DNA of 64,000 bases from the NCBI GenBank assembly GCA_028066245.1, contig JALCBR010000001.1, forward strand, positions 24,184 to 88,183. The letters run 5' to 3'. Shown piece by piece: positions 1 through 64,000 of this stretch. This DNA comes from Pirellulales bacterium (GTDB taxonomy: Bacteria > Planctomycetota > Planctomycetia > Pirellulales > S012-138). The notes beneath the pieces were generated by a model, which was given only the letters and a program-made list of their open reading frames with translations, had not been told where the DNA came from and searched no databases. Numbering within the stretch: position 1 is the first letter of the stretch; each line of letters starts with the position of its first letter. The translations under genes were made by a program, and so were the position numbers.

Positions 1-2
1 GC

Positions 3-1127
3 TATCTGGCCGCGGCGGTACCTGCGGGTGTCAACCGCGCACACGTGGTTTGCAAATATGGAACCTTCAGCCACGGAGAGGCGACATCCTTGCTGTACTA
101 CTATGCCGCCTATCAGCGTTGCGCTCTTTCCGATGGTGCTGTGTCATCAGAGAACGGCGACCAACAGCAGAAGGATAAAGAGAAGCTCAAATTCTGCGTC
201 GCGGCAGAACTTATTGACAGTGCTGTGCAACTGACGGTGCTTTGGCAAGGTCAGCCAGTGGGTGAAGCTGAGGTTGCGGTGACTGCGCCTGATGGAACTT
301 CGACAGTCACGGTCAGCAATGTCCACGGTCAAGTTGTCGTTCAAGATGTGCAGCAGGGCAGGTACCGTGTGCGGGCTCGGCACGTTATTGAACAAAGCGG
401 CACTGAGGATGGAGTTCCCTATGAGAATGAGTTGCACTACTCCACGCTGACGTTGGACGTTTCCAACGCTCCTGAATCGCTCATCGGCAAAGCCGAACAA
501 CCTGAGAATCTTTCGGCGGCGGCGCTGCTGGAAAGAGCCAGAGCCGCACGCGCCATTTGGAAAGAGTTCCCGGGCTTCGTTGCCGACGTGAAGATCCATG
601 AGGGCGGTCAGAGCCAGTCAGGGAAGATTCAGGTTGATGCAAGTGGTGCCGTAACGTTTGAGGGAATTGAATTTCCCGAGCATTCACGCGCGCAAGGAAC
701 GTTGCGGTCTCTTGTTTCGCACCGGATGGGTAACGGTTCCGCCAACGATGGCATTTCTTTTGCGGACACTGATCTGGATCATCCGAGTGGGCGTCTGCTG
801 AATCTGGACTACGACACGGCGATGGGAAGCAGCTACCGCGTAAAAGATGATGTCATTCGTGAGGTCAATCGCAACTCATCTGATGGCCACTTCACGATCA
901 CCGTGCTTGACGTTTATCGGAATCCCGAGGGCAAGTATCTGCCGGCCAACTACGTCATAAACACCTGGAATCCTGATGAGTCCCTTAAGAGCAGCACTGC
1001 GGTACAGGAGTCATGGGTGCGGGTTGGCCAGTTTGACCTGCCCGTGTCTCACTTTTCTGTTACCTCCAGCAAGGCGGAACACGCGGAATTGTCGATCGAA
1101 CTGCGAGAACATCGGCTGATCGATTAA
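3..1127 (+). CDS. hypothetical protein, 5'-partial (frame open to window edge)
   Basis: The frame of the 45..1127 ORF has no stop back to nt 3, so the gene probably starts upstream of the window. The segment VAVTAPDGTSTVTVSNVHGQVVVQDV..GRYRVRARH resembles an Ig-like/carboxypeptidase-regulatory-type beta-sandwich. I recognise no catalytic motif. Confidence 0.55.
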   Translation, partial: YLAAAVPAGVNRAHVVCKYGTFSHGEATSLLYYYAAYQRCALSDGAVSSENGDQQQKDKEKLKFCVAAELIDSAVQLTVLWQGQPVGEAEVAVTAPDGTSTVTVSNVHGQVVVQDVQQGRYRVRARHVIEQSGTEDGVPYENELHYSTLTLDVSNAPESLIGKAEQPENLSAAALLERARAARAIWKEFPGFVADVKIHEGGQSQSGKIQVDASGAVTFEGIEFPEHSRAQGTLRSLVSHRMGNGSANDGISFADTDLDHPSGRLLNLDYDTAMGSSYRVKDDVIREVNRNSSDGHFTITVLDVYRNPEGKYLPANYVINTWNPDESLKSSTAVQESWVRVGQFDLPVSHFSVTSSKAEHAELSIELREHRLID

Positions 1128-1139
1128 GGCACTCTCAAC

Positions 1140-1350
1140 TGACCTGCTCCCCGATTCTTGGTTCACCCAAGATGCGAAAATCACGTAAGTTGGTTTTTTG
1201 CCAAGGGAGTTTGGATCATGACCGCGACGCCCAGACCGGCGTATTTCTTCTTTCTCGCCAAGAAATATCCAACAAGCGTGAACCTTTCTTTGCCCTGAGC
1301 GTCCAATTCACCATCGGCCAGATGATGGCTGGTTTTTCGAGGCACGATCA
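1140..1350. mobile_element. IS3-family (IS407-like) debris: left inverted repeat plus leader (1140-1221) abutting an inverted, diverged orfA HTH fragment (about 1222-1350, minus sense)
   Basis: The 82 nt starting TGACCTGCTCCCC match 43469-43551 with one indel and one substitution. Positions 1222-1254 are the reverse complement of 43670-43702 (orfA codons ..KKKYAGLG..). No transposase catalytic ORF is present. Confidence 0.6.
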
Positions 1351-1541
1351 GTTGGGTTTGACGGTTAGCAGAACATGCAACTCACACGACACAGTACGAA
1401 GCGCGATTGGCTCGGTTCCGGCGAAGTCGCCGGCAGTCTGGCGAATGCGCTCGGGTTGTATCCGCTGCGCTTGTGACATTGGGTGAATTGCAGTTGTCTC
1501 CGCAAAACCCGGTGTCAAAGCGACGCTGGGTTTTTTCGTTT

Positions 1542-1614
1542 GGGATTGAGGTGTTAGCGGCAGCATCCCTGGTTCTTACCCAGGCGAGTGAGGGTTCAAG
1601 TCCCTCCGATCCCA
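1542..1614 (+). tRNA. tRNA-Lys (anticodon CTT), non-canonical D region, no encoded CCA
   Basis: Hand-folded cloverleaf. Acceptor stem is GGGATTG/CGATCCC (7 bp, one GU). Anticodon stem is CCTGG/CCAGG with loop TTCTTAC. T arm is GAGGG-TTCAAGT-CCCTC. The D stem is weak (2 WC + 2 GU). Position 8 is A and position 14 is T, instead of U8/A14. Confidence 0.6.
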
Positions 1615-1740
1615 CTTCCGCGGATTGTCCGGCGTAGCGCCAGCGGTTTGAACGAGCGTTCATTCGCGGCAGCGGTTCTCCGCAACGGAAAGCACTGGTT
1701 TTCCAGCGGCAAGATCCCGCCTTCGTAACGGACGCCAACT

Positions 1741-2487
1741 GTGGAGTGTCTGTTGGTCGATGTTCGCGAGCGCGAGCTGACGATTAAAGGCCAGGAGATT
1801 TTGACGTCCGACAAAGTTGCGGTCCGCGTAAGCATCCTCGTCCAGTTTTGTGTGACCGACCCCAAGGCGGCGATCCACACCGTTGAGAGTTTCGAAGATC
1901 GGCTTTATACGGATGTGCAACTCGCCGCACGACGGTCTCTGGCCTCCATGACGTTGGAAGAGATTCTCACGAACCGCAATCGCCTGAGTGAAGACATCCT
2001 GTCGGACGTCAAAGAGTCCGCCATGGCTTATGGTGTGACGATTCGCCGCGCTGATGTCAAAGATCTTATCTTTCCAGGCAACTTGCAGGAGATCATGAAT
2101 CGGGTGCTCGCCGCGGAGAGGAATAGTCAGGCTCAGTTGGTCGAAGCCCGGACACGAGCGGAGGTTGAGCAGATTGAAGCCGAGTCGCGAGCGGAAGTTA
2201 CCCGTCGCGAGGCAGATGCAGATGCTCAGGCCCGGCGCGTGCGAACCCAGGTTGCGACTGAAGCCGTGCAAGCTCAAGCTGCTGCTGAAGCACGTGCATA
2301 TGATGAGCGAGTCAAGGCAGCCAAGACCTTGGAAGAGCACCCGGCACTACTTCGGCTGGCCGAACTCGAAACACTGCGCGAGCTGGCAGAAAATGCTAAC
2401 GCACGATTGTACCTGGGGTTCGACCGTGAGGGGTTTGGATGTCACAGTGCAGAATTCCACAGAAATGACCTACCGCCGGGCGAATGA
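1741..2487 (+). CDS. SPFH/band-7 (slipin-like) domain protein, apparently lacking its normal N-terminus
   Basis: Band-7 core motifs are present: GQEILTSDKVAVRV.., DPKAAIH, VKDLIFPGNLQEIM and an Ala/Glu-rich coiled tail. The ORF opens at a GTG right after a stop. SPFH-like residues (AAVLRNGKHWF) lie upstream in a different frame. Confidence 0.7.
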   Translation: MECLLVDVRERELTIKGQEILTSDKVAVRVSILVQFCVTDPKAAIHTVESFEDRLYTDVQLAARRSLASMTLEEILTNRNRLSEDILSDVKESAMAYGVTIRRADVKDLIFPGNLQEIMNRVLAAERNSQAQLVEARTRAEVEQIEAESRAEVTRREADADAQARRVRTQVATEAVQAQAAAEARAYDERVKAAKTLEEHPALLRLAELETLRELAENANARLYLGFDREGFGCHSAEFHRNDLPPGE

Positions 2488-3027
2488 GCCCGTCCGGCAA
2501 GTTATCAATACCGGGAGCCGGTGAGTCACATCGCCGGCTTCCAACATACTTTGCGAGTGTGTATGGATGCACGACGGTCTTCGGAACCGTCAGACAGGGT
2601 TCGATTCCTGGCGAGGATGCTCAAGTTCACCTACGGCACCGGCAAGAAAGAACCCGCGACAAGTTCTATTGGCGACTGCGCGGAGTATGAATCTGTTCCA
2701 GTGATAGCAGCGTGCAGGGAAATGCGCGATCGCGCATGCTAGCTCTTCTAGCTTGACCATCGTCCCCGTCGTGCGCAATCGCTTTGCTCCCTTACCGCCC
2801 CTATCTGCCAGTCCCTCTCCACTCACCTCTGATAGCAGACCATCACCGATTTTCGCGAATCCGCAAAATGCGAAATCCATCCCCGGTGACTCTGGCAGCC
2901 GAATCGATCTTCACCGGTCAGGCAGATTCTGATACTTACGGCCACCTTGTTGAGTTTTGCCGGAATCGCCTGCGCAGACGGCGCGGCCACGGCTCAGATT
3001 CTCGACTCTCGTGTTGCGGAGCAGCCC

Positions 3028-5718
3028 ATGAACCGGGTGACTTGGATACGGATTGGCATTGTCACGGTCGTTGTCGGAATCGGGACTTTCGCTATTTGGA
3101 AAGCGATCGCTCCGGAGGAGACCAAACCCGCAGCCAGCAAAGGTGCGCGCAAAGCATCGCCAAAGTCTTCCACCGAAAAACCGGCAGGTTCTGGAGGCGC
3201 GAAATCCGCAGATACAGATCCATTTGAGGCAGCCAAGCAGCGCTTCAACTCCAGCTCCACGATTCCGGCATCCTATGTTGCCGCAGATGAAAACAACTAC
3301 GGTAGTGGCGACCGCTACTCCAGCACGCCCGGGACCGCAGCCCAACCCACAGGCAGCGACGGTCTGGGCTCTTTCGCCGGTGTCAACCTCCCATCAACTG
3401 GTGATCGCTACGCAGCCAACAACAGTTACACAGCAACGCAACCTGCCAGCGGCGACCGCTACGGTTCGCTAAGTGGGTCCACCACGGCAGGCGATACAGA
3501 GGCCCTACCGGGGCAATCATACACAGGCGACAGCTCGCGCTCTCAGGACCCCTCGACGACCACTTCCGGCAACCCGTTGCGCGGGACAAATGGAACTTCC
3601 AGCGATACAGGGGGTACACGCCCAGATCCCTTTGCCAATGTTGGTGGAGATCGATATGGATCGTCCTCGCGCTCAACAGACTTTTACGGAAGTGACGCCA
3701 CCAGCACCGCAGGCGACACAGGCTCGTCCCAAGCTGGTAGTACAAACCAAGCACATGACCCTTTTGGGAGTTCGCGACGTGAGCCGGCCCACTTTGGTGT
3801 TGGGAGTGACGTGAATGCGGAAGTAACGCCAGGGACTCTAAGCAGCACAAGCGCCGCAACTGACTCAGCTCAGCAAGACGAATTCAACCGCTATGGAATG
3901 GGTGGCACGGGCGCCGCAGGTTCGCAGTATCGCGATACGCCTTTGCCAGGCGAAGGAGCTGGAAGCTCCCTAGCTGGTGATACCGGCCTGGCGACCAGCG
4001 GAACTCCCGGTTCGCAAGGTCAATTCCCGTCTCAACAGGGCGATGGCAACGCCAACCATCAGAGTCACAATTTGCTCGATGGACCTTCACGTCGCAGTGA
4101 CGCAGGCGGTTATGATCCACGACAACAACCTGGGCCAGAGTACTATGGTGGCTCAGCCGCCGGTGCTGGCCAAGTGGGGACGACTGAGACAACGCGCGGT
4201 GTCTCAACGAAATCGAGCTTTGACCCCTTTGCTGAAGGTGCGACCGCCGGCGGCTATCAGTCCGGTGGATATGCCAACGCACAAAACGGATACTCCACGT
4301 CAGGCTACGTTGACGATGGAATCGGAGAGCCTGGCGATGAGATGCTGGAAGGACCGCAGAGCCCTCAAGTGATCATTCAAAAACTTGCGCCAGCCGAGAT
4401 CCAGGTCGGCAAGGCAGCCATCTTTGAAATCGTTGTCCGCAATGACGGGGACAACGTCGCTCATGACGTTGAGGTTCATGATCAGATCCCGCGCGGCACG
4501 CAACTCTTGCGGACATCTCCCGTCGCGCAGGAAACGGGCCGGGGATCCTTGGTTTGGCAACTTGGCAACATCCCGCCTCGCGAGGAACGGGTCGTCAAAG
4601 TGGAGTTGATGCCAGTTGCCGAGGGAGAAATTGGCTCAGTCGCCACCGTGCATGTGGCGGCTGCGGCTTCCGTGCGCACCATCGCGACTCGTCCCGACCT
4701 GCGGCTGGAAGTTAGTGCGCCCTCGACAGTGATGATCGGAGAGGATGTCACCTTGAAGATCAAAGTTCGCAATCCCGGGACGGGCATGGCCGAAGGGATC
4801 ATCATTACAGAACGCGTTCCGCAAGAGTTACGGCACGAAGCCGGCGACCTGCTCGAATATGAGGTCGGACAGCTCGAGCCGGGCGGCACCCGTGAGCTAG
4901 AGCTAACTCTCACCGCCGCCAAGGCAGGAAAGTTCATCAATAGCTTGCAAGCGTCTGGGGAAGCCGGGCTTCAGGCTGTGGATGAGTCACGCATTGAGGT
5001 TATTGCGCCAGCGTTGCAAGTGGACATGCAGGGTCCAACCAAGAGATACCTCGAGCGTCCTGCCACGTACACAATCTCCATCGCCAACCCAGGCACCGCC
5101 GCGGCGAAGGATGTTGAGTTGGTCGCTTATGTTCCTCAGGGAATGGAGTTTATCGAAGCGGACAGCTACGGCGAGTACGATCAGACGAGCCGTGTCGTTC
5201 GTTGGTCTTTGGAAGAACTTCCCGCCGCCCAGGAAGGCGCCGTGAACCTCAAGTTGTTGCCGACGGAAGCCGGTGAGCACCGCCTGACGACTGAAGCCAG
5301 CGCGCAAAAGGATCTCTTCGATCGTTCCGAACGGGCACTCAGCGTAGAAGGCGTGGCCGCGATCCTGTTTGAGGTTGTCGATGTCAACGATCCGATCGAG
5401 GTTGGTGCGGAGACAACTTATGAGATCCGCATTCTCAATCAGGGCTCGAAAGTTGCCACCAACATTCAATTGGAGGCGGTCATGCCACCGCAGATGAGCC
5501 CTGTCGATGGCGAAGGCCCCACCCGCGCGTTCGTGGAAGGGAATCGAGTCATGTTTGAGCCGCTGGCCAAGCTGGCGCCAAGGGCGGACACCAAATACCG
5601 CATCAAAGCGAAAGGTCTGCAAGCCGGCGACCTTCGTCTGACCGTCCGGCTGTTGGCCAATGAAATGACAGCGCCAGTGATCAAGGAAGAGAGCACGCGG
5701 GTCTACGCTGACCAGTAA
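3028..5718 (+). CDS. membrane-anchored surface protein: N-terminal TM helix, about 430-aa Ser/Gly/Thr/Asp-rich disordered region, then C-terminal DUF11-type repeats
   Basis: ATG at 3028 precedes the TM segment IRIGIVTVVVGIGTFAIW. At least four repeats follow the DUF11 pattern (IFEIVVRNDGDNVAHDVEV.., TLKIKVRNPGTGMAEG.., TYTISIANPGTAAAKDVEL.., TYEIRILNQGSKVATNIQL..). Confidence 0.8.
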   Translation: MNRVTWIRIGIVTVVVGIGTFAIWKAIAPEETKPAASKGARKASPKSSTEKPAGSGGAKSADTDPFEAAKQRFNSSSTIPASYVAADENNYGSGDRYSSTPGTAAQPTGSDGLGSFAGVNLPSTGDRYAANNSYTATQPASGDRYGSLSGSTTAGDTEALPGQSYTGDSSRSQDPSTTTSGNPLRGTNGTSSDTGGTRPDPFANVGGDRYGSSSRSTDFYGSDATSTAGDTGSSQAGSTNQAHDPFGSSRREPAHFGVGSDVNAEVTPGTLSSTSAATDSAQQDEFNRYGMGGTGAAGSQYRDTPLPGEGAGSSLAGDTGLATSGTPGSQGQFPSQQGDGNANHQSHNLLDGPSRRSDAGGYDPRQQPGPEYYGGSAAGAGQVGTTETTRGVSTKSSFDPFAEGATAGGYQSGGYANAQNGYSTSGYVDDGIGEPGDEMLEGPQSPQVIIQKLAPAEIQVGKAAIFEIVVRNDGDNVAHDVEVHDQIPRGTQLLRTSPVAQETGRGSLVWQLGNIPPREERVVKVELMPVAEGEIGSVATVHVAAAASVRTIATRPDLRLEVSAPSTVMIGEDVTLKIKVRNPGTGMAEGIIITERVPQELRHEAGDLLEYEVGQLEPGGTRELELTLTAAKAGKFINSLQASGEAGLQAVDESRIEVIAPALQVDMQGPTKRYLERPATYTISIANPGTAAAKDVELVAYVPQGMEFIEADSYGEYDQTSRVVRWSLEELPAAQEGAVNLKLLPTEAGEHRLTTEASAQKDLFDRSERALSVEGVAAILFEVVDVNDPIEVGAETTYEIRILNQGSKVATNIQLEAVMPPQMSPVDGEGPTRAFVEGNRVMFEPLAKLAPRADTKYRIKAKGLQAGDLRLTVRLLANEMTAPVIKEESTRVYADQ

Positions 5719-5968
5719 CCTGTGCGGAGGCCATTCAGTCAATTCTCGTTTTGCATGCGCATCACATGGCGCTGTGTCTTCGCGCCAGGCATAACCTTCC
5801 TTAGAAAACGAGCGAGCCGGTCGATCGGCACAATTGGCTCCTGGCGGCAAATGTGCAGTCGCCTAGCTGGTGGGTTCGATTCTTACTTATGCGCAACTTC
5901 CGATGCGCTGTCCTCCCGGTCTGCGTCGCGCCTTTCCGCGGCGATCCTCCTGCGACTGCGGAAGTGAA

Positions 5969-6259
5969 ATGATGTTTAACCGCAATCACATCTTCATGAT
6001 TGGGGCCTTGCTGCTGTTCCTCGGCATCCAATTCCGCATGGTGGAATCGGTTGTGCTCAATGAGAAAACCACGCAATTCTTGGCCCAAAAGTTTGGCGAC
6101 CCGGCCCAAAAGACGGCCGTGAGCATGCCGACTTTCTTCGGTGGCTCCTCCCAAGCGCAAAAGGTGATTGAGCCACCCAATTGGGTTGGCTGGATCATGC
6201 TTTCCGCTGGCGTTGTGCTTGTGCTGCACAGCTTGGCGATGCCCAAGCCTGGCACGTAA
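5969..6259 (+). CDS. small membrane protein (2 predicted TM helices), hypothetical
   Basis: ATG ATG at 5969 follows the DUF11 gene on the same strand. Hydrophobic segments are IFMIGALLLFLGIQF and WVGWIMLSAGVVLVLH. Confidence 0.5.
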   Translation: MMFNRNHIFMIGALLLFLGIQFRMVESVVLNEKTTQFLAQKFGDPAQKTAVSMPTFFGGSSQAQKVIEPPNWVGWIMLSAGVVLVLHSLAMPKPGT

Positions 6260-6429
6260 TCTTTTCCGTTGGAAACATGCGGCCAAGTCGTCGCATGCCG
6301 GGCCGTGCTTCACGGCTGCTTTCGGATGACGTTTCTAAAAAAACCTCGGAATCTGGTCACAACTGTGGCTTGTTGCGCGTCTATTCTGTCAGGTAATGCG
6401 GGGCCAACTGGAACCTGACCGATCCTTTA

Positions 6430-7632
6430 TTGCGTGTGACCGATCAATTGACGGAAGCAGATCCGCGGAATGCTGTCGTCGCTGATCTCGGAGACCGTGC
6501 TTTGTTGACGGACTTTTGCGAGTCCGGCAATGAAGCGGCGTTTCGCGCGATCGTGGCTCGTCACGCGCCGATGGTGTCCTCCGTTTGCACGGCGGTACTG
6601 GGGAATCGCGCTGATGCGGAAGATGCTTTTCAAGCGGCGTTTTTTGTGCTTGCCCGGAAGGCCTCCAAGATCAGCAGAAAGGAAAGCCTCGTCGGTTGGT
6701 TGCATCGCGTGGCGTTGCGATGTGCTTTGACAGCGCGGCGTCGCCGGAAGAAGCAAGTAACCGTCGAGCTACCGCCGCCGGACATCTTTGGCGATGGCGA
6801 GCTGGAGAAGATCTCATCGCGAGCGATGATCCAGGCGCTGCACGAAGAGCTCGATCGTTTGCCGCACGGGTATCGGATTCCGTTGATTTTGTACTACCTA
6901 CAAGGGGAAGATTACGGCGCAATTTCGCAACGCATGAAGTTAAGCGAAGCCGCAACGCGAAAGCGCGTGCAGCGTGGCCGCGAGATGTTGCGCCGCCGGA
7001 TGGGGATGCTCGGTTTCGCGGGGTTGGCTGTGGCTGGCCTTTGCAAACTAGCGGTCGCAACCGGTTCTCGTTCCGTTTCTACGATCCTTCTGCAATCAAC
7101 TGTTTCCATCGCCACGCAGGTCAGAGCCGCCTGGTCCCAGGGGCTGATGGCGGTCACTGGCCAGAAAACTTCGTTGGCGCTTGCTCAAGGAGTGCTCAAG
7201 ACCATGATGATCTCGACCCTCACCAAGACGACATTGGCTATCTTTAGTGGCACGCTGGCCGGCTTGATCGCCATGACCAGCATAGCCATTGCTCAAGAGG
7301 CTACGGCGGATTCCTCGCCAGACCCCACCATCATCACGGCGGACCTCGCCGTCGCTGATGAGACACAACCGACTGGAGAGATCGCGGCCAGCGTTTCGAC
7401 CCAACAAGCCGCCAGCGGTGATCTCAAGATTAACTGGCTGTCCGATTGGATGGAGTTTGCTCCGGTCAACAGCGAGCAAACACAGTCTGGCGAGCTCAGT
7501 TGGAATAATGAGCTGCACTTCAAGGGGCGGAACGCCCAACAGTGGAATGAGCAGGTCCATGGCTGGGTGGAGATGGCCCCCCAACCAAAACAAAGGCACT
7601 TGGATGCCGCAAACACCCTGGAGCAAACTTGA
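6430..7632 (+). CDS. ECF-type RNA polymerase sigma factor with a TM segment and long C-terminal extension
   Basis: Sigma-70 region 2 (AFRAIVARHAPMV..DAEDAFQAAFFVLARKA..WLHRVA) and region 4 (LPHGYRIPLILYYLQGEDYGAISQRMKLSEAATRKRVQRGREML) are present, followed by hydrophobic helices. Start is TTG 6430 or GTG 6436. Confidence 0.8.
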   Translation: MRVTDQLTEADPRNAVVADLGDRALLTDFCESGNEAAFRAIVARHAPMVSSVCTAVLGNRADAEDAFQAAFFVLARKASKISRKESLVGWLHRVALRCALTARRRRKKQVTVELPPPDIFGDGELEKISSRAMIQALHEELDRLPHGYRIPLILYYLQGEDYGAISQRMKLSEAATRKRVQRGREMLRRRMGMLGFAGLAVAGLCKLAVATGSRSVSTILLQSTVSIATQVRAAWSQGLMAVTGQKTSLALAQGVLKTMMISTLTKTTLAIFSGTLAGLIAMTSIAIAQEATADSSPDPTIITADLAVADETQPTGEIAASVSTQQAASGDLKINWLSDWMEFAPVNSEQTQSGELSWNNELHFKGRNAQQWNEQVHGWVEMAPQPKQRHLDAANTLEQT

Positions 7633-7822
7633 GGTGCGTTGGCCCGGAATTTCTGAAGAGTGGACTGCGCGGCAACAATCAGCGAGTGAGGTCAGTGCCG
7701 CCAAAAAACGCCTGCGCCAGCAGATTGACTCGCTGCAGGCACAACTCCGCTTGTACGAACAAATCGAACGCCTGCAAAAGGAGAACGCGGCTCTGCGCAA
7801 GGCAATGGAAAGCAAGAAGTAA
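7604..7822 (+). CDS. possible 72-aa coiled-coil micro-protein, or the +1-frame continuation of the sigma factor
   Basis: ATG at 7604 in the +1 frame overlaps the last 29 nt of the sigma ORF. The sequence is heptad-like (AAKKRLRQQIDSLQAQLRLYEQIERLQKENAALRKAMESKK). The strong hairpin at 7884-7926 lies after this ORF, not after 7632. Confidence 0.3.
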   Translation: MPQTPWSKLEVRWPGISEEWTARQQSASEVSAAKKRLRQQIDSLQAQLRLYEQIERLQKENAALRKAMESKK

Positions 7823-7883
7823 GCCAATTCGCAGTTCGTGTCGGTGTCGCCGCAGGCTCGGCCACTAACCGCCGAGAGTAAAC

Positions 7884-7926
7884 AAGTAACGAGACAGTGG
7901 CCAATTGGCTCGCTGTCTCGTTACTT
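7884..7926. terminator. bidirectional stem-loop between convergent genes
   Basis: A perfect 14-bp inverted repeat, AAGTAACGAGACAG / CTGTCTCGTTACTT, has a 15-nt loop and a T-rich tail on the + strand. It lies between the gene ends at 7822 (+) and 7960 (-). Confidence 0.6.
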
Positions 7927-7959
7927 TATGTCGCTTTGGGACTGTGTTTCTCCAGCGAT

Positions 7960-8895
7960 CTAATGACCCGGCCGAGAGACTGACTCGCCGGGAAGAAAGC
8001 GTGAGCGGCCGTCTCGCTGCAAGAAATCGCGAATCGGACTGTGCTCGCGAATGCGAACAGATGCCGCTGAATCTTCAAAGACGCCTGCACCGGGACTCGA
8101 GAATTTCACATTCACCAGCCCCAGGTGGGCAATCTCCAGATCAAACTCCGGGTGAATCGCTTGGAAAGGAAGCTTGTACCGCGGAGGACCGCCAATAAAC
8201 TCCTCTGCATGAACAGGAACGGTCCAGCGGCCCAGTTGGCGGACGGTGCTGTTGGATGTCACTTTGGAGTTTTGTGCAGCGTACAGCGTCACTTCCAGCG
8301 TGCCAGAAGCCGGCATGAACCACCCTTGTTCCGAAGTTGGGTACAGAGTCACCAGCAAACCATCCGGTTCAACGTCTGCATCCCAACGACCGAGGCTAAC
8401 ATCAGTACTGATGGAGGCCACGCGCGGAGCCGTGCCCAACACGTGCTCTGCCAACTCTGCATGTGAAGGGCCAGCGTTGGCGGCCTGTGGTTTGCCGGCC
8501 ATGCCATGATCGGGACTCAATTCCCAGATGTTGTATTCAGCAGCCGCAAAGTCGCTGATGTTCGCCTGAAAGTCTTCTACCGGCACCGACACTCCATCCA
8601 CTCGTGCTTCTGCCACCCGACTCCAATCGACAGGGCGGAGCACTTTCATGCTTCGACCCTGGAATCGAAGCCAAAGCCGGTGTTCATCGCTGCGGGGATC
8701 CGCGACGCCCGTGAACTCTCGGCCGCTTTCCAGACGAATAAAAACGGAAGGACCTTGAGGTGATGCAAATCCGGTTAATTCTTCGTCGGTTGGTTGTGCT
8801 GACGCGGTTTGACCAATGAAAACGAAAGCACTGACAAGGATGAGCGGCAAGGCCAGCAATCGTCGGTTAGATTTGGGCGAGGCGTGGCTGTTCAT
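7960..8895 (-). CDS. secreted hypothetical protein
   Basis: ATG at 8895 has a GGAGA motif upstream. Signal-like N-terminus is RRLLALPLILVSAFVFIGQTASA. I recognise no family motif. Confidence 0.6.
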   Translation of the reverse strand: MNSHASPKSNRRLLALPLILVSAFVFIGQTASAQPTDEELTGFASPQGPSVFIRLESGREFTGVADPRSDEHRLWLRFQGRSMKVLRPVDWSRVAEARVDGVSVPVEDFQANISDFAAAEYNIWELSPDHGMAGKPQAANAGPSHAELAEHVLGTAPRVASISTDVSLGRWDADVEPDGLLVTLYPTSEQGWFMPASGTLEVTLYAAQNSKVTSNSTVRQLGRWTVPVHAEEFIGGPPRYKLPFQAIHPEFDLEIAHLGLVNVKFSSPGAGVFEDSAASVRIREHSPIRDFLQRDGRSRFLPGESVSRPGH

Positions 8896-9385
8896 CTCAA
8901 TTCTCCGGCGGGGCCAAGTGGTTTGATGTCCAGTAAAGCAAGCCCCATGCCCAAAGCTGCACGGCCAACGAGCGGGTTTTCGCAAGTTGTTTTATTTCAA
9001 TACCTTACGTCTCTTTGCTTTGGGTGCGACAACTGAATGAGCGCCGAGTTTCGTCACCCTCTGCTGTTGCCGATTTGCCACAAATAACCACACAAGGCGC
9101 TCTTACTAAGCGTGATGCTTCGAACAAATGAGTGGTGCTAACGCGCCCAAGGGCGAAATTGGCCCTTTCATGGTGATTTGCCGATCAATCAACAGGCCAC
9201 CCTTGGGTGTAGCGATAGCAGCCGGCTTGGTGACTCCGAAGGTGATTTCCAAACCGTGGTACGAATAGTCGCATTTTGCGAGCTGTGCGAGATTCACGCC
9301 CGTGTATGGCTCGAACTGGAAATGCCACGAAGCTTTTCAGCGGTGTGGTGGGTGTCCAGAATCTCTGATTCCTTGGGAGTGTCTT

Positions 9386-9781
9386 ATGCGATTTCTCTCC
9401 GCTCGTGTCTTGGGATTTGCATTCATCAGCGGTCTCACCGCGTGTGCCATGTTTTGGCCAGGTTCTTTATCTGGCTCGCCGCAGGGTATGCAGCAGTCTC
9501 CACCGGGCCAAAACCGGGGCAGATACAACCCCAACTATCGCGAAGGCAAGAGTGTTGAAGGCTTGCGAGGGTCGATTCGAGTGGTGCAATCCCGGTACGT
9601 GCTGTTCCCAGAAGAAGGAGCTTTTCGCTTTGTCTTATTGGAGAACCTCAACTTAGAACGTATCGCCAGGGCGATGGCGGAGACAACCGGTGACGTGCGG
9701 TGGGAGATTGACGCGGAGGTTACGGAGTTTGGCGGGGCGAGCTATCTGCTGGTACAACGTGCGCAGTTGATTGGAGGCTGA
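9386..9781 (+). CDS. small secreted hypothetical protein
   Basis: ATG at 9386 is preceded by GGGAG. Signal peptide-like segment is MRFLSARVLGFAFISGLTACA. Confidence 0.5.
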   Translation: MRFLSARVLGFAFISGLTACAMFWPGSLSGSPQGMQQSPPGQNRGRYNPNYREGKSVEGLRGSIRVVQSRYVLFPEEGAFRFVLLENLNLERIARAMAETTGDVRWEIDAEVTEFGGASYLLVQRAQLIGG

Positions 9782-9951
9782 GTCAGGCGAAGCAACCGGG
9801 ATCAAGACCGCCAGAATGAAAACGCTCTCTCCATCTTGCCAAAGTGCCAACGATGGGGGATTCTTCCCCTTGGCGCGCCGCCAGAATTCTCCGTAGGAGA
9901 TCAGGCGGCGACAGCCGATCCGGTTTGATCCTGAACACGCACAAGCTCTCC

Positions 9952-11160
9952 ATGGCAAAGAAGAAGACCAGCCGCTCTGCTCGTTCGAATTCCCGTACGA
10001 AGGCAACGGCGGTGTCCAGCACCGCGACCGAGAACGGCGCCAAGAAAAAGCGCCCTCGCTTGACCAGCGCCGCCGACAAGAAGACACGCAAAGCGCTGGT
10101 TGGTCTGGCGGATGAAGTCGTCAAGTTCGCGGACCGCAAGCGCGAGCCCTACGTGGATGTTCCGGCTCGTTCACTTTCCAACGTCAAGTACAACAAGTCG
10201 CGCAAGATTTTGGAGATGGGCCGCAACACCAATCGGCGGCAGTTGTTCAACCTCTCCCAGGCGCGGGGGTATATGCAGACCATGCTGGTTGCTAGCGGCT
10301 GCACACAGCTACTGGATGAAGGAAAGACGACCAGCATCCGGGGTTTGTACTACCTGCTCAAACACACTATCGAAGGCGCGAAGGAAGAAACCTTCGGTGA
10401 GCAATCCGAGTGCGACCCGATCATTGAAGACATGGAAGTACTGCTGGGTTCGCTCCGGGAGGAGTTGCACCTGTATGCCCAAAAGAAAGGGGATATGGTC
10501 GGCGAGATCACGCTAGTCGACAAAGGGGATGAGATTGATTGCTCTCGCATGGGGTCAGGCGGGTATGGCATTCCGTCCATCGTTGAGCCTGAAGCCATCC
10601 GCTTCAAGAAGTGCAAAGCCAAGTTCATTTTGCATGTCGAAAAAGATACCGTCTGGCAACGGTTCAATGAGGATAAGTTCTGGCGGAAGCACAACTGCAT
10701 TCTCACTCACGGAGGAGGGCAACCCCCGCGGGGCGTCCGCCGGCTGCTGCATCGAATGCACAATGAACTGAAGCTGCCTGTCTATTGCTTGTTGGATAAC
10801 GATCCCTGGGGCTACTACATCTATTCCGTCATTAAGCAGGGTTCCATCAACTTGGCGTACGAGTCGAGGCGGATGGCCATCCCTGAAGCTCGCTATTTGG
10901 GACTCCGTAGCACGGACTTTGAACGTTGCCAACTATCGGACAGCGTGATTATCCGCCTCAACGATACCGACCGCCGCAGGGCAAAGCAGATTGCCAACTA
11001 TGATTGGTTCAAGCCCAAACGGCCCTGGCAAAAGGAGATTGCCAAGATGTTGGACAATGACTTCAAGCTGGAAGTGGAAGCTCTGATTTCCAAGGACATC
11101 AGCTACGTCTCGGAAGAGTACGTCCCCAGCCGCCTGGCCGACCGTGACTGGCTGGATTGA
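9952..11160 (+). CDS. top6A: DNA topoisomerase VI subunit A / Spo11-type protein (5Y-CAP + Toprim) with a Lys/Arg-rich N-terminal tail
   Basis: A catalytic-Tyr context (TSIRGLYYLLKH), a Toprim Glu (FILHVEKDTVWQRF) and a DxD motif (CLLDNDPWGYYIY) are present. ATG at 9952 (MAKKKTSRSARS..). Confidence 0.8.
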   Translation: MAKKKTSRSARSNSRTKATAVSSTATENGAKKKRPRLTSAADKKTRKALVGLADEVVKFADRKREPYVDVPARSLSNVKYNKSRKILEMGRNTNRRQLFNLSQARGYMQTMLVASGCTQLLDEGKTTSIRGLYYLLKHTIEGAKEETFGEQSECDPIIEDMEVLLGSLREELHLYAQKKGDMVGEITLVDKGDEIDCSRMGSGGYGIPSIVEPEAIRFKKCKAKFILHVEKDTVWQRFNEDKFWRKHNCILTHGGGQPPRGVRRLLHRMHNELKLPVYCLLDNDPWGYYIYSVIKQGSINLAYESRRMAIPEARYLGLRSTDFERCQLSDSVIIRLNDTDRRRAKQIANYDWFKPKRPWQKEIAKMLDNDFKLEVEALISKDISYVSEEYVPSRLADRDWLD

Positions 11161-11171
11161 GAACGCGGCAT

Positions 11172-11189
11172 GAGTGCATAGTTGCACTC
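11172..11189. terminator. short hairpin between convergent top6A and the NADAR gene
   Basis: GAGTGCA-tagt-TGCACTC (7-bp stem) lies 12 nt after the top6A stop. There is no clear U-tract. Confidence 0.3.
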
Positions 11190-11219
11190 GGTGGCACAGG
11201 CACCACTCTGTGCGCAGCG

Positions 11220-11699
11220 TCACTGGTTGCCGGAGTCTCTTTGCTCGATCTCTCGATCACGCAAAGAATCTCGTACTTCCATTAAGATACGGCCGAGCAT
11301 ATTCTTGCCGCTGCCATCTCCGCCGTCGCCCCAATAGGAATCGTTGGCTGTATTCTCGATTAACTTCGCATCGCCGGTGTTAAGCAATAGCAACCGTAAT
11401 TCGCTGTGCTGGCTGAACTTCGCCGCTACTACGTCCCGCATCACGTTGACCTTGGCAGACTCCCAATCGCGACGCAACTTCTTCTTTCTATCCCGCCCGA
11501 GTCGCGCAGCAATCATGGGCGACTTCGCTTTGCGGATCTTCTCTTGGTGAATTGGGTCTTTGAACTTTTGAGCCTGAAAATAGTGTTCCGAAGTCGGCCA
11601 GCGTTTCCCCTGGAGCATGATTGGGAATGCAGCAAAGTTGGAGAATTCTCCGTACTCGTCACTTACGCTGTAGAAACAGATCATCTGTCGGTCCGGCAT
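11220..11699 (-). CDS. NADAR (YbiA/DUF1768) family protein
   Basis: Motifs EFSNFA, WPTSEHYFQAQKF and NDSYWGDGGDGSGKNMLGRILMEVR are present. ATG at 11699. Confidence 0.8.
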   Translation of the reverse strand: MPDRQMICFYSVSDEYGEFSNFAAFPIMLQGKRWPTSEHYFQAQKFKDPIHQEKIRKAKSPMIAARLGRDRKKKLRRDWESAKVNVMRDVVAAKFSQHSELRLLLLNTGDAKLIENTANDSYWGDGGDGSGKNMLGRILMEVRDSLRDREIEQRDSGNQ

Positions 11700-11948
11700 G
11701 GTTCGACCCTTGGGTGTCTTTCTAGCTAATGGCTCATTCAAGAGACATGCATGCTGCCGGAAGGTTCGTACGGGAAGGTAACTGTCGGCACAAACGACCT
11801 GTCCACACGCAAGCATGAATGCGAAATCCGTCGCCGCCGCGACGCTCGGTCATGGAAACATAAATCTAACGAAACTAATAGGAACTCCGCTGCAGACGTT
11901 TCTCGTGGCGTGCCTATCCGGCACTCTTTCTGTGGTGCGGAGTAAGGG

Positions 11949-12527
11949 TTATCGGCATCTCTGCCCGTTCTCCTCTAACCGCTGCAACATCCTCTCCACA
12001 ACGTCTTCCACGAAGAACAAGCTTCCGTGGCCTGGCGAGACGAAACCCTTGGCCATGGCGTGTTCGATCATGCCGACCAGTGGATTGAAGTAGCCCAGCG
12101 TGTTTAGCAGGCCGATCGGCTTGCGGTGAAAGCCGAGTTGCGACCAAGTAATGGACTCGAACAGTTCGTCCAGCGTGCCGAAGCCGCCTGGCAGGGCGAT
12201 CACAGCGTCAGCCAGGTGATCCATGATGGCTTTGCGTTCGTGCATGCCGGAGACCACATGCAATTTGGTGGCGCCAGGGTGCAGAAGTTCTTTGGTGGCC
12301 AGGCTTTGTGGGATGACGCCGATCACCTCTCCGTCGGCGGCCAGCGCCGCATCGGCCAGTTGGCCCATTAGTCCCACCTGCCCTCCGCCGAAAATCAACG
12401 TGCGACCGCTTTCCGCCAGTCTCCGGCCCAACTCCTGCGCGCTCCGGGCGTACTCCGGACAATCTCCAGCCATCGATCCGCAGAAGACACACACATTCCG
12501 CACGGCAGGTCGGTTAGCTTTCTCCAT
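11949..12527 (-). CDS. LOG family protein (cytokinin riboside 5'-monophosphate phosphoribohydrolase-like, TIGR00730-type)
   Basis: Motifs VCVFCGS, IFGGGQVGLMG and the LOG signature LPGGFGTLDELFE are present. Confidence 0.85.
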   Translation of the reverse strand: MEKANRPAVRNVCVFCGSMAGDCPEYARSAQELGRRLAESGRTLIFGGGQVGLMGQLADAALAADGEVIGVIPQSLATKELLHPGATKLHVVSGMHERKAIMDHLADAVIALPGGFGTLDELFESITWSQLGFHRKPIGLLNTLGYFNPLVGMIEHAMAKGFVSPGHGSLFFVEDVVERMLQRLEENGQRCR

Positions 12528-12773
12528 TCCGGATTGATTCTCTTAGGCGGTGGCTGTTCTCGACTGTTGATTTTTCAAAATACATCTTCTCTGGTGCACA
12601 GCTTGCCGTCTAGTTTCAGGGCAAGAGGACAAAGCCAGGGAATGAGAGGTGGGAACTGTGGTCGCGAGCGAGCGTGCACGCCATCGTTCTATCTCTTTCC
12701 TTTGTCTCATTCCAAGGATCCTTCCTCTAGTCTTTCACTGCTTCTTAAGGCCCAATCGAGCAACCTTCCCACC

Positions 12774-13361
12774 ATGTCTCTTCGCAATCGTGTGATTGAA
12801 CTTCGTCGCGTTCCAGCGGCCGAATTGCGTGCCAACCCGCGGAACTGGCGGACTCATCCGCCGGGACAGCGGTCAGCCTTGCAGGGTATTTTGTCCGAGA
12901 TCGGTTTTGCTGGGGCGCTGATTGCCCGTGAGTTGGAACACGGGGCGCTGGAGCTTGTGGACGGACATCTCCGTGCCGAGACGGCTGCCCCGGATGACGT
13001 GTTGCCAGTCCTTGTGTTGGACCTTAACGAGAGCGAAGCGGACACGCTGCTTGCCGTGCTTGATCCTATTGCCGGTATGGCGACGCGAGACGACGATCTG
13101 CTCGCCGCCTTGCTGGAACGAGTTGAAACGGAAGATCGGCAGGTGCAGGCGTTACTCGATCAGATTAGACAGGGTGAATCGTCAATCGCTGGACTTCAAT
13201 CTCAGGGGCAGACTTCATCGGACAGCGTGCCCAGTTTGCGCATCGTACCGGTGCCGGAATCATTCCAGCTGCTTGTTGACTGCCGCGACGAGGATGATCA
13301 GCGCGAGCTGGACGCCCGCCTCACTGAGGAAGGATACAAGTGTCGGGTGTTGACGTTGTGA
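12774..13361 (+). CDS. short ParB/Srx-fold (ParB N-terminal domain-like) protein
   Basis: LRANPRNWRTHP.. and LVDGHLRAE match the ParB-N pattern (..NPRN.R.. / DG.HR). At 195 aa there is no recognisable HTH or dimerisation domain. The small C-terminal unit is LLVDCRDEDDQRELDARLTEEGYKCRV. Confidence 0.7.
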   Translation: MSLRNRVIELRRVPAAELRANPRNWRTHPPGQRSALQGILSEIGFAGALIARELEHGALELVDGHLRAETAAPDDVLPVLVLDLNESEADTLLAVLDPIAGMATRDDDLLAALLERVETEDRQVQALLDQIRQGESSIAGLQSQGQTSSDSVPSLRIVPVPESFQLLVDCRDEDDQRELDARLTEEGYKCRVLTL

Positions 13362-13540
13362 CAATGCGAAGAGGAAAGAGATAAGGGGCAGCCAGGCGTT
13401 GGAAGAAGTCGTGTACTTGGATTCTCTGGTCGACAGTCGCTCGCCTTAGCTAACTTCGGATCTCTTGGCGACTTCCCGTCTCCGGTACTTCATCCTGGTC
13501 TCTAATTCGATACCTCTCATCTTTCGTTCTATTACCTTTC

Positions 13541-14668
13541 ATGAACCTTAGCTTCACGGCACAAACACCGATCATCGAGAGTTTTCGCGTTCGCCAAACG
13601 CGAGGGCTATTCGACTTGCCGGAGGAGAGAACGGCGAAGGTCGAGTTTCAAGCTGAGTTGCCGGAAACAAGCGATGATTGGCAGATCGGCGCGATTGTCG
13701 GTCCCTCCGGCAGCGGCAAATCGACGGTCGCCCGTACTGCGTATGGCGAAAGTATCGTTGCACGGCAGGAGTGGCCAACGGATCGCGCGGTGATTGACGC
13801 GCTGCCGAAGGGTCCCATCAAGCACGTGACCGGCATGTTGTCATCTGTCGGGTTTTCCAGTCCGCCTGGCTGGCTCAAGCCCTATCACGTGCTATCTACC
13901 GGCGAGCAATTCCGTTGTGATTTGGCCGCTGCGGTTCTTTCTGACCAGATGTTAATCGTGTTTGACGAGTTTACCAGTGTCGTCGATCGCACCGCCGCAC
14001 AGATCGGTTCCGCCGCGGTGGCGCATGCAGTTCGCGAAGCGAACAAACGGCAGAAGCGAACCGACTTCCAGAAGTTTGTCGCTGTGACGTGTCATTATGA
14101 CGTGCTTCCCTGGTTGCAGCCTGACTGGGTGTTGGACATGGCCGACGGCACGCTCACGCGAGGACGTCTTCGGCGGCCTGACATCGAAATCACAATCCAT
14201 TCCGCGCGGCAGTCAGCTTGGTCCGCCTTTGCGCGTCATCACTATCTCAGCGGGAAGTTGAACCCCGCAGCGGTCTGCTACCTGGCCACTTGGCACGGCG
14301 AGCCGGTCGCCTTCTGTGGCGTACTCAACAGCATCGGGCACGTCGGGCTACGGCGAATCTCGCGGCTGGTGGTCCTGCCTGATTATCAAGGTGTCGGCAT
14401 TGGTGGACGTTTCATGGACGCGATCGGCGAGATCTACGCGGATGCTGGTGACCGCCTGCGAATCACCACCAGCCACCCGGCAATAATCGCCCGACTCCGC
14501 ACTTCATCCCAGTGGGTCGTCACGTCCATCCGCCGCGGCGGCAGCAATTGGGGAGCCTTTGCCAAACGAAAGAAGATCCACAGCACGTCGTTCGGTAGAA
14601 CCGTGGTCTCGGCGGAGTACGTAGCAGGCGCGAAGGAGATGGCAAAGGGAGAAGCGACAAGAGGCTAG
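13541..14668 (+). CDS. ABC-type ATPase domain fused to a C-terminal GNAT acetyltransferase-like domain
   Basis: ABC motifs present are Walker A GPSGSGKS (aa 54-61), signature-like LSTGEQ (118-123), Walker B LIVFDEF (138-144) and H-loop TCH (183-185). The GNAT motif-A-like segment is RISRLVVLPDYQGVGIGGRFMD. There are no TM segments and no permease gene nearby. Confidence 0.75.
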   Translation: MNLSFTAQTPIIESFRVRQTRGLFDLPEERTAKVEFQAELPETSDDWQIGAIVGPSGSGKSTVARTAYGESIVARQEWPTDRAVIDALPKGPIKHVTGMLSSVGFSSPPGWLKPYHVLSTGEQFRCDLAAAVLSDQMLIVFDEFTSVVDRTAAQIGSAAVAHAVREANKRQKRTDFQKFVAVTCHYDVLPWLQPDWVLDMADGTLTRGRLRRPDIEITIHSARQSAWSAFARHHYLSGKLNPAAVCYLATWHGEPVAFCGVLNSIGHVGLRRISRLVVLPDYQGVGIGGRFMDAIGEIYADAGDRLRITTSHPAIIARLRTSSQWVVTSIRRGGSNWGAFAKRKKIHSTSFGRTVVSAEYVAGAKEMAKGEATRG

Positions 14669-14715
14669 AGGAGCGAGATAGGAGAAAAGCGGGCAGGCGC
14701 CCTTTCCGCCATACC

Positions 14716-15447
14716 TCAACCCCGGTCCTGGCTGTCATCCACCTGGCCGACGGAGTCTTCATTTGCTGAACGCAGCGCGTGCGAGAACTCTTCCAACGAG
14801 ATCGCCCCGTCGGAGTCGATGTCGAGGTGGTTGAAAGCCTTGCGCATTTGGTCAGGAGCCTCGGCAAGGCTGATCTGCCCGTCGTGATCCTTGTCGAACT
14901 CGGCAAAGAGCACGGCGATTTCTCTCGCGGCCCGATCTTCATGAGCGAGCGCCTCCACGGCCAACTGCCCAGCAGTTTGCAATTCTCCAGCAGAAACGCC
15001 GCCATCACCATCAGCATCCAGCGTGAGGATCCTCTCCGAGGCGATTGCGATCTCCGCAGCGGAGAGCGCTCCGTCTCGATCGATATCCAGCACGAACAGG
15101 AATGCCGCGGCGGTTGGGTTCTGTTCTTGCTCGACAGGATTGCCCGTCAGGCTCAATCGCCGCACTGAAAGGTATTCCGCACGCGTCACACGGCCATCAC
15201 CGTCCTGGTCAGCAGCTTGGCGAAGTTGCCGAAAGAACTGGGCTCGACTTTCGGTCGTCGCTTCGGCCTCCGTCAGCACTCCATCCTTGTTTGCATCCAG
15301 GGCAGTAAACACGTCGGAGCGCGTCTGCCGGGGCGTCTTGTTATCGCCAGAGCTGGGCAGATCTTGCTCCCACTGAACTCCCCATGCGACAGTCACCAAC
15401 ATAGACACAATGGTTGTCGTTATGGCAAAGTTGAAGAACGCGCGCAT
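14716..15447 (-). CDS. secreted/anchored EF-hand calcium-binding protein (six EF-hand loops)
   Basis: Six loops are present: DANKDGVLTEAE, DQDGDGRVTRAE, DIDRDGALSAAE, DADGDGGVSAGE, DKDHDGQISLAE and DIDSDGAISLEE. N-terminal hydrophobic segment follows the ATG at 15447. Confidence 0.75.
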   Translation of the reverse strand: MRAFFNFAITTTIVSMLVTVAWGVQWEQDLPSSGDNKTPRQTRSDVFTALDANKDGVLTEAEATTESRAQFFRQLRQAADQDGDGRVTRAEYLSVRRLSLTGNPVEQEQNPTAAAFLFVLDIDRDGALSAAEIAIASERILTLDADGDGGVSAGELQTAGQLAVEALAHEDRAAREIAVLFAEFDKDHDGQISLAEAPDQMRKAFNHLDIDSDGAISLEEFSHALRSANEDSVGQVDDSQDRG

Positions 15448-15600
15448 AGCAATCTCAATGTTCGAGAATGAATCTGCGCCAGGAGATCCTGGCTTCTTCC
15501 GAGTGTACGTCACTGACAGACACATCGTAGTCTGGCAATGCCGATTGAGACTCCTGCGGGGGTGCTATGATCGTCATAATCCGCAGTGCGAAGCAGCCTG

Positions 15601-16188
15601 TTAACCGGCGAAGTCGATTCGCCCTCCTTTTGCCAGCTCCAACGAGACGATCGCCAGCAGCAAGAATGCCATGACGTACGCAGCGTCAACGCTGACCCGC
15701 CCAGCAGCTTGGCCCAATCCAAAGTGCTGTATTTGCCGGCGGAACATCCACAATCCAGGCGGGGCGCTCAGGAGCCCAACCCCAACGACCCGCCAAGTGG
15801 GAATCCCGGCTAGCAGCAAGTCGTGGGCATCGCCGACATTCGCGAGAGCACCAGCGGCGAGATAGGTCCCATTGGCGAGGAGACAAAATCCGGCGAAGCA
15901 TCGCCACAGATATCCGCCGGGCAGCCGCAGAAATTCCCAAGTGGCATAACACACCAGCGGCGCAGCCATGCCAAAGAGTGAACCGCACCAAACAACGGAA
16001 ACTGGCGGGGGACGTTGCTCCAGTTGCGTTTGCGAGATCTTCAGTGGATGTAAGATCACATGCTTGACGTCCGCGCCCACGAACCAAGCTGCCAGCAGAT
16101 GGCCTGCCTCGTGGACGATCTGCATTCCCAGCCAAAACACGCCCAGGGTGCTGACGATCAACACAAGCTGCGGCATCCGCTGCTTCAT
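15601..16188 (-). CDS. polytopic membrane protein with an HExxH motif (putative M50/M79-like intramembrane metalloprotease)
   Basis: HEAGH sits inside the first hydrophobic helix (MQIVHEAGHLLAAWF), and there are about 5 hydrophobic segments. The start lies 6 nt after the stop of the upstream gene. Confidence 0.55.
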   Translation of the reverse strand: MKQRMPQLVLIVSTLGVFWLGMQIVHEAGHLLAAWFVGADVKHVILHPLKISQTQLEQRPPPVSVVWCGSLFGMAAPLVCYATWEFLRLPGGYLWRCFAGFCLLANGTYLAAGALANVGDAHDLLLAGIPTWRVVGVGLLSAPPGLWMFRRQIQHFGLGQAAGRVSVDAAYVMAFLLLAIVSLELAKGGRIDFAG

Positions 16189-16194
16189 GGCGCG

Positions 16195-17520
16195 TTATGT
16201 TGAGGAGGACTCTGACTTTGAAGGCGACTGCGCATCTGTATCGGAACTTGGTGCGTCTTCGGATTCCGCCTCGCTGCGGAAAACGTTTCCTAGTAACTGC
16301 ATCGCCAGAAAGCCCCCCAGCAGAATCAGCAGCAAAACCGGAACGATCTTGTCGAACCGCTTCCAGCCGATCTGACCCATTGCCACGCCAGCCAGCAGAA
16401 TAACCAGTGCGGTGAACAACACCAGGCAACCTCCGGCAGCCATCAATCCTTTGAAGGTTCCTTCCTCGGAATAGTCGTCATAGTTGAGATCAATCACGCG
16501 GCCACGTTTCAAGCTTCTGCCGATGGACTCGGTCGCGTGCATGGCGTGGCAAACGTCAGCCCAACTGACGGCAGATGGCTGGCCGGCCACAGCCGCTTCA
16601 AAATCTGCGATCGCCGCTTGTTCGATCTGCCCGTCGTCGAAGAATGACCTTTCGTGAGTGGTGCCCTCCACGTTCCAAGTGAGTGTGGCGAGAGCGGACG
16701 ATGGTGAACTTGATGAGAGCTCGTCGCTCTTAGTGCCTGATGCAGAACGTGGCCAGGCACTTAATGTTGCCAAGCCAGCTTCACCGGAAGCTTGGACTCG
16801 CAACAATGAGTGATCGCTGCTGGCGATGAGTTGCGGAGACCATCTCCCGGCAGCGCCCGTTGAGCCAACCAATTGGATTGCCAAGTTCGGCCAATGAGAA
16901 TCTTTGGCCGGGTTGTTGGCTGCGGAGAGCACATCACCTACTGGCAGCACGGTGGTCATCGCATGTAAACGGACGGCATCGCCAATCATCAGCCGGGCGA
17001 GGTCCAAATCCACCGAGAATTGATGAGACAGCGTTTGCCGGCGATCATCGGTCACCTGACGCTCGATGACAATTTGCTTGAGCGAGCCCAGCGGCCCCGC
17101 TCCAAACAGTTGCTGTAACTCGGCGACCGCAGGATCCCACCGATTGACTGTGAACGGAATGAGCTTGCCGCCGGATTCCTCGCAGGCCATATCGAGTTCG
17201 TAATGTGCGATCGTGCTGGGAGCGACGGGATGGCAAACCAACGCCGACAAGCCAGTCTGCACTGCCGAACGAAGGGGCGCTAGATGCGGCGGTTCGTCGT
17301 CGGCTGCGCCATTTCCGGTCGGCACAATCACGGCGTCCATATCTGTGAGAGCCAGCAACTGATCCCACTCACGAAATATCTGCACAGAGGCCAGCTCAGC
17401 AGGCAAAAAATGCGTGGCTCCCGGCTCTTGCCAGCAGGCAACAATTTCATGCCCTCGCGCCAGGGCTGCCTGAGCCAGCCGCGTCACACATTCATCGATT
17501 CCTAGCAGGCCGATTTTCAT
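16195..17520 (-). CDS. hypothetical protein: Rossmann-like (Gfo/Idh/MocA-like, degenerate) N-terminus, two C-terminal TM helices, acidic Ser-rich tail
   Basis: MKIGLLGIDECVTRLAQAALARGHEIVAC resembles a beta-alpha-beta start but lacks GxGxxG. TM helices are LMAAGGCLVLFTALVILLAGVAMG and VPVLLLILLGGFLAMQLL. Confidence 0.5.
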   Translation of the reverse strand: MKIGLLGIDECVTRLAQAALARGHEIVACWQEPGATHFLPAELASVQIFREWDQLLALTDMDAVIVPTGNGAADDEPPHLAPLRSAVQTGLSALVCHPVAPSTIAHYELDMACEESGGKLIPFTVNRWDPAVAELQQLFGAGPLGSLKQIVIERQVTDDRRQTLSHQFSVDLDLARLMIGDAVRLHAMTTVLPVGDVLSAANNPAKDSHWPNLAIQLVGSTGAAGRWSPQLIASSDHSLLRVQASGEAGLATLSAWPRSASGTKSDELSSSSPSSALATLTWNVEGTTHERSFFDDGQIEQAAIADFEAAVAGQPSAVSWADVCHAMHATESIGRSLKRGRVIDLNYDDYSEEGTFKGLMAAGGCLVLFTALVILLAGVAMGQIGWKRFDKIVPVLLLILLGGFLAMQLLGNVFRSEAESEDAPSSDTDAQSPSKSESSST

Positions 17521-17694
17521 CGCGGCTTGACACTATGCCGCGAGAGCGCGGCCGCATGTGGCGAAAGAGCGGTCCCCTGCGCGCGGAACGCATAACACGT
17601 CACAGAGAGGAAACATCGCCGCGAATCCTAACACACCGTCCCTGCAGCAAACAGTCGCTACGGATTGCGTTGGGATGTGCCGTAGTGACCGGTG

Positions 17695-18012
17695 CTAGAA
17701 GATTCCCAACTGATCGCGGGCGTCTTCGGTCATCCGCTCCTGTGTCCAGGGTGGGTCCATCACCAGTTTGACCTCCACGTTGTTGACCTCTTCCAATCGG
17801 CTGAGCACGGTCTTGCAGCTTTGAATCAACTGTGGACCTGCAGGACAAGCCGGGCTGGTGAGCGTCATTTCGATGGTGATGTCCTGTTTGTCGTCCTCAA
17901 CGTCCGACGTCGTCACCACATAGACCAAACCGAGATCGACGATGTTGACGAACAACTCCGGATCGATCACTTGCTTCAGTTCTTCACGAATGCGGTCTTC
18001 CGAGAGGGGCAT
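17695..18012 (-). CDS. sufT: Fe-S cluster assembly protein SufT (DUF59/MIP18 family)
   Basis: VIDPELFVNIVDLGLVY and TLTSPACPAG motifs are present, and the gene lies at the distal end of the suf block. Confidence 0.8.
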   Translation of the reverse strand: MPLSEDRIREELKQVIDPELFVNIVDLGLVYVVTTSDVEDDKQDITIEMTLTSPACPAGPQLIQSCKTVLSRLEEVNNVEVKLVMDPPWTQERMTEDARDQLGIF

Positions 18013-18087
18013 GATGTGCCTCTAGTCAATTATGAGATACGACGCGATGACTGCCATTGCCGAAAACGTGACCGGCGCATTTGCCAG

Positions 18088-18399
18088 CTAAGTTTTGTTC
18101 AACTTAACATACACTTGGCCATCTTCGATTTTGACTTCGTGCGATTGGGTCGGAAACGTGGCCGGCATGGTCAATGCTGCGCCCGTCTTGATGTCAAACC
18201 GGGCTCCATGTCGGGGACAAATGATCTGGCAGCCGTCCAATTCGCCATCCGCCAGCGGGCCGCCATCATGGGTGCAGACGTCATCCAGGGCATAAAACTG
18301 ACCGTCAACGTGGAATAGCGCCACCAATTGCTCTTCCACTTCGACAAGTATTTTCCCAGGATCAGAGACCTCTGACGTTCGGGCGACTGCATGAAACAT
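18088..18399 (-). CDS. Rieske [2Fe-2S] ferredoxin-like protein
   Basis: The Rieske ligand boxes CTHDGGPL and CPRHGARF are present. ATG at 18399 is preferred over TTG at 18417. Confidence 0.8.
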   Translation of the reverse strand: MFHAVARTSEVSDPGKILVEVEEQLVALFHVDGQFYALDDVCTHDGGPLADGELDGCQIICPRHGARFDIKTGAALTMPATFPTQSHEVKIEDGQVYVKLNKT

Positions 18400-18490
18400 G
18401 AAGTTGTTGACCAGCAAAGAGGGCAGAACAGATCAGACGAAGATGCGGAACCACTGCCCAACGCGGAATTGAATGAAGCTCCAGCCAGCC

Positions 18491-19897
18491 CTATTCATAT
18501 TCGCGAATTCGCCTACGAATGGCGTGGCCCAGCGCTTCGCGAACGCTGGGGATTGTAATGCGATCAAAGACCTGCTGGAAAAAGCCGGCGACAATGACTC
18601 GTGTCGCTTCATTGCGAGTCAATCCCCGCGCCTGCAGATAGAAAATCTGCTCATCATCAACGCGCCCCGTGGTGGCGCCGTGTGTGCAAATCACGTCGTC
18701 GGCTTCAATCTCCAGTCCGGGGATGGAATCCGCCCGGGCGTCATCGGAGAGCATCAGATTGTCATTTCTCTGATAGCCGTCGGTCTTGTCCGCACCGGGA
18801 TCGACCTTGATCATCCCACGCCAGACCATGCGCGACTGATCTTGCAGTCCGCCCTTATACAGCAAATCGCTGCGGCAGGATTTTGCTTCGTGATGTTGCA
18901 ATGTGTGATAGTCCAGGTGTTGCCGACCTTCGGCAAACATCACGCCGTTAACTTGAGCGTTAGCGCCGGGGCCAACTAGCGCTACATGTTGGTTAACCTT
19001 GGAGACCTTGCTCCCCAAGGCGCCAACGGTCCACTGCAATCGCGCATCAGCTTCCACCAGCGCTTTGTGGTGGGCAAAATGCCAGACGGTGTTGTCCCAA
19101 TTCTGCAAATTGACGTAACGCAAAAACGCGCCGCGGCCGACGATAATCTCCACGCCGCCGCAATGTAGTCCTCCGGCTTCTTCCCCGCCGGAGAGTTCAG
19201 CCAGCAGCGTCGCTTCCGCACCCTCTTCCAGTACAACCAGCGTGTGGCCAAAGTCCGCGCTGCCTGGCGTAATGCTGGATTGAATGTACAGTGGCTGTTC
19301 GATCCTAACGCCTTGAGGGACGTAGAGAATTGTTCCGCCAGACCAGAATGCAGCATGCAAAGCGGCAAAGCGGTCGTACCGTAGGTCGCCAGCTCGGGTG
19401 AAGAGATACTTTTGCACCAGGTCTGGATGCTGCGTGACGACTTGATCCAGGCTGCCGAAAATCACGCCTTGTTTGGCGTGTTCTTCAATCAATTGGCTGG
19501 AGATGCTGTGGCTGTTGAGCGCGGCGGTTTGACCGGCCAAGGCAAGCCGCGTCTCGGCCGGTGTATCGCCAACACCGGTCAACTGCTCAACCAGTGGAGC
19601 TGTCTGATCCAAAAGATCTTCATCGATCGAGCTTGTGCTGCCGCCGGAAGTTAAGAGTGCCGCAGGGAGCGAATCAACCGCTGGCCGTTCAAGTGCCGGA
19701 GCGTATTTGTCCAACCGCAGCAAACGTATGTCCGTGCGACGCCATTCCTCCATGCCGGAATGAGGTTGAGGTAGTTCGCCAAAGGCGGCAAACGCGGCAC
19801 GGCGCTGTTCAGTCAGCCACGTCGGCTCATCGCGTGAAGCAAGAAAGGCCTCAAAGGTTTCGGGCGTAAAGCCGGTCGCTGTTTCTGTCTGGGGCAT
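18491..19897 (-). CDS. sufD: Fe-S cluster assembly protein SufD
   Basis: Carries the C-terminal SufB/SufD beta-helix region (..LLYKGGLQDQSRMVWRGMIKV..HGATTGRVDDEQIFYLQARGL..) and lies downstream of sufB. ATG at 19897 (the longest ORF starts at TTG 19912). Confidence 0.85.
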   Translation of the reverse strand: MPQTETATGFTPETFEAFLASRDEPTWLTEQRRAAFAAFGELPQPHSGMEEWRRTDIRLLRLDKYAPALERPAVDSLPAALLTSGGSTSSIDEDLLDQTAPLVEQLTGVGDTPAETRLALAGQTAALNSHSISSQLIEEHAKQGVIFGSLDQVVTQHPDLVQKYLFTRAGDLRYDRFAALHAAFWSGGTILYVPQGVRIEQPLYIQSSITPGSADFGHTLVVLEEGAEATLLAELSGGEEAGGLHCGGVEIIVGRGAFLRYVNLQNWDNTVWHFAHHKALVEADARLQWTVGALGSKVSKVNQHVALVGPGANAQVNGVMFAEGRQHLDYHTLQHHEAKSCRSDLLYKGGLQDQSRMVWRGMIKVDPGADKTDGYQRNDNLMLSDDARADSIPGLEIEADDVICTHGATTGRVDDEQIFYLQARGLTRNEATRVIVAGFFQQVFDRITIPSVREALGHAIRRRIREYE

Positions 19898-20003
19898 TTG
19901 AGTGTTTGTCAATCGTTTCCGGCGGAATGCCGGTCATCGCAGAGGCTGGGAAGCCACGGAGTAGGCAGTAATGAAAGGCGGTGGCCAAACGCAGAGGCGT
20001 CCA

Positions 20004-21422
20004 TCAGCCGACGGACCCTTCCATCTGTAATTCAATCAGACGGTTCATCTCGACCGCATACTCCATCGGAAGTTCTTTAACGAGCGGTTCGATAAAGCCA
20101 TTGACGATCATCGTGCTGGCCTCGGCCTCTGACATGCCTCGGCTCATTAGGTAAAAGAGTTGCTCTTCACCGATGCGGGAGACACTCGCTTCATGACCGA
20201 TGGTGACATCCTGCTCGGCGATTTCGATGTACGGATACGTATCGCTGCGACTCTGCGGGTCCAGGATCAACGCATCGCAGACGACATTGGATTTGGACTT
20301 ACGCGCGCCGTCTTCCACCTTCACCAGACCGCGATAGCTACTGCGTCCACCATTCTTGGAAATAGACTTGGAGATAATCTGACTCGTGGTGTTGGGAGCC
20401 GCATGCACGACTTTGGCCCCGGCATCCTGATGCTGGCCGGCAGACGAGAACGCGATCGAGAGGATCTCACCGCGAGCACCCGGTTCCATCATGTACACGG
20501 CCGGGTACTTCATCGTCAGCTTGCTTCCCAAGTTGCCATCGACCCATTCCATCGTAGCGTCTTCATAGGCCACAGCACGCTTGGTGACTAGGTTATAGAT
20601 GTTGTTGGCCCAGTTCTGGATGGTTGTATACCGGCAGCGAGCGTGCTTCTTGACGATGATCTCGACCACCGCCGAATGCAGGCTCTCCGTGGAATACATG
20701 GGGGCGGTGCAGCCTTCCACGTAATGGATCTGGGCGCCTTCATCGACCACGATCAACGTCCGTTCAAACTGGCCCATGTTTTCCGCATTGATGCGGAAAT
20801 ACGCCTGAAGCGGAAACTCAATGCTTACACCAGGTGGAACATAGATGAACGATCCACCGGACCAGACTGCGGAATTGAGCGCGGCGAATTTGTTGTCCGT
20901 GTTGGGAATGACCGTGCTGAAATACTGCCGGACCAAATCCGGATGCTCGCGGACGGCGGTATCTGTATCGGTGAAGATGACCCCCTTTTTCGCCAGGTCT
21001 TCACGGAGTGAACCGTAGACAACTTCACTTTCGTATTGAGCTTTCACGCCGGCCAGAAACTTCTTTTCGGCTTCTGGGATGCCAAGTCGGTCAAACGTTC
21101 GCTTGATGTCTTCCGGGACATCCTCCCAAGATCGGCCCTGCTGATCTGAAGGCTTGATGTAGTAGTAGATATCTTGGAAATCCAGGTCGATGGCACCGCC
21201 CCACTTGGGCATGGCCTTCTGATTGAAGATTTTCAGGCTGCTCAAGCGGTAATCGCGCATCCAGTCCGGCTCTGATTTCATGTCCGAGATCTGATGGACG
21301 ATCTGCTCATCCAAACCTTTGCGCGCCTTGAAGATATACTTCTCTTCATTGCGAAAATCGTACTTGTTGATTTCCGCAGTGCTGACGTCAAAGTTGGAAT
21401 CTGTTTTGGTGTCGGTAATCAT
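20004..21422 (-). CDS. sufB: Fe-S cluster assembly protein SufB
   Basis: Highly conserved SufB sequence is present (..[15 protein letters not shown].., ..[26 protein letters not shown]..). Confidence 0.95.
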
Positions 21423-21554
21423 GACGCCCTTCGATCTATGGTTTCGCGCGCTGTTGCGCGATTTGGATTAAGCCCGCGTTGCGCGACCTGTGTTGATTGT
21501 GTGAGCCGTTTCTACTGCTGGAAGAGCCAGCTGTGATGCCACGTTCTGTGAGGG

Positions 21555-22373
21555 TTAACCCGCCGCAGCGGCTTCAACTTTCATTTTGTCATCTTCAGCA
21601 GCGGCTTCCGGGTGTGCGGCTCGAATGCGGTCGTAGCCGTGCTGATGCAGTTCCTGAGCGAGTTCAGGGCCGCCAGTCTCGACAATCCGCCCGCCAAGGA
21701 TGACGTGCGTTTTGTCTGGAATGTTGTGTTCCAGCAGTTTGTCATGGTGGGTGATGATCAAGATGCCCATCTTCTCGCGGCCAATCTCGGCAATGCTTTG
21801 ACTGGCCAGTTTCACAGCATCCACATCGAGTCCGCTATCCGTCTCATCCAGGATCGCGAATTTGGGTTTGAGCATGGCCATCTGCAGGATTTCCGCTCGC
21901 TTCATCTCGCCGCCGGAGAATCCATCATTGACGTAACGCCGGGCGAACTCTGTATCCATCTTGAGTTGCCCCATCTTCTCGCGAAGTTCCTTGCGGAACT
22001 CTCGCATGGGGATCAAGTCTTCTCCTTCTTTGCGATCTGGGCGGCGGATGTTGGTCGCCGCGTGACGGAGAAAATCGGCCATCTTCACACCGGGGATAGC
22101 GACAGGGCGCTGAAACGCCATGAACACACCAGAGCGAGCGCGTTCATCGGCATCCTTCTCCAGAATGTCCTCGCCGTTGAGTTCGACCGAGCCGGAAGTG
22201 ATCTCGTAGCCAGGGTGGCCCATGATCGCCAGCCCCAGCGTGCTCTTGCCGGAACCGTTGGGACCCATCAAGGCGTGCGTTTCTCCGCGCACAATTTCCA
22301 AGTCCACGCCCTTGAGGATGGGCTTGTCCGCCACGTTGACGTGCAAGTTCGTGATTTTGAGCGTGTCAGTCAT
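21555..22373 (-). CDS. sufC: Fe-S cluster assembly ATPase SufC
   Basis: Walker A GPNGSGKST, signature FSGGEMKR and Walker B FAILDETDSGLD are present. ATG at 22373 (MTDTLKITNLHV). Confidence 0.95.
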   Translation of the reverse strand: MTDTLKITNLHVNVADKPILKGVDLEIVRGETHALMGPNGSGKSTLGLAIMGHPGYEITSGSVELNGEDILEKDADERARSGVFMAFQRPVAIPGVKMADFLRHAATNIRRPDRKEGEDLIPMREFRKELREKMGQLKMDTEFARRYVNDGFSGGEMKRAEILQMAMLKPKFAILDETDSGLDVDAVKLASQSIAEIGREKMGILIITHHDKLLEHNIPDKTHVILGGRIVETGGPELAQELHQHGYDRIRAAHPEAAAEDDKMKVEAAAAG

Positions 22374-22474
22374 TTCGCCAGTTCGTGAAATCATCTCGGA
22401 GCGTTCAAAAATACTTGGTGTTCGCCAAGGGTCGATCGAATGTTGAATGTGTTCTTGTTGACGAACGTTTGCTT

Positions 22475-23170
22475 CTACTTGTCAGTGACTTTTTGGTGAG
22501 CAAAGACGGGTTCGCGCTCTTCAACCGCCACGTAGCCTGAGTGGTGTGGTACGGGTAACTCGTCCACGTTTTTGGCTCCCTTGCGGAGGCCGGTTGCAGT
22601 GCCCTTGCGACGGGTGATGCGTTGCCCTTTGATCTTGTCTTGGACTCGCATCAAACCTTCCAGCAGCGCTTCCGGGCGTGGTGGGCATCCGGGCACATAC
22701 ACGTCAACCGGAACTACCAAATCCACACCTTTGCACACGTGGTAACCCCACTTGAAGTACGGTCCACCGCCCACCGTGCAGGCGCCCATGGCAATCACAA
22801 ACTTGGGATCGGGCATTTGGTCATAGAGCCGCTGCACGCGACTGGCCATCTTGTAGGTCACTGTTCCAGCGACGATCATCAAGTCACTTTGACGCGGAGT
22901 TGCGCGAAATGCGCCGGCGCCAAAACGGTCGATGTCGTAACGGCTTGCACCGGCGGCCATCATCTCAATCGCGCAGCACGCCAAGCCGAAGGTCATCGGC
23001 CAAATGCTAGACTGCCGAGCCCAATTAATCGCCTCTTCAATCGTGGTTGTGATGACGTTCTCTTCCAGCCGTCCTTCCACCCACGGTCGCTGAAAGTACG
23101 AATTGGCGCTGCCATCGCCGGGGACCGTTACGGGGCCAGCCGAGGTCATCGCTGTTTGGTGAGCGTCCAT
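22475..23170 (-). CDS. nuoB: NADH:quinone oxidoreductase subunit B (NuoB/Nqo6-type, 20-kDa subunit) homolog, orphan
   Basis: All N2-cluster Cys motifs are present: [23 protein letters not shown] and VPGCPPRPE. No nuoA or nuoC flanks it. ATG at 23170. Confidence 0.85.
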
Positions 23171-23374
23171 GAGTGATATTCCACTTTGATTGCAGGTGTG
23201 ATGTGGCCTGTCGACCCATGGCGGAAACCGCCACAAGGCCGAGAACCTCACATCGTCCGCTGCCGCAACGGGCTCGTCAACCTGCGAAAACCGCTGCCAA
23301 ACTCGTTTCTTGCCTTTCGTGAGACGCGTAGCCGGTTCTCACGGCCAAACGCCAGTTGTATGCCTCAATGTTCA

Positions 23375-24055
23375 TCATCCCGTCGAAAACTCGCAGCAGG
23401 AATGCCCGTCCAGTCGGCACTGGGTTAGTCGCAAGTCATCTTCCAACAGGTCCGCAAAGACCATCTTCTCCATCGCACAGATCCCCCGATCTTGCTCTGC
23501 AAGCTCTGGGTAAGGGCAGTCTTCCACCCGCAAGATGGGTAAGACGCCTCCGACTTCTTGACCAGTCGTTTCATCAATGTCGTTTGAGATACCGGCTTGC
23601 TCAGCATCAACAATTGACAGTGGGATCCTGCGGTCTGCGAAGAGCTCTCTTAAAGACTCCATCCGCTCTTCAACCGAATCCCCATGGATTCGGCCGCGAT
23701 AGCGGTTGGCAAGAGCTTGAGAAAGCCGTTGCAAAAGTCCACGACGGACTTCGGCGTCCTTAATGCTGCGGATCTCTTCCCACAACACCGTCGCAAGATC
23801 GTGGTAGTTGTCGCCGGCGAACCGCTTGGCCTTGGATGTGAGCGAATACGCGTGCGTTGGGCGGCCGCGCCCAGGTGACGTCTGCCGCTGCACATCTCGC
23901 TGCACCAAGCCTTGCGCCATTAGCCGACTCAGTCGTTGTCGCACGGCGGTCGCCGTGACGTGCATCGCTTCGGCCAAGCCCGCAACTGTCAATAAACCAT
24001 GCCGACGAAGGATCGCCAACACGGATTCATCAGTCGTTTCGCTGATGGTAGGCAT
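23375..24055 (-). CDS. sufR: SufR-like winged-helix transcriptional regulator with a C-terminal Cys cluster
   Basis: The N-terminal wHTH is ILRRHGLLTVAGLAEAMHVTATAVRQRLSRLMAQGLV. C-terminal cysteines are ..CPYPELAEQDRGIC..TQCRLDGHSCCEF. The gene heads the suf block. Confidence 0.7.
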   Translation of the reverse strand: MPTISETTDESVLAILRRHGLLTVAGLAEAMHVTATAVRQRLSRLMAQGLVQRDVQRQTSPGRGRPTHAYSLTSKAKRFAGDNYHDLATVLWEEIRSIKDAEVRRGLLQRLSQALANRYRGRIHGDSVEERMESLRELFADRRIPLSIVDAEQAGISNDIDETTGQEVGGVLPILRVEDCPYPELAEQDRGICAMEKMVFADLLEDDLRLTQCRLDGHSCCEFSTG

Positions 24056-24395
24056 GGGAAAGCGCTACGTAAGAAGCCTTAAGCTTAGCTGGTCCTTGTC
24101 GCCTGCAATATCTGCGGCGCGACCCTACCTTTCCTTAGGACCACCGAAAGGCATGTTATCAAATTCGACATTTAAGACAAGACAATATGTGAAAAAATGA
24201 CTGACGTTAACCAATCGCCGTAAAATGTTGACTTCTCAAGATTTGTCAGCTAGAAGGGCAGCTCGATAGCGGTGCCAGCAGGCATTTTTATGACGCAATT
24301 CTGTGTCCTCCGAGTGTTGCAGATCCGCGCGGATTGCGCTTTGCAAACTGACTCACTGGCCCACCCTTTCATCAAAAGTCATCGGAGACCAACGA

Positions 24396-25949
24396 GTGGC
24401 ACGTGAACAATGGGCAACTCGCATCGGAGTGATTCTGGCCGTAGCCGGTTCTGCCGTGGGCTTGGGAAATTTCCTCAGATTTCCAGGCCAGGCGGCTGCC
24501 AACGGTGGCGGTGCGTTCATGATCCCGTACTTCATCTCGTTACTGGTGCTCGGAATCCCGCTTTGCTGGGCGGAATGGACGATGGGGAGGTATGCGGGCA
24601 TTCGGGGTTTCAATTCCGCGCCCGCGGTCTATGCAGCAATCTGGAAAAATCCACTGGCGAAGTATTGCGGCGCATTCGCACTGCTGATTCCGCTCGTGGT
24701 TTACATGTACTATGTCGTGATTGAAGCGTGGTGTTTGGGTTATGCGATTGATTACCTCAATGGCAACCTTATGCAGGTGAAGGATGCGGATGGCTTTTCG
24801 TCGCATTTTAGTGATTTCGTGGGCGCTGGTGAAAATGGTGCATTGCTTACCGGTTCCAGCCCGCTTGTTTGGCTCGTTATCATCACGTTCATTTGCAACT
24901 TCGTCTTAATCTACCGAGGCATCACTAAAGGCATTGAAGCGTTCTGTCGAATCGCGATGCCTTTGATGGCCATCTTGGCGATCTTGGTGCTAGTCCGTGT
25001 GTTGACGCTGGGCACGCCAGACCCTGCCAAGCCAGATCAATCGGTCGCGGGCGGGTTGAATTTCATGTGGAATCCGGACTTTGCCACATTGGCGAAGCCG
25101 GAAACATGGTTGGCGGCGTCCGGGCAGATCTTCTTCAGCTTGTCCGTTGGATTCGGCATTGTCATCAACTATTCCAGCTACCTGCGGAAGAAGGACGATG
25201 TCGCTTTGTCTGGACTAACGTCCAACAGCATGAACGAGTTCTTTGAAGTTTGCTTGGGGGGTCTGATCACGTTGCCTGCCGCATTCATCTTTATGGGTAT
25301 GGCTGCAGGAGAGCAGGGCACATTTGATCTCGGATTCAAGGCGTTGCCAAACGTATTTGCACTTATGCCCGGCGGTCAATTCTTTGGTTTCTTGTGGTTC
25401 TTCATGTTGTTCATCGCCGCGATTACCAGCAGCTTGTCCATGCTCCAACCAGTGATCGCGTTTTTGGAAGAAGGATTTGGCCTCAAACGGCATGCTTCCG
25501 CGGCGCTGCTTGGTTTGATTGCGGCGCTTGGCTGCGGCTTTGTGCTTTATTTCTCCAAAGGACTGGGAGCACTGGATACATTCGATTTCTGGGTTGGCAC
25601 GATGTTAATCTTTGTGTTAGCTCTCATTCAGACCTTGATCTATGGTTGGGTCTTTGGGATCCACAAAGGGCATGCGGAACTTCACACGGGTGCACATATT
25701 AGGGTCCCGTGGTTTGTCCAGTTGATTGTCAAGTATGTGTCACCGATTTACCTGTTGGTTATCTTCATCGGTGTTTGCGCGACGACAGGACCTGGGTACG
25801 TGAAGACCATGACAGAGAACCCTGTCGTCATGGGGTCGGTCGCATTTATCGGAACTGTCTTTGCCTTCCTACTGTTGATGATTCACATCGCAGGTCGTCG
25901 CTGGGATGCTCAAGGTAAGTTCGAGAACATTCAAGAACTACACGACTGA
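24396..25949 (+). CDS. neurotransmitter:sodium symporter (NSS/SNF) family transporter
   Basis: The NSS signature [27 protein letters not shown] is present, with many TM helices. A GTG at 24396 lies 7 nt after GGAGA. The longest ORF begins at 24303. Confidence 0.85.
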
Positions 25950-25960
25950 GGAGATGGTCC

Positions 25961-26122
25961 ATGACAATTGAAGCGATCTTGATCATGGGGATTTCCGTCG
26001 GAGCGGTTGTCTCGCTTGTAAGCTTTTGCCTTTACCGTGTGCTTACGTTACCGCCGGTGGAAGAAGAAACGCTGAAAGGTCCCCTGGAAATCGACACGCG
26101 CGACACGCAAGACGCGGACTAA
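25961..26122 (+). CDS. 53-aa single-TM micro-protein, candidate MetS-like NSS transporter small subunit
   Basis: This ORF is below the length cutoff of the ORF track. ATG at 25961 is preceded by GAGGAG, 11 nt after the NSS stop. Translation is MTIEAILIMGISVGAVVSLVSFCLYRVLTLPPVEEETLKGPLEIDTRDTQDAD. Confidence 0.55.
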   Translation: MTIEAILIMGISVGAVVSLVSFCLYRVLTLPPVEEETLKGPLEIDTRDTQDAD

Positions 26123-26247
26123 GAAGTGTTCATTGAATACTTGCCTCCTCTGTGGGCGTCAATGAGAATGTCGCGTGAACCAGAGGCCTTCATCCAGTCC
26201 TCAAACGCACATCGTTGTTTCTTCATCCAGAATAGCGCGGACTACCC

Positions 26248-28008
26248 ATGCCCAAGATTCGCAAGGCATTAACGGCATTCTCGATCACGACATTGCTGGC
26301 CATCGTCTTCTACGTTGCTCTCAACGCGGCCATTGCACAAACGACTGAACAAGATACCGCAGGCAATCAGCAGCCCGCGGAAGAAAGTCCAGATCCAGAT
26401 GGGGGTGCGCAGAAGGACGCAAACAACAAAACAGATGATGCCAATCAAGGGGGCGAGGAAACAGAGGAACCCAAGAAGCTCTCAGCATGGGAGAAACAGA
26501 TCAAGCGCATTGATGATTGGTTCAAGACCTATCTTGTCGAGCCATCCAATGCGTTCTTGGGTTTTGACTTCGGTACAGGAAAGTTCTCAACCGAGAACGG
26601 CAAAAAGCGATCGGATACGTCCGTTCCGTTCATCGTGGCGTGGCTCTTGGCTGGCGGCGTGTTCTTCACTCTCCGTATGGGCTTTATTAATGTCCGTGCG
26701 TTTTGGCACGCCATTCGTTTGACGAAAGGTGACTACGACGATCCCGCCGAGCAGGGTGAGGTCTCTCACTTCCAGGCTCTCTCCTCGGCGCTATCAGCCA
26801 CTGTGGGCTTGGGCAATATCGCCGGTGTTGCGATTGCCGTCGGTTTGGGCGGGCCGGGTGCCGTTTTCTGGATGATCATCGCTGGCATCTTCGGCATGTC
26901 GCTTAAGTTTGCTGAGTGCAGCATGGGGCAAATCTACCGCAAGATCGCTCCAGATGGGACGGTCTCTGGCGGTCCCATGCGTTACCTGAAGGATGGCCTC
27001 GCTGAGTACCGGCTTGGAGCAATCGGATTTGTCTTGGCAACAATCTACGCGTTTGTGTGCTTGTTCGCGTCGTTCGCTGGTGGATGCATGTTTCAGGTCA
27101 ACCAATCCATGAATGCGATCAATGCGCAGATCCTCGAAGTTGCCCCCGGGGCTAAGTACGTGGATCTGATCTACGGAGGCATCATGGTTGTCGCCGTTGG
27201 TCTTGTGATCATCGGGGGAATCAAGCGCATCGCAACAGCCGCCTCGGTGATCGTTCCGTTCATGTGCGGGATGTATGTTCTCGTCTCGCTTTATATCTTG
27301 TTGACGAATTCCGATGAGATCGGCCCTGCGTTTGGCACCATCTTTCGCAGCGCCTTTACAATGGAGAGCATCTACGGCGGTTTTGTGGGAGTGATGGTCA
27401 TTGGCATCAAACGTGCTGTATTTTCTAACGAGGCTGGTACAGGGTCCGCTTCCATCGCGCACTCGGCAGCAAAGACAGATGAGCCGATCAGTGAAGGGAT
27501 CGTCGCTCTGCTGGAGCCATTCATCGATACCATTGTCGTCTGCACAATGACCGGATTGGTCATCGTCATCACGGGCGTCTTCGATACGGAAACCAATCCG
27601 GCAATGGCTACTTACATCGACGCGCAAAACGGCGCTGCCCTGACAACAGCCGCTTGGAGATCCCAAGTACCATGGTTCCCCTGGTTGCTTTGTTTGGCGG
27701 TTGTGCTCTTTGCCTTTAGCACCATGATTTCCTGGTCGTACTACGGTGAGCGTTGTTGGAGCCATCTATTCGGTGCACGCACGTCACTGGTCTACCGAAT
27801 TATCTTCTTGGGATTTGTGTTCCTTGGAGCCGTTGCCACGGCAACCAACGTCGTGAATTTCAGCGACAACGCCCTCATGGCGCTTGCGATTCCCAACATC
27901 GTGGGATTAGTCCTGATGAGTGGGAAGTTGCGAGGGAAACTTGATGACTATTGGACACGCTACAAGAACGGTGAGCTTGAGCCTGCCACGAAATATGGGA
28001 AGAAGTAG
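26248..28008 (+). CDS. alanine/glycine:cation symporter (AGCS) family transporter with an acidic N-terminal extension
   Basis: The AGCS signature FQALSSALSATVGLGNIAGVAIAVGLGGPGAVFWM is present in a polytopic protein. Confidence 0.85.
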   Translation: MPKIRKALTAFSITTLLAIVFYVALNAAIAQTTEQDTAGNQQPAEESPDPDGGAQKDANNKTDDANQGGEETEEPKKLSAWEKQIKRIDDWFKTYLVEPSNAFLGFDFGTGKFSTENGKKRSDTSVPFIVAWLLAGGVFFTLRMGFINVRAFWHAIRLTKGDYDDPAEQGEVSHFQALSSALSATVGLGNIAGVAIAVGLGGPGAVFWMIIAGIFGMSLKFAECSMGQIYRKIAPDGTVSGGPMRYLKDGLAEYRLGAIGFVLATIYAFVCLFASFAGGCMFQVNQSMNAINAQILEVAPGAKYVDLIYGGIMVVAVGLVIIGGIKRIATAASVIVPFMCGMYVLVSLYILLTNSDEIGPAFGTIFRSAFTMESIYGGFVGVMVIGIKRAVFSNEAGTGSASIAHSAAKTDEPISEGIVALLEPFIDTIVVCTMTGLVIVITGVFDTETNPAMATYIDAQNGAALTTAAWRSQVPWFPWLLCLAVVLFAFSTMISWSYYGERCWSHLFGARTSLVYRIIFLGFVFLGAVATATNVVNFSDNALMALAIPNIVGLVLMSGKLRGKLDDYWTRYKNGELEPATKYGKK

Positions 28009-28064
28009 CTCAGTCACCTGACAGACCTCCGACATCCGTAAGCAAGTTCTCAAACTCCTTAATT

Positions 28065-28505
28065 ATGGATCAAGTCATGCCGTGGCTACCCAAGAAGACG
28101 GTTGTCGTACCTGTTGACTTCTCGGACAACTCACTGCCTGCTATGGAGGCAGCGCTCGAGTTGGTCGCATCGCCCGGGGAAATCCATGCAATTTACGTCA
28201 TGGCCGAGTTGTCTGAACGTGATCCTGGCGTGATCTGGGGAACGATCGACGACGCCAAGCGAACACAGAATGCCAAGGAGTCGCTTGAGAAGGCGTTCAG
28301 CGATGCAAAGTTTCAAGGTTTTACACCTGTCGTCAGAATCGGCGATCCCGGGAATGAGATTGTTGAATACGCACAGGATGCGGGAGCGGACCTGATTGTG
28401 ATTCCTTCGCGCGGGCGAACTGGGCTAGATTACCTGTTGCTGGGTTCTGTGGCGGAACGCGTGACACGCTTGGCCAAGTGCCCAGTCTTGGTGCTGCGTG
28501 GCTAA
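28065..28505 (+). CDS. universal stress protein (UspA family)
   Basis: VVVPVDFSDNS and the ATP-binding-type motif DLIVIPSRGRTGLDYLLLGSVAERV are present. Confidence 0.85.
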   Translation: MDQVMPWLPKKTVVVPVDFSDNSLPAMEAALELVASPGEIHAIYVMAELSERDPGVIWGTIDDAKRTQNAKESLEKAFSDAKFQGFTPVVRIGDPGNEIVEYAQDAGADLIVIPSRGRTGLDYLLLGSVAERVTRLAKCPVLVLRG

Positions 28506-28669
28506 TTTACGTTACAGTTCTTCCGGCCGCTCGTTCAGCTCACACGGCATCGGTTCGCTGGTTGCGCTAGCGCAAGAATCTCTTTCTAAGATAAACAGCA
28601 CAACCCCAGGCAATGCGCCCGGGGCTGCTTGTATTGAATTCCGCGTCGCGATCTTCTCGCGCCTTTTCG

Positions 28670-30358
28670 TTAACTGCCAAGCTCCGCCACGGCGCGCAGT
28701 CCGGCGGCGAACATTTTGCGAGCCTGCGTAATGACGTCCTCCGGGGTCGCGGCCACCGCCGTGTCTTTCATGGCGTGATTCACCCGTTGAGCAACTTCGT
28801 CCGCGGCTTCTTTTGACGATAATACTTGCCCTGCGATGTGATACTCAGTCACCGTTATTCCGCCCGCAAAGCCGCCCACAATCTCGTGCTCGATCTTTTC
28901 GACTTGCATCATTTGGCCCGCGTGACGGATCATGGCCACCCGCAGCGCCGTTTGAGCGTCCTCGAGCCGCTTGAATGAATCTCCGCCGATGACATAGCGG
29001 CGCTGCATCTTCGTGGCAGTGGCAAACTGTTCGGCGATGTCTTGCTCGAAGGTGCGGAACACCCCGATTTCGTATTGAATCCGTGGCAGTTTGGCAACGA
29101 GCCGGTCGACGGCCGACTTAAAGACAATTTCCTCTTGCGAGGCGAGCTCTTCAGCGGGAGCATCGGTGGAACTGCTCTGCTTGAGTTCAATGACAAATCC
29201 CTTGCCCTGCGCCTGTCGGGCGAGGCTGGACATGATCGCTTCGTCCAGGCTTTGTTGAACATTGCCATCGGTCAAAGCGCGAACGCGTTGGATATACTCT
29301 TGGCGTTTCTCGTTGGCTGCGGAAATTTTTACTTTCACCGCTTCTCTGGCGGCCTTCATCGCCTGGATATAGGTTTCGCGTTCTTCCGGTGACATCTCCC
29401 GCATGAACTCCGGAAGATCCTCCTTGGCAAGATCAGCCAGCTTGAAATCAGTTTGGGCACACGCGTCCACGAGATCCCAACGTGTATTGCACCAGAGGAC
29501 ACACCCCTTGGCAGCGATGCGTGATGCGTTGGCCGTAGCGCCCAATTGAGCTGCGCCTGCGTCATTGCAGATCACGGCGTTGAGCTTCACTTCGCCTTCC
29601 TTGCCGTACGGAATCAGCGTAGCGTTGAGTTCCAGATTGAGCTGTTCCAGTTTGACGTCAAATGGCGTGGCGATCTGCACGGTCCCGGCGGCCATGTCAA
29701 TGGCGAAGTATTCGCCGCCGTTTAAAGAGGGGATCTTGTCCCAGGCTTCGGCGACACCCCCAACTGGCGCTCCACCGTAGAGAGCATTGATGATGATGTC
29801 TCGACCTTCGGCAGCCTTGGCGACGTCGCGGAAGTTGTGTACCTCAGCGGCTTGATCGGCCGATTCATTGCCGGCGATGTAGATCAACCGCAGCGCATCG
29901 GGGTCCGTACTCCAGGCCATGTTGCGGAGCGCCTTGTTGAGTGCCCAGCCGACGAATTCATCGCCGCCTTCGGTGCTCATGGCCATCATCTTGGTAAAAG
30001 CTTCGTCCAATTCGTCCGTCAGGTCGATCTGCTTTTTGACCCACCCGTCCTCTTCCAGTGAGTTACCAGGCGACCCGTAGGTCAACAGACCAATCCGTAG
30101 CTTGGGGACGGGCTTGGCATCGGCGAGTTTCAGCACAATGCTCCAAATCCGGCTGCGGGCAGAATCGATCAGGTTCTCCATACTGCCAGAAGTATCCAGC
30201 ACGATGACCATGTCAATAGGCCGGCTCTCGGCAGCCGGACGGGCGATGGAGTCCAGCTTGCCCGCAGGCTGCTGTTGAGCGGAAGTTAGAGTACTCATTC
30301 CGGCAAGCAGGCACGCGGCCATAAGTCCGCACGCAAGTGGATTTTGGGGCTGCATCAT
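28670..30358 (-). CDS. secreted von Willebrand factor A (vWA) domain protein with a long helical C-terminal region
   Basis: AAGGAG precedes the ATG at 30358. There is a signal-like N-terminus and the MIDAS motif VIVLDTSGSM. Confidence 0.8.
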   Translation of the reverse strand: MMQPQNPLACGLMAACLLAGMSTLTSAQQQPAGKLDSIARPAAESRPIDMVIVLDTSGSMENLIDSARSRIWSIVLKLADAKPVPKLRIGLLTYGSPGNSLEEDGWVKKQIDLTDELDEAFTKMMAMSTEGGDEFVGWALNKALRNMAWSTDPDALRLIYIAGNESADQAAEVHNFRDVAKAAEGRDIIINALYGGAPVGGVAEAWDKIPSLNGGEYFAIDMAAGTVQIATPFDVKLEQLNLELNATLIPYGKEGEVKLNAVICNDAGAAQLGATANASRIAAKGCVLWCNTRWDLVDACAQTDFKLADLAKEDLPEFMREMSPEERETYIQAMKAAREAVKVKISAANEKRQEYIQRVRALTDGNVQQSLDEAIMSSLARQAQGKGFVIELKQSSSTDAPAEELASQEEIVFKSAVDRLVAKLPRIQYEIGVFRTFEQDIAEQFATATKMQRRYVIGGDSFKRLEDAQTALRVAMIRHAGQMMQVEKIEHEIVGGFAGGITVTEYHIAGQVLSSKEAADEVAQRVNHAMKDTAVAATPEDVITQARKMFAAGLRAVAELGS

Positions 30359-30525
30359 TCACTCCTTTGGAAGTTGATAGGGGCGTGTCTGGCTAGCGAA
30401 ATAGGGACTCAGTACCTCGGGAACACAACGGACAGGATCAAGTCGTCCTGAAATGCAGTCGTGTTCCCCGGGTGTTCCAATAACTGATTTTTCCGGCTAT
30501 TAGCATCTCTCGCTTGTGCGACTAA

Positions 30526-30783
30526 GCTAGCGAACGTGGAGATAACGATGCCGAACGGATCGCAGAGCAAAATGAGGAACATGCACGGCTGTGGAAATCC
30601 ATCAACCGGCTGCCGGAGCCGTATCGAGAAGTCATCATGATCTACTATTACCAAGGCGAATCGAAAACATACGCAGCCGTTGCGGAGATGTTGGGGGTAT
30701 CCGCCGCCACCATCAACTTGCGACTCACGAAGGCGAGGGCCATGTTGCGGGCGGACATGGCCGCGGTAAAAAGTGGTCGCTAG
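30526..30783 (+). pseudogene. ECF sigma-factor remnant (region 4 only)
   Basis: The frame opens after a TAA at 30523 and encodes ..LPEPYREVIMIYYYQGESKTYAAVAEMLGVSAATINLRLTKARAML.. with no region 2. Only about 165 bp separate it from the divergent vWA gene start, too little for a full sigma gene. There is no in-frame start before the region-4 helix. Confidence 0.65.
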
Positions 30784-30868
30784 TGAGAAGAAACCACTGG
30801 CGGCCAGTCGTCGAGAACCAACGAAAACACGTCATGAGGGCAGAACGGAAGATCACGCGGAGCAGACA

Positions 30869-32227
30869 ATGAACTGCGAAGAACTTCAGCCTTTGATAAA
30901 TGCCTGGATCGACGGCGAGTTGCCGACCGAGCAGGAGCCGGAAGTGCGCGAGCACCTTACTGTTTGCTCTCATTGCGCGGCGGTCGCTGAGGAAACGCGG
31001 GCACTGGACGCGGAACTGACCAATCTGATTGGAAGTCAAACCGCCCAATTACAGACCGCCATGTTGCCGATTGGACGTGCCGAGAGTTCTGCGGTTACAC
31101 AGGCGTCACTGGAGGCCTTTTCTGAGGAGGCTGATACGAAGCTGCGCACGCCGCGAAGTTCTTCTGTCACGCGTTCATCAGTTGTCTCTTGGGTCTGCGC
31201 GGCGGCGGCGACTGTCCTGATTTTGGTCTTCAGTTGGAAGGGAGTGGATGACAACGGTCCTGGCGACAAAGCAAATCTCGTCACCGTTAAACCGGCAGCG
31301 CGATTAGTGGTGGCTAAAGGTGAAGTTCAAATGAGCACGCCGGCGCAGCAACGGTTAATTTCCTGCGCTCCGCAGACGGAACTACCACCAGGTTGGAAAC
31401 TCATAACCGGTGAGAATAGCCGTTGTGAACTGACCACCGCGTCGCCCGATCAACCGATTCGGCTTGATCAAAACTCGGAGTTGACGCACGTGTTCAACAA
31501 CACGATGCGACTTGAGAAAGGCAAGCTGTGGAGCGCAGCCAAGGATCGAGTTTGCATCGAGTCTGCGTCGGCGAATATCGCCGCAGAAAACGCGGTCTTT
31601 GAGTTCTGCTGTGCGGCGGACAACAGCGGATCGATCCTCAACGTTTACCAGGGGGAAGTTGAAATTACCAATGCGACCGGCGATGCCACGCAAGTCAAAG
31701 CTGGTCAGTCCGTTCGCTTGACAGGAGGGGCGATGGAATCCACCCCTGCGGGTGATCCCGTACTGCAAACAAGCTGGGTCAATGACATATTGGTGGAAAA
31801 GGGTCGCGAAGATCAGGAGTTGGCTGACCGTATCGAATGGCTGTGGAATCAAGTCGCGGCCAAAGGTCCGGCACAAGCAGAAATGTATGAGAGCGAGATC
31901 CGTGCGTTGGGATCGAGTTCGGTCATTCCGCTTTGCAATTGGGTGCAATCGCCCGCTTCACTTTCCGCGCCAAGCAAACGCGTTCGGGCAGCCAAGCTAC
32001 TTTCGGACTTGGCGGGCCCGGGATCCATCCCTCAGTTGATTGAGTTGCTCAGTGATCATGACGGAGATATTCGCTATGCAGCGGCCACAGCTCTGCAAAG
32101 GTTGACCGGAAAGACGCATGGATGCACGCCGGAAGAATGGCGAGCCCTGCCTTCGCCCGTTCGTCAGAAAGCGCGGGGTGATTGGGACAACTGGCGGATC
32201 AACAACCATAAGGATGGAGCATTGTAG
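30869..32227 (+). CDS. anti-sigma factor: zf-HC2 N-terminus, TM helix, FecR-like domain, C-terminal HEAT repeats
   Basis: The zf-HC2 motif is EHLTVCSHC. The TM helix is SVVSWVCAAAATVLILVF. The HEAT-like tail is IPQLIELLSDHDGDIRYAAATALQRLTG. ATG at 30869. Confidence 0.75.
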   Translation: MNCEELQPLINAWIDGELPTEQEPEVREHLTVCSHCAAVAEETRALDAELTNLIGSQTAQLQTAMLPIGRAESSAVTQASLEAFSEEADTKLRTPRSSSVTRSSVVSWVCAAAATVLILVFSWKGVDDNGPGDKANLVTVKPAARLVVAKGEVQMSTPAQQRLISCAPQTELPPGWKLITGENSRCELTTASPDQPIRLDQNSELTHVFNNTMRLEKGKLWSAAKDRVCIESASANIAAENAVFEFCCAADNSGSILNVYQGEVEITNATGDATQVKAGQSVRLTGGAMESTPAGDPVLQTSWVNDILVEKGREDQELADRIEWLWNQVAAKGPAQAEMYESEIRALGSSSVIPLCNWVQSPASLSAPSKRVRAAKLLSDLAGPGSIPQLIELLSDHDGDIRYAAATALQRLTGKTHGCTPEEWRALPSPVRQKARGDWDNWRINNHKDGAL

Positions 32228-32254
32228 CGCGACTGTTGATACATCAATTGACTC

Positions 32255-33238
32255 CTAGTTCACTTCGCGCCGCAGCAACTTCAACGCTTCCACCATGTCA
32301 TTCGGGATAGGCGCTTCGAAGCTCAATCGTTCCCCAGAAAGTGGGTGCGTCAAAGATAGTTTGGCCGCATGCAATGCCTGACGAGCCAGAATGACGCGAT
32401 CTTCTTCACTTGCGGACAGTGTCGCGATCTCGGACGCTAGCAGCTCTGCACGACCGCCATAGAGTTTATCGCACAGTACCGGGCAGCCAATCGATTTGAG
32501 ATGCACGCGAATTTGATGTGTGCGGCCGGTTACAGGTTTGGCCTGTAACAATGTGTAGCGTCCCAGCCGTTCCTCGACCTGAAAAAAGGTTTTTGCCGAC
32601 CGTGCTTGTGGGTGACCTTCTCGCGATATCGCCATCTTTTCACGATGCGTCTTGTGCGGCGCAATCGGCTGATCAATGTGGTCAGAATCCAGCTTGGCCG
32701 CTCCGTTGACCAATGCGAGATACTCTTTCTCCACGGAACGCTCAGCAAACTGCTCGGCCAATTTCCCATGGACTGCGTCCGTCTTGGCGACAACGATGAC
32801 TCCCGTGGTGTCCCGGTCCAGCCGATGGACAATGCCGGGCCTTGTCAGTCCGCCCACGGAACTGAGTTGCTCGCAATGATGCGCCAATGCTGAGGCCAAT
32901 GTTCCCGACCAATGACCGCGAGCAGGATGAACGACCATCCCCGCTGGCTTGTTGACGACGATGACATGATCGTCCTCAAAAATGATGTCCAGTGGGATCG
33001 CTTCAGGTTCGGGGCCGGTGCGCGGCATCTCGGGCAAGATGAACGTCACCGTGTCACCGGTATTTACGATGGTGGCTGGCTTGGCGCCTCGGCCATTGAT
33101 CCGCCCTGCTCCCGCGCCCACGGCCTTGCGCAGTAGTGTGCGGCTGTAGCCGGGAATTCGCAGCGCGAGGAATCGGTCCAATCGCTGGCCAGTCTCCTCT
33201 GCGGAAACCACGAACTCTTGCGGAACACCGATCTCCAT
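32255..33238 (-). CDS. rluD: RluA-family 23S rRNA pseudouridine synthase (RluD-like) with an S4 domain
   Basis: The S4-like N-terminus is RLDRFLALRIPGYSRTLLRKAV. The catalytic motif is GIVHRLDRDTTGVIVVAK. Confidence 0.85.
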   Translation of the reverse strand: MEIGVPQEFVVSAEETGQRLDRFLALRIPGYSRTLLRKAVGAGAGRINGRGAKPATIVNTGDTVTFILPEMPRTGPEPEAIPLDIIFEDDHVIVVNKPAGMVVHPARGHWSGTLASALAHHCEQLSSVGGLTRPGIVHRLDRDTTGVIVVAKTDAVHGKLAEQFAERSVEKEYLALVNGAAKLDSDHIDQPIAPHKTHREKMAISREGHPQARSAKTFFQVEERLGRYTLLQAKPVTGRTHQIRVHLKSIGCPVLCDKLYGGRAELLASEIATLSASEEDRVILARQALHAAKLSLTHPLSGERLSFEAPIPNDMVEALKLLRREVN

Positions 33239-33280
33239 GGAGGCCCGCCCCGATTCTAGAGACGCGACAAGGGAGTCAGC

Positions 33281-34171
33281 CTACAATCCGCCACTTACTG
33301 GAGAATTGCTTGTTGATGGTATTCCGGAGGGAAGGTTATCTAAGCTATCCAAGATGCCTGACCCCATTCCAGGCAAGTCTGTACCCGGCGTTGAAGTCGG
33401 ACCAAGGTCCGGCCCGCCTGACGAAGAACCTGAGTTTCTTTCCATCCGCTGCAACTCGTCATTGAACCAGGCGAAGTAGCCATGGTCGTGCGTTGAAGGG
33501 CGCTCAAGGATTTCCAACTGTTTCTGCGCTGCCTGCTTGAACAAGGTCTGCTGTGCGAGGTTCTTGTAGATTTCTTTTGCCGCTTCGAGGTCGTTCGGGA
33601 ACTCCTCTTCCGAGACAAGCCCAGAACGAGCGATTAAGGATTCTGCTCGGTAGAAATCAGCTCGTTCGCGAACGAAGACATCTTCTGAAACACCGGAAAT
33701 CTCTTTGTAAAGGTCGATCGCTTCATCAAGTTGCCCCTTCGCAGCAATGCGGTCCTTGAAGATGGCAGAAATCCCTTGCGACCGCGCACGATCAGCCAGG
33801 TACAGCTTTCCGCGAATGGCCGCCAATGAGGTCTCGTCCGTGGCGATTACGGTCCGCAGTTCGTTGGCGATCTCATCACCGATGGTCTCATAATCCTGTG
33901 GTGTCAATTGTCCGGTGATTTCTTGACTCTCGCGCTCGACTCGCTGAAAAAAGTACTCATCAGACGTCAATTGCATGACCTTGGCCCATTGCTCTTCAAT
34001 GGCCGCCGCTCGCGATCTTTGGATCAATGCAATCGTTACGATAATGGCAACAAGAGCCACAGAAATACCCAAGATCAAGAGGCCATATGGCTTGGCTGCC
34101 TTGATTTTGGGGGCGGCCCATTTGGCGAGTTCGTTTTCCTGCAAATGTTGCTTGCGGTCAGCTTTCATCAT
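33281..34171 (-). CDS. membrane-anchored hypothetical protein (helical/TPR-like ectodomain, Gly/Ser/Pro-rich tail)
   Basis: ATG ATG at 34171 has AAGG 6 nt upstream (the longest ORF begins at TTG 34207). The TM helix is YGLLILGISVALVAIIVTIALI. Confidence 0.55.
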   Translation of the reverse strand: MMKADRKQHLQENELAKWAAPKIKAAKPYGLLILGISVALVAIIVTIALIQRSRAAAIEEQWAKVMQLTSDEYFFQRVERESQEITGQLTPQDYETIGDEIANELRTVIATDETSLAAIRGKLYLADRARSQGISAIFKDRIAAKGQLDEAIDLYKEISGVSEDVFVRERADFYRAESLIARSGLVSEEEFPNDLEAAKEIYKNLAQQTLFKQAAQKQLEILERPSTHDHGYFAWFNDELQRMERNSGSSSGGPDLGPTSTPGTDLPGMGSGILDSLDNLPSGIPSTSNSPVSGGL

Positions 34172-34692
34172 CAAAGCCTTAATGTGAGCCACAGACGCTG
34201 AGCCCAAGAACTAGTTCGTTCGGCCGAGAGTCTCTGGGGCATGCAGCATCCGCTCGCCGGCGCGGTATCCTGAGAGACGGACGATCTGTAAAGTGCTCAG
34301 TTTGACGGAAGTATAGAAGTCTTAGGGGGTTGAGGTCAAGCCGACCGCAAGGACCGTAATTCGATGGCACAGGCTTATCTCTCGACACCCCCTCTGTGGA
34401 AGTTCACCACCAAGACTTGCTGCACGTGAGCGATCGATGGTTGTTATCGAAAGGAAGATGGCAAGCCGTCGGAAAAATGCAACTGCCGATACCCTCAGGA
34501 ACTGTCAACTTGCGTGGACAATGAGCAATGCGGCTGTGCTCGGATAAGACGACTTTCCCATTTACGTCTCTGGTCGTTGGTCCTTGCGGCGTGCACTCTT
34601 GCGAAACGATATGACGTGAGTCATCCTAGGATGATCGGTCGTGATACGGCGTGCGATCACCATTCTTGAGAATGAGGCAGTTTAGGTACGCG

Positions 34693-35334
34693 ATGAGTGA
34701 AGTTCCCTACGATCCCAGTGGTCAAGTTCAGTCGACCGGTCAAGCAGGCTATGCGCAGAACATGGCGCGCCCAGGCAGCCCTGGGAGCAAACGTCCTGAT
34801 GATGGCGCGCCGTCAATTATCAAGGTTGGCGTCCTAGGCGTCCTGTACGGCTTACTTCACATGGGAGTTTGCACGTTCTTCCTTTTCGGCGGAATGATTG
34901 TGAGCGCACTCGCGTCAGCACAAGCAACCGTCTCACAGCAAGGTCCCGATGGTCAGGCGACAGTATCCGGTCAAGCTGCGGAAGACATCGCTACGATTGC
35001 TTCGGGAGTTCTGCTTGTGATTGGTATTCTCGGTATGCTCTATGGTGCTGGGTGTATCACTGGCAGCATTGGAGTCTTCATGCGGAAAGGATGGGGACGG
35101 ATCGTCATCCTCATCTACGCGGGCTTGTCCGGCATCGAAGGATTGCTGGGGTTAGTGTCGTTGGGTCGCAATGTCTACGCAATCGTTAAGGCAACGGAAG
35201 TCGTAGAGCTTTCTGTCATCATTGAGCTCGTGTGGATTCCAATGCTAGTCACTCTTTTGGTAACGCTTTTATTCCTAGCATTTTGCATTTCCTCATATAA
35301 AGTCTTGCTCGCGTACGGCAGCAACTTCGATTAG
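34693..35334 (+). CDS. polytopic membrane protein, hypothetical
   Basis: ATG at 34693. There are four to five hydrophobic segments after a polar N-terminus. Confidence 0.5.
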   Translation: MSEVPYDPSGQVQSTGQAGYAQNMARPGSPGSKRPDDGAPSIIKVGVLGVLYGLLHMGVCTFFLFGGMIVSALASAQATVSQQGPDGQATVSGQAAEDIATIASGVLLVIGILGMLYGAGCITGSIGVFMRKGWGRIVILIYAGLSGIEGLLGLVSLGRNVYAIVKATEVVELSVIIELVWIPMLVTLLVTLLFLAFCISSYKVLLAYGSNFD

Positions 35335-35448
35335 AAGCGTTGTTGGAATTATCGATATTGAGGCGAATCCATCCGCTTGGCTCCGGCTCCCTTGGCGCTA
35401 TAATCCAGCGAGACTTCCGCTGAGAACCCTCGCTGATTGCGCGCTCGC

Positions 35449-36873
35449 ATGGATACCACCACGCAAACTCGTCCTGCCACGTTGCATGAACTGCGCAAGT
35501 CGGGCTGGAAATCCAGATCGGTTAAGCAGGAAATCCACGACAATTTCTTGCGCGCACTGGCTGCTGGCGAACAGCTGTTTCCCGGCATCATCGGCTATGA
35601 CGAGACGGTCATCCCGGAGATCAACATTGCTTTGCTTTCCGGCCATGACATGTTGTTTCTCGGCGAGAAAGGCCAAGCCAAAAGCCGGCTAATGCGCGCG
35701 CTAGTGCGGTTCCTTGACAAGGCCACGCCATATCTCGATCTGCCGGACGCTCCGGTGCATGAAGACCCGTACCGCCCAATCTCGCGTGCCGGTAAGGAGT
35801 TCATTGCCACACATCCAGAAGACGATATCCCAATCGCGTGGTGGCAGCGGGAAGATCGCTATGCGGAACGTCTGGCGCCAGGCACCAAGTTCGCGGACAT
35901 CATCGGCGAGATTGATCCGGCGAAATTAGCCAGCGGAGCTAGCCTGTCTACGGAAGAAGCTCTGCACTTTGGGCTGATCCCGCGCATGCACCGTGGCATC
36001 TTTGCCATGAACGAGTTGCCGGAACTGGATGAACTGGTCCAGGTGGGCCTGTTCAATATCTTAGAAGAGCGGGACGTCCAAATCCGTGGCTATCCCATCC
36101 AGTTTGATATTGATGTCATGATCCTGTTTTCCGCCAACCCAGCCACTTACAACCGCAGCGGCAAAGTCATTCCGCAGCTCAAGGATCGGATCGGTTCCGT
36201 CATTCACACGCACTATCCGCGCGAGCGTGATATGGCGATTGAAATCACCCAACAGGAATCTGGTGTTCGCTTGGACGGGGAGTTTCCCGTTGTCGTTCCT
36301 TACTTCATGCGACAAGTCATTGAGGAGATCTCCATCGCCGCGCGGCGCTCGAAGTATATCGACCATGATTCCGGGGTTAGTGCTCGGTTAAGCTTGGCGA
36401 ACTTTCGCACCATGGTTGCCAGCGCCCGGCAGAGAGCAGCCGTCTTGGGAGAAAAGCCGGCCGTCCCCCGCATCAGCGACTTAGGACATCTCTATTCTTC
36501 ATCACTGGGGAAACTCGAACTCGACATGATGGGCAGCCATCAAATGACTGAGCGGCAGGTGCTGGACGCTGTGGTGGCGGAAGCCGTAAAGGTCATCTTC
36601 GAGGAATATGTCGAGCAACATGGACTAGCGGAGATTGCCGAAATCTTCTCCAAAGGAGTCCGGATTGAAGTTGGCGACATGCTTCCCTCCAGCGAATATG
36701 CCAACCGGCTGCAGCGCGTGCCACCGGCTTGGAACGTCGCCTTTGAAGTCAACGCGGCTGAGGATGAAGCCGTTCGAGCGTCATGCGTGGAATTCGTGCT
36801 GGCAGGTATGTACGCTACGGACCGCATCTCCCGCGCGCAGCGCCACGGTCGAATTGTATACGAGCTGGAATAG
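35449..36873 (+). CDS. AAA+ ATPase of the Mg-chelatase BchI/ChlI-like group
   Basis: Walker A-like [10 protein letters not shown] resembles BchI GDRGTGKS. The Walker B region is [16 protein letters not shown] at 35449 (TTG at 35437 is possible). Confidence 0.7.
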
Positions 36874-36977
36874 TCTGCTGAAGATTCGTCCTGACTCCGC
36901 TTGCTTAAAGAAGCGAACCTACCGGACGGAATCGCCTCTTAAGCTTTGGCTCATGTAGTACATTCATTCGGTTCCTG

Positions 36978-38285
36978 ATGTTGATTGTTCTCTCCATCGA
37001 TGGTCTTTCCGCGACGACATTGGGGTGCTATGGAAATGACTGGGTGGGTACGCCGGCAATTGACGCCCTGGCGGCAGAGAGCGTGCTCTTTGACTTCGCG
37101 CTAACTGATACACCGTCGCTCAAGGCCTTGCGCTCGTTCTGGAGCGGACGGTCTGCTGTTGATCGTCATCTGGCGGATGAACGCGCAGCAACAAGCTCAA
37201 GTGAAGCCGACGGTGGCTACTCGGCCTTACCTGTCACGCTCAAATCGCGCAGATGGGCCTCACTTCTATTCACGGATGATCGCTCGATCCTGCAGTTTCC
37301 GGAGGCGGCCGCGTTCGACGAGCAAGTCTCGATGAATGCGCCTGCCGTTCCTCAAACTGCCGGCGAAGCAGGCGCAACACACTTGGCCGCTTTTTTTGCC
37401 AACGCCGCCGAGACGATAGACAGCTTCAATGGCGAAACTGACGCGGAAAATGCCTGCATGTGGCTCCATGCAGGGTCTTTGGCGACTTGCTGGGATGCCC
37501 CGCTTGAATATCGCCATCGCTACCAGGAAGAAGGCGATCCCTCGCCGATGGAGCTTGCCGCACCGCCGCATCAGCGGATCGCCAGGGATCAGAGCATCGA
37601 TCCTGACGACCTGTTGGGATTGCGCCGAGCTTATGCCGGTCAAGTGGCTTTGCTGGATGAAATGCTGGAGACTTTCCTTAGCTTCCTGCATTCAACCGGA
37701 AAGCTCACCAATGCGCACTTTCTGCTCCTCGCGCCGCGAGGCTTTGGCCTCGGGGAACACCACCTGATTGGTTATCCGGGCGGCGAATTCGAACTGCATG
37801 AAGAGTATCTGCACGTACCATTTCTCTGGCGGTTTCCTGATGAGCTTGGTGGGGACGATCGTCATGCGGCCGAGCATGTTCAGGCACTTGTTCAGCCAGC
37901 CGATCTGACGGCTACAGTCGTGGATATATTGAAGATGGCAAGCGGGCAAGGGAATTCATGGCCGTATGACGCCGTGAGCTTAGCCAGGGCGATACGTGGA
38001 GAGGCAAGCGGGTGCCGACAGCTCGCCATGGCGATTTCTCCGGATAGGCAGCAGCGAGATTACGCCATTCGCTCCGCCGCCTGGCACCTCGTTCAACGCC
38101 AGTGCAATACCAGCGAGGAACCGTTGCTATTCGCCAAACCGGATGACATACGGGAAAAGAACAACGTAGCGGAATTGTGTCCACAAGTTGTAAGAACGCT
38201 GCAAGACCTCGCACGCCAGATTATTTCCGGTGGTGTTGTGGCAAGCCGACAGGCGTTGGATGAGGCACTGACTGAACCGCACTGA
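36978..38285 (+). CDS. sulfatase/alkaline-phosphatase-superfamily protein lacking the C/S-x-P-x-R nucleophile motif
   Basis: The N-terminus IVLSIDGLSATTLGCYGN..TPAIDALAAESVLF aligns by eye with the sulfatase N-terminal consensus. The expected CTPSR position reads DTPSL (nt 37107-37121). Confidence 0.65.
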   Translation: MLIVLSIDGLSATTLGCYGNDWVGTPAIDALAAESVLFDFALTDTPSLKALRSFWSGRSAVDRHLADERAATSSSEADGGYSALPVTLKSRRWASLLFTDDRSILQFPEAAAFDEQVSMNAPAVPQTAGEAGATHLAAFFANAAETIDSFNGETDAENACMWLHAGSLATCWDAPLEYRHRYQEEGDPSPMELAAPPHQRIARDQSIDPDDLLGLRRAYAGQVALLDEMLETFLSFLHSTGKLTNAHFLLLAPRGFGLGEHHLIGYPGGEFELHEEYLHVPFLWRFPDELGGDDRHAAEHVQALVQPADLTATVVDILKMASGQGNSWPYDAVSLARAIRGEASGCRQLAMAISPDRQQRDYAIRSAAWHLVQRQCNTSEEPLLFAKPDDIREKNNVAELCPQVVRTLQDLARQIISGGVVASRQALDEALTEPH

Positions 38286-38329
38286 GGATTGGCACAGTCC
38301 GTTTACCGGCGTCTACGCACACCCTGCTC

Positions 38330-38562
38330 TCATGCGTACGGGCGAAATTGTCATTGGTCAAGTTTTTCTCGCCCCCAGGGGCGTTGCGCAAATGCTTCAT
38401 GCCCAGCAATTAACCAGCAACGGGACCGCAAACATCACCGACAACCTTGACGTTACGTTCAGTAGCATGTTAACCGTCAACCTCCTATGGCGCTCGGCAG
38501 CGCGCAGGGAGGCCGAAAACATGCCAAAATTTGACCAATGTCAATTTCGCCCGTACGCGTGA
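38330..38562 (+). repeat. MITE-like element, copy A (233 bp, about 30-bp terminal inverted repeats)
   Basis: The ends are TCATGCGTACGGGCGAAATTGTCATTGGTCAA ... TTGACCAATGTCAATTTCGCCCGTACGCGTGA. The whole unit recurs inverted at 60017-60249. Weaker inverted similarity extends about 10 bp further on each side. Confidence 0.8.
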
Positions 38563-38638
38563 AGGCGTGGCGCATGAGCTCCACGGATGATGGACTTAGC
38601 AGCGTCCGTTCGGCAAGCGGAGCAACCGGAGGGATGCT

Positions 38639-41600
38639 CTAAACACCCGCTTCGGCAAATCGTTCCTGTAGCGCCAGCACGTTCAGCTCTTCTTCCTTGA
38701 GGGCTTCCATCGCCTTCACAGCTGCTTGAGCTGCCTGGATGGTGGTAATGCACGGCGTGCCGTAGATCACGCTGGCGGCGCGAATGCGACCTTCATCGGT
38801 CCGTGCCCCTTTTCCGCGAGGTGTGTTGATGATCAGGCCGATGCGACCATCAATCAGATGATCGATCAGGTTGGGATGCCCCTCTTGAATTTTCTTGACG
38901 GTTGCGACTTCGATGCCTGCTTCACGAAGAGTCTGTGCGGTGCCGGCGGTGGCGATCAACTCATAGCCCATCTTGGCCAGCCGGGTGGCCAGATCAACCG
39001 CGGGCGCCTTAGCGCGATCCGCCACAGAGATAAAGATCAGCCCTGATTCCGGCAGGAGAATGCCAGCCGCCAATTGGCATTTGGCAAAGGCCATCGAGAA
39101 CCGGTCGCTGATTCCCATCACTTCACCGGTGCTACGCATCTCAGGGCCTAGCACAATATCCACACCAGTGAACTTGTTGAAGGGGAAGACGCTTTCCTTG
39201 ATGGAGACATAGCCACTGACGGGTGCTTCCAGCGCTCCTAACTCCTCCAGCGATTTGCCGGTCATGACCTTGATGGCCACATTCGCGACGGACAAGCCGG
39301 TGGCCTTGGCCACAAACGGGACTGTACGGCTGGCCCGCGGATTGACTTCCAGCACATAGACCACGGGGCGACCATCTTCCTTCTTGACGGCGTACTGTAC
39401 GTTCATCAGCCCGTGAACATTGAGCGCGTGGGCCATTGCCACGGTCGCATCGCGGATCTCCTGCACAACAGGCCCTGGCAGGCTGTAAGGAGGGATGACA
39501 CAAGCTGAATCCCCGGAGTGTACGCCGGCTTCCTCGATATGCTCCATCACACCTGCGATGAGCGTGTTCTCGCCGTCGCAGATCGCGTCGACATCGACCT
39601 CCGTGGCGTCTTCCAGAAACCTGTCAATTAGCACGCCTTGTCCGTTGGCTGCCGCAAAAGCTTCTGCCACAAAGCCTTCCAGTTGGGCCCGATCATAGCA
39701 GATCTCCATCGCGCGTCCGCCTAGGACAAAGCTGGGACGGACCAGCGCAGGGAACCCAATCTTCTCTGCTTCCGCCACGGCTTGTGCTTTGGTTCGGGCG
39801 ATGCCGTTGGCTGGTTGTCGCAAGCCCAATCGCTTGAGTAACTGCTGAAACTTTTCCCGGTCCTCCGCGTCCTCGATCGTATCGACACTGGTGCCAATGA
39901 TCGGCACGCCGTGAGTTGCCAACGCCCGGGCGAGATTGAGTGGCGTCTGCCCGCCAAACTGGACGATCACCCCGTCAGGCTGGACGCGATCGCAAATGTT
40001 GAGCACATCTTCGGTCGTCAGCGGTTCAAAAAAGAGCAGGTCGCTGGTGTCATAATCTGTGCTCACTGTCTCCGGATTGGAGTTGACCATCACGCTCTCA
40101 ATGCCCAACTCCCGAAGGGCGAAACTGGCGTGGCAACAGCAATAGTCAAACTCAATGCCTTGCCCAATGCGGTTAGGCCCGCCGCCCAAGATGATGATTC
40201 GCTGACGCTCTGGATCCTTGACTGGCGTCTCGTCCTCGTCTTCATACGTGGAGTAGTAATACGGCGTGTAAGCTTCAAACTCGGCGGCGCACGTATCCAC
40301 AGACTTGAACGTGGCGACAACTCCCAGCGATTTTCGGTAGCTGCGAATCTCCGTTTCCGTGGCTTCCAACAGATGCGAGAGCTGCCGATCCGAGAAACCG
40401 AAACGTTTGGCTTTTCTCACCAAGTCCGCATCGACATGTTTGAGCCCGCCAAGGGCACGAAGTTCATCTTCCAGCTCAACGATCTCGCAGAGATTGTCCA
40501 GAAACCACGGATCAATGTGGGTCAGTTCAAAGATCTCCGCCTGACTCATGCCAGACTTAATGGCGTACCGCAGGTACCAGGGGCGTACCGGTCCGGGCGT
40601 CGCCAGCTTGGGACGAATCTCATCGAGAGTCGGCTGCTCTGGCGTACCCCACAGATCTTTCTCATCACAGCCAAAGCCGAATCTTCCGACCTCTAATCCG
40701 CGAAGCGCCTTTTGAAATGATTCCTTGAATGTACGACCAATCGCCATTGTTTCGCCGACGCTCTTCATCTGTGTCGTCAGCGTGGAATCGGCTTCCGGAA
40801 ACTTCTCAAACGCGAACCGCGGGATCTTGGTGACAACGTAGTCAATCGTGGGTTCGAAACAGGCCTTGGTCTCGCGCGTGATGTCATTGGGCAGTTCATG
40901 CAGCCGATACCCAACGGCGAGCTTGGCGGCGATCTTGGCGATGGGAAAGCCGGTTGCTTTGCTGGCCAATGCTGAAGACCGGCTCACACGGGGATTCATC
41001 TCAATCACGATCATCCGACCGGTGTCCGGATGGGTGGCGAACTGAATGTTGGATCCACCCGTCTCGACGCCAATCTCGCGAATGACCGCCAGCGAAGCGT
41101 CGCGCATTCTCTGGTATTCCTTGTCTGTCAGCGTTTGTGCCGGCGCCACCGTGATGGAATCGCCTGTGTGCACTCCCATTGGGTCGAAATTTTCGATGGA
41201 GCAGATGATCACGGCGTTGTCATCGGCGTCGCGCATAACCTCCATTTCATATTCTTTCCAACCGATGATCGATTCCTCGACCAGCACTTCCGTGATCGGC
41301 GATTGATCCAGCCCCCGCTGCACTAGGCTGTCAAACTCATCCCGGTTGTAGGCGATGGCCGAACCGCTTCCGCCCAGCGTGAAACTGGGACGAACCACGC
41401 AAGGCAGCCCGATCTCCTTCACAGCTTCACGAGCATCGGTCAGCGTGTTGACGATCTCGCCGCGACACACATCAAGGTGAATGTGCCGCATTGCTTCCTG
41501 AAATTTGCGGCGATCTTCGGCCTTATCAATGGCTGCCGGACAGGCGCCGATCATCTCGACACCATACTTCTCCAGCACGCCTTGGCGGTGTAAGTCCATC

Positions 41601-41896
41601 GCCAGGTTCAAGCCGGTTTGTCCACCCAAAGTTGGTAGCACCGCATCTGGACGTTCCCGCTCGATTACCTTTTCCACAAGCTGCCAGGTCAAAGGCTCAA
41701 TATATGTTCGATCCGCCATGCCAGGATCGGTCATGATCGTGGCTGGGTTGGAGTTGATCAGGACGACCTCATAACCTTCTTCGCGCAGAGCCTTGCAAGC
41801 CTGCGTGCCAGAATAGTCAAATTCGCAAGCTTGACCGATGACGATAGGTCCAGAGCCGATCAGCAGGATTTTGTGGATGTCTTCGCGGCGTGGCAC
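38639..41896 (-). CDS. carB: carbamoyl-phosphate synthase large subunit
   Basis: The canonical N-terminus is (V)[32 protein letters not shown], with two ATP-grasp halves and an MGS-like C-terminus. A GTG at 41896 fits the conserved N-terminus (the longest ORF runs to 41986). Confidence 0.95.
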
Positions 41897-42464
41897 GGTG
41901 AGAGAGTCCAGATAAAGTGACGTTTGAGTCCGCCGTCCAAAGCAGACTTCATTCCAATGCGCGCACCACCACCGGTGAGCTTCCAAGTGGCGACACGCGG
42001 CCAGCAGATGGCGTGGCAGGTAAAATCGCTTGAGAATACCGCGCGGCGTGGCCGGACATCAAGGATGCTGGGGAGTGAAGGCCGGCAACTCCGAAGAGGG
42101 GATCGAGAGAGAGTTTGCGGGCCGCTGAGCAAAAGGGCCTAAAAAGAACTTCGCCGGACGCGAATAGATAGCACACCGGCAACTTCGTTGGGCCAACGCA
42201 CGGCAACTCTCGCCACCCGCTCTACGACAATGGATGGGGCCATGCCTGGGCTTCCGACGCCTGACGCACAGAACTGAGTCCACCCGAAACCAGATAGGGT
42301 TTGCTCGGGAGCTTGCCCTCAGTATATTTCTTTGTCTGAGGCATGCGAAAAGGCGCCCTCACATGTGCGAGAAATTCGGACAACAGTCTGCCGCCACCCT
42401 CGTCAAGGCAAACTGGGGTGTCGGATCGGGGTCGTCCAATGCCAGCCTTGTCGTAAGTCCTTGT

Positions 42465-42538
42465 GCCAGCGTAGCTTCAATCGGCAGAGCACCGCATTCG
42501 TAATGCGGGGGTTGGGGGTTCGACTCCCCCCGCTGGCT
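42465..42538 (+). tRNA. tRNA-Thr (anticodon CGT)
   Basis: Acceptor stem is GCCAGCG/CGCTGGC. D arm is GCTT..GAGC. Anticodon stem is CCGCA/TGCGG with loop TTCGTAA. T arm is GGGGG-TTCGACT-CCCCC. CCA is not encoded. Confidence 0.85.
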
Positions 42539-42660
42539 CTAGTTATAAAGTCAGCCGAATTCAGTAGATAGAATACCTGTCGATGGTCGGCAGTGCGGCG
42601 TAATCCCGAGAGCCAAACAGGTACATACCGGTTTGGCGTTTCACGAAGGGAGAACCGCAC

Positions 42661-43468
42661 ATGCCGAAGCTTAAGAATCGCGTTCCCAAGTATTCCCGCC
42701 ACAAGGCCAGTGGCCAAGCTGTAGTCACGATCGCAGGCAAAGATATCTATCTAGGCCGCTACGGATCCGCGGCGTCGCGGCGCGAATACGATCGCCTGAT
42801 CGGTGAGTGGCTGCAGCGCGACCGAAGGCCGGTTTGCGAAACGCCAGCTGGCACTACCATCGTAGAAGTTGTAGCGGCGTACTGGCGCTACGTGCTGAAG
42901 ACGTACGATGCCAAGACTCAGGACTTGATCCGTCGCGCCCTGCGTTTTGTTAAGCGACTCTACGGTGACACACTCGCCGCGGACTTTGGCCCGCTGGCGC
43001 TCAAATCAGTGCGGCAGAAGATACTGGACGACGAAGCAAACTATGCCCGCAGCTACGTGAATCAGCACGTTGCGCGGATTAAACGGTGTTTTAAGTGGGC
43101 CGCAGCCGAGGAACTTGTCCCGCCATCGGTGCCGCAAGCTTTGGCGATGGTTGCCGGATTGCGCAAAGGGAAGACGACGGCGCGCGAGAATGCGCCCGTA
43201 TTGCCGGTTGACGATGCGATTGTCGATCAGACGTTGGCCAAACTTCCGCAGGTTGTGGCTGACATGGTCCGGCTGCAACGGTACACCGGAATGCGGCCCG
43301 CAGAAGCCTGTCAGGTGCGCCCATGTGACATCGATCGATCAAATGACGATGTATGGGTTTACACGCCTGCAACGCACAAGACGGAATACCGCGACCGGCA
43401 ACGAGAAGTCTACGTCGGGCCACAAGCCCAAGGCATCTTATTGCGATATTTGGCGCGCGATGCCAAGG
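42661..43468 (+). pseudogene. tyrosine recombinase (phage-type integrase), 3'-truncated by IS insertion
   Basis: It starts 122 nt after tRNA-Thr. An N-terminal core-binding region and the first catalytic Arg box (LQRYTGMRPAEA) are present. The H-x-x-R and Tyr boxes are absent. The ORF reads into the IS left end at 43469. Confidence 0.75.
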
Positions 43469-44125
43469 TGACCTGCTCCCCGATTCTTGGTTCACCCAAG
43501 ATGCGAAAAATCACGTAAGTTGGTTTCTTGCCAAGGGAGTTTGGATCATGAAGCGGAAGCGATTTTCGGAGGAGCAGATTGCGTTTGCTCTTCGTCAACA
43601 TGAGTCGGGAACACCGGTGGCGGAGATCGTGCGTAAGCTCGGTGTCACCGAGCAGTGTCTTTCTATCGATGAAAGAAGAAATACGCCGGTCTGGGCGCCG
43701 CGGAGGTGCGGCAGTTGAAACAACTCCAGGACGAGAACAAGAAGCTCAAGCAACTGGTGGCCGACCTGGCGCTCGATAAGCAGATCCTGCAGGATGTGCT
43801 CTCAAAAAAGCTCTGAGGCCTGCGAAGCAGCGGACTCTTGTCGTTGGGCGACGCACAACGACTCCTTGACGCTTGGAGAACAGATTACAACGAGATGAGA
43901 CCACACAGCTCGTTAGACAATCAAACGCCGTCGCAATTCGCGCGGTGCAACCGCCTCGGCTCCAGCTCGACAAAAGGGGGCCGCCCCATTCCGTCTTCCG
44001 CTGTCGCTCGGCCTCATGGCGGGGTGCAGGCCGAGGCGACAGCGAAGGCGAAAGGGGCTCGGAAAGAGCCCTGACAAAAGAGAAAAATCACATTCCAAGT
44101 GGACCGAACTTGGGGGCAAACGTCA
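43469..44125 (+). mobile_element. internally deleted IS3-family (IS407-group-like) insertion sequence
   Basis: The left IR is TGACCTGCTCCCC.. The orfA (ATG 43548, MKRKRFSEEQIAFALRQHESGTPVAEIVRKLGVTEQ..) is frameshifted before ..KKKYAGLGAAEVRQLKQLQDENKKLKQLVADLALDKQIL... Only the orfB tail remains (..LLDAWRTDYNEMRPHSSLDNQTPSQFA). A candidate imperfect right IR ends near 44125. Confidence 0.75.
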
Positions 44126-44147
44126 AGACAACGGTTTTCAATGACCG

Positions 44148-45320
44148 TCAAACCAACTCGCGAGCTCGGGCGTCGATTGTGTTGTCCAGAACGCGATGTG
44201 CCGTGGGAGTGTTGTGCTTTCGCTGTCGCCGGGCTTCCCAGAGTCGCTTCAACCGCGCGAGCTGCGAACGAGGGGCGAAAAGCGGATAGTGGCTGTAGGA
44301 GTAGGCGAAGATCCGTGACGTGATCCAGTTTCGCTTGCAGTGCAGGAAGTCCGCGCCCAGATCAAGAGTGTGATCGCCATGTTGATAGGCGGTTCGGATT
44401 GAACGGCAGATCAACGTGGTCCCCGTGCCATCGCGGCTGACATTGGCGTCAAACCCTGTCCGCAGTCCTGTAACCATTCCACGATAATGGTAATTATAAG
44501 CAAAGGCAGCCGGACAGCCATTGAGATACAAGAGATGCAAGTCCAATCCGCCGGCGTCCACTGCGGTTGAATGCATGTCACGTAGGAACGCTCGAACTTC
44601 TGTGTGCGAGATGGTGGTACCCGTCTGCGAGTTGCCCTGCCAGCTGGCTTGCGCAATGTGTTCGCAGGCGTCATAGAGATCCCAACGCGGATCGGCATCG
44701 CCGGAAGCCGCGCCGCGCGGCCGGTAGTGCACGTAGGCGACTTCGCCAGCCTCAGCGAGTTTGCGTTCGTTGCGGCGCACATTGTTGCGCCATTTGCTGG
44801 AGCGGCTCGCCCAGTAGTCTTCCCAAGTCGCCTGGAGTTCAACTACGGCGGAAGGCGCGTCCTTGCGTTCGTTGGCTTGAAAACCGGCCGCTTGCATTGC
44901 CCTGGGAGTGCGTCCCCGGTCGAACCTTCGGCTGGGCACCCAGTGCAAATTGATCACGTCAAAATCACGTCGCATGCTGGCGATGTGTTGCATACCGGCG
45001 TGCAAAATCACCGTTTGATCTCGGCCGATGGGTGAATAGAAATTGCCCCAGTCATCGAGCGGATACGTCAACGTTTTGAATGTTCCCAGCCGATTGCGTT
45101 CTGACTTCAGCACCAAAGGCAGAATGCCAATGATGTCTCGCTCATGACGGGCGACGAGAATCCGCGGCTCATTGGCCTGTCCGTAGTGCTGGGCGTAAGT
45201 TCGCAGCCAATCCCAAGTGTGGAAGAATGACGCGCCGCGCGTATCGGCCAACAGCAGGCTCCACGGCAGGCGCAAGGCGTCCAGGTCATTCCAGTCGTTG
45301 ATTTCCTGGATCTGAATCAT
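44148..45320 (-). CDS. GNAT-fold acetyltransferase of the CelD/BioF2-like (Acetyltransf_6) type
   Basis: The N-terminal pattern WDALRLPWSLLLADTRGASFFHTWDWLRTY.. and the overall 390-aa length are typical of this family. The call is by eye only. Confidence 0.6.
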   Translation of the reverse strand: MIQIQEINDWNDLDALRLPWSLLLADTRGASFFHTWDWLRTYAQHYGQANEPRILVARHERDIIGILPLVLKSERNRLGTFKTLTYPLDDWGNFYSPIGRDQTVILHAGMQHIASMRRDFDVINLHWVPSRRFDRGRTPRAMQAAGFQANERKDAPSAVVELQATWEDYWASRSSKWRNNVRRNERKLAEAGEVAYVHYRPRGAASGDADPRWDLYDACEHIAQASWQGNSQTGTTISHTEVRAFLRDMHSTAVDAGGLDLHLLYLNGCPAAFAYNYHYRGMVTGLRTGFDANVSRDGTGTTLICRSIRTAYQHGDHTLDLGADFLHCKRNWITSRIFAYSYSHYPLFAPRSQLARLKRLWEARRQRKHNTPTAHRVLDNTIDARARELV

Positions 45321-45823
45321 GCGACAAAGGGAGTCAGCGGGAATTGCTACCTAATATCGTACTCTTAGGCAATCGAATTCCGTGCCTGACGATTGCCGCA
45401 AACGACAGGTTTGAGGAACTGGCGAACGTAGCAGATCGTCCCATCGGACTAACTCCTCCCAGCCGCATATGTGAAGTTCCCCCACCGACAAGGGGTTTCG
45501 CCATCTATCAACAGCCAGCCGCAATTGGAGGTCGAAATCATCAAGCCAAAAAAAACGATTTCGCTAAGATTTGAGGAGACAGAGGGACGTCGCTAAACGA
45601 TCTGTGATTTGGGGTAGTCTCTACGAATCGCGTGCCAGCTAGGCTTGGGTCTGATAAACTCTTTCCACATAGAGACTTGAGGGGATTTGTCGCAATCGAG
45701 ATTGCCCTCGAAACTTGGCCGCCAAGGCTGGGGTTGAATCTCACAAGTCAAGAAAAATGAAAGCGTGAATCGAATCCATCGTTGGATTTGGGCAAAAACG
45801 AGAATTCGCCCCTTCACTCCGGA

Positions 45824-47536
45824 ATGAAAGTGAGCCTTATGTTCCGTTCCTTTCGAATTCTGGTCTTCGTTTCGATCTTTGCTGCCGCGAGTTGCGGCTT
45901 GGGTCTTTCCTGGAACGGGACGTTGGCAGATTCGCCCGATGCGAGTGCTCGACCAAGCCTCGAAGTGGCGTCAAACACAGCGCCCAGCACATCGGTCAAG
46001 CCGGCTGACGCAGCGCGGGTGGTTGATAACTACCTCCGTAAAGAAGCATTGGTTGACGCGGATGAAGCAGCCCGAACAGATGACGCTACGTTCCTGAGAC
46101 GGGTCAAACTGGACTTGGTTGGCGAGTCGCCCACGCCGGATGAGGTGATGGATTTCGTTCTCGATACTGATCCTGGTAAGCGAAAAGATGCCATCCAGGA
46201 CTTACTGTCCAGTGCGAAATTTGGTCAGAACTGGGCCCGGTATTGGCGCGACGTGATCATGTATCGCCAAAGTGACCCACGGGGAACTGTGGCCGCTCCG
46301 TCTCTGTTGCGCTACCTGGAAGACAAGTTCAACGCTGGAACGAGTTGGAAGGAGATCGCGACGGAGTTCATCACGGCTGAAGGAGACGTGCGCGAGAACG
46401 GCAACACCGCCATTTACATGGCCCACTTTGGCAACGGAGAAGAGGTCGCCGCGGAGTTCTCCCGTCTTTTCTTGGGCATCCAGATCCAATGTGCTCAATG
46501 CCATGATCACCCCACGGACCGCTGGAAGCGCGAGCAGTTCCACGAGCTAGCCGCGTTTCTGCCGCGTGTTCAGGTTCGCGCTGTGCAAAACGACGAGGGG
46601 CCGCGCAGCTTCCAGGTGATCTCCCGAGAAAACAACGCACGCCGACGGAGGGCCCAGGCGAATCGCCGTCGTCCCACCGGTCGTGAACATTACATGTCCG
46701 ACCTTGAAGATCCGTCTTCGCGCGGCACCTTGACGCATCCGAAGTTCTTTGTGAGCAATAGGTCGATCCCAAAGGGTGAAACAGACAAGCGCCGCCGTAA
46801 CTCGCTAGCGGTGATGATCACTGCCCAATCCAATCCCTGGTTCGCCAAGGCGTTCGTAAACCGTATTTGGGCGGAAATGGTGGGTGAAGGCTTCTACGAA
46901 CCCATCGATGACTTGGGTCCGGACCGGCAATGCTCCGCGCCGGAGACCATGGACTATCTGTCCGAACAGTTCATCGCGGCTGACTACGACGTGAAATGGT
47001 TGTACGAGACCATTGCCAACACGGATGCCTACCAGCGGGCTAGCCGTGAGCGGCGCAGATATACCGAAGCTGCGTTCGCTGCGAATTGCGCCCAACGCCT
47101 GCGTGGCGATCAGCTCTACGACGTGCTCACGGATGTGTTGGCATTGAACACCAGCAATCGGCGAGCTGGCAATCCACGCGCGCGGCGAAACGCACGCAAC
47201 GCTTTCACCGCGGTTTTTGGCTATGATCCAAGTATGCCGCGTGACGAGCTTACCGGCAGTATCCCGCAGGCGCTGTATATGATGAACGCGTCAACGGTTA
47301 CGCAGAACGTGCGTGGCAACCGTGCTGATTCAGCCCTGGCAAAGATCCTCCAGGAGTTTCCCGAGAATGATGATGCCGTCACGGAGTTATACTTGCGCTG
47401 CCTGGCGCGAGTTCCCTCCAAAGATGAGGCGCAAACTTGTCGTGACTATTTGGCCGGAATCAGCAATCGCCGGGAAGGAATGGAAGACATCTTCTGGGTG
47501 TTAGTCAACACGGCCGAGTTTCTCCACCGTCGCTAG
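45824..47536 (+). CDS. DUF1549 + DUF1553 domain protein (planctomycete PSD-type)
   Basis: DUF1549 pattern is RRVKLDLVGESPTPDEVMDFV..LLSSAKFGQNWARYWRD. DUF1553 pattern is IQCAQCHDHPTDRWKREQFHELAAF. A signal-like N-terminus follows the ATG at 45824/45839. Confidence 0.85.
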   Translation: MKVSLMFRSFRILVFVSIFAAASCGLGLSWNGTLADSPDASARPSLEVASNTAPSTSVKPADAARVVDNYLRKEALVDADEAARTDDATFLRRVKLDLVGESPTPDEVMDFVLDTDPGKRKDAIQDLLSSAKFGQNWARYWRDVIMYRQSDPRGTVAAPSLLRYLEDKFNAGTSWKEIATEFITAEGDVRENGNTAIYMAHFGNGEEVAAEFSRLFLGIQIQCAQCHDHPTDRWKREQFHELAAFLPRVQVRAVQNDEGPRSFQVISRENNARRRRAQANRRRPTGREHYMSDLEDPSSRGTLTHPKFFVSNRSIPKGETDKRRRNSLAVMITAQSNPWFAKAFVNRIWAEMVGEGFYEPIDDLGPDRQCSAPETMDYLSEQFIAADYDVKWLYETIANTDAYQRASRERRRYTEAAFAANCAQRLRGDQLYDVLTDVLALNTSNRRAGNPRARRNARNAFTAVFGYDPSMPRDELTGSIPQALYMMNASTVTQNVRGNRADSALAKILQEFPENDDAVTELYLRCLARVPSKDEAQTCRDYLAGISNRREGMEDIFWVLVNTAEFLHRR

Positions 47537-47622
47537 GTGGCGTGTTGTTGAACAGTCTCGTTCCAGGCAAGCGTCGCTCGCGGCACACGCCCCAAGACAT
47601 TTTCACCGCTCGTCGATGTCCA

Positions 47623-48930
47623 ATGGAGTCAACCATGAAACTTCATCGCCAAACACACGTTCGCTTGCGTCGGGGGTCGGTGGTAGGGCGCAGGGATTTC
47701 CTCCGTGGCATTTCCGCGGCTTCGCTGGCCGCAGGCACATTGGGTTGGCATGATTTGCTGACATCGCAAGCCGCCGATCTGCAGAATCGCGGTATGGCGT
47801 GTATTTTGTTGTGGATGCAAGGAGGACCTAGCCAGTTTGAAACCTTCAGCCCCAAACCGAGGCACGCCAACGGTGGAGAGACCAAAGCCATTTCCACGTC
47901 CGTGCCAGGCATTCAGATTGCCGAGCATCTGCCCAATCTGGCCGAGGTGATGGACGATGTCGCCATTATCCGTTCCATGACAAGTCGAGAAGGGAGTCAC
48001 CCCAGGGCCACGTCACTGTTGCACACGGGCTATCTTCCCACCGCCAGTATCAAGTATCCCACTTTCGGTTCGCTGGTGACGCAGCAGATTACCAATGAAG
48101 CCTGCGAGCTGCCTTCCTTTGTGCGAGTGGGCAATCCAGGGCGGAACCGTACGAGCGCGGGTTTCTTGGGCGTTGATTATGACGCCTTTGCGGTGACGCG
48201 CAGCGGCCAACCGCCGGCCAACTCGCGCCTTGGCGTGGGGGAAAATCGTTTTCGTCGACGTTTGAATTTGCTCGATCAATTACAGACGTCAGGCACTGAT
48301 GGACAGTCCGACGGCTACGTGCAAGATCACCTGGCACTCTATCGCAAAGCTTCCAAGATGATTCTTAGTCCGCAAATGGAAGCGTTTGATATCAGTAAAG
48401 AGTCCCAGCAGGTGCGGGAGTCGTACGGCGAGGGGAACTTTGCCAGCGGCTGCTTGTTGGCTCGCCGATTGGTTGAATCGGGCGTGACCTTTGTAGAGGT
48501 CGTCTTGAATGGTTGGGATACTCATCAAGATAACTTCACCCGCGTCAAGGAGTTGGGCGGGCAAATCGATCAACCGATGGCGCAATTGATTCGTGATCTT
48601 AAAGAACGTGGCATGCTTGATTCCACGCTGATCATCTGGATGGGGGAATTCGGTCGGACGCCCAAGATCAACGCTCGCACCGGCCGAGATCATTTCCCGC
48701 GCGCTTTTAATGTGGCGCTGGCAGGTGGTGGTGTCCGCGGTGGGCAAGTTATTGGCGCCACCAACGCCGCCGGCGACGAAGTGACTGATCGCCCTGTCGG
48801 TGTCACGGATCTCTTTCAATCTTTCTGCAAGAGCCTGAAGATTGACGCGGACGCAGAGAACATGAGCTCGGTTGGCCGGCCGATTACTGTTGTTGACGGC
48901 GGTGAGCCGGTCAATGAACTGTTTTCTTAG
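47623..48930 (+). CDS. DUF1501 domain protein (sulfatase-like fold) with a Tat signal
   Basis: The twin-arginine motif is GRRDFLRGISAASLAAG. DUF1501 pattern is LWMQGGPSQFETFSPKP. It is the canonical partner immediately after a DUF1549/1553 gene. Confidence 0.85.
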   Translation: MESTMKLHRQTHVRLRRGSVVGRRDFLRGISAASLAAGTLGWHDLLTSQAADLQNRGMACILLWMQGGPSQFETFSPKPRHANGGETKAISTSVPGIQIAEHLPNLAEVMDDVAIIRSMTSREGSHPRATSLLHTGYLPTASIKYPTFGSLVTQQITNEACELPSFVRVGNPGRNRTSAGFLGVDYDAFAVTRSGQPPANSRLGVGENRFRRRLNLLDQLQTSGTDGQSDGYVQDHLALYRKASKMILSPQMEAFDISKESQQVRESYGEGNFASGCLLARRLVESGVTFVEVVLNGWDTHQDNFTRVKELGGQIDQPMAQLIRDLKERGMLDSTLIIWMGEFGRTPKINARTGRDHFPRAFNVALAGGGVRGGQVIGATNAAGDEVTDRPVGVTDLFQSFCKSLKIDADAENMSSVGRPITVVDGGEPVNELFS

Positions 48931-49045
48931 GGCCGCTTGAGATCACGGGAAATCCCCGCAACAAGCCCTACGCTGGAGGGCAGCACCAAGTGTCCCAACG
49001 TTGAGCTACGCACAGCCAACAGTACCCGCCGAGTCTCATCGATGC

Positions 49046-49076
49046 CCCACCATCGGTCCTCGGTGGGTACTTTTTA
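49046..49076 (+). terminator. candidate rho-independent terminator
   Basis: Stem CCCACC/GGTGGG has a 10-nt loop and is followed by TACTTTTTA, about 115 nt after the DUF1501 stop. Confidence 0.45.
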
Positions 49077-49236
49077 TGCTGGAGCCATTGCTGTAGGCCA
49101 AGATTTACTGTTCAGGCCACAAAGCACGGCACTTTCGTGCAGCCACGCAGATCCCTTACTGAGGTTCGATCCCTGCCGCAGCTCACAGCTTGCTGAAGTC
49201 TGAACAAGCGCCTCAGCAACTTGTCGCAGGCCGTTT

Positions 49237-49590
49237 TTAGAGCTTGGCAAAAGCCGCCAGGGCTTTCGCTTCCGACGCCTGGATGTCGAAAACCTTGTCC
49301 AATCGCGTGATCTTGAACACTTGCAACAGGTCTTTGGCGATGTCGCAGAATTTGAGATGAACCTCGCGATCGCCACAGATTTTGTTGATCTTGATCAGTT
49401 TCCCCAAGACGGCCGAGGACATGAATTGAACTTCGGCGAAGTTCAACAGCAGTTTCTTCTCCTCGCAATGTTCCACGATTTTCATGAGTTCATCGCCCAT
49501 CTCCTCGATCTTGCCTTCATCGAGAATTTGCGCATCTGTGAACTTCAGGACCAGCACATCGCCTTCTTGCTTGCTATCAATCTGTGGCAC
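49237..49590 (-). CDS. STAS-domain protein (anti-sigma-factor antagonist, SpoIIAA-like)
   Basis: The STAS pattern is present: ..VLVLKFTDAQILDEGKIEEMGDEL..LLLNFAEVQFMSSAVLGKLIKINK... A GTG at 49590 with GGGAAG upstream gives a typical 118-aa size. The longest ORF extends to 49698. Confidence 0.7.
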   Translation of the reverse strand: MPQIDSKQEGDVLVLKFTDAQILDEGKIEEMGDELMKIVEHCEEKKLLLNFAEVQFMSSAVLGKLIKINKICGDREVHLKFCDIAKDLLQVFKITRLDKVFDIQASEAKALAAFAKL

Positions 49591-49732
49591 AACAGCTTCC
49601 CTGGTGTGGGTTCGTGGAGCATTCCGTCTGCCTAGATCGTATGGCGCGCATGCACGGCAGGGAAGTCGCGGAGTCCAGATTCTGAAAATCTGTGTCACCT
49701 TCCGGCAAGCGCGCTGTACTCAAAAAAAATCT

Positions 49733-50347
49733 TTAGCGAGTTTCGCTCTTAACAAGAGTTGCGAGCTTCGCGGAAAGTTTGCGCATCGCTCTGCCACGAT
49801 GGCTGAGCGCTGACTTGACGGCAGCGCCCAATTCCGCAAACGTCTTACGGTATTCGGGGATTTCAAACAATGGATCGTACCCAAAACCTTCCGTTCCGCG
49901 AGGGGTCGAGAGAATCTCTCCCCGACAGATTTCTTCCAGGTCAATGAGGATCTCGCCTCGTTCATTGGCCAACGTCACATGGCAAACGTAATGAGCGTTA
50001 CGCTCAGCAGACGCAGCACTTTGCAGCTCTTCCAAGAGGAGCAAATTGTTGCTCTTGTCTGTCGCGTCAGCGCCAGAATACCGAGCAGAGTAAATGCCTG
50101 GACGGCCGTCGAGCGCGTCGACACAGATGCCGCTATCTTCGCCCAACACCCACTCACCCAAGTGTTGGGCTTGCTGGATGGCTTTTTTGGCCGCGTTTTC
50201 TGCAAATGTCTCCCCGTCTTCAACAACATCAATCGCCTGGGGATAGTCAGCCAGCGTGCGAAGTTCAATCTTCAAGCCTGCGAGTAATTGTTCCAGCTCG
50301 CGGCGTTTTTTGAGATTACGAGTTCCCAGAATCAGAATGCGGGGCAT
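49733..50347 (-). CDS. rdgB: non-canonical purine NTP pyrophosphatase (RdgB/HAM1 family)
   Basis: ILILGTRNLKKRRELEQLL, GIYSARYSG and GFGYDPLFEIPE motifs are present. Confidence 0.9.
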   Translation of the reverse strand: MPRILILGTRNLKKRRELEQLLAGLKIELRTLADYPQAIDVVEDGETFAENAAKKAIQQAQHLGEWVLGEDSGICVDALDGRPGIYSARYSGADATDKSNNLLLLEELQSAASAERNAHYVCHVTLANERGEILIDLEEICRGEILSTPRGTEGFGYDPLFEIPEYRKTFAELGAAVKSALSHRGRAMRKLSAKLATLVKSETR

Positions 50348-50550
50348 GAACGTCAGATTTCTTTGTGGGAAATATTCGGCAAAACTTGCATCCGCCAGCG
50401 GCAGCTGCCGAACTGCTTTAGCGCTAGGTCTAGGCTCGATATGCTAAAGCGAACATGCTCCAGAAATAAGGCGTATTCTTGCTCCTTCTTTGCTGCACGA
50501 AGGTTGTCAAAGCCAGCGTACGCTTGTGCGCGTCATCTCGCGAGGTTCCG

Positions 50551-52782
50551 ATGCACAAACCCAACAGCCTCCCTGGAACTCTAATGCAGCTGCGATGTTC
50601 ATCTCGCGCCGTCTTACTCCTGACCTACCTGGCACTGGCGGGATTCATTGCTGGAAGGCAAGGTTCCTCGGCACTTGCGGATGTATCACAAGTGGTTGTT
50701 TCGCGCCCCGACAGAGAGGTGCAGGAGGTCGTCAAACAAGACTCTGAGCCTCAACATCCGTTTCCCAATGCAGAGTCGGCGCCAAACCTGGAAGGGGGCG
50801 TCGCTTGGCTGAACACGGCCGGTCCGCTTGATCTGCGGATGTTACGAGGGAAGTTTGTCATTCTCGACTTTTGGACCTATTGCTGCATCAACTGCATCCA
50901 TGAGTTGCCGCAGCTTAAACAGCTTGAAGAAGCGTATCCGAATGAGCTTGTCGTCATCGGCGTGCATTCGGCCAAGTTCGATACCGAGCAGAATACGGAG
51001 AATATCAAAGAGGCCATCCTCCGCTACGAGATCAAACACCCGGTGGTGAATGATGCCGCGCATCGCATTTGGGATCGTTACGGCATCGCCAGCTGGCCCA
51101 GTTTGCGAGTCATCGACCCCGAGGGCAACCTGGTCGCGGGAGAAAGCGGGGAGGTTCCCTTTGAGATGCTGAACGCGTTCATGCAGAAGGCCATGCCGTA
51201 CTACGAATCACGTGGACTACTGGACAAAACGCCGTTGCGGTTTGAACTGGAAGAATATGCGGCAGATCGCACACCGCTTCGCTTTCCCGGCAAAGTGTTG
51301 GCGGACGAAGCATCGGGGCGACTGTTCATTGCTGATAGCAACCACAACCGGATTGTGATGACGACGCTCGCCGGTGAGTTGCTGGCCACCATCGGCAGTG
51401 GCGAAATCGGCGCCGATGACGGCGACTTTGCCAACGCCCAATTTGATCATCCTCAAGGCATGGCGCTGCACGGCGACACACTCTACGTGGCCGATACCGA
51501 GAACCACACCATTCGCAAAGTGGATCTAGACGCGAAAACAGTCAGCACAATTGCCGGAACCGGTGAACAGGGCCGTTCACCCTGGCCAGGCTATGTTCGC
51601 GGCGGAGCGCTTCCGGAAAGATTTATCGGTGATCCCAAGACGACCGCCATCGCAAGCCCATGGGATTTGGTTTTGCATGACAATGCGCTCTACATCGCGA
51701 TGGCAGGTCCGCACCAGATCTGGAAGATGACGCTCGATGAGCGGGAGATCGGACCCTATGCCGGCAACGGGCGAGAGGACATTATCGACGGCGCGCGGCT
51801 GCCGGAGATCCCTTACGCAGAGTACAACACGCGGGATGACGCGCCGGAGCGGATTGCAGTCTCTGCGTTCGCACAACCCAGCGGTCTGGCCACGGACGGA
51901 ACATGGATCTACGTGGCGGACAGCGAAGGAAGTTCCGTGCGAGCTGTCCCCTTGGACCCCCAACTTCCGGTGCGCACGGTTGTCGGCACGGCGCATCTGC
52001 CTTTCGGTCGCTTGTTCGAGTTTGGCGATGTCGACGGGAAGGGGAAGGCCATTCGCATGCAGCATTGCCTGGGGGTCGCGCACCGCGAAGGTAAGCTCTA
52101 TGTGGCGGATACCTACAACAACAAAGTGAAGGAGTTCAACCTGGAGTCTCAGACAATGCGCACGTTGGCTGGCGACGGACAGCCGGGCACCAGCGATGCT
52201 CCGGCACAATTCGACGAACCTGCCGGCATCAGCCTCGCAGGGGACCAACTGTTTGTTGCTGACACCAACAATCACTTGATTCGCATGATTGACTTGGACG
52301 CAAGCGAGGCTGTGTCCACGCTGCAGATTTCTGGGCTTGAACCGCCTGCGAAAAGGCCGGTACCCGTCAATCTGTTTGCCAATGCGCAGGTGCAGGACGT
52401 TCCCGAGGTGGTCGTAAAGCCAGGCGATGGTCATATCACCGTCCGCGTGAAGATCCAGTTGCCGCCTAGCTGGAAGATCAACCCGCAAGCGCCCTTGGTC
52501 TGGCAAATGGGTGCCGAAGCAGCGCAAGGCGCCATCGACCGGTCCGGTTTTGGCGAAGTGAAGACTATCGAAAACCCAAGCCAGCAATTTGAGATTAAGC
52601 TGGCGGTTGACCCTTCCGTTTCCCTAAGCGATGTCGTTCGGCTGGCCGTTAATTTCTACTATTGCCAGCCAGGAAACGAAGGGCTGTGCAAGGCGGGCAT
52701 TGCCGCTTGGAGGGTGCCGTTGAAGATTGACGAAAACGCAGAAATCTCAGTGGTGGAGCTTGAGACCAAGGTCGAGGAGTGA
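50551..52782 (+). CDS. thioredoxin-like (redoxin) domain + NHL-repeat beta-propeller protein
   Basis: The redoxin motif is FVILDFWTYCCINCIHELPQL. Repeated NHL-type units follow (F..P.G.A..G..L(Y/F)(V/I)ADT.NH.IR). ATG at 50551 is followed by a signal/anchor segment. Confidence 0.85.
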   Translation: MHKPNSLPGTLMQLRCSSRAVLLLTYLALAGFIAGRQGSSALADVSQVVVSRPDREVQEVVKQDSEPQHPFPNAESAPNLEGGVAWLNTAGPLDLRMLRGKFVILDFWTYCCINCIHELPQLKQLEEAYPNELVVIGVHSAKFDTEQNTENIKEAILRYEIKHPVVNDAAHRIWDRYGIASWPSLRVIDPEGNLVAGESGEVPFEMLNAFMQKAMPYYESRGLLDKTPLRFELEEYAADRTPLRFPGKVLADEASGRLFIADSNHNRIVMTTLAGELLATIGSGEIGADDGDFANAQFDHPQGMALHGDTLYVADTENHTIRKVDLDAKTVSTIAGTGEQGRSPWPGYVRGGALPERFIGDPKTTAIASPWDLVLHDNALYIAMAGPHQIWKMTLDEREIGPYAGNGREDIIDGARLPEIPYAEYNTRDDAPERIAVSAFAQPSGLATDGTWIYVADSEGSSVRAVPLDPQLPVRTVVGTAHLPFGRLFEFGDVDGKGKAIRMQHCLGVAHREGKLYVADTYNNKVKEFNLESQTMRTLAGDGQPGTSDAPAQFDEPAGISLAGDQLFVADTNNHLIRMIDLDASEAVSTLQISGLEPPAKRPVPVNLFANAQVQDVPEVVVKPGDGHITVRVKIQLPPSWKINPQAPLVWQMGAEAAQGAIDRSGFGEVKTIENPSQQFEIKLAVDPSVSLSDVVRLAVNFYYCQPGNEGLCKAGIAAWRVPLKIDENAEISVVELETKVEE

Positions 52783-52852
52783 CCTCGCGTTCTCAGTTGT
52801 TTGCCTCAACCCAGATTCTATAGTGCACGATGAACTATTGACCAAGAGTCGC

Positions 52853-53716
52853 TTAAAATGCCTGTAGCCGCGCTGCCTGCAACGTATTGAATAGCAGCAT
52901 GGTCACAGTCATCGGTCCCACGCCGCGTGGAACAGGCGTGATGTGAGAGGCAATCTCTTTCGCCCCGTCGAAATCGACATCGCCCACCAGGCCGTCTTCC
53001 GTGCGATTGATGCCAACATCCACGACCACCGCACCTGGCTTGATCATCTCCGCGGTGAGCATTCGTGGACGACCGATGGCCGCCACCAGGATGTCTGCGG
53101 TCCGGGTTATTTCCGCCAGGTCAGACGTTTTGCTGTGGCAGACAGTCACCGTGGCGTCTCCGTCTGCACCGCGAGTCAGCAACATATTGGCCAGGGGTTT
53201 GCCCACAATATCGCTACGGCCGGCAATGACGATGTGCTTCCCTACTGTTGGGACTTCATAACGTCGCAGTATCTCGCGCACGCCCGAAGGTGTGCAGGGC
53301 AAGTAACGTGGGCGACCTTGCACCAATAAACCGACATTCTCCGGATGGAACGCGTCCACGTCCTTCATCGGATTGACGGCCCGTAAGATCCGCTCCGTGC
53401 TGATGTGGCCTGGCAAGGGCAATTGCACCAGGATGCCATGCACATCATTGTCTTTGTTCAGCCGCGTGATAAGCGCTAAGAGATCGTCCTCCGCCGTATC
53501 GGCATCGAGTCGATGTAACTCGCTTTCAATGCCTGCTTTCTGGCAAGCGATCTGCTTGTTGCGAACGTAAACTTCGCTGGCAGGGTCTTCCCCTACCAGC
53601 ACGGCGGCAAGCTTGGGCGTGATGCTGTTGTTCTCGAAAAAGTCTGTGACTTCTTCAGCAAGTTCACCGCGCATGTCTTGGGCGAGCTGTTTGCCGTCCA
53701 GAATGATGGCCGTCAT
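52853..53716 (-). CDS. folD: bifunctional methylenetetrahydrofolate dehydrogenase/cyclohydrolase
   Basis: MTAIILDGKQLAQ.., LAAVLVGEDPASEVYVRNK, GILVQLPLP and PVPRGVGPMT are present. ATG at 53716 is preceded by GGAGAGGAGG. Confidence 0.95.
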   Translation of the reverse strand: MTAIILDGKQLAQDMRGELAEEVTDFFENNSITPKLAAVLVGEDPASEVYVRNKQIACQKAGIESELHRLDADTAEDDLLALITRLNKDNDVHGILVQLPLPGHISTERILRAVNPMKDVDAFHPENVGLLVQGRPRYLPCTPSGVREILRRYEVPTVGKHIVIAGRSDIVGKPLANMLLTRGADGDATVTVCHSKTSDLAEITRTADILVAAIGRPRMLTAEMIKPGAVVVDVGINRTEDGLVGDVDFDGAKEIASHITPVPRGVGPMTVTMLLFNTLQAARLQAF

Positions 53717-54008
53717 CGAGTTCCTCCTCTCCGGCGAAACGTCAGCGAAGCTATCCGGAGCTTGAGCGTGCAGGCGATGGCTGCCGATGGCAACATGTCG
53801 CTCTGATGAAACGCGAAAAGTCAAACCCGGGTAGAAAGTTTTGCTGATCTTTGCCGGTGGTCCCTAAGTTGGTCCGCGCGTGGCAGTATCGGCATCTTGA
53901 CAGGTTGGAACAAGGGGCACGCTGCCGCGAGGCGAAAAATGAAGTACGTTTGGAATACCCTTTGTGGAACGCAACTTCATTTGATTGCACTCTTGAGTCC
54001 GGCAGACG

Positions 54009-54353
54009 ATGAACGCAGAACCCATCTTGGACAATCCCACCGCGTCAGCGACGCCACCACAAACCCAGATCGCAGAGCGGCGACAAGCGCCTCGCGTGCC
54101 GTATGACGTCATGTTTCAAGCGGCCTTCTCGCCAGAAGAATCGCCATTGCGGTTCGTCAATGTTTGGGGCAACAACATCTCACCGACAGGAATCTCGTTC
54201 CTGAGCCCTCAGCCACCGGTCTGCGAGAAAGTCGTACTCCGGTTTGGGGAGCATACGCAGCTCTTCACCCGAGTGTGCCATCGCCAAGTCGTCGATCAAG
54301 ATGGCCATACGGCCTATTTGATCGGTTGCGAGTTTTTGCATGGGCAGAAGTAG
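54009..54353 (+). CDS. PilZ domain protein
   Basis: The c-di-GMP-binding motif pair is present: RRQAPR (RxxxR) and NNISPTGISF (D/N-x-S-x-x-G). Confidence 0.7.
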   Translation: MNAEPILDNPTASATPPQTQIAERRQAPRVPYDVMFQAAFSPEESPLRFVNVWGNNISPTGISFLSPQPPVCEKVVLRFGEHTQLFTRVCHRQVVDQDGHTAYLIGCEFLHGQK

Positions 54354-55245
54354 CAGGCTGTTGATTAATCAATAGCCTGTGTGATCCCAGGGTGTTTTCA
54401 ACAGCCTGGTACGGCCAACTTGTTGAACGTTTGCAGGTGACGTGATCGGTCGCCATTTTGTAAACCAGCAACAAAGCGAGCCAGCGCGTTCTTTGCTCGC
54501 GCGAGTGTTTTTGCAAGTCTTACAATCTGCTGTGGCGATTTCGAGATTCCGTCGATTTTGGCTTAAGTCACAAACTGCTACTCCAAGCAACGTTACGTCG
54601 CGGCTGAACTGATCTTCTCGGAATGATTTCCGAGAACGGCGCGCCATCTGCTTTACCTGAACGCAATTGACCCAGGTGGCCCCGACAGGGTCGTTCGCCC
54701 TCTCGGGGCCATTTCCCGCTGTGACCCAGACGGGGCGATCGCGGAAGACCGCGATTCTTTGCCGTGAATCTTAGACCGGCCGCATCGGCCAGCGCCCGCA
54801 TCGGGCGAGTAGCAGCTTTTCACGGTCGCATGGCCTGAATTCTCGACAAGGATGTCGAGCCAGGCTCTTGCTGCGTTTGGGCGCTGTCCGCAGATTATGC
54901 AGAAGCACGTGAGCGTCATCATTGGCTAGGCTTGGCCAAGTCACGGATGACAGCGGCCCGTTCTTCAGCCACCGGTTCCAGCCTTTTCAGCTCCCTCAAT
55001 GGCGTTGTTGACGTTCACTCGGACGTCGCAACCAACGAGTATCAAAGCGAGGGGCAGATCAGCAGAGGCTGAACGGTTCGTGTGCTCATCGGTGGGGTTG
55101 AGGCATTGCATGGGTTGCTTTCCTGCGCATGGCAACTCGCTATATTACACTTAGGTGGAAGTCACGGGCTTCCAACTTGCACTGTCGGCGGCGAGCACGA
55201 GAGCTTGCTGTCGAAATTGACGGATTTCGCCGCGAAGGATCGCTG

Positions 55246-56445
55246 ATGGTTTCCTTTCTCCACACGGCCGATTTGCACTTGGGGCTGCGTTTGACGCGGT
55301 TTCCAGAGCATATCGTCAAGAAACTCCAAGACGCCCGCTTTCAGGCGATCGAACGGATTCTGCACACAGCCACTCAGCGGCACGTTGACTTCCTACTGAT
55401 TGCTGGTGATCTCTTTGATGATCACTCGATTGATGCTCGCTTGGCTCGGCGCGCTTTTGAGATTCTCGCGTCCTCGCCGGCGCCTGTGTTTGTGATTTCC
55501 GGCAACCATGATCCACTGATTCCCGGCGGCATTTGGGATCGGGAGCCGTGGATCACTGCGGACAGCGGCCAAGTCCGCTTTCTCCGCGACCGCAAGCCAT
55601 ACGAAGTACAAAGCGGCGTTGTGCTCTACCCTTGTCCCGTGATGTGCAAGACTTCACGGGAAGATCCTACTGCCTGGATTCCCACCGAAGAGATCGACGC
55701 GGACTGCGTTCGGATCGGGATTGCGCATGGAAGCTACAACTGCCGTCCTGGCCTTCCCGAAAACGATCATCTGATCTCCGAGAATGCGCCGCAGTCGCGG
55801 AAGCTCGACTATTTGGCGCTGGGGCACTGGCATTCCCGGCAGGTTTTCCCGGATCAAGCCGGTGTGACGCGCGTTGCCTATCCCGGCGTGCACGAACCGA
55901 TGCGTTACCAAACCAGCGAAGACATTCGCACGGGCTGGACGCCGTACTCGGATGATCCGCAGCGCCAAGAGTTTCGTGATGACGGTCGTGGAGAGATCCT
56001 GCACGTCACCATTGATTCGCCTGGCGCGCCGCCACATGTAGAAGCCGTGGAAGTGGGACGGCTGCGCTGGGAGCAACATCTACGAGAACTGCAAGTCGAG
56101 GAAGATCTCTCGCACCTGATTGCCGAGGTAGCTGCCGATCCCGCGCGAGAACAGCGCGTGCTCCGACTCAAGGTCACAGGCAGATTGCCAGCGGGAGCCT
56201 TCGCGAGATTGCAGGAGCTTCGCGATGTGTTGGAAGCTCGCTACGCGTATGGAGAACTGATTGATGAAGATTTGCAATTGACTGCTGAGGAGAGCGAACT
56301 CCGTGACATCGCGGGAGCAGGTGTAACTGCTCGCGTCTTTAGTCGCCTACGGGAAGAAACTCGCGACGCGCGGCGAGAAGTACGCAAGCCTGCGGAAGCC
56401 GCGCTGGCGGCGCTCTATCAAATTGCGACGGAGGGTCAGGCATGA
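55246..56445 (+). CDS. SbcD/Mre11-type metallophosphoesterase (YhaO-like) with a helical C-terminal extension
   Basis: The phosphoesterase motifs are present in order: DLHLG, GDLFD, GNHD and GHWH. ATG at 55246 follows GAAGGA. Its stop overlaps the next start (ATGA at 56442). Confidence 0.8.
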   Translation: MVSFLHTADLHLGLRLTRFPEHIVKKLQDARFQAIERILHTATQRHVDFLLIAGDLFDDHSIDARLARRAFEILASSPAPVFVISGNHDPLIPGGIWDREPWITADSGQVRFLRDRKPYEVQSGVVLYPCPVMCKTSREDPTAWIPTEEIDADCVRIGIAHGSYNCRPGLPENDHLISENAPQSRKLDYLALGHWHSRQVFPDQAGVTRVAYPGVHEPMRYQTSEDIRTGWTPYSDDPQRQEFRDDGRGEILHVTIDSPGAPPHVEAVEVGRLRWEQHLRELQVEEDLSHLIAEVAADPAREQRVLRLKVTGRLPAGAFARLQELRDVLEARYAYGELIDEDLQLTAEESELRDIAGAGVTARVFSRLREETRDARREVRKPAEAALAALYQIATEGQA

Positions 56446-59396
56446 AAATCCAAGCACTCCGCGTGGAAAACTGGCGGAGCATCCGCCGGCTGGAACTGAA
56501 TGACCTTGCTGACGGTTTGAACGTCTTGCATGGCCCCAACGGCACCGGCAAGTCGTCACTGGTGGCGGCCATCCGTGCTTGCCTGCTGGATATCGATCAC
56601 GATAGCTCTTCCGCGGAAATTCGTTCAGCGGTTCCACACGGAACGTCCGACGTCCCAGAGGTGGCCGTTGAGTTTGAATCCTCCGGGAATGTTTATCGGA
56701 TTACCAAACGGTTTTCCGCTCGCAAAGACGGCTTTGCTTTGCTGGAGCGTTCAACCGGCTTTGGATGGAAGACGGAAATCGATGAATCCAAAGAAGCCGG
56801 ACGCCGAGTTCGCAGTATTTTGGGAACGCAAAGTTCGGCGGCAAACTGGTTTGGGCTCTTGTGGCTGAACCAAGGCGAGGCTGAGCTCAAGCCTGACGCA
56901 TTTGCCGATGGTGACTTGCGGACTTCCATCATCAATGCCTTGGGTGGCCTGGTGACGGCCCGCGATCGCGCGATTGAAAAGGCGCTCCAAGCGGCCGCTC
57001 GTCGCTGGCTGACTCCAACCGGCAAGCTGCGGTCCAAGTCGGCGTTGTCTGAACTGCAAAAAGTCAAGCTGCCCGAGGCCGAGCGCCGCGTGCAAGAACT
57101 CCGCGAGCAGCGTCGGCGGTTAGACGGATCGATTGCTCAAGTGGACGGATTGCGCCGCAGGATCGATCAACTCCAACAGCAGATTGCCGAAGCGGAGGAT
57201 CGCTGCGCTGCGCTTGCCGCAAAGCTGCGAGACTTCGCGCCGCAAGAAGAGAAACGCGCGGCATTGGAACGCCAGCTTGCCGCAGCGGTGGAGAAAGCAA
57301 ACTCACTGAGTCAAAGGTTGAATCACTGGCGCGAACTTGGCCAGCATACGAACGACGCCAAGCTGTTGGTGGAGAAAGCCAAAGCGCAGTTGGCCGCTGC
57401 GCTCAAGCGGCATGACACGCAACAGACCGAATTCGAAGCAGCCAAGAAACTCCACCAACGGGCGACAACTGACTTGCAAGCTCTGCGCGATCGTCGCGCT
57501 CAACTGGAGGCCTGCAAGCAACGCGCTCAAACCGAGGAGCTGCGACAGGATAACGCCAAACTGGTATCGCAACGTACCACTTTGGAGCAGGAGTTGACCT
57601 CGCTGGAATCCGACAAGAGTGATGCTCCTTCAGAAGATGAATTGAAGCGGTTGGCCGCGCGGTGGCGAGAGTTGCAAACTGCCGAAGCACGGCTGTCTGC
57701 GACGGCGGTAAACATGGAGCTGGTCCCAGACGCTCCATGTGATATCCGCGCGGAGATCGATGGGACGTCGACGGATTTCGAGCTTTCTTCGCAGCAAGAC
57801 ACCAAACGGAGTTTCCAAGGCAGCGCGGAGTTGCACTTGCCTGGTTGGGGGATCATCCGCTTGTCCCGGCAAGTGACCGCCGATGTGGAACGAGAACCGC
57901 AGCGAATCGCTGACGAACGCCAACGCTTGGAGGAGAGCATTGCTCAGTACTCAGAATCGCTCGCCAATGAGGATTGGTTGGGCCGACTCTCTGATCGTGC
58001 CATGCAACGTCAGGCGAGAGAGAGAAATATCGGACAACTCAAGCGCGATTTACACAAGCTCGAGCGAGACCTTGCAGCGCAGGAAGCAGCACTCACTCAA
58101 GCAGAACAGTTTCACCATGAAACACCGTCCGACTTGCATGCGGAAGAAGGAAGCGAAGCGCCTGTCAAGCTAGATCAAATCATTGCGGAGGTAGCGGAAA
58201 TTGACCGCGAATTGGCCGCCCAGGAAAACGCGGTGTCGACCGCGATGAGCGAGCAATCACAAGCAGAACAGGCATGGCGTTCCTCTGAACATGATGTCCA
58301 CCAACTCCGGCGTCAGCTTGCCGTGGCTGAGAATGACTTGCGCCACGGCCGCCTGCAGCAGGAGCAGTTCTCTATCCCGGGCGAGTCTCGTGAAGTTGTT
58401 TCCGCCCCAGAATCAGCGTCCACGGAGGCTCTCGACACCGTGGAATCCACCTTGCAAGCTCAGCTTGCCGCGGCTCAAGAACAGGTCAACCGGCTACGGG
58501 AGCAGGTCAGCGTTCTGCACCAACCGGCCGATACTCAGGGTTTGGTCGAGCAGGAATCGGCTGCCAAGGTTGCCCGAGAGGAGCTTCGCCGCCAACACCA
58601 GCAGGCGCGGGAAGAGTTGAGTGAGATGCGCGGCCGCATTGCCGCCAGCGAAGGGACGCATACGCAGTTGGCGGAAGCGGAACATACGTTGGAGTATCTG
58701 CAAGGGCGGGTTTCTCGCGAGCAGACGCAGGTGGAAGCGCACCGTTACCTGTTGCAGCTGTTTCAGGAATGCCGTCAAGGCGATGTCGCTGAGATGCTCG
58801 AACCGGTGAGCAAACTTGTCAGTCGCTGGGCAGTAGATGTGGGAATGGCCGGGATCAGCCACGTTCCCATTTCCAGTGAATTCCGTGTACCGCACGTGCA
58901 GGTCTCCCACGCAGGCGCTGAACACCAGCTGGACTTGGCGCAAGAGAGCCATGGAGCTGTTGAGCAGCTCAGCCTACTGGTCCGCCTGGCGATGGGAGGA
59001 ATCTTATCCGTCAATGAACCGCGCGTGATGCTCCTTGATGATCCGTTGGTCCATACTGACGCACGGCGCCAGGAGCAGATGCTTGCTGTGATGCAAGCGG
59101 CTAGCGGCGGAAACGTAAGCGGTGAGCCTGCATCTGGCCCGTTGCAGTTGATGATTTTGACCTGCCATCCGGAACGTTTCGCTTCTCTCGCCGATGTACG
59201 GACGATCGACCTGTTGACGCAGGGGCAGTTTCAATCGTCACCAGAGAAACATCCTGCTCAGGCAACGGAGAACAGTGATTCCGCGCCTAACACTGTGCCG
59301 CGTTCGCGTCGTCGCAAAAAAGCCAGCCAAGTGAAGAGTGCCGCGACGGTGGAAACCGGTGAGAAGTCGATCAACCAACGCGGCTTTTGGGATTAA
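56442..59396 (+). CDS. SbcC/Rad50-like SMC-type ABC ATPase (YhaN-like), no zinc hook
   Basis: The N-terminal Walker A is HGPNGTGKSS. About 650 aa of Glu/Gln/Arg/Leu-rich coiled coil contain no CxxC. The C-terminal motifs are signature-like AVEQLSLLVRLA, Walker B VMLLDDPLVHTD and H-loop LTCH. Confidence 0.8.
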   Translation: MKIQALRVENWRSIRRLELNDLADGLNVLHGPNGTGKSSLVAAIRACLLDIDHDSSSAEIRSAVPHGTSDVPEVAVEFESSGNVYRITKRFSARKDGFALLERSTGFGWKTEIDESKEAGRRVRSILGTQSSAANWFGLLWLNQGEAELKPDAFADGDLRTSIINALGGLVTARDRAIEKALQAAARRWLTPTGKLRSKSALSELQKVKLPEAERRVQELREQRRRLDGSIAQVDGLRRRIDQLQQQIAEAEDRCAALAAKLRDFAPQEEKRAALERQLAAAVEKANSLSQRLNHWRELGQHTNDAKLLVEKAKAQLAAALKRHDTQQTEFEAAKKLHQRATTDLQALRDRRAQLEACKQRAQTEELRQDNAKLVSQRTTLEQELTSLESDKSDAPSEDELKRLAARWRELQTAEARLSATAVNMELVPDAPCDIRAEIDGTSTDFELSSQQDTKRSFQGSAELHLPGWGIIRLSRQVTADVEREPQRIADERQRLEESIAQYSESLANEDWLGRLSDRAMQRQARERNIGQLKRDLHKLERDLAAQEAALTQAEQFHHETPSDLHAEEGSEAPVKLDQIIAEVAEIDRELAAQENAVSTAMSEQSQAEQAWRSSEHDVHQLRRQLAVAENDLRHGRLQQEQFSIPGESREVVSAPESASTEALDTVESTLQAQLAAAQEQVNRLREQVSVLHQPADTQGLVEQESAAKVAREELRRQHQQAREELSEMRGRIAASEGTHTQLAEAEHTLEYLQGRVSREQTQVEAHRYLLQLFQECRQGDVAEMLEPVSKLVSRWAVDVGMAGISHVPISSEFRVPHVQVSHAGAEHQLDLAQESHGAVEQLSLLVRLAMGGILSVNEPRVMLLDDPLVHTDARRQEQMLAVMQAASGGNVSGEPASGPLQLMILTCHPERFASLADVRTIDLLTQGQFQSSPEKHPAQATENSDSAPNTVPRSRRRKKASQVKSAATVETGEKSINQRGFWD

Positions 59397-59569
59397 CAGG
59401 CGTTGATTTATCGACGGACTGCGCGAATCCGAGGGATGAACTTCCCAGACGCTTTCTTGCTGGAACGGCAGGCATGCCAAAGTGGAAGCGTTTCCCATCC
59501 CATCATCATCGAATGCTGTTACACTTATCTTGTCGCTCGTCTTTACCTTCAGCCGACGCCAAACTTGCC

Positions 59570-59878
59570 ATGCCCAAACTTTCCTTCGCTGTGCCCCATA
59601 GTCTGACTCGTGAGGAAGCATCCGCTCGGTTGAAAAGCCTGCTGGAACGAGCCAAAGCCAAGAATCCGGACACAGAGATTCTGGAAGAAAACCTCGGCGA
59701 AACATCAGGGACGTTTGCCGTCAAAGCCAAGGGCTTTAAGGTCTCCGGTGGTGTGGAGATTGAAGACGACAAAGTACAAGTCAACCTGGACTTGCCGTTC
59801 ACTCTGATGATGTTCAAAGGTCGTATCGAATCGGAGATCCGCGGCGCCGCCGAGCGCGCGCTCAGCGCTGAAGCGTGA
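59570..59878 (+). CDS. polyhydroxyalkanoic-acid-system-like small protein (TIGR02610-like), tentative
   Basis: ATG at 59570. MPKLSFAVPHSLTREEASARLKSLLE..GFKVSGGVEIEDDKVQVNLDLPFTLMMFKGRIESEI matches the remembered family pattern. This is weakly supported. Confidence 0.5.
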   Translation: MPKLSFAVPHSLTREEASARLKSLLERAKAKNPDTEILEENLGETSGTFAVKAKGFKVSGGVEIEDDKVQVNLDLPFTLMMFKGRIESEIRGAAERALSAEA

Positions 59879-60016
59879 TTCGGACGGGCGCATCTTGCCC
59901 GTTGAGCTAGTGCACATGCTTGCCAACATGCACTGTTGTGGCTCTCCGATTGCTGCTCCGCTCGCCCGAACGGACGCTTTCAAGCCATCCTCCAAAGGAG
60001 GTCACGCACCCTGCCC

Positions 60017-60249
60017 TCAGGCGTACGGCCGAAATTGACATTGGTCAAGTTTGCAGGTGTTTTTGGCCGACATGCGCGCTGCCGAGCGCCATAGGAGGTT
60101 GATGGTAGCCATGCTACTGAACGTAACGTCAAGGTTGTCGGTGATGTTGTCGGTGCCGTTGCTGGTTAATTGCTGGGCATGAAGCGTTTGCGCCACTCCC
60201 CTGGAGGCGGGAAAAATTTGACCAATGTCAATTTGGCCCGTACGCGTGA
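60017..60249 (-). repeat. MITE-like element, copy B (inverted relative to copy A)
   Basis: The unit is the same 233 bp with the same terminal inverted repeats (TCAGGCGTACGGCCGAAATTGACATTGGTCAA ... TTGACCAATGTCAATTTGGCCCGTACGCGTGA). It is intergenic, downstream of two convergent genes. Confidence 0.8.
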
Positions 60250-60413
60250 GAGCAGGGCAGCGGGGAACGGCGCGGCAATTCAATCACGCGCCCCGCAAAG
60301 CGACTGGAAATGCCGACGAACAGAGCGCCATCAAGGGAGAGGGTGTCGGCCAGCGCCTCAGCAATATCCGCACTCATCAATGTTGGCGACGGAACATCAA
60401 CAAGAGAAGGGCT

Positions 60414-61862
60414 TTACGCCACATCTTCGCGTTCGTTGTGGGGTTCCTGCTGGCCCTGAGTGGACGCCGGAGTCCCGTTTCCGTGATGCGTGGCGCCGTT
60501 TTCTGTGGCATTGTTAGGGCTGCAATTTTCCGCAGTTGTGGTCAACGGTGGCGTGTGCTCGCGCACCAGCCCGCTCTGCTCGCGCACCTTGGCGACCAGG
60601 TGCTCCGGCAACCGGCAATGGATGACCACGCGGTCAGCCGTATCGTAATTGGTTGAGAAGATCTCTCCGTTGGCGGCCAGGAACGCTTGCAGCTTGCCAT
60701 TGTCAACGCCGGTCTCAACGTCCAATTCCAGGAACGACCTGCTGAGCGCATCGCTGACGGCATGTGCAAGTTGGTCCAGCCCATGCCCTTTGTGTGCGCT
60801 GATTGGAATGGCGCTGGGATAGCGATTCAGCAGACCGTCCAACTGAGCGCGACCAGCGACCCCTGGTGAGCCCAACTGATCGACCTTATTGAGCAACAGG
60901 AGCGTGTCCTTCTCCTCGATGCCGATTTCCTTGAGCACATCGTAAACAGCACTGATCTGCTGATAGGCTTCCAAATCAGAAGCATCCGCCACGTGCAGCA
61001 GTAGATTGGCCTGCCGCGCTTCCTCCAGGGTGGCTTTGAAACTGGCGATCAAAGAGTGAGGCAAATCGCGAATGAAACCAACCGTATCGGAAATCAGCAC
61101 GGGTCCCCAGCCAGGCAGAAACCAACGGCGCGTCCGCGTGTCAAGCGTGGCGAAGAGCTTGTCTTCAGCCTTCTCAGCAGCGCCGGTCAAACGGTTGAGT
61201 AGCGTGCTTTTGCCAGCGTTGGTATAGCCGACCAGCGATACAGTGCGGTGGCTGCGCCGCGCAGCAACTTGGCGTTCTTTGCGACGGTGCACGCCATCCA
61301 GTTCGCTCCGCAGGTCGTGAATGCGTTTCTCCACCAGCCGGCGGTCAACTTCCAGTTGTTTTTCACCCGGGCCGCGCATGCCGATGCCCATCTTCAACCG
61401 CGACAAGTGCGTCCACATCCGCTTCAGCCGCGGCAGGGAATATTCCAGCTGTGCCAGCTCAACCGCCAGACGAGCTTCATAGGTCTGGGCGCGGCTGGCA
61501 AAGATATCCAGGATTAACTCGGTCCGGTCCAGGACTTTGAGTTCCAGTTCTCTTTCCAGGTTACGCGTTTGGCTGGGAGAAAGGTCATTGTCAAAGATGA
61601 CAATGTCTGCGTCATGCGCGGCGGCCAGCAGTTTGAGTTCCTGCACTTTACCCTTGCCCAGATAAGTGGCCACCGAGGGCGTTTCTCGCTTTTGCGTCAG
61701 CCGCCCGACAACACGAGCTCCAGCCGTTCGCGCTAGGCCTTCAAGCTCATCGAGCGGATGGTTGCTGCCATGGTTGGGGCGGGAGTCTTGCTTGGGTAGC
61801 AGGACACCAACCAGAATCGCCGCTTCGCGCGCTACAGAATCCGCGCGTTCCAATTCTATCAC
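60414..61862 (-). CDS. hflX: GTPase HflX with a low-complexity C-terminal tail
   Basis: The HflX N-domain is present, with G1 GYTNAGKSTLLN, G3 DTVGF and G4 NKVD. A GTG at 61862 lies 9 nt after GGGAGA. The longest ORF reaches 61919. Confidence 0.9.
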   Translation of the reverse strand: MIELERADSVAREAAILVGVLLPKQDSRPNHGSNHPLDELEGLARTAGARVVGRLTQKRETPSVATYLGKGKVQELKLLAAAHDADIVIFDNDLSPSQTRNLERELELKVLDRTELILDIFASRAQTYEARLAVELAQLEYSLPRLKRMWTHLSRLKMGIGMRGPGEKQLEVDRRLVEKRIHDLRSELDGVHRRKERQVAARRSHRTVSLVGYTNAGKSTLLNRLTGAAEKAEDKLFATLDTRTRRWFLPGWGPVLISDTVGFIRDLPHSLIASFKATLEEARQANLLLHVADASDLEAYQQISAVYDVLKEIGIEEKDTLLLLNKVDQLGSPGVAGRAQLDGLLNRYPSAIPISAHKGHGLDQLAHAVSDALSRSFLELDVETGVDNGKLQAFLAANGEIFSTNYDTADRVVIHCRLPEHLVAKVREQSGLVREHTPPLTTTAENCSPNNATENGATHHGNGTPASTQGQQEPHNEREDVA

Positions 61863-62190
61863 TGAGTGCGTTCTCCCTGGTTGTCTCAACTTAACCACAC
61901 GCCAGCAGCGACGCCCCACTCGCTTCTATTCCTATTTTACCATCGATCTGAGATGGCGTCGCCGCGTGTCTTTGAGAATCCACCGGCATGTCCCATCCGC
62001 ACACTTTGCGAAAATCTGTCGTGGATTGCCTGTACCAACGTTGACACCTTCACCGCCGGCGGGTTCGGTGTGGGTGAATAATTGCTTTGCGGTTGGCCAT
62101 CGCGCATACGGCGCGGCGCCCAGCGGTAGCCGCGTATACGCTACAATTGCAACTCGCTCAAAGAGGTGAGGTGGATTACTCCAACCTATG

Positions 62191-62793
62191 CTATGACAAC
62201 CAGGGGGCAGCCTGTCCCCACGTGCCGCCGAAGACGAACTCTGACTGCGGCTTGCGTCCACGTTCACCGGAATCGCGGGAACGAATTGCTTCCGGAAGGT
62301 CTGTTCCGTCACCCAGATGGCCAATCGCCAAGCCTGTTAGGGCCTCGTAATCATCCGGAATCTGGAAGATCTCGCGCGCTTTGTCGGGCAAAATTCCAGC
62401 CATCTGGTGGACGAACAAATTGCGATGAGTAGCTTCCACCGTTAATGCCATCGAGGCCAGCCCAAGATCATGCTGGGCACACTTGTTGGGATTGCCATTG
62501 CGCGTGAAGTGGCGGCAATAGCACCCCAGCACTAAGACGGGAACGTGGCTTGCCCAGGCTTGATTGCCGTCAACCAAGCAGGAAAGGACTTGTTCGTGCT
62601 GCTGGGCATCTTCCTTTCTCGCCGCGATATAGAACCAAGGTTGCTCATTGTAAGAAGACGGAGCCCACCGGGCGGCCTCGAACAGGGATTGCAGCTCAAC
62701 ATCGGTGACAGGTTGATCTGAATACGCATAGGGGCTGTAGCGACGCGCGTGTAGATCCAAGATTGGGTGATCCGTATTGGCAGTTTTGGTCAT
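62191..62793 (-). CDS. nitroreductase family protein
   Basis: RRYSPYAYSDQPV..FEAARWAPSSYNEQPW is present. ATG at 62793 has AAGGAA upstream. Confidence 0.8.
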   Translation of the reverse strand: MTKTANTDHPILDLHARRYSPYAYSDQPVTDVELQSLFEAARWAPSSYNEQPWFYIAARKEDAQQHEQVLSCLVDGNQAWASHVPVLVLGCYCRHFTRNGNPNKCAQHDLGLASMALTVEATHRNLFVHQMAGILPDKAREIFQIPDDYEALTGLAIGHLGDGTDLPEAIRSRDSGERGRKPQSEFVFGGTWGQAAPWLS

Positions 62794-63145
62794 AGCGTTC
62801 CTTTTTACGGCTGGTGACCTGTCTTCGGTAAGGTGCTGTTCACCCTTTATCATTGCAGGAATCGTGCGGCGAGAAAATAAATTCGAGCACAGCTGCTGAA
62901 CAATGCCTCAAAGTGCGCAAACAGGGCAGAGTTCTCTGGTGATCTCTTGCATGAGCACCGCTGACAGATCAAGACTCTCGCTTGTGTTCATTCGGAGGGG
63001 CTTTGTGTTTCTCTTGTGGTGAAACACAGTTTTCGCTTTTTCTGTAACGCCCCGACGCCTCCAACGCTTGGATGCTCAGTGAGAGTTGGCCGTCAGTGCC
63101 AACCAGAAAAATGCGACACACCCTTTCCCATGTGGAGAAGACAAC

Positions 63146-63391
63146 ATGACCACGCTCAAGAAAATGGCTCTTGTGGCCGCGATTGCCCTGACCAGCATGT
63201 TCGCTGTGAACGCGACGAACAGTACTGCGGAAGCCGGCGGACATCAGTATTGGGGTGGCTACAAGTTCAACTACGGTTGCCACTCGTACTACAACCCTTA
63301 CATCTACAAGCAGTACTACTACAAGCCGGTTTACAAGGTCTATAGGCCGTTCTACCCCGTGTACCCGGTCTACGGCGGTTACTATTGGTAA
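63146..63391 (+). CDS. 81-aa secreted tyrosine-rich micro-protein
   Basis: GGAGAAG lies 6 nt before the ATG at 63146. The signal peptide is MTTLKKMALVAAIALTSMFAVNA... The mature part is GGHQYWGGYKFNYGCHSYYNPYIYKQYYYKPVYKVYRPFYPVYPVYGGYYW. A strong terminator hairpin follows. Confidence 0.65.
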   Translation: MTTLKKMALVAAIALTSMFAVNATNSTAEAGGHQYWGGYKFNYGCHSYYNPYIYKQYYYKPVYKVYRPFYPVYPVYGGYYW

Positions 63392-63451
63392 ACAACGGCC
63401 ATGAATGACACCCACCCTGGCGAAGTCCCCAGCTCGCTTCGCCACGCAACG

Positions 63452-63481
63452 GAAGCCGTCGAACGAAAGTTCGACGGCTTC
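63452..63481 (+). terminator. stem-loop terminator after the Tyr-rich gene
   Basis: A perfect 13-bp stem, GAAGCCGTCGAAC / GTTCGACGGCTTC, carries a GAAA loop. A second 7-bp hairpin (GGCGAAG..CTTCGCC) lies just upstream. The U-tract is weak. Confidence 0.55.
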
Positions 63482-63635
63482 TCGTGTTAAGGAGGTCCCT
63501 GTCCCGCAGCAATGACATGGAGCGTGTAAAGCCTACAATGGTGAAAGCGTTGAGCCGATCCAGTCAACCTGCTTCATGATCAGACGGCTTTTGCGAGAAC
63601 GTGACATTGACTCTTGTCGCACCGCCAGCATCCAG

Positions 63636-64000
63636 ATGAATTACTTTGCCCATGGGCGTTCCTTTCTTGCTGCCCCGTACTTTCTCGTGGGAACAGCGGT
63701 ACCGGATTTGATTCGCGTGGCGGCGCGGAAATCGCGCGTTCGCGAGAAGCACGCGCAGGAGTTTCTGGCGGATGAGAATCCAGCCGTTGCGGCGATTGCC
63801 GCAGGGATTGCGCAGCATCACGTGGATGATGCCTGGTTTCACAAGACAAGCGTTTTCGCGCAACTCTCGTTGGAATTCACTGTGCTTGCCCGGAACGCAT
63901 TGCCGGATGATGAAGGTTTCCGGCCCAGTTTCTTGGGGCATATCTTGGTGGAGTTGCTACTGGATTCTGCGTTGATCGCGGAGAACAAATCACAACTGGA
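63636..64000 (+). CDS. ACP phosphodiesterase (AcpH/DUF479)-like protein, 3'-partial
   Basis: This ORF is absent from the ORF track because it runs off the window. ATG at 63636 gives MNYFAHGRSFLAAPYFLVGTAVPDLIR..GIAQHHVDDAWFHKT..FLGHILVELLLD, matching the AcpH pattern (MNFLAHL..G...HR.iD). Confidence 0.65.
   Translation, partial: MNYFAHGRSFLAAPYFLVGTAVPDLIRVAARKSRVREKHAQEFLADENPAVAAIAAGIAQHHVDDAWFHKTSVFAQLSLEFTVLARNALPDDEGFRPSFLGHILVELLLDSALIAENKSQL

Follow-up and report, generated by a model that had tools for sequence, protein, structure and literature searches.

A topoisomerase VI A-subunit gene and its unlinked B-subunit partner in a Pirellulales planctomycete

A gene of the topoisomerase VI-A/Spo11 type (top6A) was encountered without a B-subunit gene (top6B) beside it, which raised the question of whether it encodes one half of a split topoisomerase VI (Topo VI) or a DNA-breaking enzyme that acts alone or with a different partner. 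The gene was examined in a window of 64 kb (the whole stretch of DNA that was analyzed, G000:C8:24184-88183), in the metagenome-assembled genome to which this window belongs, and in related genomes. Overall, the gene very probably encodes the A subunit of a canonical A2B2 type IIB Topo VI in a planctomycete of the order Pirellulales (Thermoguttaceae-like); the gene for the partner subunit is placed on another contig, the pair having been split from an ancestral B-A arrangement, and the enzyme would serve as a substitute for topoisomerase IV (Topo IV).

The top6A gene and its product

The top6A open reading frame was identified on the + strand of the window, from an ATG at 9952 to a stop codon ending at 11160. 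The longest frame opens at an alternative start, GTG 9844; ATG 9952 was preferred as the start because 121 close homologs begin with residues of the 'MAKKK...' type. The features assigned to the gene were as follows:

9952..11160, + strand: top6A coding sequence, DNA-cleaving A subunit of topoisomerase VI (402 aa plus stop; supported by Pfam, NCBIfam and 2zbk_A)
9952..10083, + strand: N-terminal basic low-complexity tail, aa 1-44 (14 K/R, 2 D/E)
10066..10269, + strand: N-terminal region, aa 39-106 (aligned with the N-terminal segment of S. shibatae and M. mazei Top6A)
10270..10473, + strand: 5Y-CAP / winged-helix domain, aa 107-174, with Y134 in RGLYY (Pfam PF04406, TP6A_N)
10489..10614, + strand: all-beta linker domain of Topo VI-A (Topo_VI_alpha), aa 180-221 (Pfam PF20768, E = 8.9e-09)
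10624..11136, + strand: Toprim domain (TOP6A-Spo11_Toprim), aa 225-395 (Pfam PF21180, E = 5.5e-59)

The catalytic hallmarks of Top6A/Spo11 that the earlier note had read from the sequence were all present, with RGLYY at aa 130, VEKD at aa 229 and DNDPWG at aa 282, and all could be aligned to the structure of S. shibatae Top6A (2zbk_A). The codon for Y134 (10351-10353) was found to align with the second Tyr of 'LYY' (chain residue 106 of 2zbk_A), which we take to be the catalytic one, while the VEKD motif and the DxD motif, including E230 (codon 10639-10641), D282 (codon 10795-10797) and D284 (codon 10801-10803), lined up with the VEKD and DADP of the same chain. Similarity to 2zbk_A extended over aa 39-401 of the query (E = 5.7e-78), and the alignments from aa 39 onward started at chain residue 7 of 2zbk_A and chain residue 9 of 2q2e_A. 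The archaeal segment that matches aa 39-106 is presumably the one that touches the Top6B transducer in the solved archaeal holoenzymes. Among the profile searches, PF04406 was matched at 55.3 bits, PF21180 at 199.4 bits over its full profile (1-170), and the NCBIfam equivalog NF003333 at 549.1 bits (cut-off 465), with aa 39-402 falling on profile positions 5-367 of 367. The features that mark a member of the Top6A family were present, namely a 5Y-CAP domain with its Tyr, a Toprim domain with its Glu and DxD, and an equivalog score over the cut-off. A second Top6A or Mini-A-like paralog was not detected in the genome, in which a single PF21180 match was recorded at E ≤ 1.

The gene already has a Topo VI-A annotation in public databases. 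The public names of planctomycete Top6A proteins were found to differ, with 'DNA topoisomerase VI subunit A' used by JGI and 'DNA topoisomerase IV subunit A' used by NCBI. The latter stems from the description of NF003333, though the proteins are Topo VI-A, and it may distort automated surveys of where Topo IV occurs. It was also observed that Top6A homologs of 770-950 aa (P0130, P0133, P0131, P0135, P0140, P0145, P0146, P0150, P0152, P0156 and P0167) align to the query in two stretches, with the break positioned near the DxD motif (query aa ~280-286). Pfam analysis of P0130 and P0133 revealed an Intein_splicing domain plus a LAGLIDADG homing endonuclease inside the Toprim domain of these two proteins; an intein is absent from the Top6A of the window.

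The partner gene and gene arrangement across Pirellulales

A genome-wide search for Top6B had been proposed in the earlier note, and when the whole genome was searched with the transducer (Topo-VIb) model one place was matched, G000:C7:45323-46024. This match sits in a 722-aa open reading frame (G000:C7:44114-46282) that is a canonical top6B. The protein was found to carry the Pfam domains HATPase_c and Topo-VIb_trans and to have GHKL, H2TH-like and transducer regions, and scored 683.7 bits with NF003218 (the NCBIfam Topo VI-B equivalog; cut-off 274) and 504 bits with TIGR01052. Its alignment to M. mazei Top6B (2q2e_B, E = 7.3e-138) displayed the N-box, G1 and G2 regions of the GHKL domain as well as the transducer 'SESK' lysine. 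Further examination of the protein revealed: (i) an N-terminal tail of ~85 aa, which is low-complexity and S/T/K/R-rich; (ii) an insertion of ~70 aa (aa ~460-529) that splits the transducer, such that the 2q2e_B alignment breaks between residues 459 and 530 and the Pfam transducer match falls in two stretches; and (iii) an alignment to 2q2e_B that stops at chain residue 493 of 621, with the C-terminal region of the M. mazei protein unmatched. Bacterial Top6B proteins have been described as being without the M. mazei C-terminal Ig-like domain (Allen & Maxwell 2024, PMC11302465).

One copy each of top6A and top6B is present in the assembly, and the two genes are not adjacent (A on C8, B on C7); adjacency is usual in this family and does not define it. 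The claim that Top6B is lacking from the 64 kb was borne out by the transducer search, which gave no match on contig C8, the contig that carries the window. The designation of the gene as an 'orphan' thus stands in the sense that top6A and top6B are not neighbors and fails in the functional sense, as a canonical top6B is found on C7, the same finding that upholds the reading of the locus as a split Topo VI.

Gene arrangement was subsequently compared across the order. Top6A was present in single copy in 39 of the 41 genomes (68-87% identity) and Top6B in 40 of the 41, with A and B together spanning 63-87% identity. In most relatives, top6B was located directly upstream of top6A on the same strand, as in genome G017 where both are encoded on the minus strand (B, 21163-23208; A, 19954-21075). 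Within the family of the query, genera g7 and g8 mostly keep the adjacent pair; by comparison, the group of genera with split genes, which includes the genus of the query itself, has A and B on different contigs or ~55 kb apart on one contig (g1, g2 and g4-g6; the latter arrangement in G006 and G009). The top6B gene was not found in the g3 genome, which is 71% complete. Other lineages of the order were also found to have split the pair, with A and B ~714 kb apart in the single-contig genome G031. When 80 further species loci around Top6A were inspected, a top6B gene upstream, on the same strand and within 4 kb, was detected in 47; among the remaining 33, at least 2.5 kb of upstream sequence was available in 19. 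Because A and B are unlinked in ~29% of these 66 informative planctomycete species loci, gene adjacency is an unsafe criterion for calling a Top6A 'orphan'. Ancestrally, the order had top6B and top6A as a pair, with B directly upstream, and their separation arose later and is common; a rearrangement parted the two genes in this genus and in the genera nearest to it.

The genes flanking top6A in the window were examined as well, since the earlier note had reported a small upstream gene and a convergent NADAR gene as its neighbors and had proposed that conservation of the neighborhood be checked. Both neighbors were confirmed: a 159-aa open reading frame encoding a putative secreted protein, with no Pfam match, lies upstream (9302-9781), and the convergent NADAR gene lies downstream, together with a LOG/SLOG gene (within 11220-12527). 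The secreted-protein, NADAR and LOG flanks were missing beside top6A in the locus of a genome of the same genus (G001), while the genes just upstream of top6B were common to G001, G004 and G009. Because its flanks are unshared even within the genus, the neighbors of top6A were judged to be incidental and not partners. It was also noted that top6A adjoins a variable region. Upstream of the separated top6A, a scan for the sigma-70 consensus, which is a weak tool for planctomycetes, identified no promoter, and terminator-like sites were at background level; both results are uninformative for this phylum.

Several loci with unusual reading frames were encountered during this comparison. At G007:C1:1073997-1077923, an adjacent top6B-top6A pair was observed to be broken into several frames, with up to seven in-frame TGA codons. 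This genome is 8.5 Mb in 6 contigs and is scored as only 66% 'complete', and the broken frames are probably long-read frameshift errors rather than pseudogenes or recoding. Toprim matches in open frames of 925-1473 aa prompted consideration of natural Top6B-Top6A fusions in Planctomycetota, a candidate that was rejected. Of four such long-frame loci that were checked, three displayed similarity to Top6A in the last ~350-400 aa only, and the fourth (G157) matched neither A nor B in its long frames; one of the four has a separate top6B frame of 719 aa. The long-frame genomes appear to be stop-poor, with unrelated frames of 680-1074 aa open on both strands, and the 925-1473 aa frames are most likely spurious stop-free stretches and not fusions.

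Phylogenetic placement and comparison with known systems

The placement of the protein among Top6A and Spo11 sequences, another analysis that had been proposed for this gene, was determined after a search of 1.84 billion cluster representatives, which returned 244 matches at E ≤ 1e-30. A maximum-likelihood tree was constructed from 52 sequences, including the query, five close homologs and 46 near-full-length representatives. The query was positioned in a 15-member clade with Pirellulales sequences (SH-aLRT 97). The nearest named sequences outside of this clade were DPANN archaeal Top6A (Woesearchaeota and Ca. Rehaiarchaeum/Parvarchaeota), and the clade holding a sequence named 'meiotic recombination protein SPO11' was in the other half of the tree; these clade labels are sparse, as 3 of the 10 representatives that were looked up bore an organism or gene name (two DPANN Top6A and one SPO11). 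Archaeal Top6A sequences surround the Pirellulales Top6A clade, which adjoins DPANN and is far from Spo11. This tree agrees with a published placement in which one cluster of bacterial Top6A adjoins archaea of the DPANN and Euryarchaeota (Allen & Maxwell 2024, PMC11302465), and bacterial Topo VI has been viewed as a lateral acquisition from Archaea (Forterre & Gadelle 2009, PMC2647321). The query thus falls inside the ordinary Topo VI-A of Pirellulales, with which its NCBIfam equivalog score concurs. The earlier note had stated that a canonical top6B elsewhere in the genome, together with a place in ordinary bacterial Topo VI-A, would make the gene routine; both were found, and the gene is therefore considered routine. 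The set of gyrase and Topo VI without Topo IV in Pirellulales has already been published (PMC11302465).

The closest known systems are the Topo VI enzymes of Thermogutta terrifontis, Pirellula staleyi and Lacipirellula parvula (PMC11302465), which are of the same order, have two subunits and occur with gyrase in the absence of Topo IV. The insertion in the Top6B transducer identified here lies where an alpha-helical bundle specific to Pirellulales has been described in P. staleyi (PMC11302465). Compared with most of the Pirellulales, in which top6A and top6B are adjacent, the genes are unlinked here, and otherwise nothing substantive differs. The archaeal Topo VI of S. shibatae (2ZBK) and M. 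mazei (2Q2E) has the same domain order in A, the same Tyr, Glu and DxD residues, and the same GHKL, H2TH-like and transducer regions in B; the system described here differs in its bacterial host and in its extra tails (~44 aa in A and ~85 aa in B) and transducer insertion of ~70 aa in B. Eukaryotic Spo11 is of the same 5Y-CAP plus Toprim fold family and shares the catalytic residues; however, the query is in the half of the tree with the named archaeal Top6A, and its partner is a canonical, ATPase-competent Top6B and not a degenerate Top6B-like protein.

Topo VIII fuses B-like and A-like parts in one polypeptide. The query has its 5Y-CAP plus Toprim cleavage module in common with Mini-A and Topo VIII (PMC7671362). 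A few Planctomycetes are reported to carry Topo VIII, which is borne on plasmids or integrated elements, while Mini-A is shorter, comprises 5Y-CAP and Toprim only, is notably unlike Topo VI-A, and is without a B part (Takahashi et al. 2019, PMC7671362). In contrast to both, the protein examined here is a Topo VI-A equivalog of full length whose B partner has its own chromosomal gene, and it is single-copy and vertically conserved in 39 of the 41 genomes. Assignment to the Topo VIII or Mini-A group was rejected, the A and B genes being separate and A being full-length.

Cellular role, alternative explanations and N-terminal tails

The complement of type II topoisomerases was examined for what it may reveal of the role of this enzyme. 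The genome was found to have exactly one gene of the GyrA/ParC family (C149) and one of the GyrB/ParE family (C66), and a lone GyrA-family gene was likewise recorded in each of the good-quality genomes of the order. The order has gyrase and Topo VI and no Topo IV. Because only this single GyrA/GyrB pair is present, with no ParC/ParE, Topo VI is the likely decatenase in place of Topo IV. Judging from the absence of Topo IV, it most likely performs the job of that enzyme, i.e., decatenating daughter chromosomes and relaxing positive supercoils. In operation, Top6B would dimerize on ATP and trap the T-segment, while Y134 on each Top6A protomer would cut the G-segment to leave 2-nt overhangs, with Mg2+ presumably held by E230, D282 and D284; the T-segment would then pass through and the break would be resealed. 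This sequence of strand passage is the standard mechanism of type IIB topoisomerases. The A2B2 assembly, the enzymatic activity and the decatenase role are predictions from sequence. Pirellulaceae, Lacipirellulaceae and Thermoguttaceae are listed among 17 bacterial families that have both Topo VI subunits and gyrase, and for the families outside of Pseudomonadota and Terrabacteria, which are without Topo IV, it has been argued that Topo VI is a specialized decatenase (Allen & Maxwell 2024, PMC11302465). Topo VI appears to be a core and probably essential enzyme of the Pirellulales, and this large bacterial order is therefore a reasonable system for asking what bacterial Topo VI does.

Other explanations of the locus were weighed against this assignment to a canonical, split Topo VI. 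One of the readings offered in the earlier note was a stand-alone DNA-breaking enzyme with a different partner. Such an enzyme, whether Spo11-like, Mini-A-like or defence-nuclease-like, would act alone or with another protein in place of Top6B, and could be suggested by the absence of Top6B from the 64-kb window, the unrelated neighboring genes and the extra basic N-terminal tail of Top6A. This reading is highly improbable and went unsupported in our analysis, as the genome itself encodes a full canonical Top6B, essentially all genomes of the order have both A and B (adjacent in most), the protein exceeds the curated Topo VI-A equivalog cut-off, and its N-terminal part keeps the segment that corresponds by alignment to the region of archaeal Top6A in contact with B; furthermore, the flanks of top6A are not conserved within the genus, and therefore no alternative partner is co-inherited with it. 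The co-residence of A and B in one genome depends on binning, and the genome is metagenome-assembled, in 186 contigs with an estimated contamination of 0.96%, with A and B on different contigs; the top6B contig C7 might in principle have been drawn from another organism, leaving a genome truly without B. Such mis-binning is hardly credible because the GC content of the C7 stretch and of the window is the same (0.563), A and B diverge in parallel from a common set of relatives (identities correlated at r = 0.69), and G001, a genome of the same genus, carries an A gene and a B gene whose identity to the copies in this genome is 87% in either case. Moreover, with Top6B found in 40 of 41 relatives its absence would be an anomaly, and only one copy of each gene is present in the assembly.

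A further alternative accepts a genuine A2B2 Topo VI and assigns it a specialized or accessory role, with decatenation performed by gyrase as in some bacteria without Topo IV. This would be in keeping with reports that Topo VI and Topo IV occur together in some bacteria and that the bacterial role of Topo VI is unresolved (Allen & Maxwell 2024, PMC11302465), and with the finding that only about half of the good Planctomycetota genomes (67 of 141) carry Top6A, including none of the eight in one family of the same class. We consider an accessory role to be unlikely, since Topo VI is near-universal and single-copy in the order and highly conserved (68-87% identity), the pattern that an essential core gene would show, and no second type IIA enzyme is found in the order; in addition, archaeal Topo VI is reported to be a preferential decatenase in vitro (PMC8837201). 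Replacement of Topo IV by Topo VI is thus the preferred reading.

The N-terminal tails of the two subunits were examined last. The earlier note had described a Lys/Arg/Ser-rich tail of roughly 60 aa on Top6A; the basic part proved to be shorter, at ~44 aa, since residues 39-100 align to the N-terminal region of archaeal Top6A. K and R account for 32% of aa 1-44, and this tail, which is typical of the lineage, is without a counterpart in the archaeal structures. In the 121 homologs, the tail was found to range from 0 to 68 aa (mostly 11-47, median 25) with a median net charge of +7, and charge was the only conserved property. The possibility that the tail is a distinct conserved domain was ruled out, as it is low-complexity, variable in length and conserved in charge alone. 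Basic N-terminal tails are not discussed by Allen & Maxwell (2024, PMC11302465). It is conceivable, and in our estimate rather improbable, that the basic and disordered tails of Top6A and of many Top6B proteins, together with the Pirellulales transducer insertion, adapt Topo VI to planctomycete chromosome biology, and that the repeated uncoupling of top6A and top6B reflects independent regulation of the subunits; the support for this adaptation extends as far as the conserved basic character of the tails. Extra tethering to DNA or the nucleoid, or a link to the division machinery, might be among the roles of the tails and insertion.

The N-terminal extensions of Top6B were compared in 18 relatives in which they could be read, and ranged from strongly basic to mixed or acidic, ending in a conserved 'RRRATAQSMAA' motif. 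The character of the Top6B tail was seen to differ widely among species. In the cultured Adhaeretor mobilis (NZ_CP036263.1; L064), the tail has 31 K/R in 82 aa with runs of KKKKKK, and at another locus (L046) it is composed of tandem 'RRKKATxxAAGG' repeats.

What the first reader, a model, noticed from the sequence alone, without database searches (positions are those of the whole stretch)
12774..14668. Short ParB/Srx-fold protein followed by an ABC-ATPase::GNAT fusion: candidate uncharacterised two-gene module
Two co-directional genes lie 180 bp apart.

- The first encodes only a ParB N-terminal (Srx-like, NTP-binding/nuclease-type) domain plus a tiny C-terminal unit. It lacks the HTH and dimerisation parts of chromosomal ParB, and no parA or parS context is visible.
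- The second joins a compact, soluble ABC ATPase to a GNAT acetyltransferase domain in one polypeptide. The ABC part has Walker A, LSTGEQ, Walker B and H-loop within about 190 aa. There is no permease gene, and no coiled coil.

I do not know a characterised system with this architecture. ParB-N domains and stand-alone ABC ATPases both recur in phage-defence and DNA-modification modules, so an NTP-gated nucleic-acid or protein acetylation function is conceivable.
Basis: partly seen in the sequence, partly recalled or inferred. Interest (0 to 1): 0.7.

Follow-up and report, generated by a model that had tools for sequence, protein, structure and literature searches.

The report
Orphan phage ParB plus ABC-GNAT cassette
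The two genes are a real, tightly co-inherited pair that normally sits just ahead of the DNA-packaging genes of many phages and probably puts an acyl group on nucleic acid; the pair was predicted by computation years ago but has never been tested, and this Pirellulales copy has lost its phage.

Summary
Gene A (12774-13361) has a ParB N-terminal fold. Gene B (13541-14668) is a soluble ABC ATPase fused to a GNAT domain, with all motifs intact.

The pair is not new as an architecture. B matches phage family phrog_11143 over its full length. An ABC ATPase coupled to a GNAT, found in phages, was predicted by Iyer et al. (2013, restated 2021) to acylate a DNA base. I found no experimental study.

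Co-conservation is very strong:
- An A relative lies directly upstream in 74 of 80 genomic loci and 58 of 70 viral loci.
- 11 of the top 150 representative proteins are single-chain A-B fusions.
- In 57 of 61 planctomycete loci, and in phages of five phyla, the pair lies just before terminase and portal genes of several unrelated types.

The window copy is a rare orphan between host genes, with every invariant residue intact.

Features I could not check against the 2013 paper:
- A's 35-residue C-terminal unit accompanies B everywhere, even as a 42-54 aa stand-alone ORF.
- A is acidic and B basic.
- A formyltransferase recurs as a third gene.
- Inteins interrupt the ATPase motifs.

Best reading: an ATP-driven, ParB-assisted nucleic-acid acyltransferase, most likely acting on DNA. 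It is a new member of a predicted kind, of moderate interest.

The parts
12774..13361 (+). Gene A: 195-aa acidic protein (pI 4.55) made of a ParB-N fold, a short helical region, a disordered linker and a C-terminal beta-alpha-beta unit
   Evidence: ORF; start fixed by the family alignment; PHROG ParB-like hits; fold match to ParB, Noc and Srx; pI
12774..13088 (+). ParB N-terminal (CTPase/Srx) fold, aa 1-105. Invariant NPRNWRTHP (12834-12860) and DGHLR (12960-12974) align with ParB box motifs NPxQPR and GERR
   Evidence: HMMER alignment to Spo0J 1vz0; Foldseek; invariant columns; coordinates
13254..13358 (+). C-terminal ~35-aa unit PESFQLLVDCRDEDDQRELDARLTEEGYKCRVLTL, the proposed docking module for B. 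The same unit ends every partner protein and occurs alone as a 42-54 aa ORF upstream of B in Mu-like phages
   Evidence: Alignment A4; phrog_28816 match at aa 164-193; pLDDT 85-96; six genomic loci match only this part
13362..13540 (.). 179-nt spacer between A and B. In most phage copies the two genes overlap or abut
   Evidence: Sequence; gap distribution; no promoter-like or terminator-like site
13541..14668 (+). Gene B: 375-aa basic protein (pI 9.5), a soluble ABC ATPase fused to a GNAT acyltransferase
   Evidence: Pfam; phrog_11143 at 4e-101; AF2 pLDDT 91.9; Foldseek
13541..14176 (+). ABC ATPase domain, aa 1-212: Walker A 13700-13726, signature LSTGEQFR 13892-13915, Walker B and D-loop 13952-13990, H-loop 14087-14101, basic linker LTRGRLRRPD 14153-14182
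   Evidence: Invariant columns; coordinates; PDB profile hits to ABC nucleotide-binding domains
14177..14626 (+). GNAT domain, aa 213-362, pI 10.2: invariant HHYL 14237-14248 and CoA-pyrophosphate loop RLVVLPDYQGVGIG 14363-14404
   Evidence: Pfam Acetyltransf_7/1/10; phrog_7693; Foldseek GNAT hits; pI

Best explanation
SHOWN
- A and B form one co-evolving functional unit of phage origin.
- B is a soluble ABC ATPase fused to a GNAT domain, with all catalytic motifs intact.
- A has a ParB N-terminal fold followed by a conserved 35-residue C-terminal unit.
- The pair normally opens the late or packaging gene block of tailed phages and prophages.
- The window copy is an intact orphan lying between host genes.

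INFERRED
1. A binds B through its C-terminal unit. That unit is the only part of A found with every B, and natural A-B fusion proteins exist.
2. ATP makes two B molecules dimerise head to tail, as ABC ATPases do, on nucleic acid. The basic GNAT half (pI about 10) and the basic linker RGRLRRP would hold the nucleic acid.
3. The GNAT domain transfers an acyl group, probably from acyl-CoA given its QxxGxG loop, to an exocyclic amine of a base.
4. The ParB fold acts as an activator or nucleotide-gated regulator, as short HTH-less ParBs do for phage thymine dioxygenases. It is unlikely to be the DNA binder, because A is acidic and has no HTH.
5. In phages the target is most likely the phage's own DNA, modified as it is packaged so that it escapes host nucleases.
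6. In this Pirellulales genome the pair is either a surviving prophage fragment or a captured copy. Its target in this genome is unknown.
For: Pairing
- An A relative lies upstream on the same strand in 74 of 80 genomic loci and 58 of 70 viral loci. Two of the six genomic misses are at contig edges.
- 11 of the top 150 representative proteins are A-B fusions.
- ABC and GNAT are separate adjacent ORFs in Streptococcus, Lactococcus and Tenacibaculum phages.

Docking unit
- Alignment A4 covers the 54-aa phiE255 gp28 and a 42-aa Porphyromonas phage ORF.
- phrog_28816 matches the same residues of A.

Phage context
- GenBank phage records.
- Terminase small subunit, terminase large subunit, portal and capsid genes follow the pair in planctomycete loci.
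- 57 of 61 loci with enough downstream sequence carry such genes.
- At least four terminase families are involved.
- The closest relative of B (69% identity) is followed by a 507-aa gene in the terminase position and a Pfam-confirmed portal gene.

Nucleic-acid target
- A's ParB domain aligns to the N-termini of phage DNA methyltransferase families (phrog_498, PADLOC MTase_II).
- The GNAT half has pI 10.2 and A has pI 4.55, and the same holds across both families.
- TmcA, an NTPase plus GNAT that makes ac4C, is the only PDB hit that spans both halves of B.
- ASCH genes lie next to the pair in some phages. ASCH proteins hydrolyse N4-acylcytosine compounds (PMC6972931).

Precedents in the literature
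- A ParB lacking an HTH is required for phage 5mYOX thymine dioxygenase activity (PMC13229309).
- Mom is a GNAT that modifies double-stranded DNA (PMC13219725).
- The DNA-base acylation prediction comes from Iyer et al. (PMC7824862).

Functional importance
- Inteins are inserted in Walker A and in the signature motif.
- Every invariant residue is present in the window copy.
Against: - No chemistry has been shown for any member of the family, so substrate, acyl donor and target base are all inferred.
- B shows no detectable similarity to Mom (hhalign probability 0.06%). Its GNAT half matches no curated NCBIfam family.
- ASCH and formyltransferase neighbours, and the TmcA resemblance, fit an RNA or aminoacyl-tRNA target as well as a DNA target.
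- A has H65 where ParB has its catalytic Glu, and L66 where ParB has an Arg. NTP hydrolysis by A is therefore doubtful.
- In the 5mYOX system, mutating the ParB NTP-site residues did not abolish activation.
- The window copy has no phage genes within 64 kb. It also has a 179-nt spacer where phage copies overlap, so its activity in this genome is uncertain.
- The locus sets are the best-scoring 80 hits of each scan. The genomic set is almost entirely Planctomycetota.
Confidence: 0.5

Rival explanations
1. B is an RNA-directed enzyme. It would acetylate tRNA or rRNA cytidine as TmcA does, or act on aminoacyl-tRNA. Phages might use this to adjust translation or to protect tRNAs from host anticodon nucleases. 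A would be its regulator.
For: - TmcA (2zpa) is the only solved structure that aligns across both the NTPase and GNAT halves of B.
- ASCH genes, whose products hydrolyse N4-acylcytosine compounds, lie beside the pair in some phages. A 2026 preprint title also calls ASCH proteins tRNA ac4C erasers.
- A Formyl_trans_N gene, the Pfam family that to my knowledge includes Met-tRNA formyltransferase, directly follows B in three unrelated phages.
- The GNAT half is basic.
Against: - No tRNA-binding or helicase domain is present.
- The partner's ParB fold is the kind fused to DNA methyltransferases.
- The position beside the terminase matches late DNA modification.
- ASCH and formyltransferase neighbours are present in only a few loci.
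Confidence: 0.15
2. B acetylates a protein. The target could be a host protein, as in host takeover by phage Rac, or a phage packaging or head protein. ATP and A would control timing. Alternatively the pair directly assists DNA packaging.
For: - Most characterised GNATs act on proteins or small molecules.
- The only weak curated match of the GNAT half is RimI (E 0.11).
- The pair sits immediately before the terminase small and large subunit genes in most loci.
Against: - The RimI match is not significant.
- The pair occurs with at least four unrelated terminase families.
- It lies far from the terminase in phiE255 and in a Porphyromonas phage, at the genome end after the tail genes. It is also away from the terminase in T4-like Aeromonas phage PX29 and in jumbo phage pT24. 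It is therefore an accessory cassette and not part of the packaging machine.
- To my knowledge, coupling to an ABC ATPase and a ParB fold is not known for protein GNATs.
Confidence: 0.12
3. The pair is a host defence or toxin-antitoxin-like module. A would be an acidic antitoxin that neutralises a basic GNAT toxin, for example one that acetylates aminoacyl-tRNA. Alternatively the pair is the modification half of a restriction-like system.
For: - The layout fits: a small acidic upstream gene, often overlapping a basic GNAT gene.
- A minimal 42-54 aa partner exists in some phages.
- The window copy is a stand-alone two-gene unit in a chromosome.
- There is a weak PADLOC hit to the MADS component mad3 (2e-10, partial).
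Against: - No match to known GNAT toxin or antitoxin families.
- The PADLOC hit covers only the generic ABC signature region.
- The pair sits in late or structural operons of temperate and apparently lytic phages, including Gordonia phages and a T4-like Aeromonas phage, not in immunity regions or defence islands.
- No nuclease partner lies beside the window copy.
- Natural A-B fusions would be odd for a toxin and its antitoxin.
Confidence: 0.08
4. This rival concerns only the window copy and can coexist with any biochemical reading. The pair would be an inert leftover of a decayed prophage, no longer expressed or used.
For: - No terminase, portal or capsid gene lies anywhere in the 64-kb window, whereas 57 of 61 related loci have them.
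- A 179-nt spacer replaces the usual gene overlap.
- No promoter-like site was found.
- Similar orphans occur sporadically elsewhere: L011, L014, L017 and L037.
Against: - Both reading frames are intact, with every family-invariant residue present.
- Divergence from relatives is ordinary: 69% identity to the closest B and 58% to the closest A.
- Codon usage and GC content match the host genes.
- The flanks are clean, with no pseudogene debris.
- The promoter scan uses a sigma-70 consensus that may not suit Planctomycetota.
Confidence: 0.25

Closest known systems
ABC ATPase-coupled GNAT of phages, predicted to make an acyl modification of a DNA base (Iyer, Zhang, Burroughs & Aravind 2013, NAR 41:7635, as restated in Iyer et al. 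2021, PMC7824862); PHROG family phrog_11143
   Same: - Same fusion of an ABC ATPase with a GNAT.
- Full-length profile match to phrog_11143 (4e-101).
- The phage named in the 2021 paper, Tenacibaculum pT24, carries a homologue (E 1e-46).
- A ParB-fold gene lies directly upstream, as in GenBank phages that carry B homologues.
   Different: - The window copy is detached from any phage genes.
- The 2013 paper could not be read here. I therefore cannot say whether it describes a ParB partner, the C-terminal docking unit, the fusions, the inteins or the formyltransferase link.
- The function remains a prediction only.
Phage Mu Mom (GNAT that modifies adenine in double-stranded DNA)
   Same: - A phage GNAT-fold enzyme that acylates an exocyclic amine of a DNA base as an anti-restriction device (PMC13219725).
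- In Mu-like phiE255 the B gene occupies a similar accessory position after the tail-fibre genes.
   Different: - No detectable sequence relationship (hhalign probability 0.06%).
- Mom has no ATPase domain or ParB partner, uses Gly-tRNA as donor, and is controlled by Com.
- B keeps a canonical CoA-type QxxGxG loop.
TmcA / NAT10 (tRNA or rRNA cytidine N4-acetyltransferase)
   Same: - One polypeptide combines a P-loop NTPase with a GNAT, and ATP hydrolysis drives acetylation of a nucleic-acid base.
- It is the only PDB entry that aligns over both halves of B (2zpa, E 7e-8).
   Different: - To my knowledge the TmcA NTPase is of the RecD-helicase type, not ABC.
- The overall superposition is poor (TM 0.29, rmsd 14 A).
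- The substrate is RNA, it has a dedicated tRNA-binding domain, and it has no ParB partner.
ParB-dependent phage thymine dioxygenases (5mYOX with a short ParB)
   Same: - A short phage ParB homologue with the N-terminal nucleotide-binding fold and a small C-terminal domain, but no obvious DNA-binding domain.
- It is encoded beside a DNA-modifying enzyme and is required for that enzyme's activity (PMC13229309).
   Different: - The enzyme is an Fe/2OG dioxygenase, not an ATPase-GNAT.
- The C-terminal domains were not compared and are probably unrelated.
- No stable complex was captured in that system, whereas natural A-B fusions exist here.
ParB-DNA methyltransferase fusions of prophages
   Same: A's N-terminal ~115 residues align with the N-terminal ParB-like region of phage methyltransferase families (phrog_498 at 2.8e-10; PADLOC MTase_II at 6.7e-6). 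Such fusions are enriched in prophages (PMC12704722).
   Different: The catalytic partner here is a separate ATPase-GNAT protein, not a fused SAM methyltransferase.
Chromosomal ParB/Spo0J and Noc
   Same: The N-terminal fold is the same (Foldseek E about 2e-5). R26 and R67 align with the Arg of NPxQPR and the second Arg of GERR. To my knowledge these are the phosphate-binding arginines (R54 and R95 in Myxococcus numbering).
   Different: No HTH, no ParB dimerisation domain, no parA or parS. GERR is replaced by GHLR. The protein is acidic.

Membership tests
Phage ABC-ATPase/GNAT predicted DNA-acylation system (phrog_11143; Iyer et al. 2013/2021), with the ParB-fold partner seen in phage records here | Full-length similarity to the phage ABC-GNAT family | tested here: met
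   phrog_11143 at E 4.3e-101, covering aa 8-366 of 375 against profile positions 6-354 of 357. 64 phage records hit at E<=1e-5. Tenacibaculum phage pT24 hit at E 1e-46.
Phage ABC-ATPase/GNAT predicted DNA-acylation system (phrog_11143; Iyer et al. 2013/2021), with the ParB-fold partner seen in phage records here | Intact ABC ATPase motifs and GNAT CoA-binding loop in one protein | tested here: met
   Walker A, signature, Walker B, D-loop, H-loop and QxxGxG are all invariant across the family and present in the window copy.
Phage ABC-ATPase/GNAT predicted DNA-acylation system (phrog_11143; Iyer et al. 2013/2021), with the ParB-fold partner seen in phage records here | ParB-fold partner gene immediately upstream on the same strand | tested here: met
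   Window gene A. Found in 74 of 80 genomic and 58 of 70 viral loci. A-B fusion proteins exist.
Phage ABC-ATPase/GNAT predicted DNA-acylation system (phrog_11143; Iyer et al. 2013/2021), with the ParB-fold partner seen in phage records here | Location in a phage or prophage | tested here: not met
   No terminase, portal or capsid gene in the 64-kb window, and the neighbours are host genes. The feature is met in 57 of 61 related loci. It describes context, not the proteins, so I still file the pair under this family.
Phage ABC-ATPase/GNAT predicted DNA-acylation system (phrog_11143; Iyer et al. 2013/2021), with the ParB-fold partner seen in phage records here | Acyl modification of a DNA base | not testable with these tools
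   Requires nucleoside mass spectrometry. No published experiment was found.
Canonical ParB/Spo0J partition protein | ParB N-terminal CTPase fold | tested here: met
   Foldseek matches to 7bnk, 6sdk, 7nfu and others at E 1.6e-5 to 1e-3. Family profile against 1vz0 at E 0.007.
Canonical ParB/Spo0J partition protein | Central HTH DNA-binding domain and C-terminal ParB dimerisation domain | tested here: not met
   No Pfam hit. Fold matches cover only about 110-135 N-terminal columns. The C-terminus is a distinct 35-aa unit shared with B's partner proteins in other phages.
Canonical ParB/Spo0J partition protein | GERRxRA box and a neighbouring parA gene | tested here: not met
   DGHLR aligns to GERR. 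No ParA-like gene among the neighbours.
ABC transporter nucleotide-binding subunit | Partner permease or transmembrane domain | tested here: not met
   No permease in the operon. B is followed by a convergent EF-hand gene. All NCBIfam transporter hits are far below their cut-offs, at about 30 bits against 200-850.
Mom family (phage Mu DNA adenine modification) | Sequence similarity to Mom | tested here: not met
   hhalign of the B family profile against Mu Mom gives probability 0.06% and E 0.73. The template was a single sequence, so this is a weak test.
TmcA/NAT10 cytidine acetyltransferases | RecD-type helicase NTPase plus GNAT plus tRNA-binding domain | tested here: not met
   The NTPase is of the ABC type. 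TmcA aligns only loosely (TM 0.29). No extra RNA-binding domain appears in the model.
Known anti-phage defence systems (PADLOC-DB 2.0) | Significant full-length match to a defence protein model | tested here: not met
   Only partial hits. mad3 covers aa 105-154, the generic ABC signature region. MTase_II matches only A's ParB-like N-terminus.
GNAT toxin-antitoxin pairs (TacAT / AtaRT type) | Match to GNAT toxin families and an RHH/DUF1778 antitoxin | tested here: not met
   No such family among the Pfam or NCBIfam hits for A, B or the GNAT half.

The most novel reading that the evidence does not exclude
The orphan pair has been taken over by the planctomycete host. There it would work as an ATP-driven, ParB-activated enzyme that puts an acyl mark on the cell's own DNA or on a specific RNA. 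That would be a second, unrelated GNAT route to nucleic-acid base acylation after Mom. It would use a 35-residue docking peptide as a general activator and would serve an epigenetic or self-marking role outside any phage.
Probability: 0.12. Interest if true: 0.8.

Novelty: new member of a known kind. Interest (0 to 1): 0.45.

Why it matters
Mom is the only GNAT shown to modify DNA, and that was established only in 2026 (PMC13219725). The B family is far more widespread:
- about 1,000 clusters at 50% identity;
- at least 7,982 clusters at 90% identity, a capped count;
- phages of Actinomycetota, Bacillota, Pseudomonadota, Bacteroidota and Spirochaetota, and hundreds of planctomycete genomes.

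If it acylates DNA bases, it would be a common but unmeasured phage DNA modification. That matters for restriction evasion, for sequencing artefacts and for enzyme tools.

The work here gives concrete handles for experiments:
- a two-protein minimal system;
- a defined docking peptide;
- natural fusion proteins;
- split-gene variants;
- cultivable phages that carry the pair (Lactococcus P335, Streptococcus 315.4, Gordonia Jace and AnClar, Burkholderia phiE255).

For this window itself the result is modest. It is an orphan copy of a phage cassette.

Tried and rejected
- Pfam and NCBIfam on A gave no hit at E<=1. The ParB assignment needed PHROGs, a family profile and a fold search.
- tblastn of A against GenBank phages found nothing, because A is too divergent. 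Partners were found through B and by HMM.
- The 2013 NAR paper and the 2020 ABC ATPase classification are not held. The prior prediction is cited only through the 2021 review.
- Searches for experimental work on this fusion found none.
- Mom membership was rejected.
- Curated GNAT family membership was rejected.
- Defence-system membership was rejected.
- The promoter and terminator scan was empty.
- Codon usage and GC content show no sign of recent transfer.
- Several apparent orphan loci in my first count were artefacts of crude ORF calling or carried other terminase types. A re-test by tblastn left 4 true orphans among 61 loci.
- Aspartate decarboxylase (Jace gp87), HNH (AnClar gp1) and other single-phage neighbours did not recur. 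I dropped them as clues.
Full report
**1. What is in the window**

The two ORFs exist as described.

Gene A
- It runs from ATG 12774 to TGA 13361 and encodes 195 aa.
- A longer TTG-initiated ORF begins at 12534. However, 50 homologues share the N-terminus M-x-(I/L/V)-R-(D/N)-R, and the NCBI model MPJ50_00180 is identical.

Gene B
- It runs from 13541 to 14668 and encodes 375 aa. A 179-nt spacer separates it from A.

Source and neighbours
- The window comes from a Pirellulales metagenome-assembled genome, on a contig of 183,597 bp.
- The neighbours are ordinary chromosomal genes:
  - upstream, a TopoVI-A/Spo11-like gene, a NADAR gene and a LOG-family gene;
  - downstream and convergent, an EF-hand protein gene followed by the Suf operon.

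**2. Domain assignments**

Gene B
- Pfam finds ABC_tran, Acetyltransf_7 and Acetyltransf_1 above threshold.
  - GPSGSGKST, with K60;
  - LSTGEQFR;
  - LIVFDEFTSVVDR;
  - TCHYD;
  - the GNAT loop QGVGIG.
- The AlphaFold2 model is confident (pLDDT 91.9).
- Foldseek returns ABC nucleotide-binding domains and GNATs. It also returns TmcA as the one solved structure that spans both halves.

Gene A
- It has no Pfam or NCBIfam hit.
- It matches phage ParB-like PHROGs at about 1e-9.
- It also matches the ParB-like N-terminal regions of phage DNA methyltransferase families.
- Its family profile reaches Spo0J at E 0.007.
- Its model matches ParB, Noc, PadC, KorB and sulfiredoxin.
- In the Spo0J alignment, NPRNWR pairs with NPRQPR and GHLR pairs with GERR.
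  - R26 and R67 therefore occupy the positions of two conserved arginines. To my knowledge these are the phosphate-binding arginines (R54 and R95 in Myxococcus numbering).
  - The position of the conserved Gln is Asn (N24), and the position of the conserved Glu is His (H65). These are the residues named for CTP hydrolysis.
- Nothing after residue 135 resembles an HTH or the ParB dimerisation domain.

**3. The architecture has been seen before**

- B matches phage family phrog_11143 over its whole length (4e-101). That family has no assigned function.
- Iyer et al. [quoted passage not shown] They cite their 2013 NAR paper and name Tenacibaculum phage pT24.
- pT24 does carry a B homologue (E 1e-46).
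- I could not read the 2013 paper.
- I found no experimental work on this family.

**4. Co-conservation**

Family size
- B has at least 7,982 relatives at 90% clustering, a capped count.
- It has about 1,031 clusters at 50% identity with E<=1e-30.
- A has at least 1,744 relatives.

Adjacency
- In the 80 best species-representative genome loci, nearly all Planctomycetota, an A relative lies directly upstream on the same strand in 74. Two of the six misses are at contig edges.
- In 80 IMG/VR viral contigs, 58 of the 70 with room upstream have an A-family HMM hit in the adjacent ORF. That ORF usually overlaps B by about 20 nt.

Fusions and splits
- Eleven of the top 150 representative proteins are single polypeptides of 558-623 aa. 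A occupies the first ~200 residues and B the rest.
- In the opposite direction, Streptococcus, Lactococcus and Tenacibaculum phages split B into separate ABC and GNAT ORFs.

**5. Where the pair normally lives**

- I clustered the neighbouring ORFs and annotated them. In planctomycete genomes the pair is followed at once by terminase small subunit, terminase large subunit (phrog_38, 2e-80), portal, scaffold or protease, decoration and major capsid genes.
- Re-testing with several head-gene families gives 57 of 61 loci with such genes downstream.
- B's closest relative (69% identity) is followed by a 162-aa gene, a 507-aa gene in the terminase position and a Pfam-confirmed portal gene.
- Viral contigs show the same order with at least four unrelated terminase families.
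- GenBank phages of very different hosts agree:
  - Streptococcus 315.4;
  - Lactococcus P335, where the pair directly follows the late activator;
  - Pasteurella Pmp13;
  - Gordonia AnClar.
- The link to the terminase is not obligatory. Examples are phiE255 and a Porphyromonas phage, where the pair lies after the tail genes at the genome end, Aeromonas PX29, pT24 and Jace.
- The pair is therefore an accessory cassette usually expressed with late genes. It is not part of the packaging motor, and it is not a defence-island module.

**6. The window copy is an orphan**

- None of the head or packaging families is present anywhere in the 64 kb.
- The pair fits exactly between a divergent LOG gene and a convergent EF-hand gene, with no debris. 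The same arrangement appears in a second, independent assembly.
- Both proteins keep every invariant residue.
- Their divergence from relatives is ordinary.
- Their composition matches the host genes.
- Similar orphans occur in about 7% of related loci, each in a different context.

**7. Features that bear on mechanism**

(a) The docking unit
- The last ~35 residues of A form a conserved unit with the pattern hhhVxCxxExxQ...G(Y/F)xC(R/K)Vxx(L/V), where h is a hydrophobic residue.
- It is shared by every partner protein examined, from Firmicutes phages to planctomycetes.
- In phiE255 (gp28, 54 aa) and a Porphyromonas phage (42 aa) it stands alone directly upstream of B, with no ParB domain.
- Six genomic loci match A only in this unit.
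- This makes it the likely B-binding element, and the ParB fold a common but dispensable add-on.

(b) Charge
- A is acidic (pI 4.55, family median 4.7).
- B is basic (pI 9.5, family median 9.75), mainly through the GNAT half (pI 10.2) and the linker RGRLRRP.
- That fits B as the nucleic-acid binder and A as a regulator.

(c) Recurrent third genes
- A Formyl_trans_N gene directly follows B in three unrelated phages.
- ASCH genes occur nearby in a few.

(d) Inteins
- Inteins interrupt Walker A or the signature motif in three representative proteins. To my knowledge inteins typically lie in sites that must stay functional.

**8. Mechanism**

Shown
- A co-evolving phage cassette that encodes an intact ABC ATPase-GNAT protein and a ParB-fold partner.

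Inferred
- A docks on B through its C-terminal unit.
- ATP-driven dimerisation of B on nucleic acid positions the GNAT domain to transfer an acyl group, probably from acyl-CoA, to a base amine.
- The ParB fold activates or gates this step.

Precedents
- HTH-less phage ParBs are required for thymine dioxygenase activity on DNA.
- ParB folds are often fused to DNA methyltransferases in prophages.
- Mom shows that a GNAT can modify double-stranded DNA.
- TmcA shows that an NTPase-GNAT can acetylate a nucleic-acid base.

I rate DNA as the most likely target. RNA or aminoacyl-tRNA (supported by the ASCH, formyltransferase and TmcA clues) and protein targets remain open. A toxin-antitoxin or defence reading is unlikely.

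**9. Comparison and verdict**

- The pair belongs to the computationally predicted phage ABC-ATPase/GNAT kind, with the ParB-fold partner seen in phage records here.
- It is not a member of the Mom family, of TmcA, of ABC transporters, of canonical ParB, or of any PADLOC system.
- I rate it a new, orphan member of a known but only predicted kind.
- Interest is moderate. The biology of the family is unresolved and easy to test, but this window adds little beyond an unusual genomic setting.

**Caveats**

- The locus sets are the top-scoring 80 of each scan.
- ORF calling was mechanical.
- Neighbour families were defined by local BLAST clustering.

Noticed in passing
Proteins P0257, P0269, P0286, P0287, P0293, P0297, P0301, P0321, P0351, P0363, P0382: Natural single-chain fusions of the ParB-fold partner and the ABC-GNAT enzyme, 558-623 aa long and in the same order as the two genes. 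They make up 11 of the top 150 representatives at 50% identity.
   Followed up: yes
Proteins P0313, P0306, P0368: Inserts of 340-430 aa with the sequence look of inteins interrupt the ABC domain. One lies right after the Walker A GK (P0313) and two lie inside the LSxGE signature (P0306, P0368). The flanking halves align perfectly to the family profile.
   Followed up: partly
L002:6119-6733, L167:4628-5101, L164:2312-2962: A Formyl_trans_N gene directly follows the ABC-GNAT gene in three unrelated phages: Burkholderia phiE255, Porphyromonas phage006a and Gordonia AnClar, where it is annotated as a tRNA methyltransferase. The first two lack the ParB domain and keep only the 42-54 aa mini-partner.
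   Followed up: partly
Loci L004-L083 (Planctomycetota genomes): Most planctomycete species representatives that carry the pair share a similar head and packaging block (terminase small and large subunits, portal, scaffold, decoration, capsid). They also share recurrent upstream genes: a trypsin-like membrane protease in 38 loci, an EEP nuclease and an HD protein. This could be a widespread prophage lineage or a domesticated, gene-transfer-agent-like element.
   Followed up: no
window 9844-11160 (+): A TopoVI subunit A / Spo11-like gene (TP6A_N, Topo_VI_alpha, Toprim; 6e-59) with no obvious TopoVI-B gene beside it.
   Followed up: no
window 11220-11816 (-) and 11949-12527 (-): Adjacent NADAR and LOG/SLOG-family genes lie immediately upstream of gene A, with the LOG gene divergent from it. 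To my knowledge both families can act on nucleotides or ADP-ribosylated bases. No link to the pair was seen in other loci.
   Followed up: partly
L001:6125-6502; L147, L152, L118: ASCH-domain genes (PUA-like fold; characterised relatives hydrolyse N4-acylcytosine compounds) lie next to the cassette in Streptococcus phage 315.4 and in a few viral contigs.
   Followed up: partly
L037:4602-5582 and L037:11274-11690: Another orphan copy of the pair has an ORF 2.4 kb upstream that looks by eye like a XerC/D-type recombinase. About 2 kb downstream, on the other strand, is an ORF that looks like QueD / 6-pyruvoyl-tetrahydropterin synthase. Neither was checked against a profile library, and the proximity may be coincidental.
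   Followed up: no
window 1542-1615, 2547-2620, 42465-42539: Three tRNA genes: Lys-CTT, Arg-TCG and Thr-CGT. None is adjacent to the pair, so there is no sign of a tRNA-targeted integration site near it.
   Followed up: no
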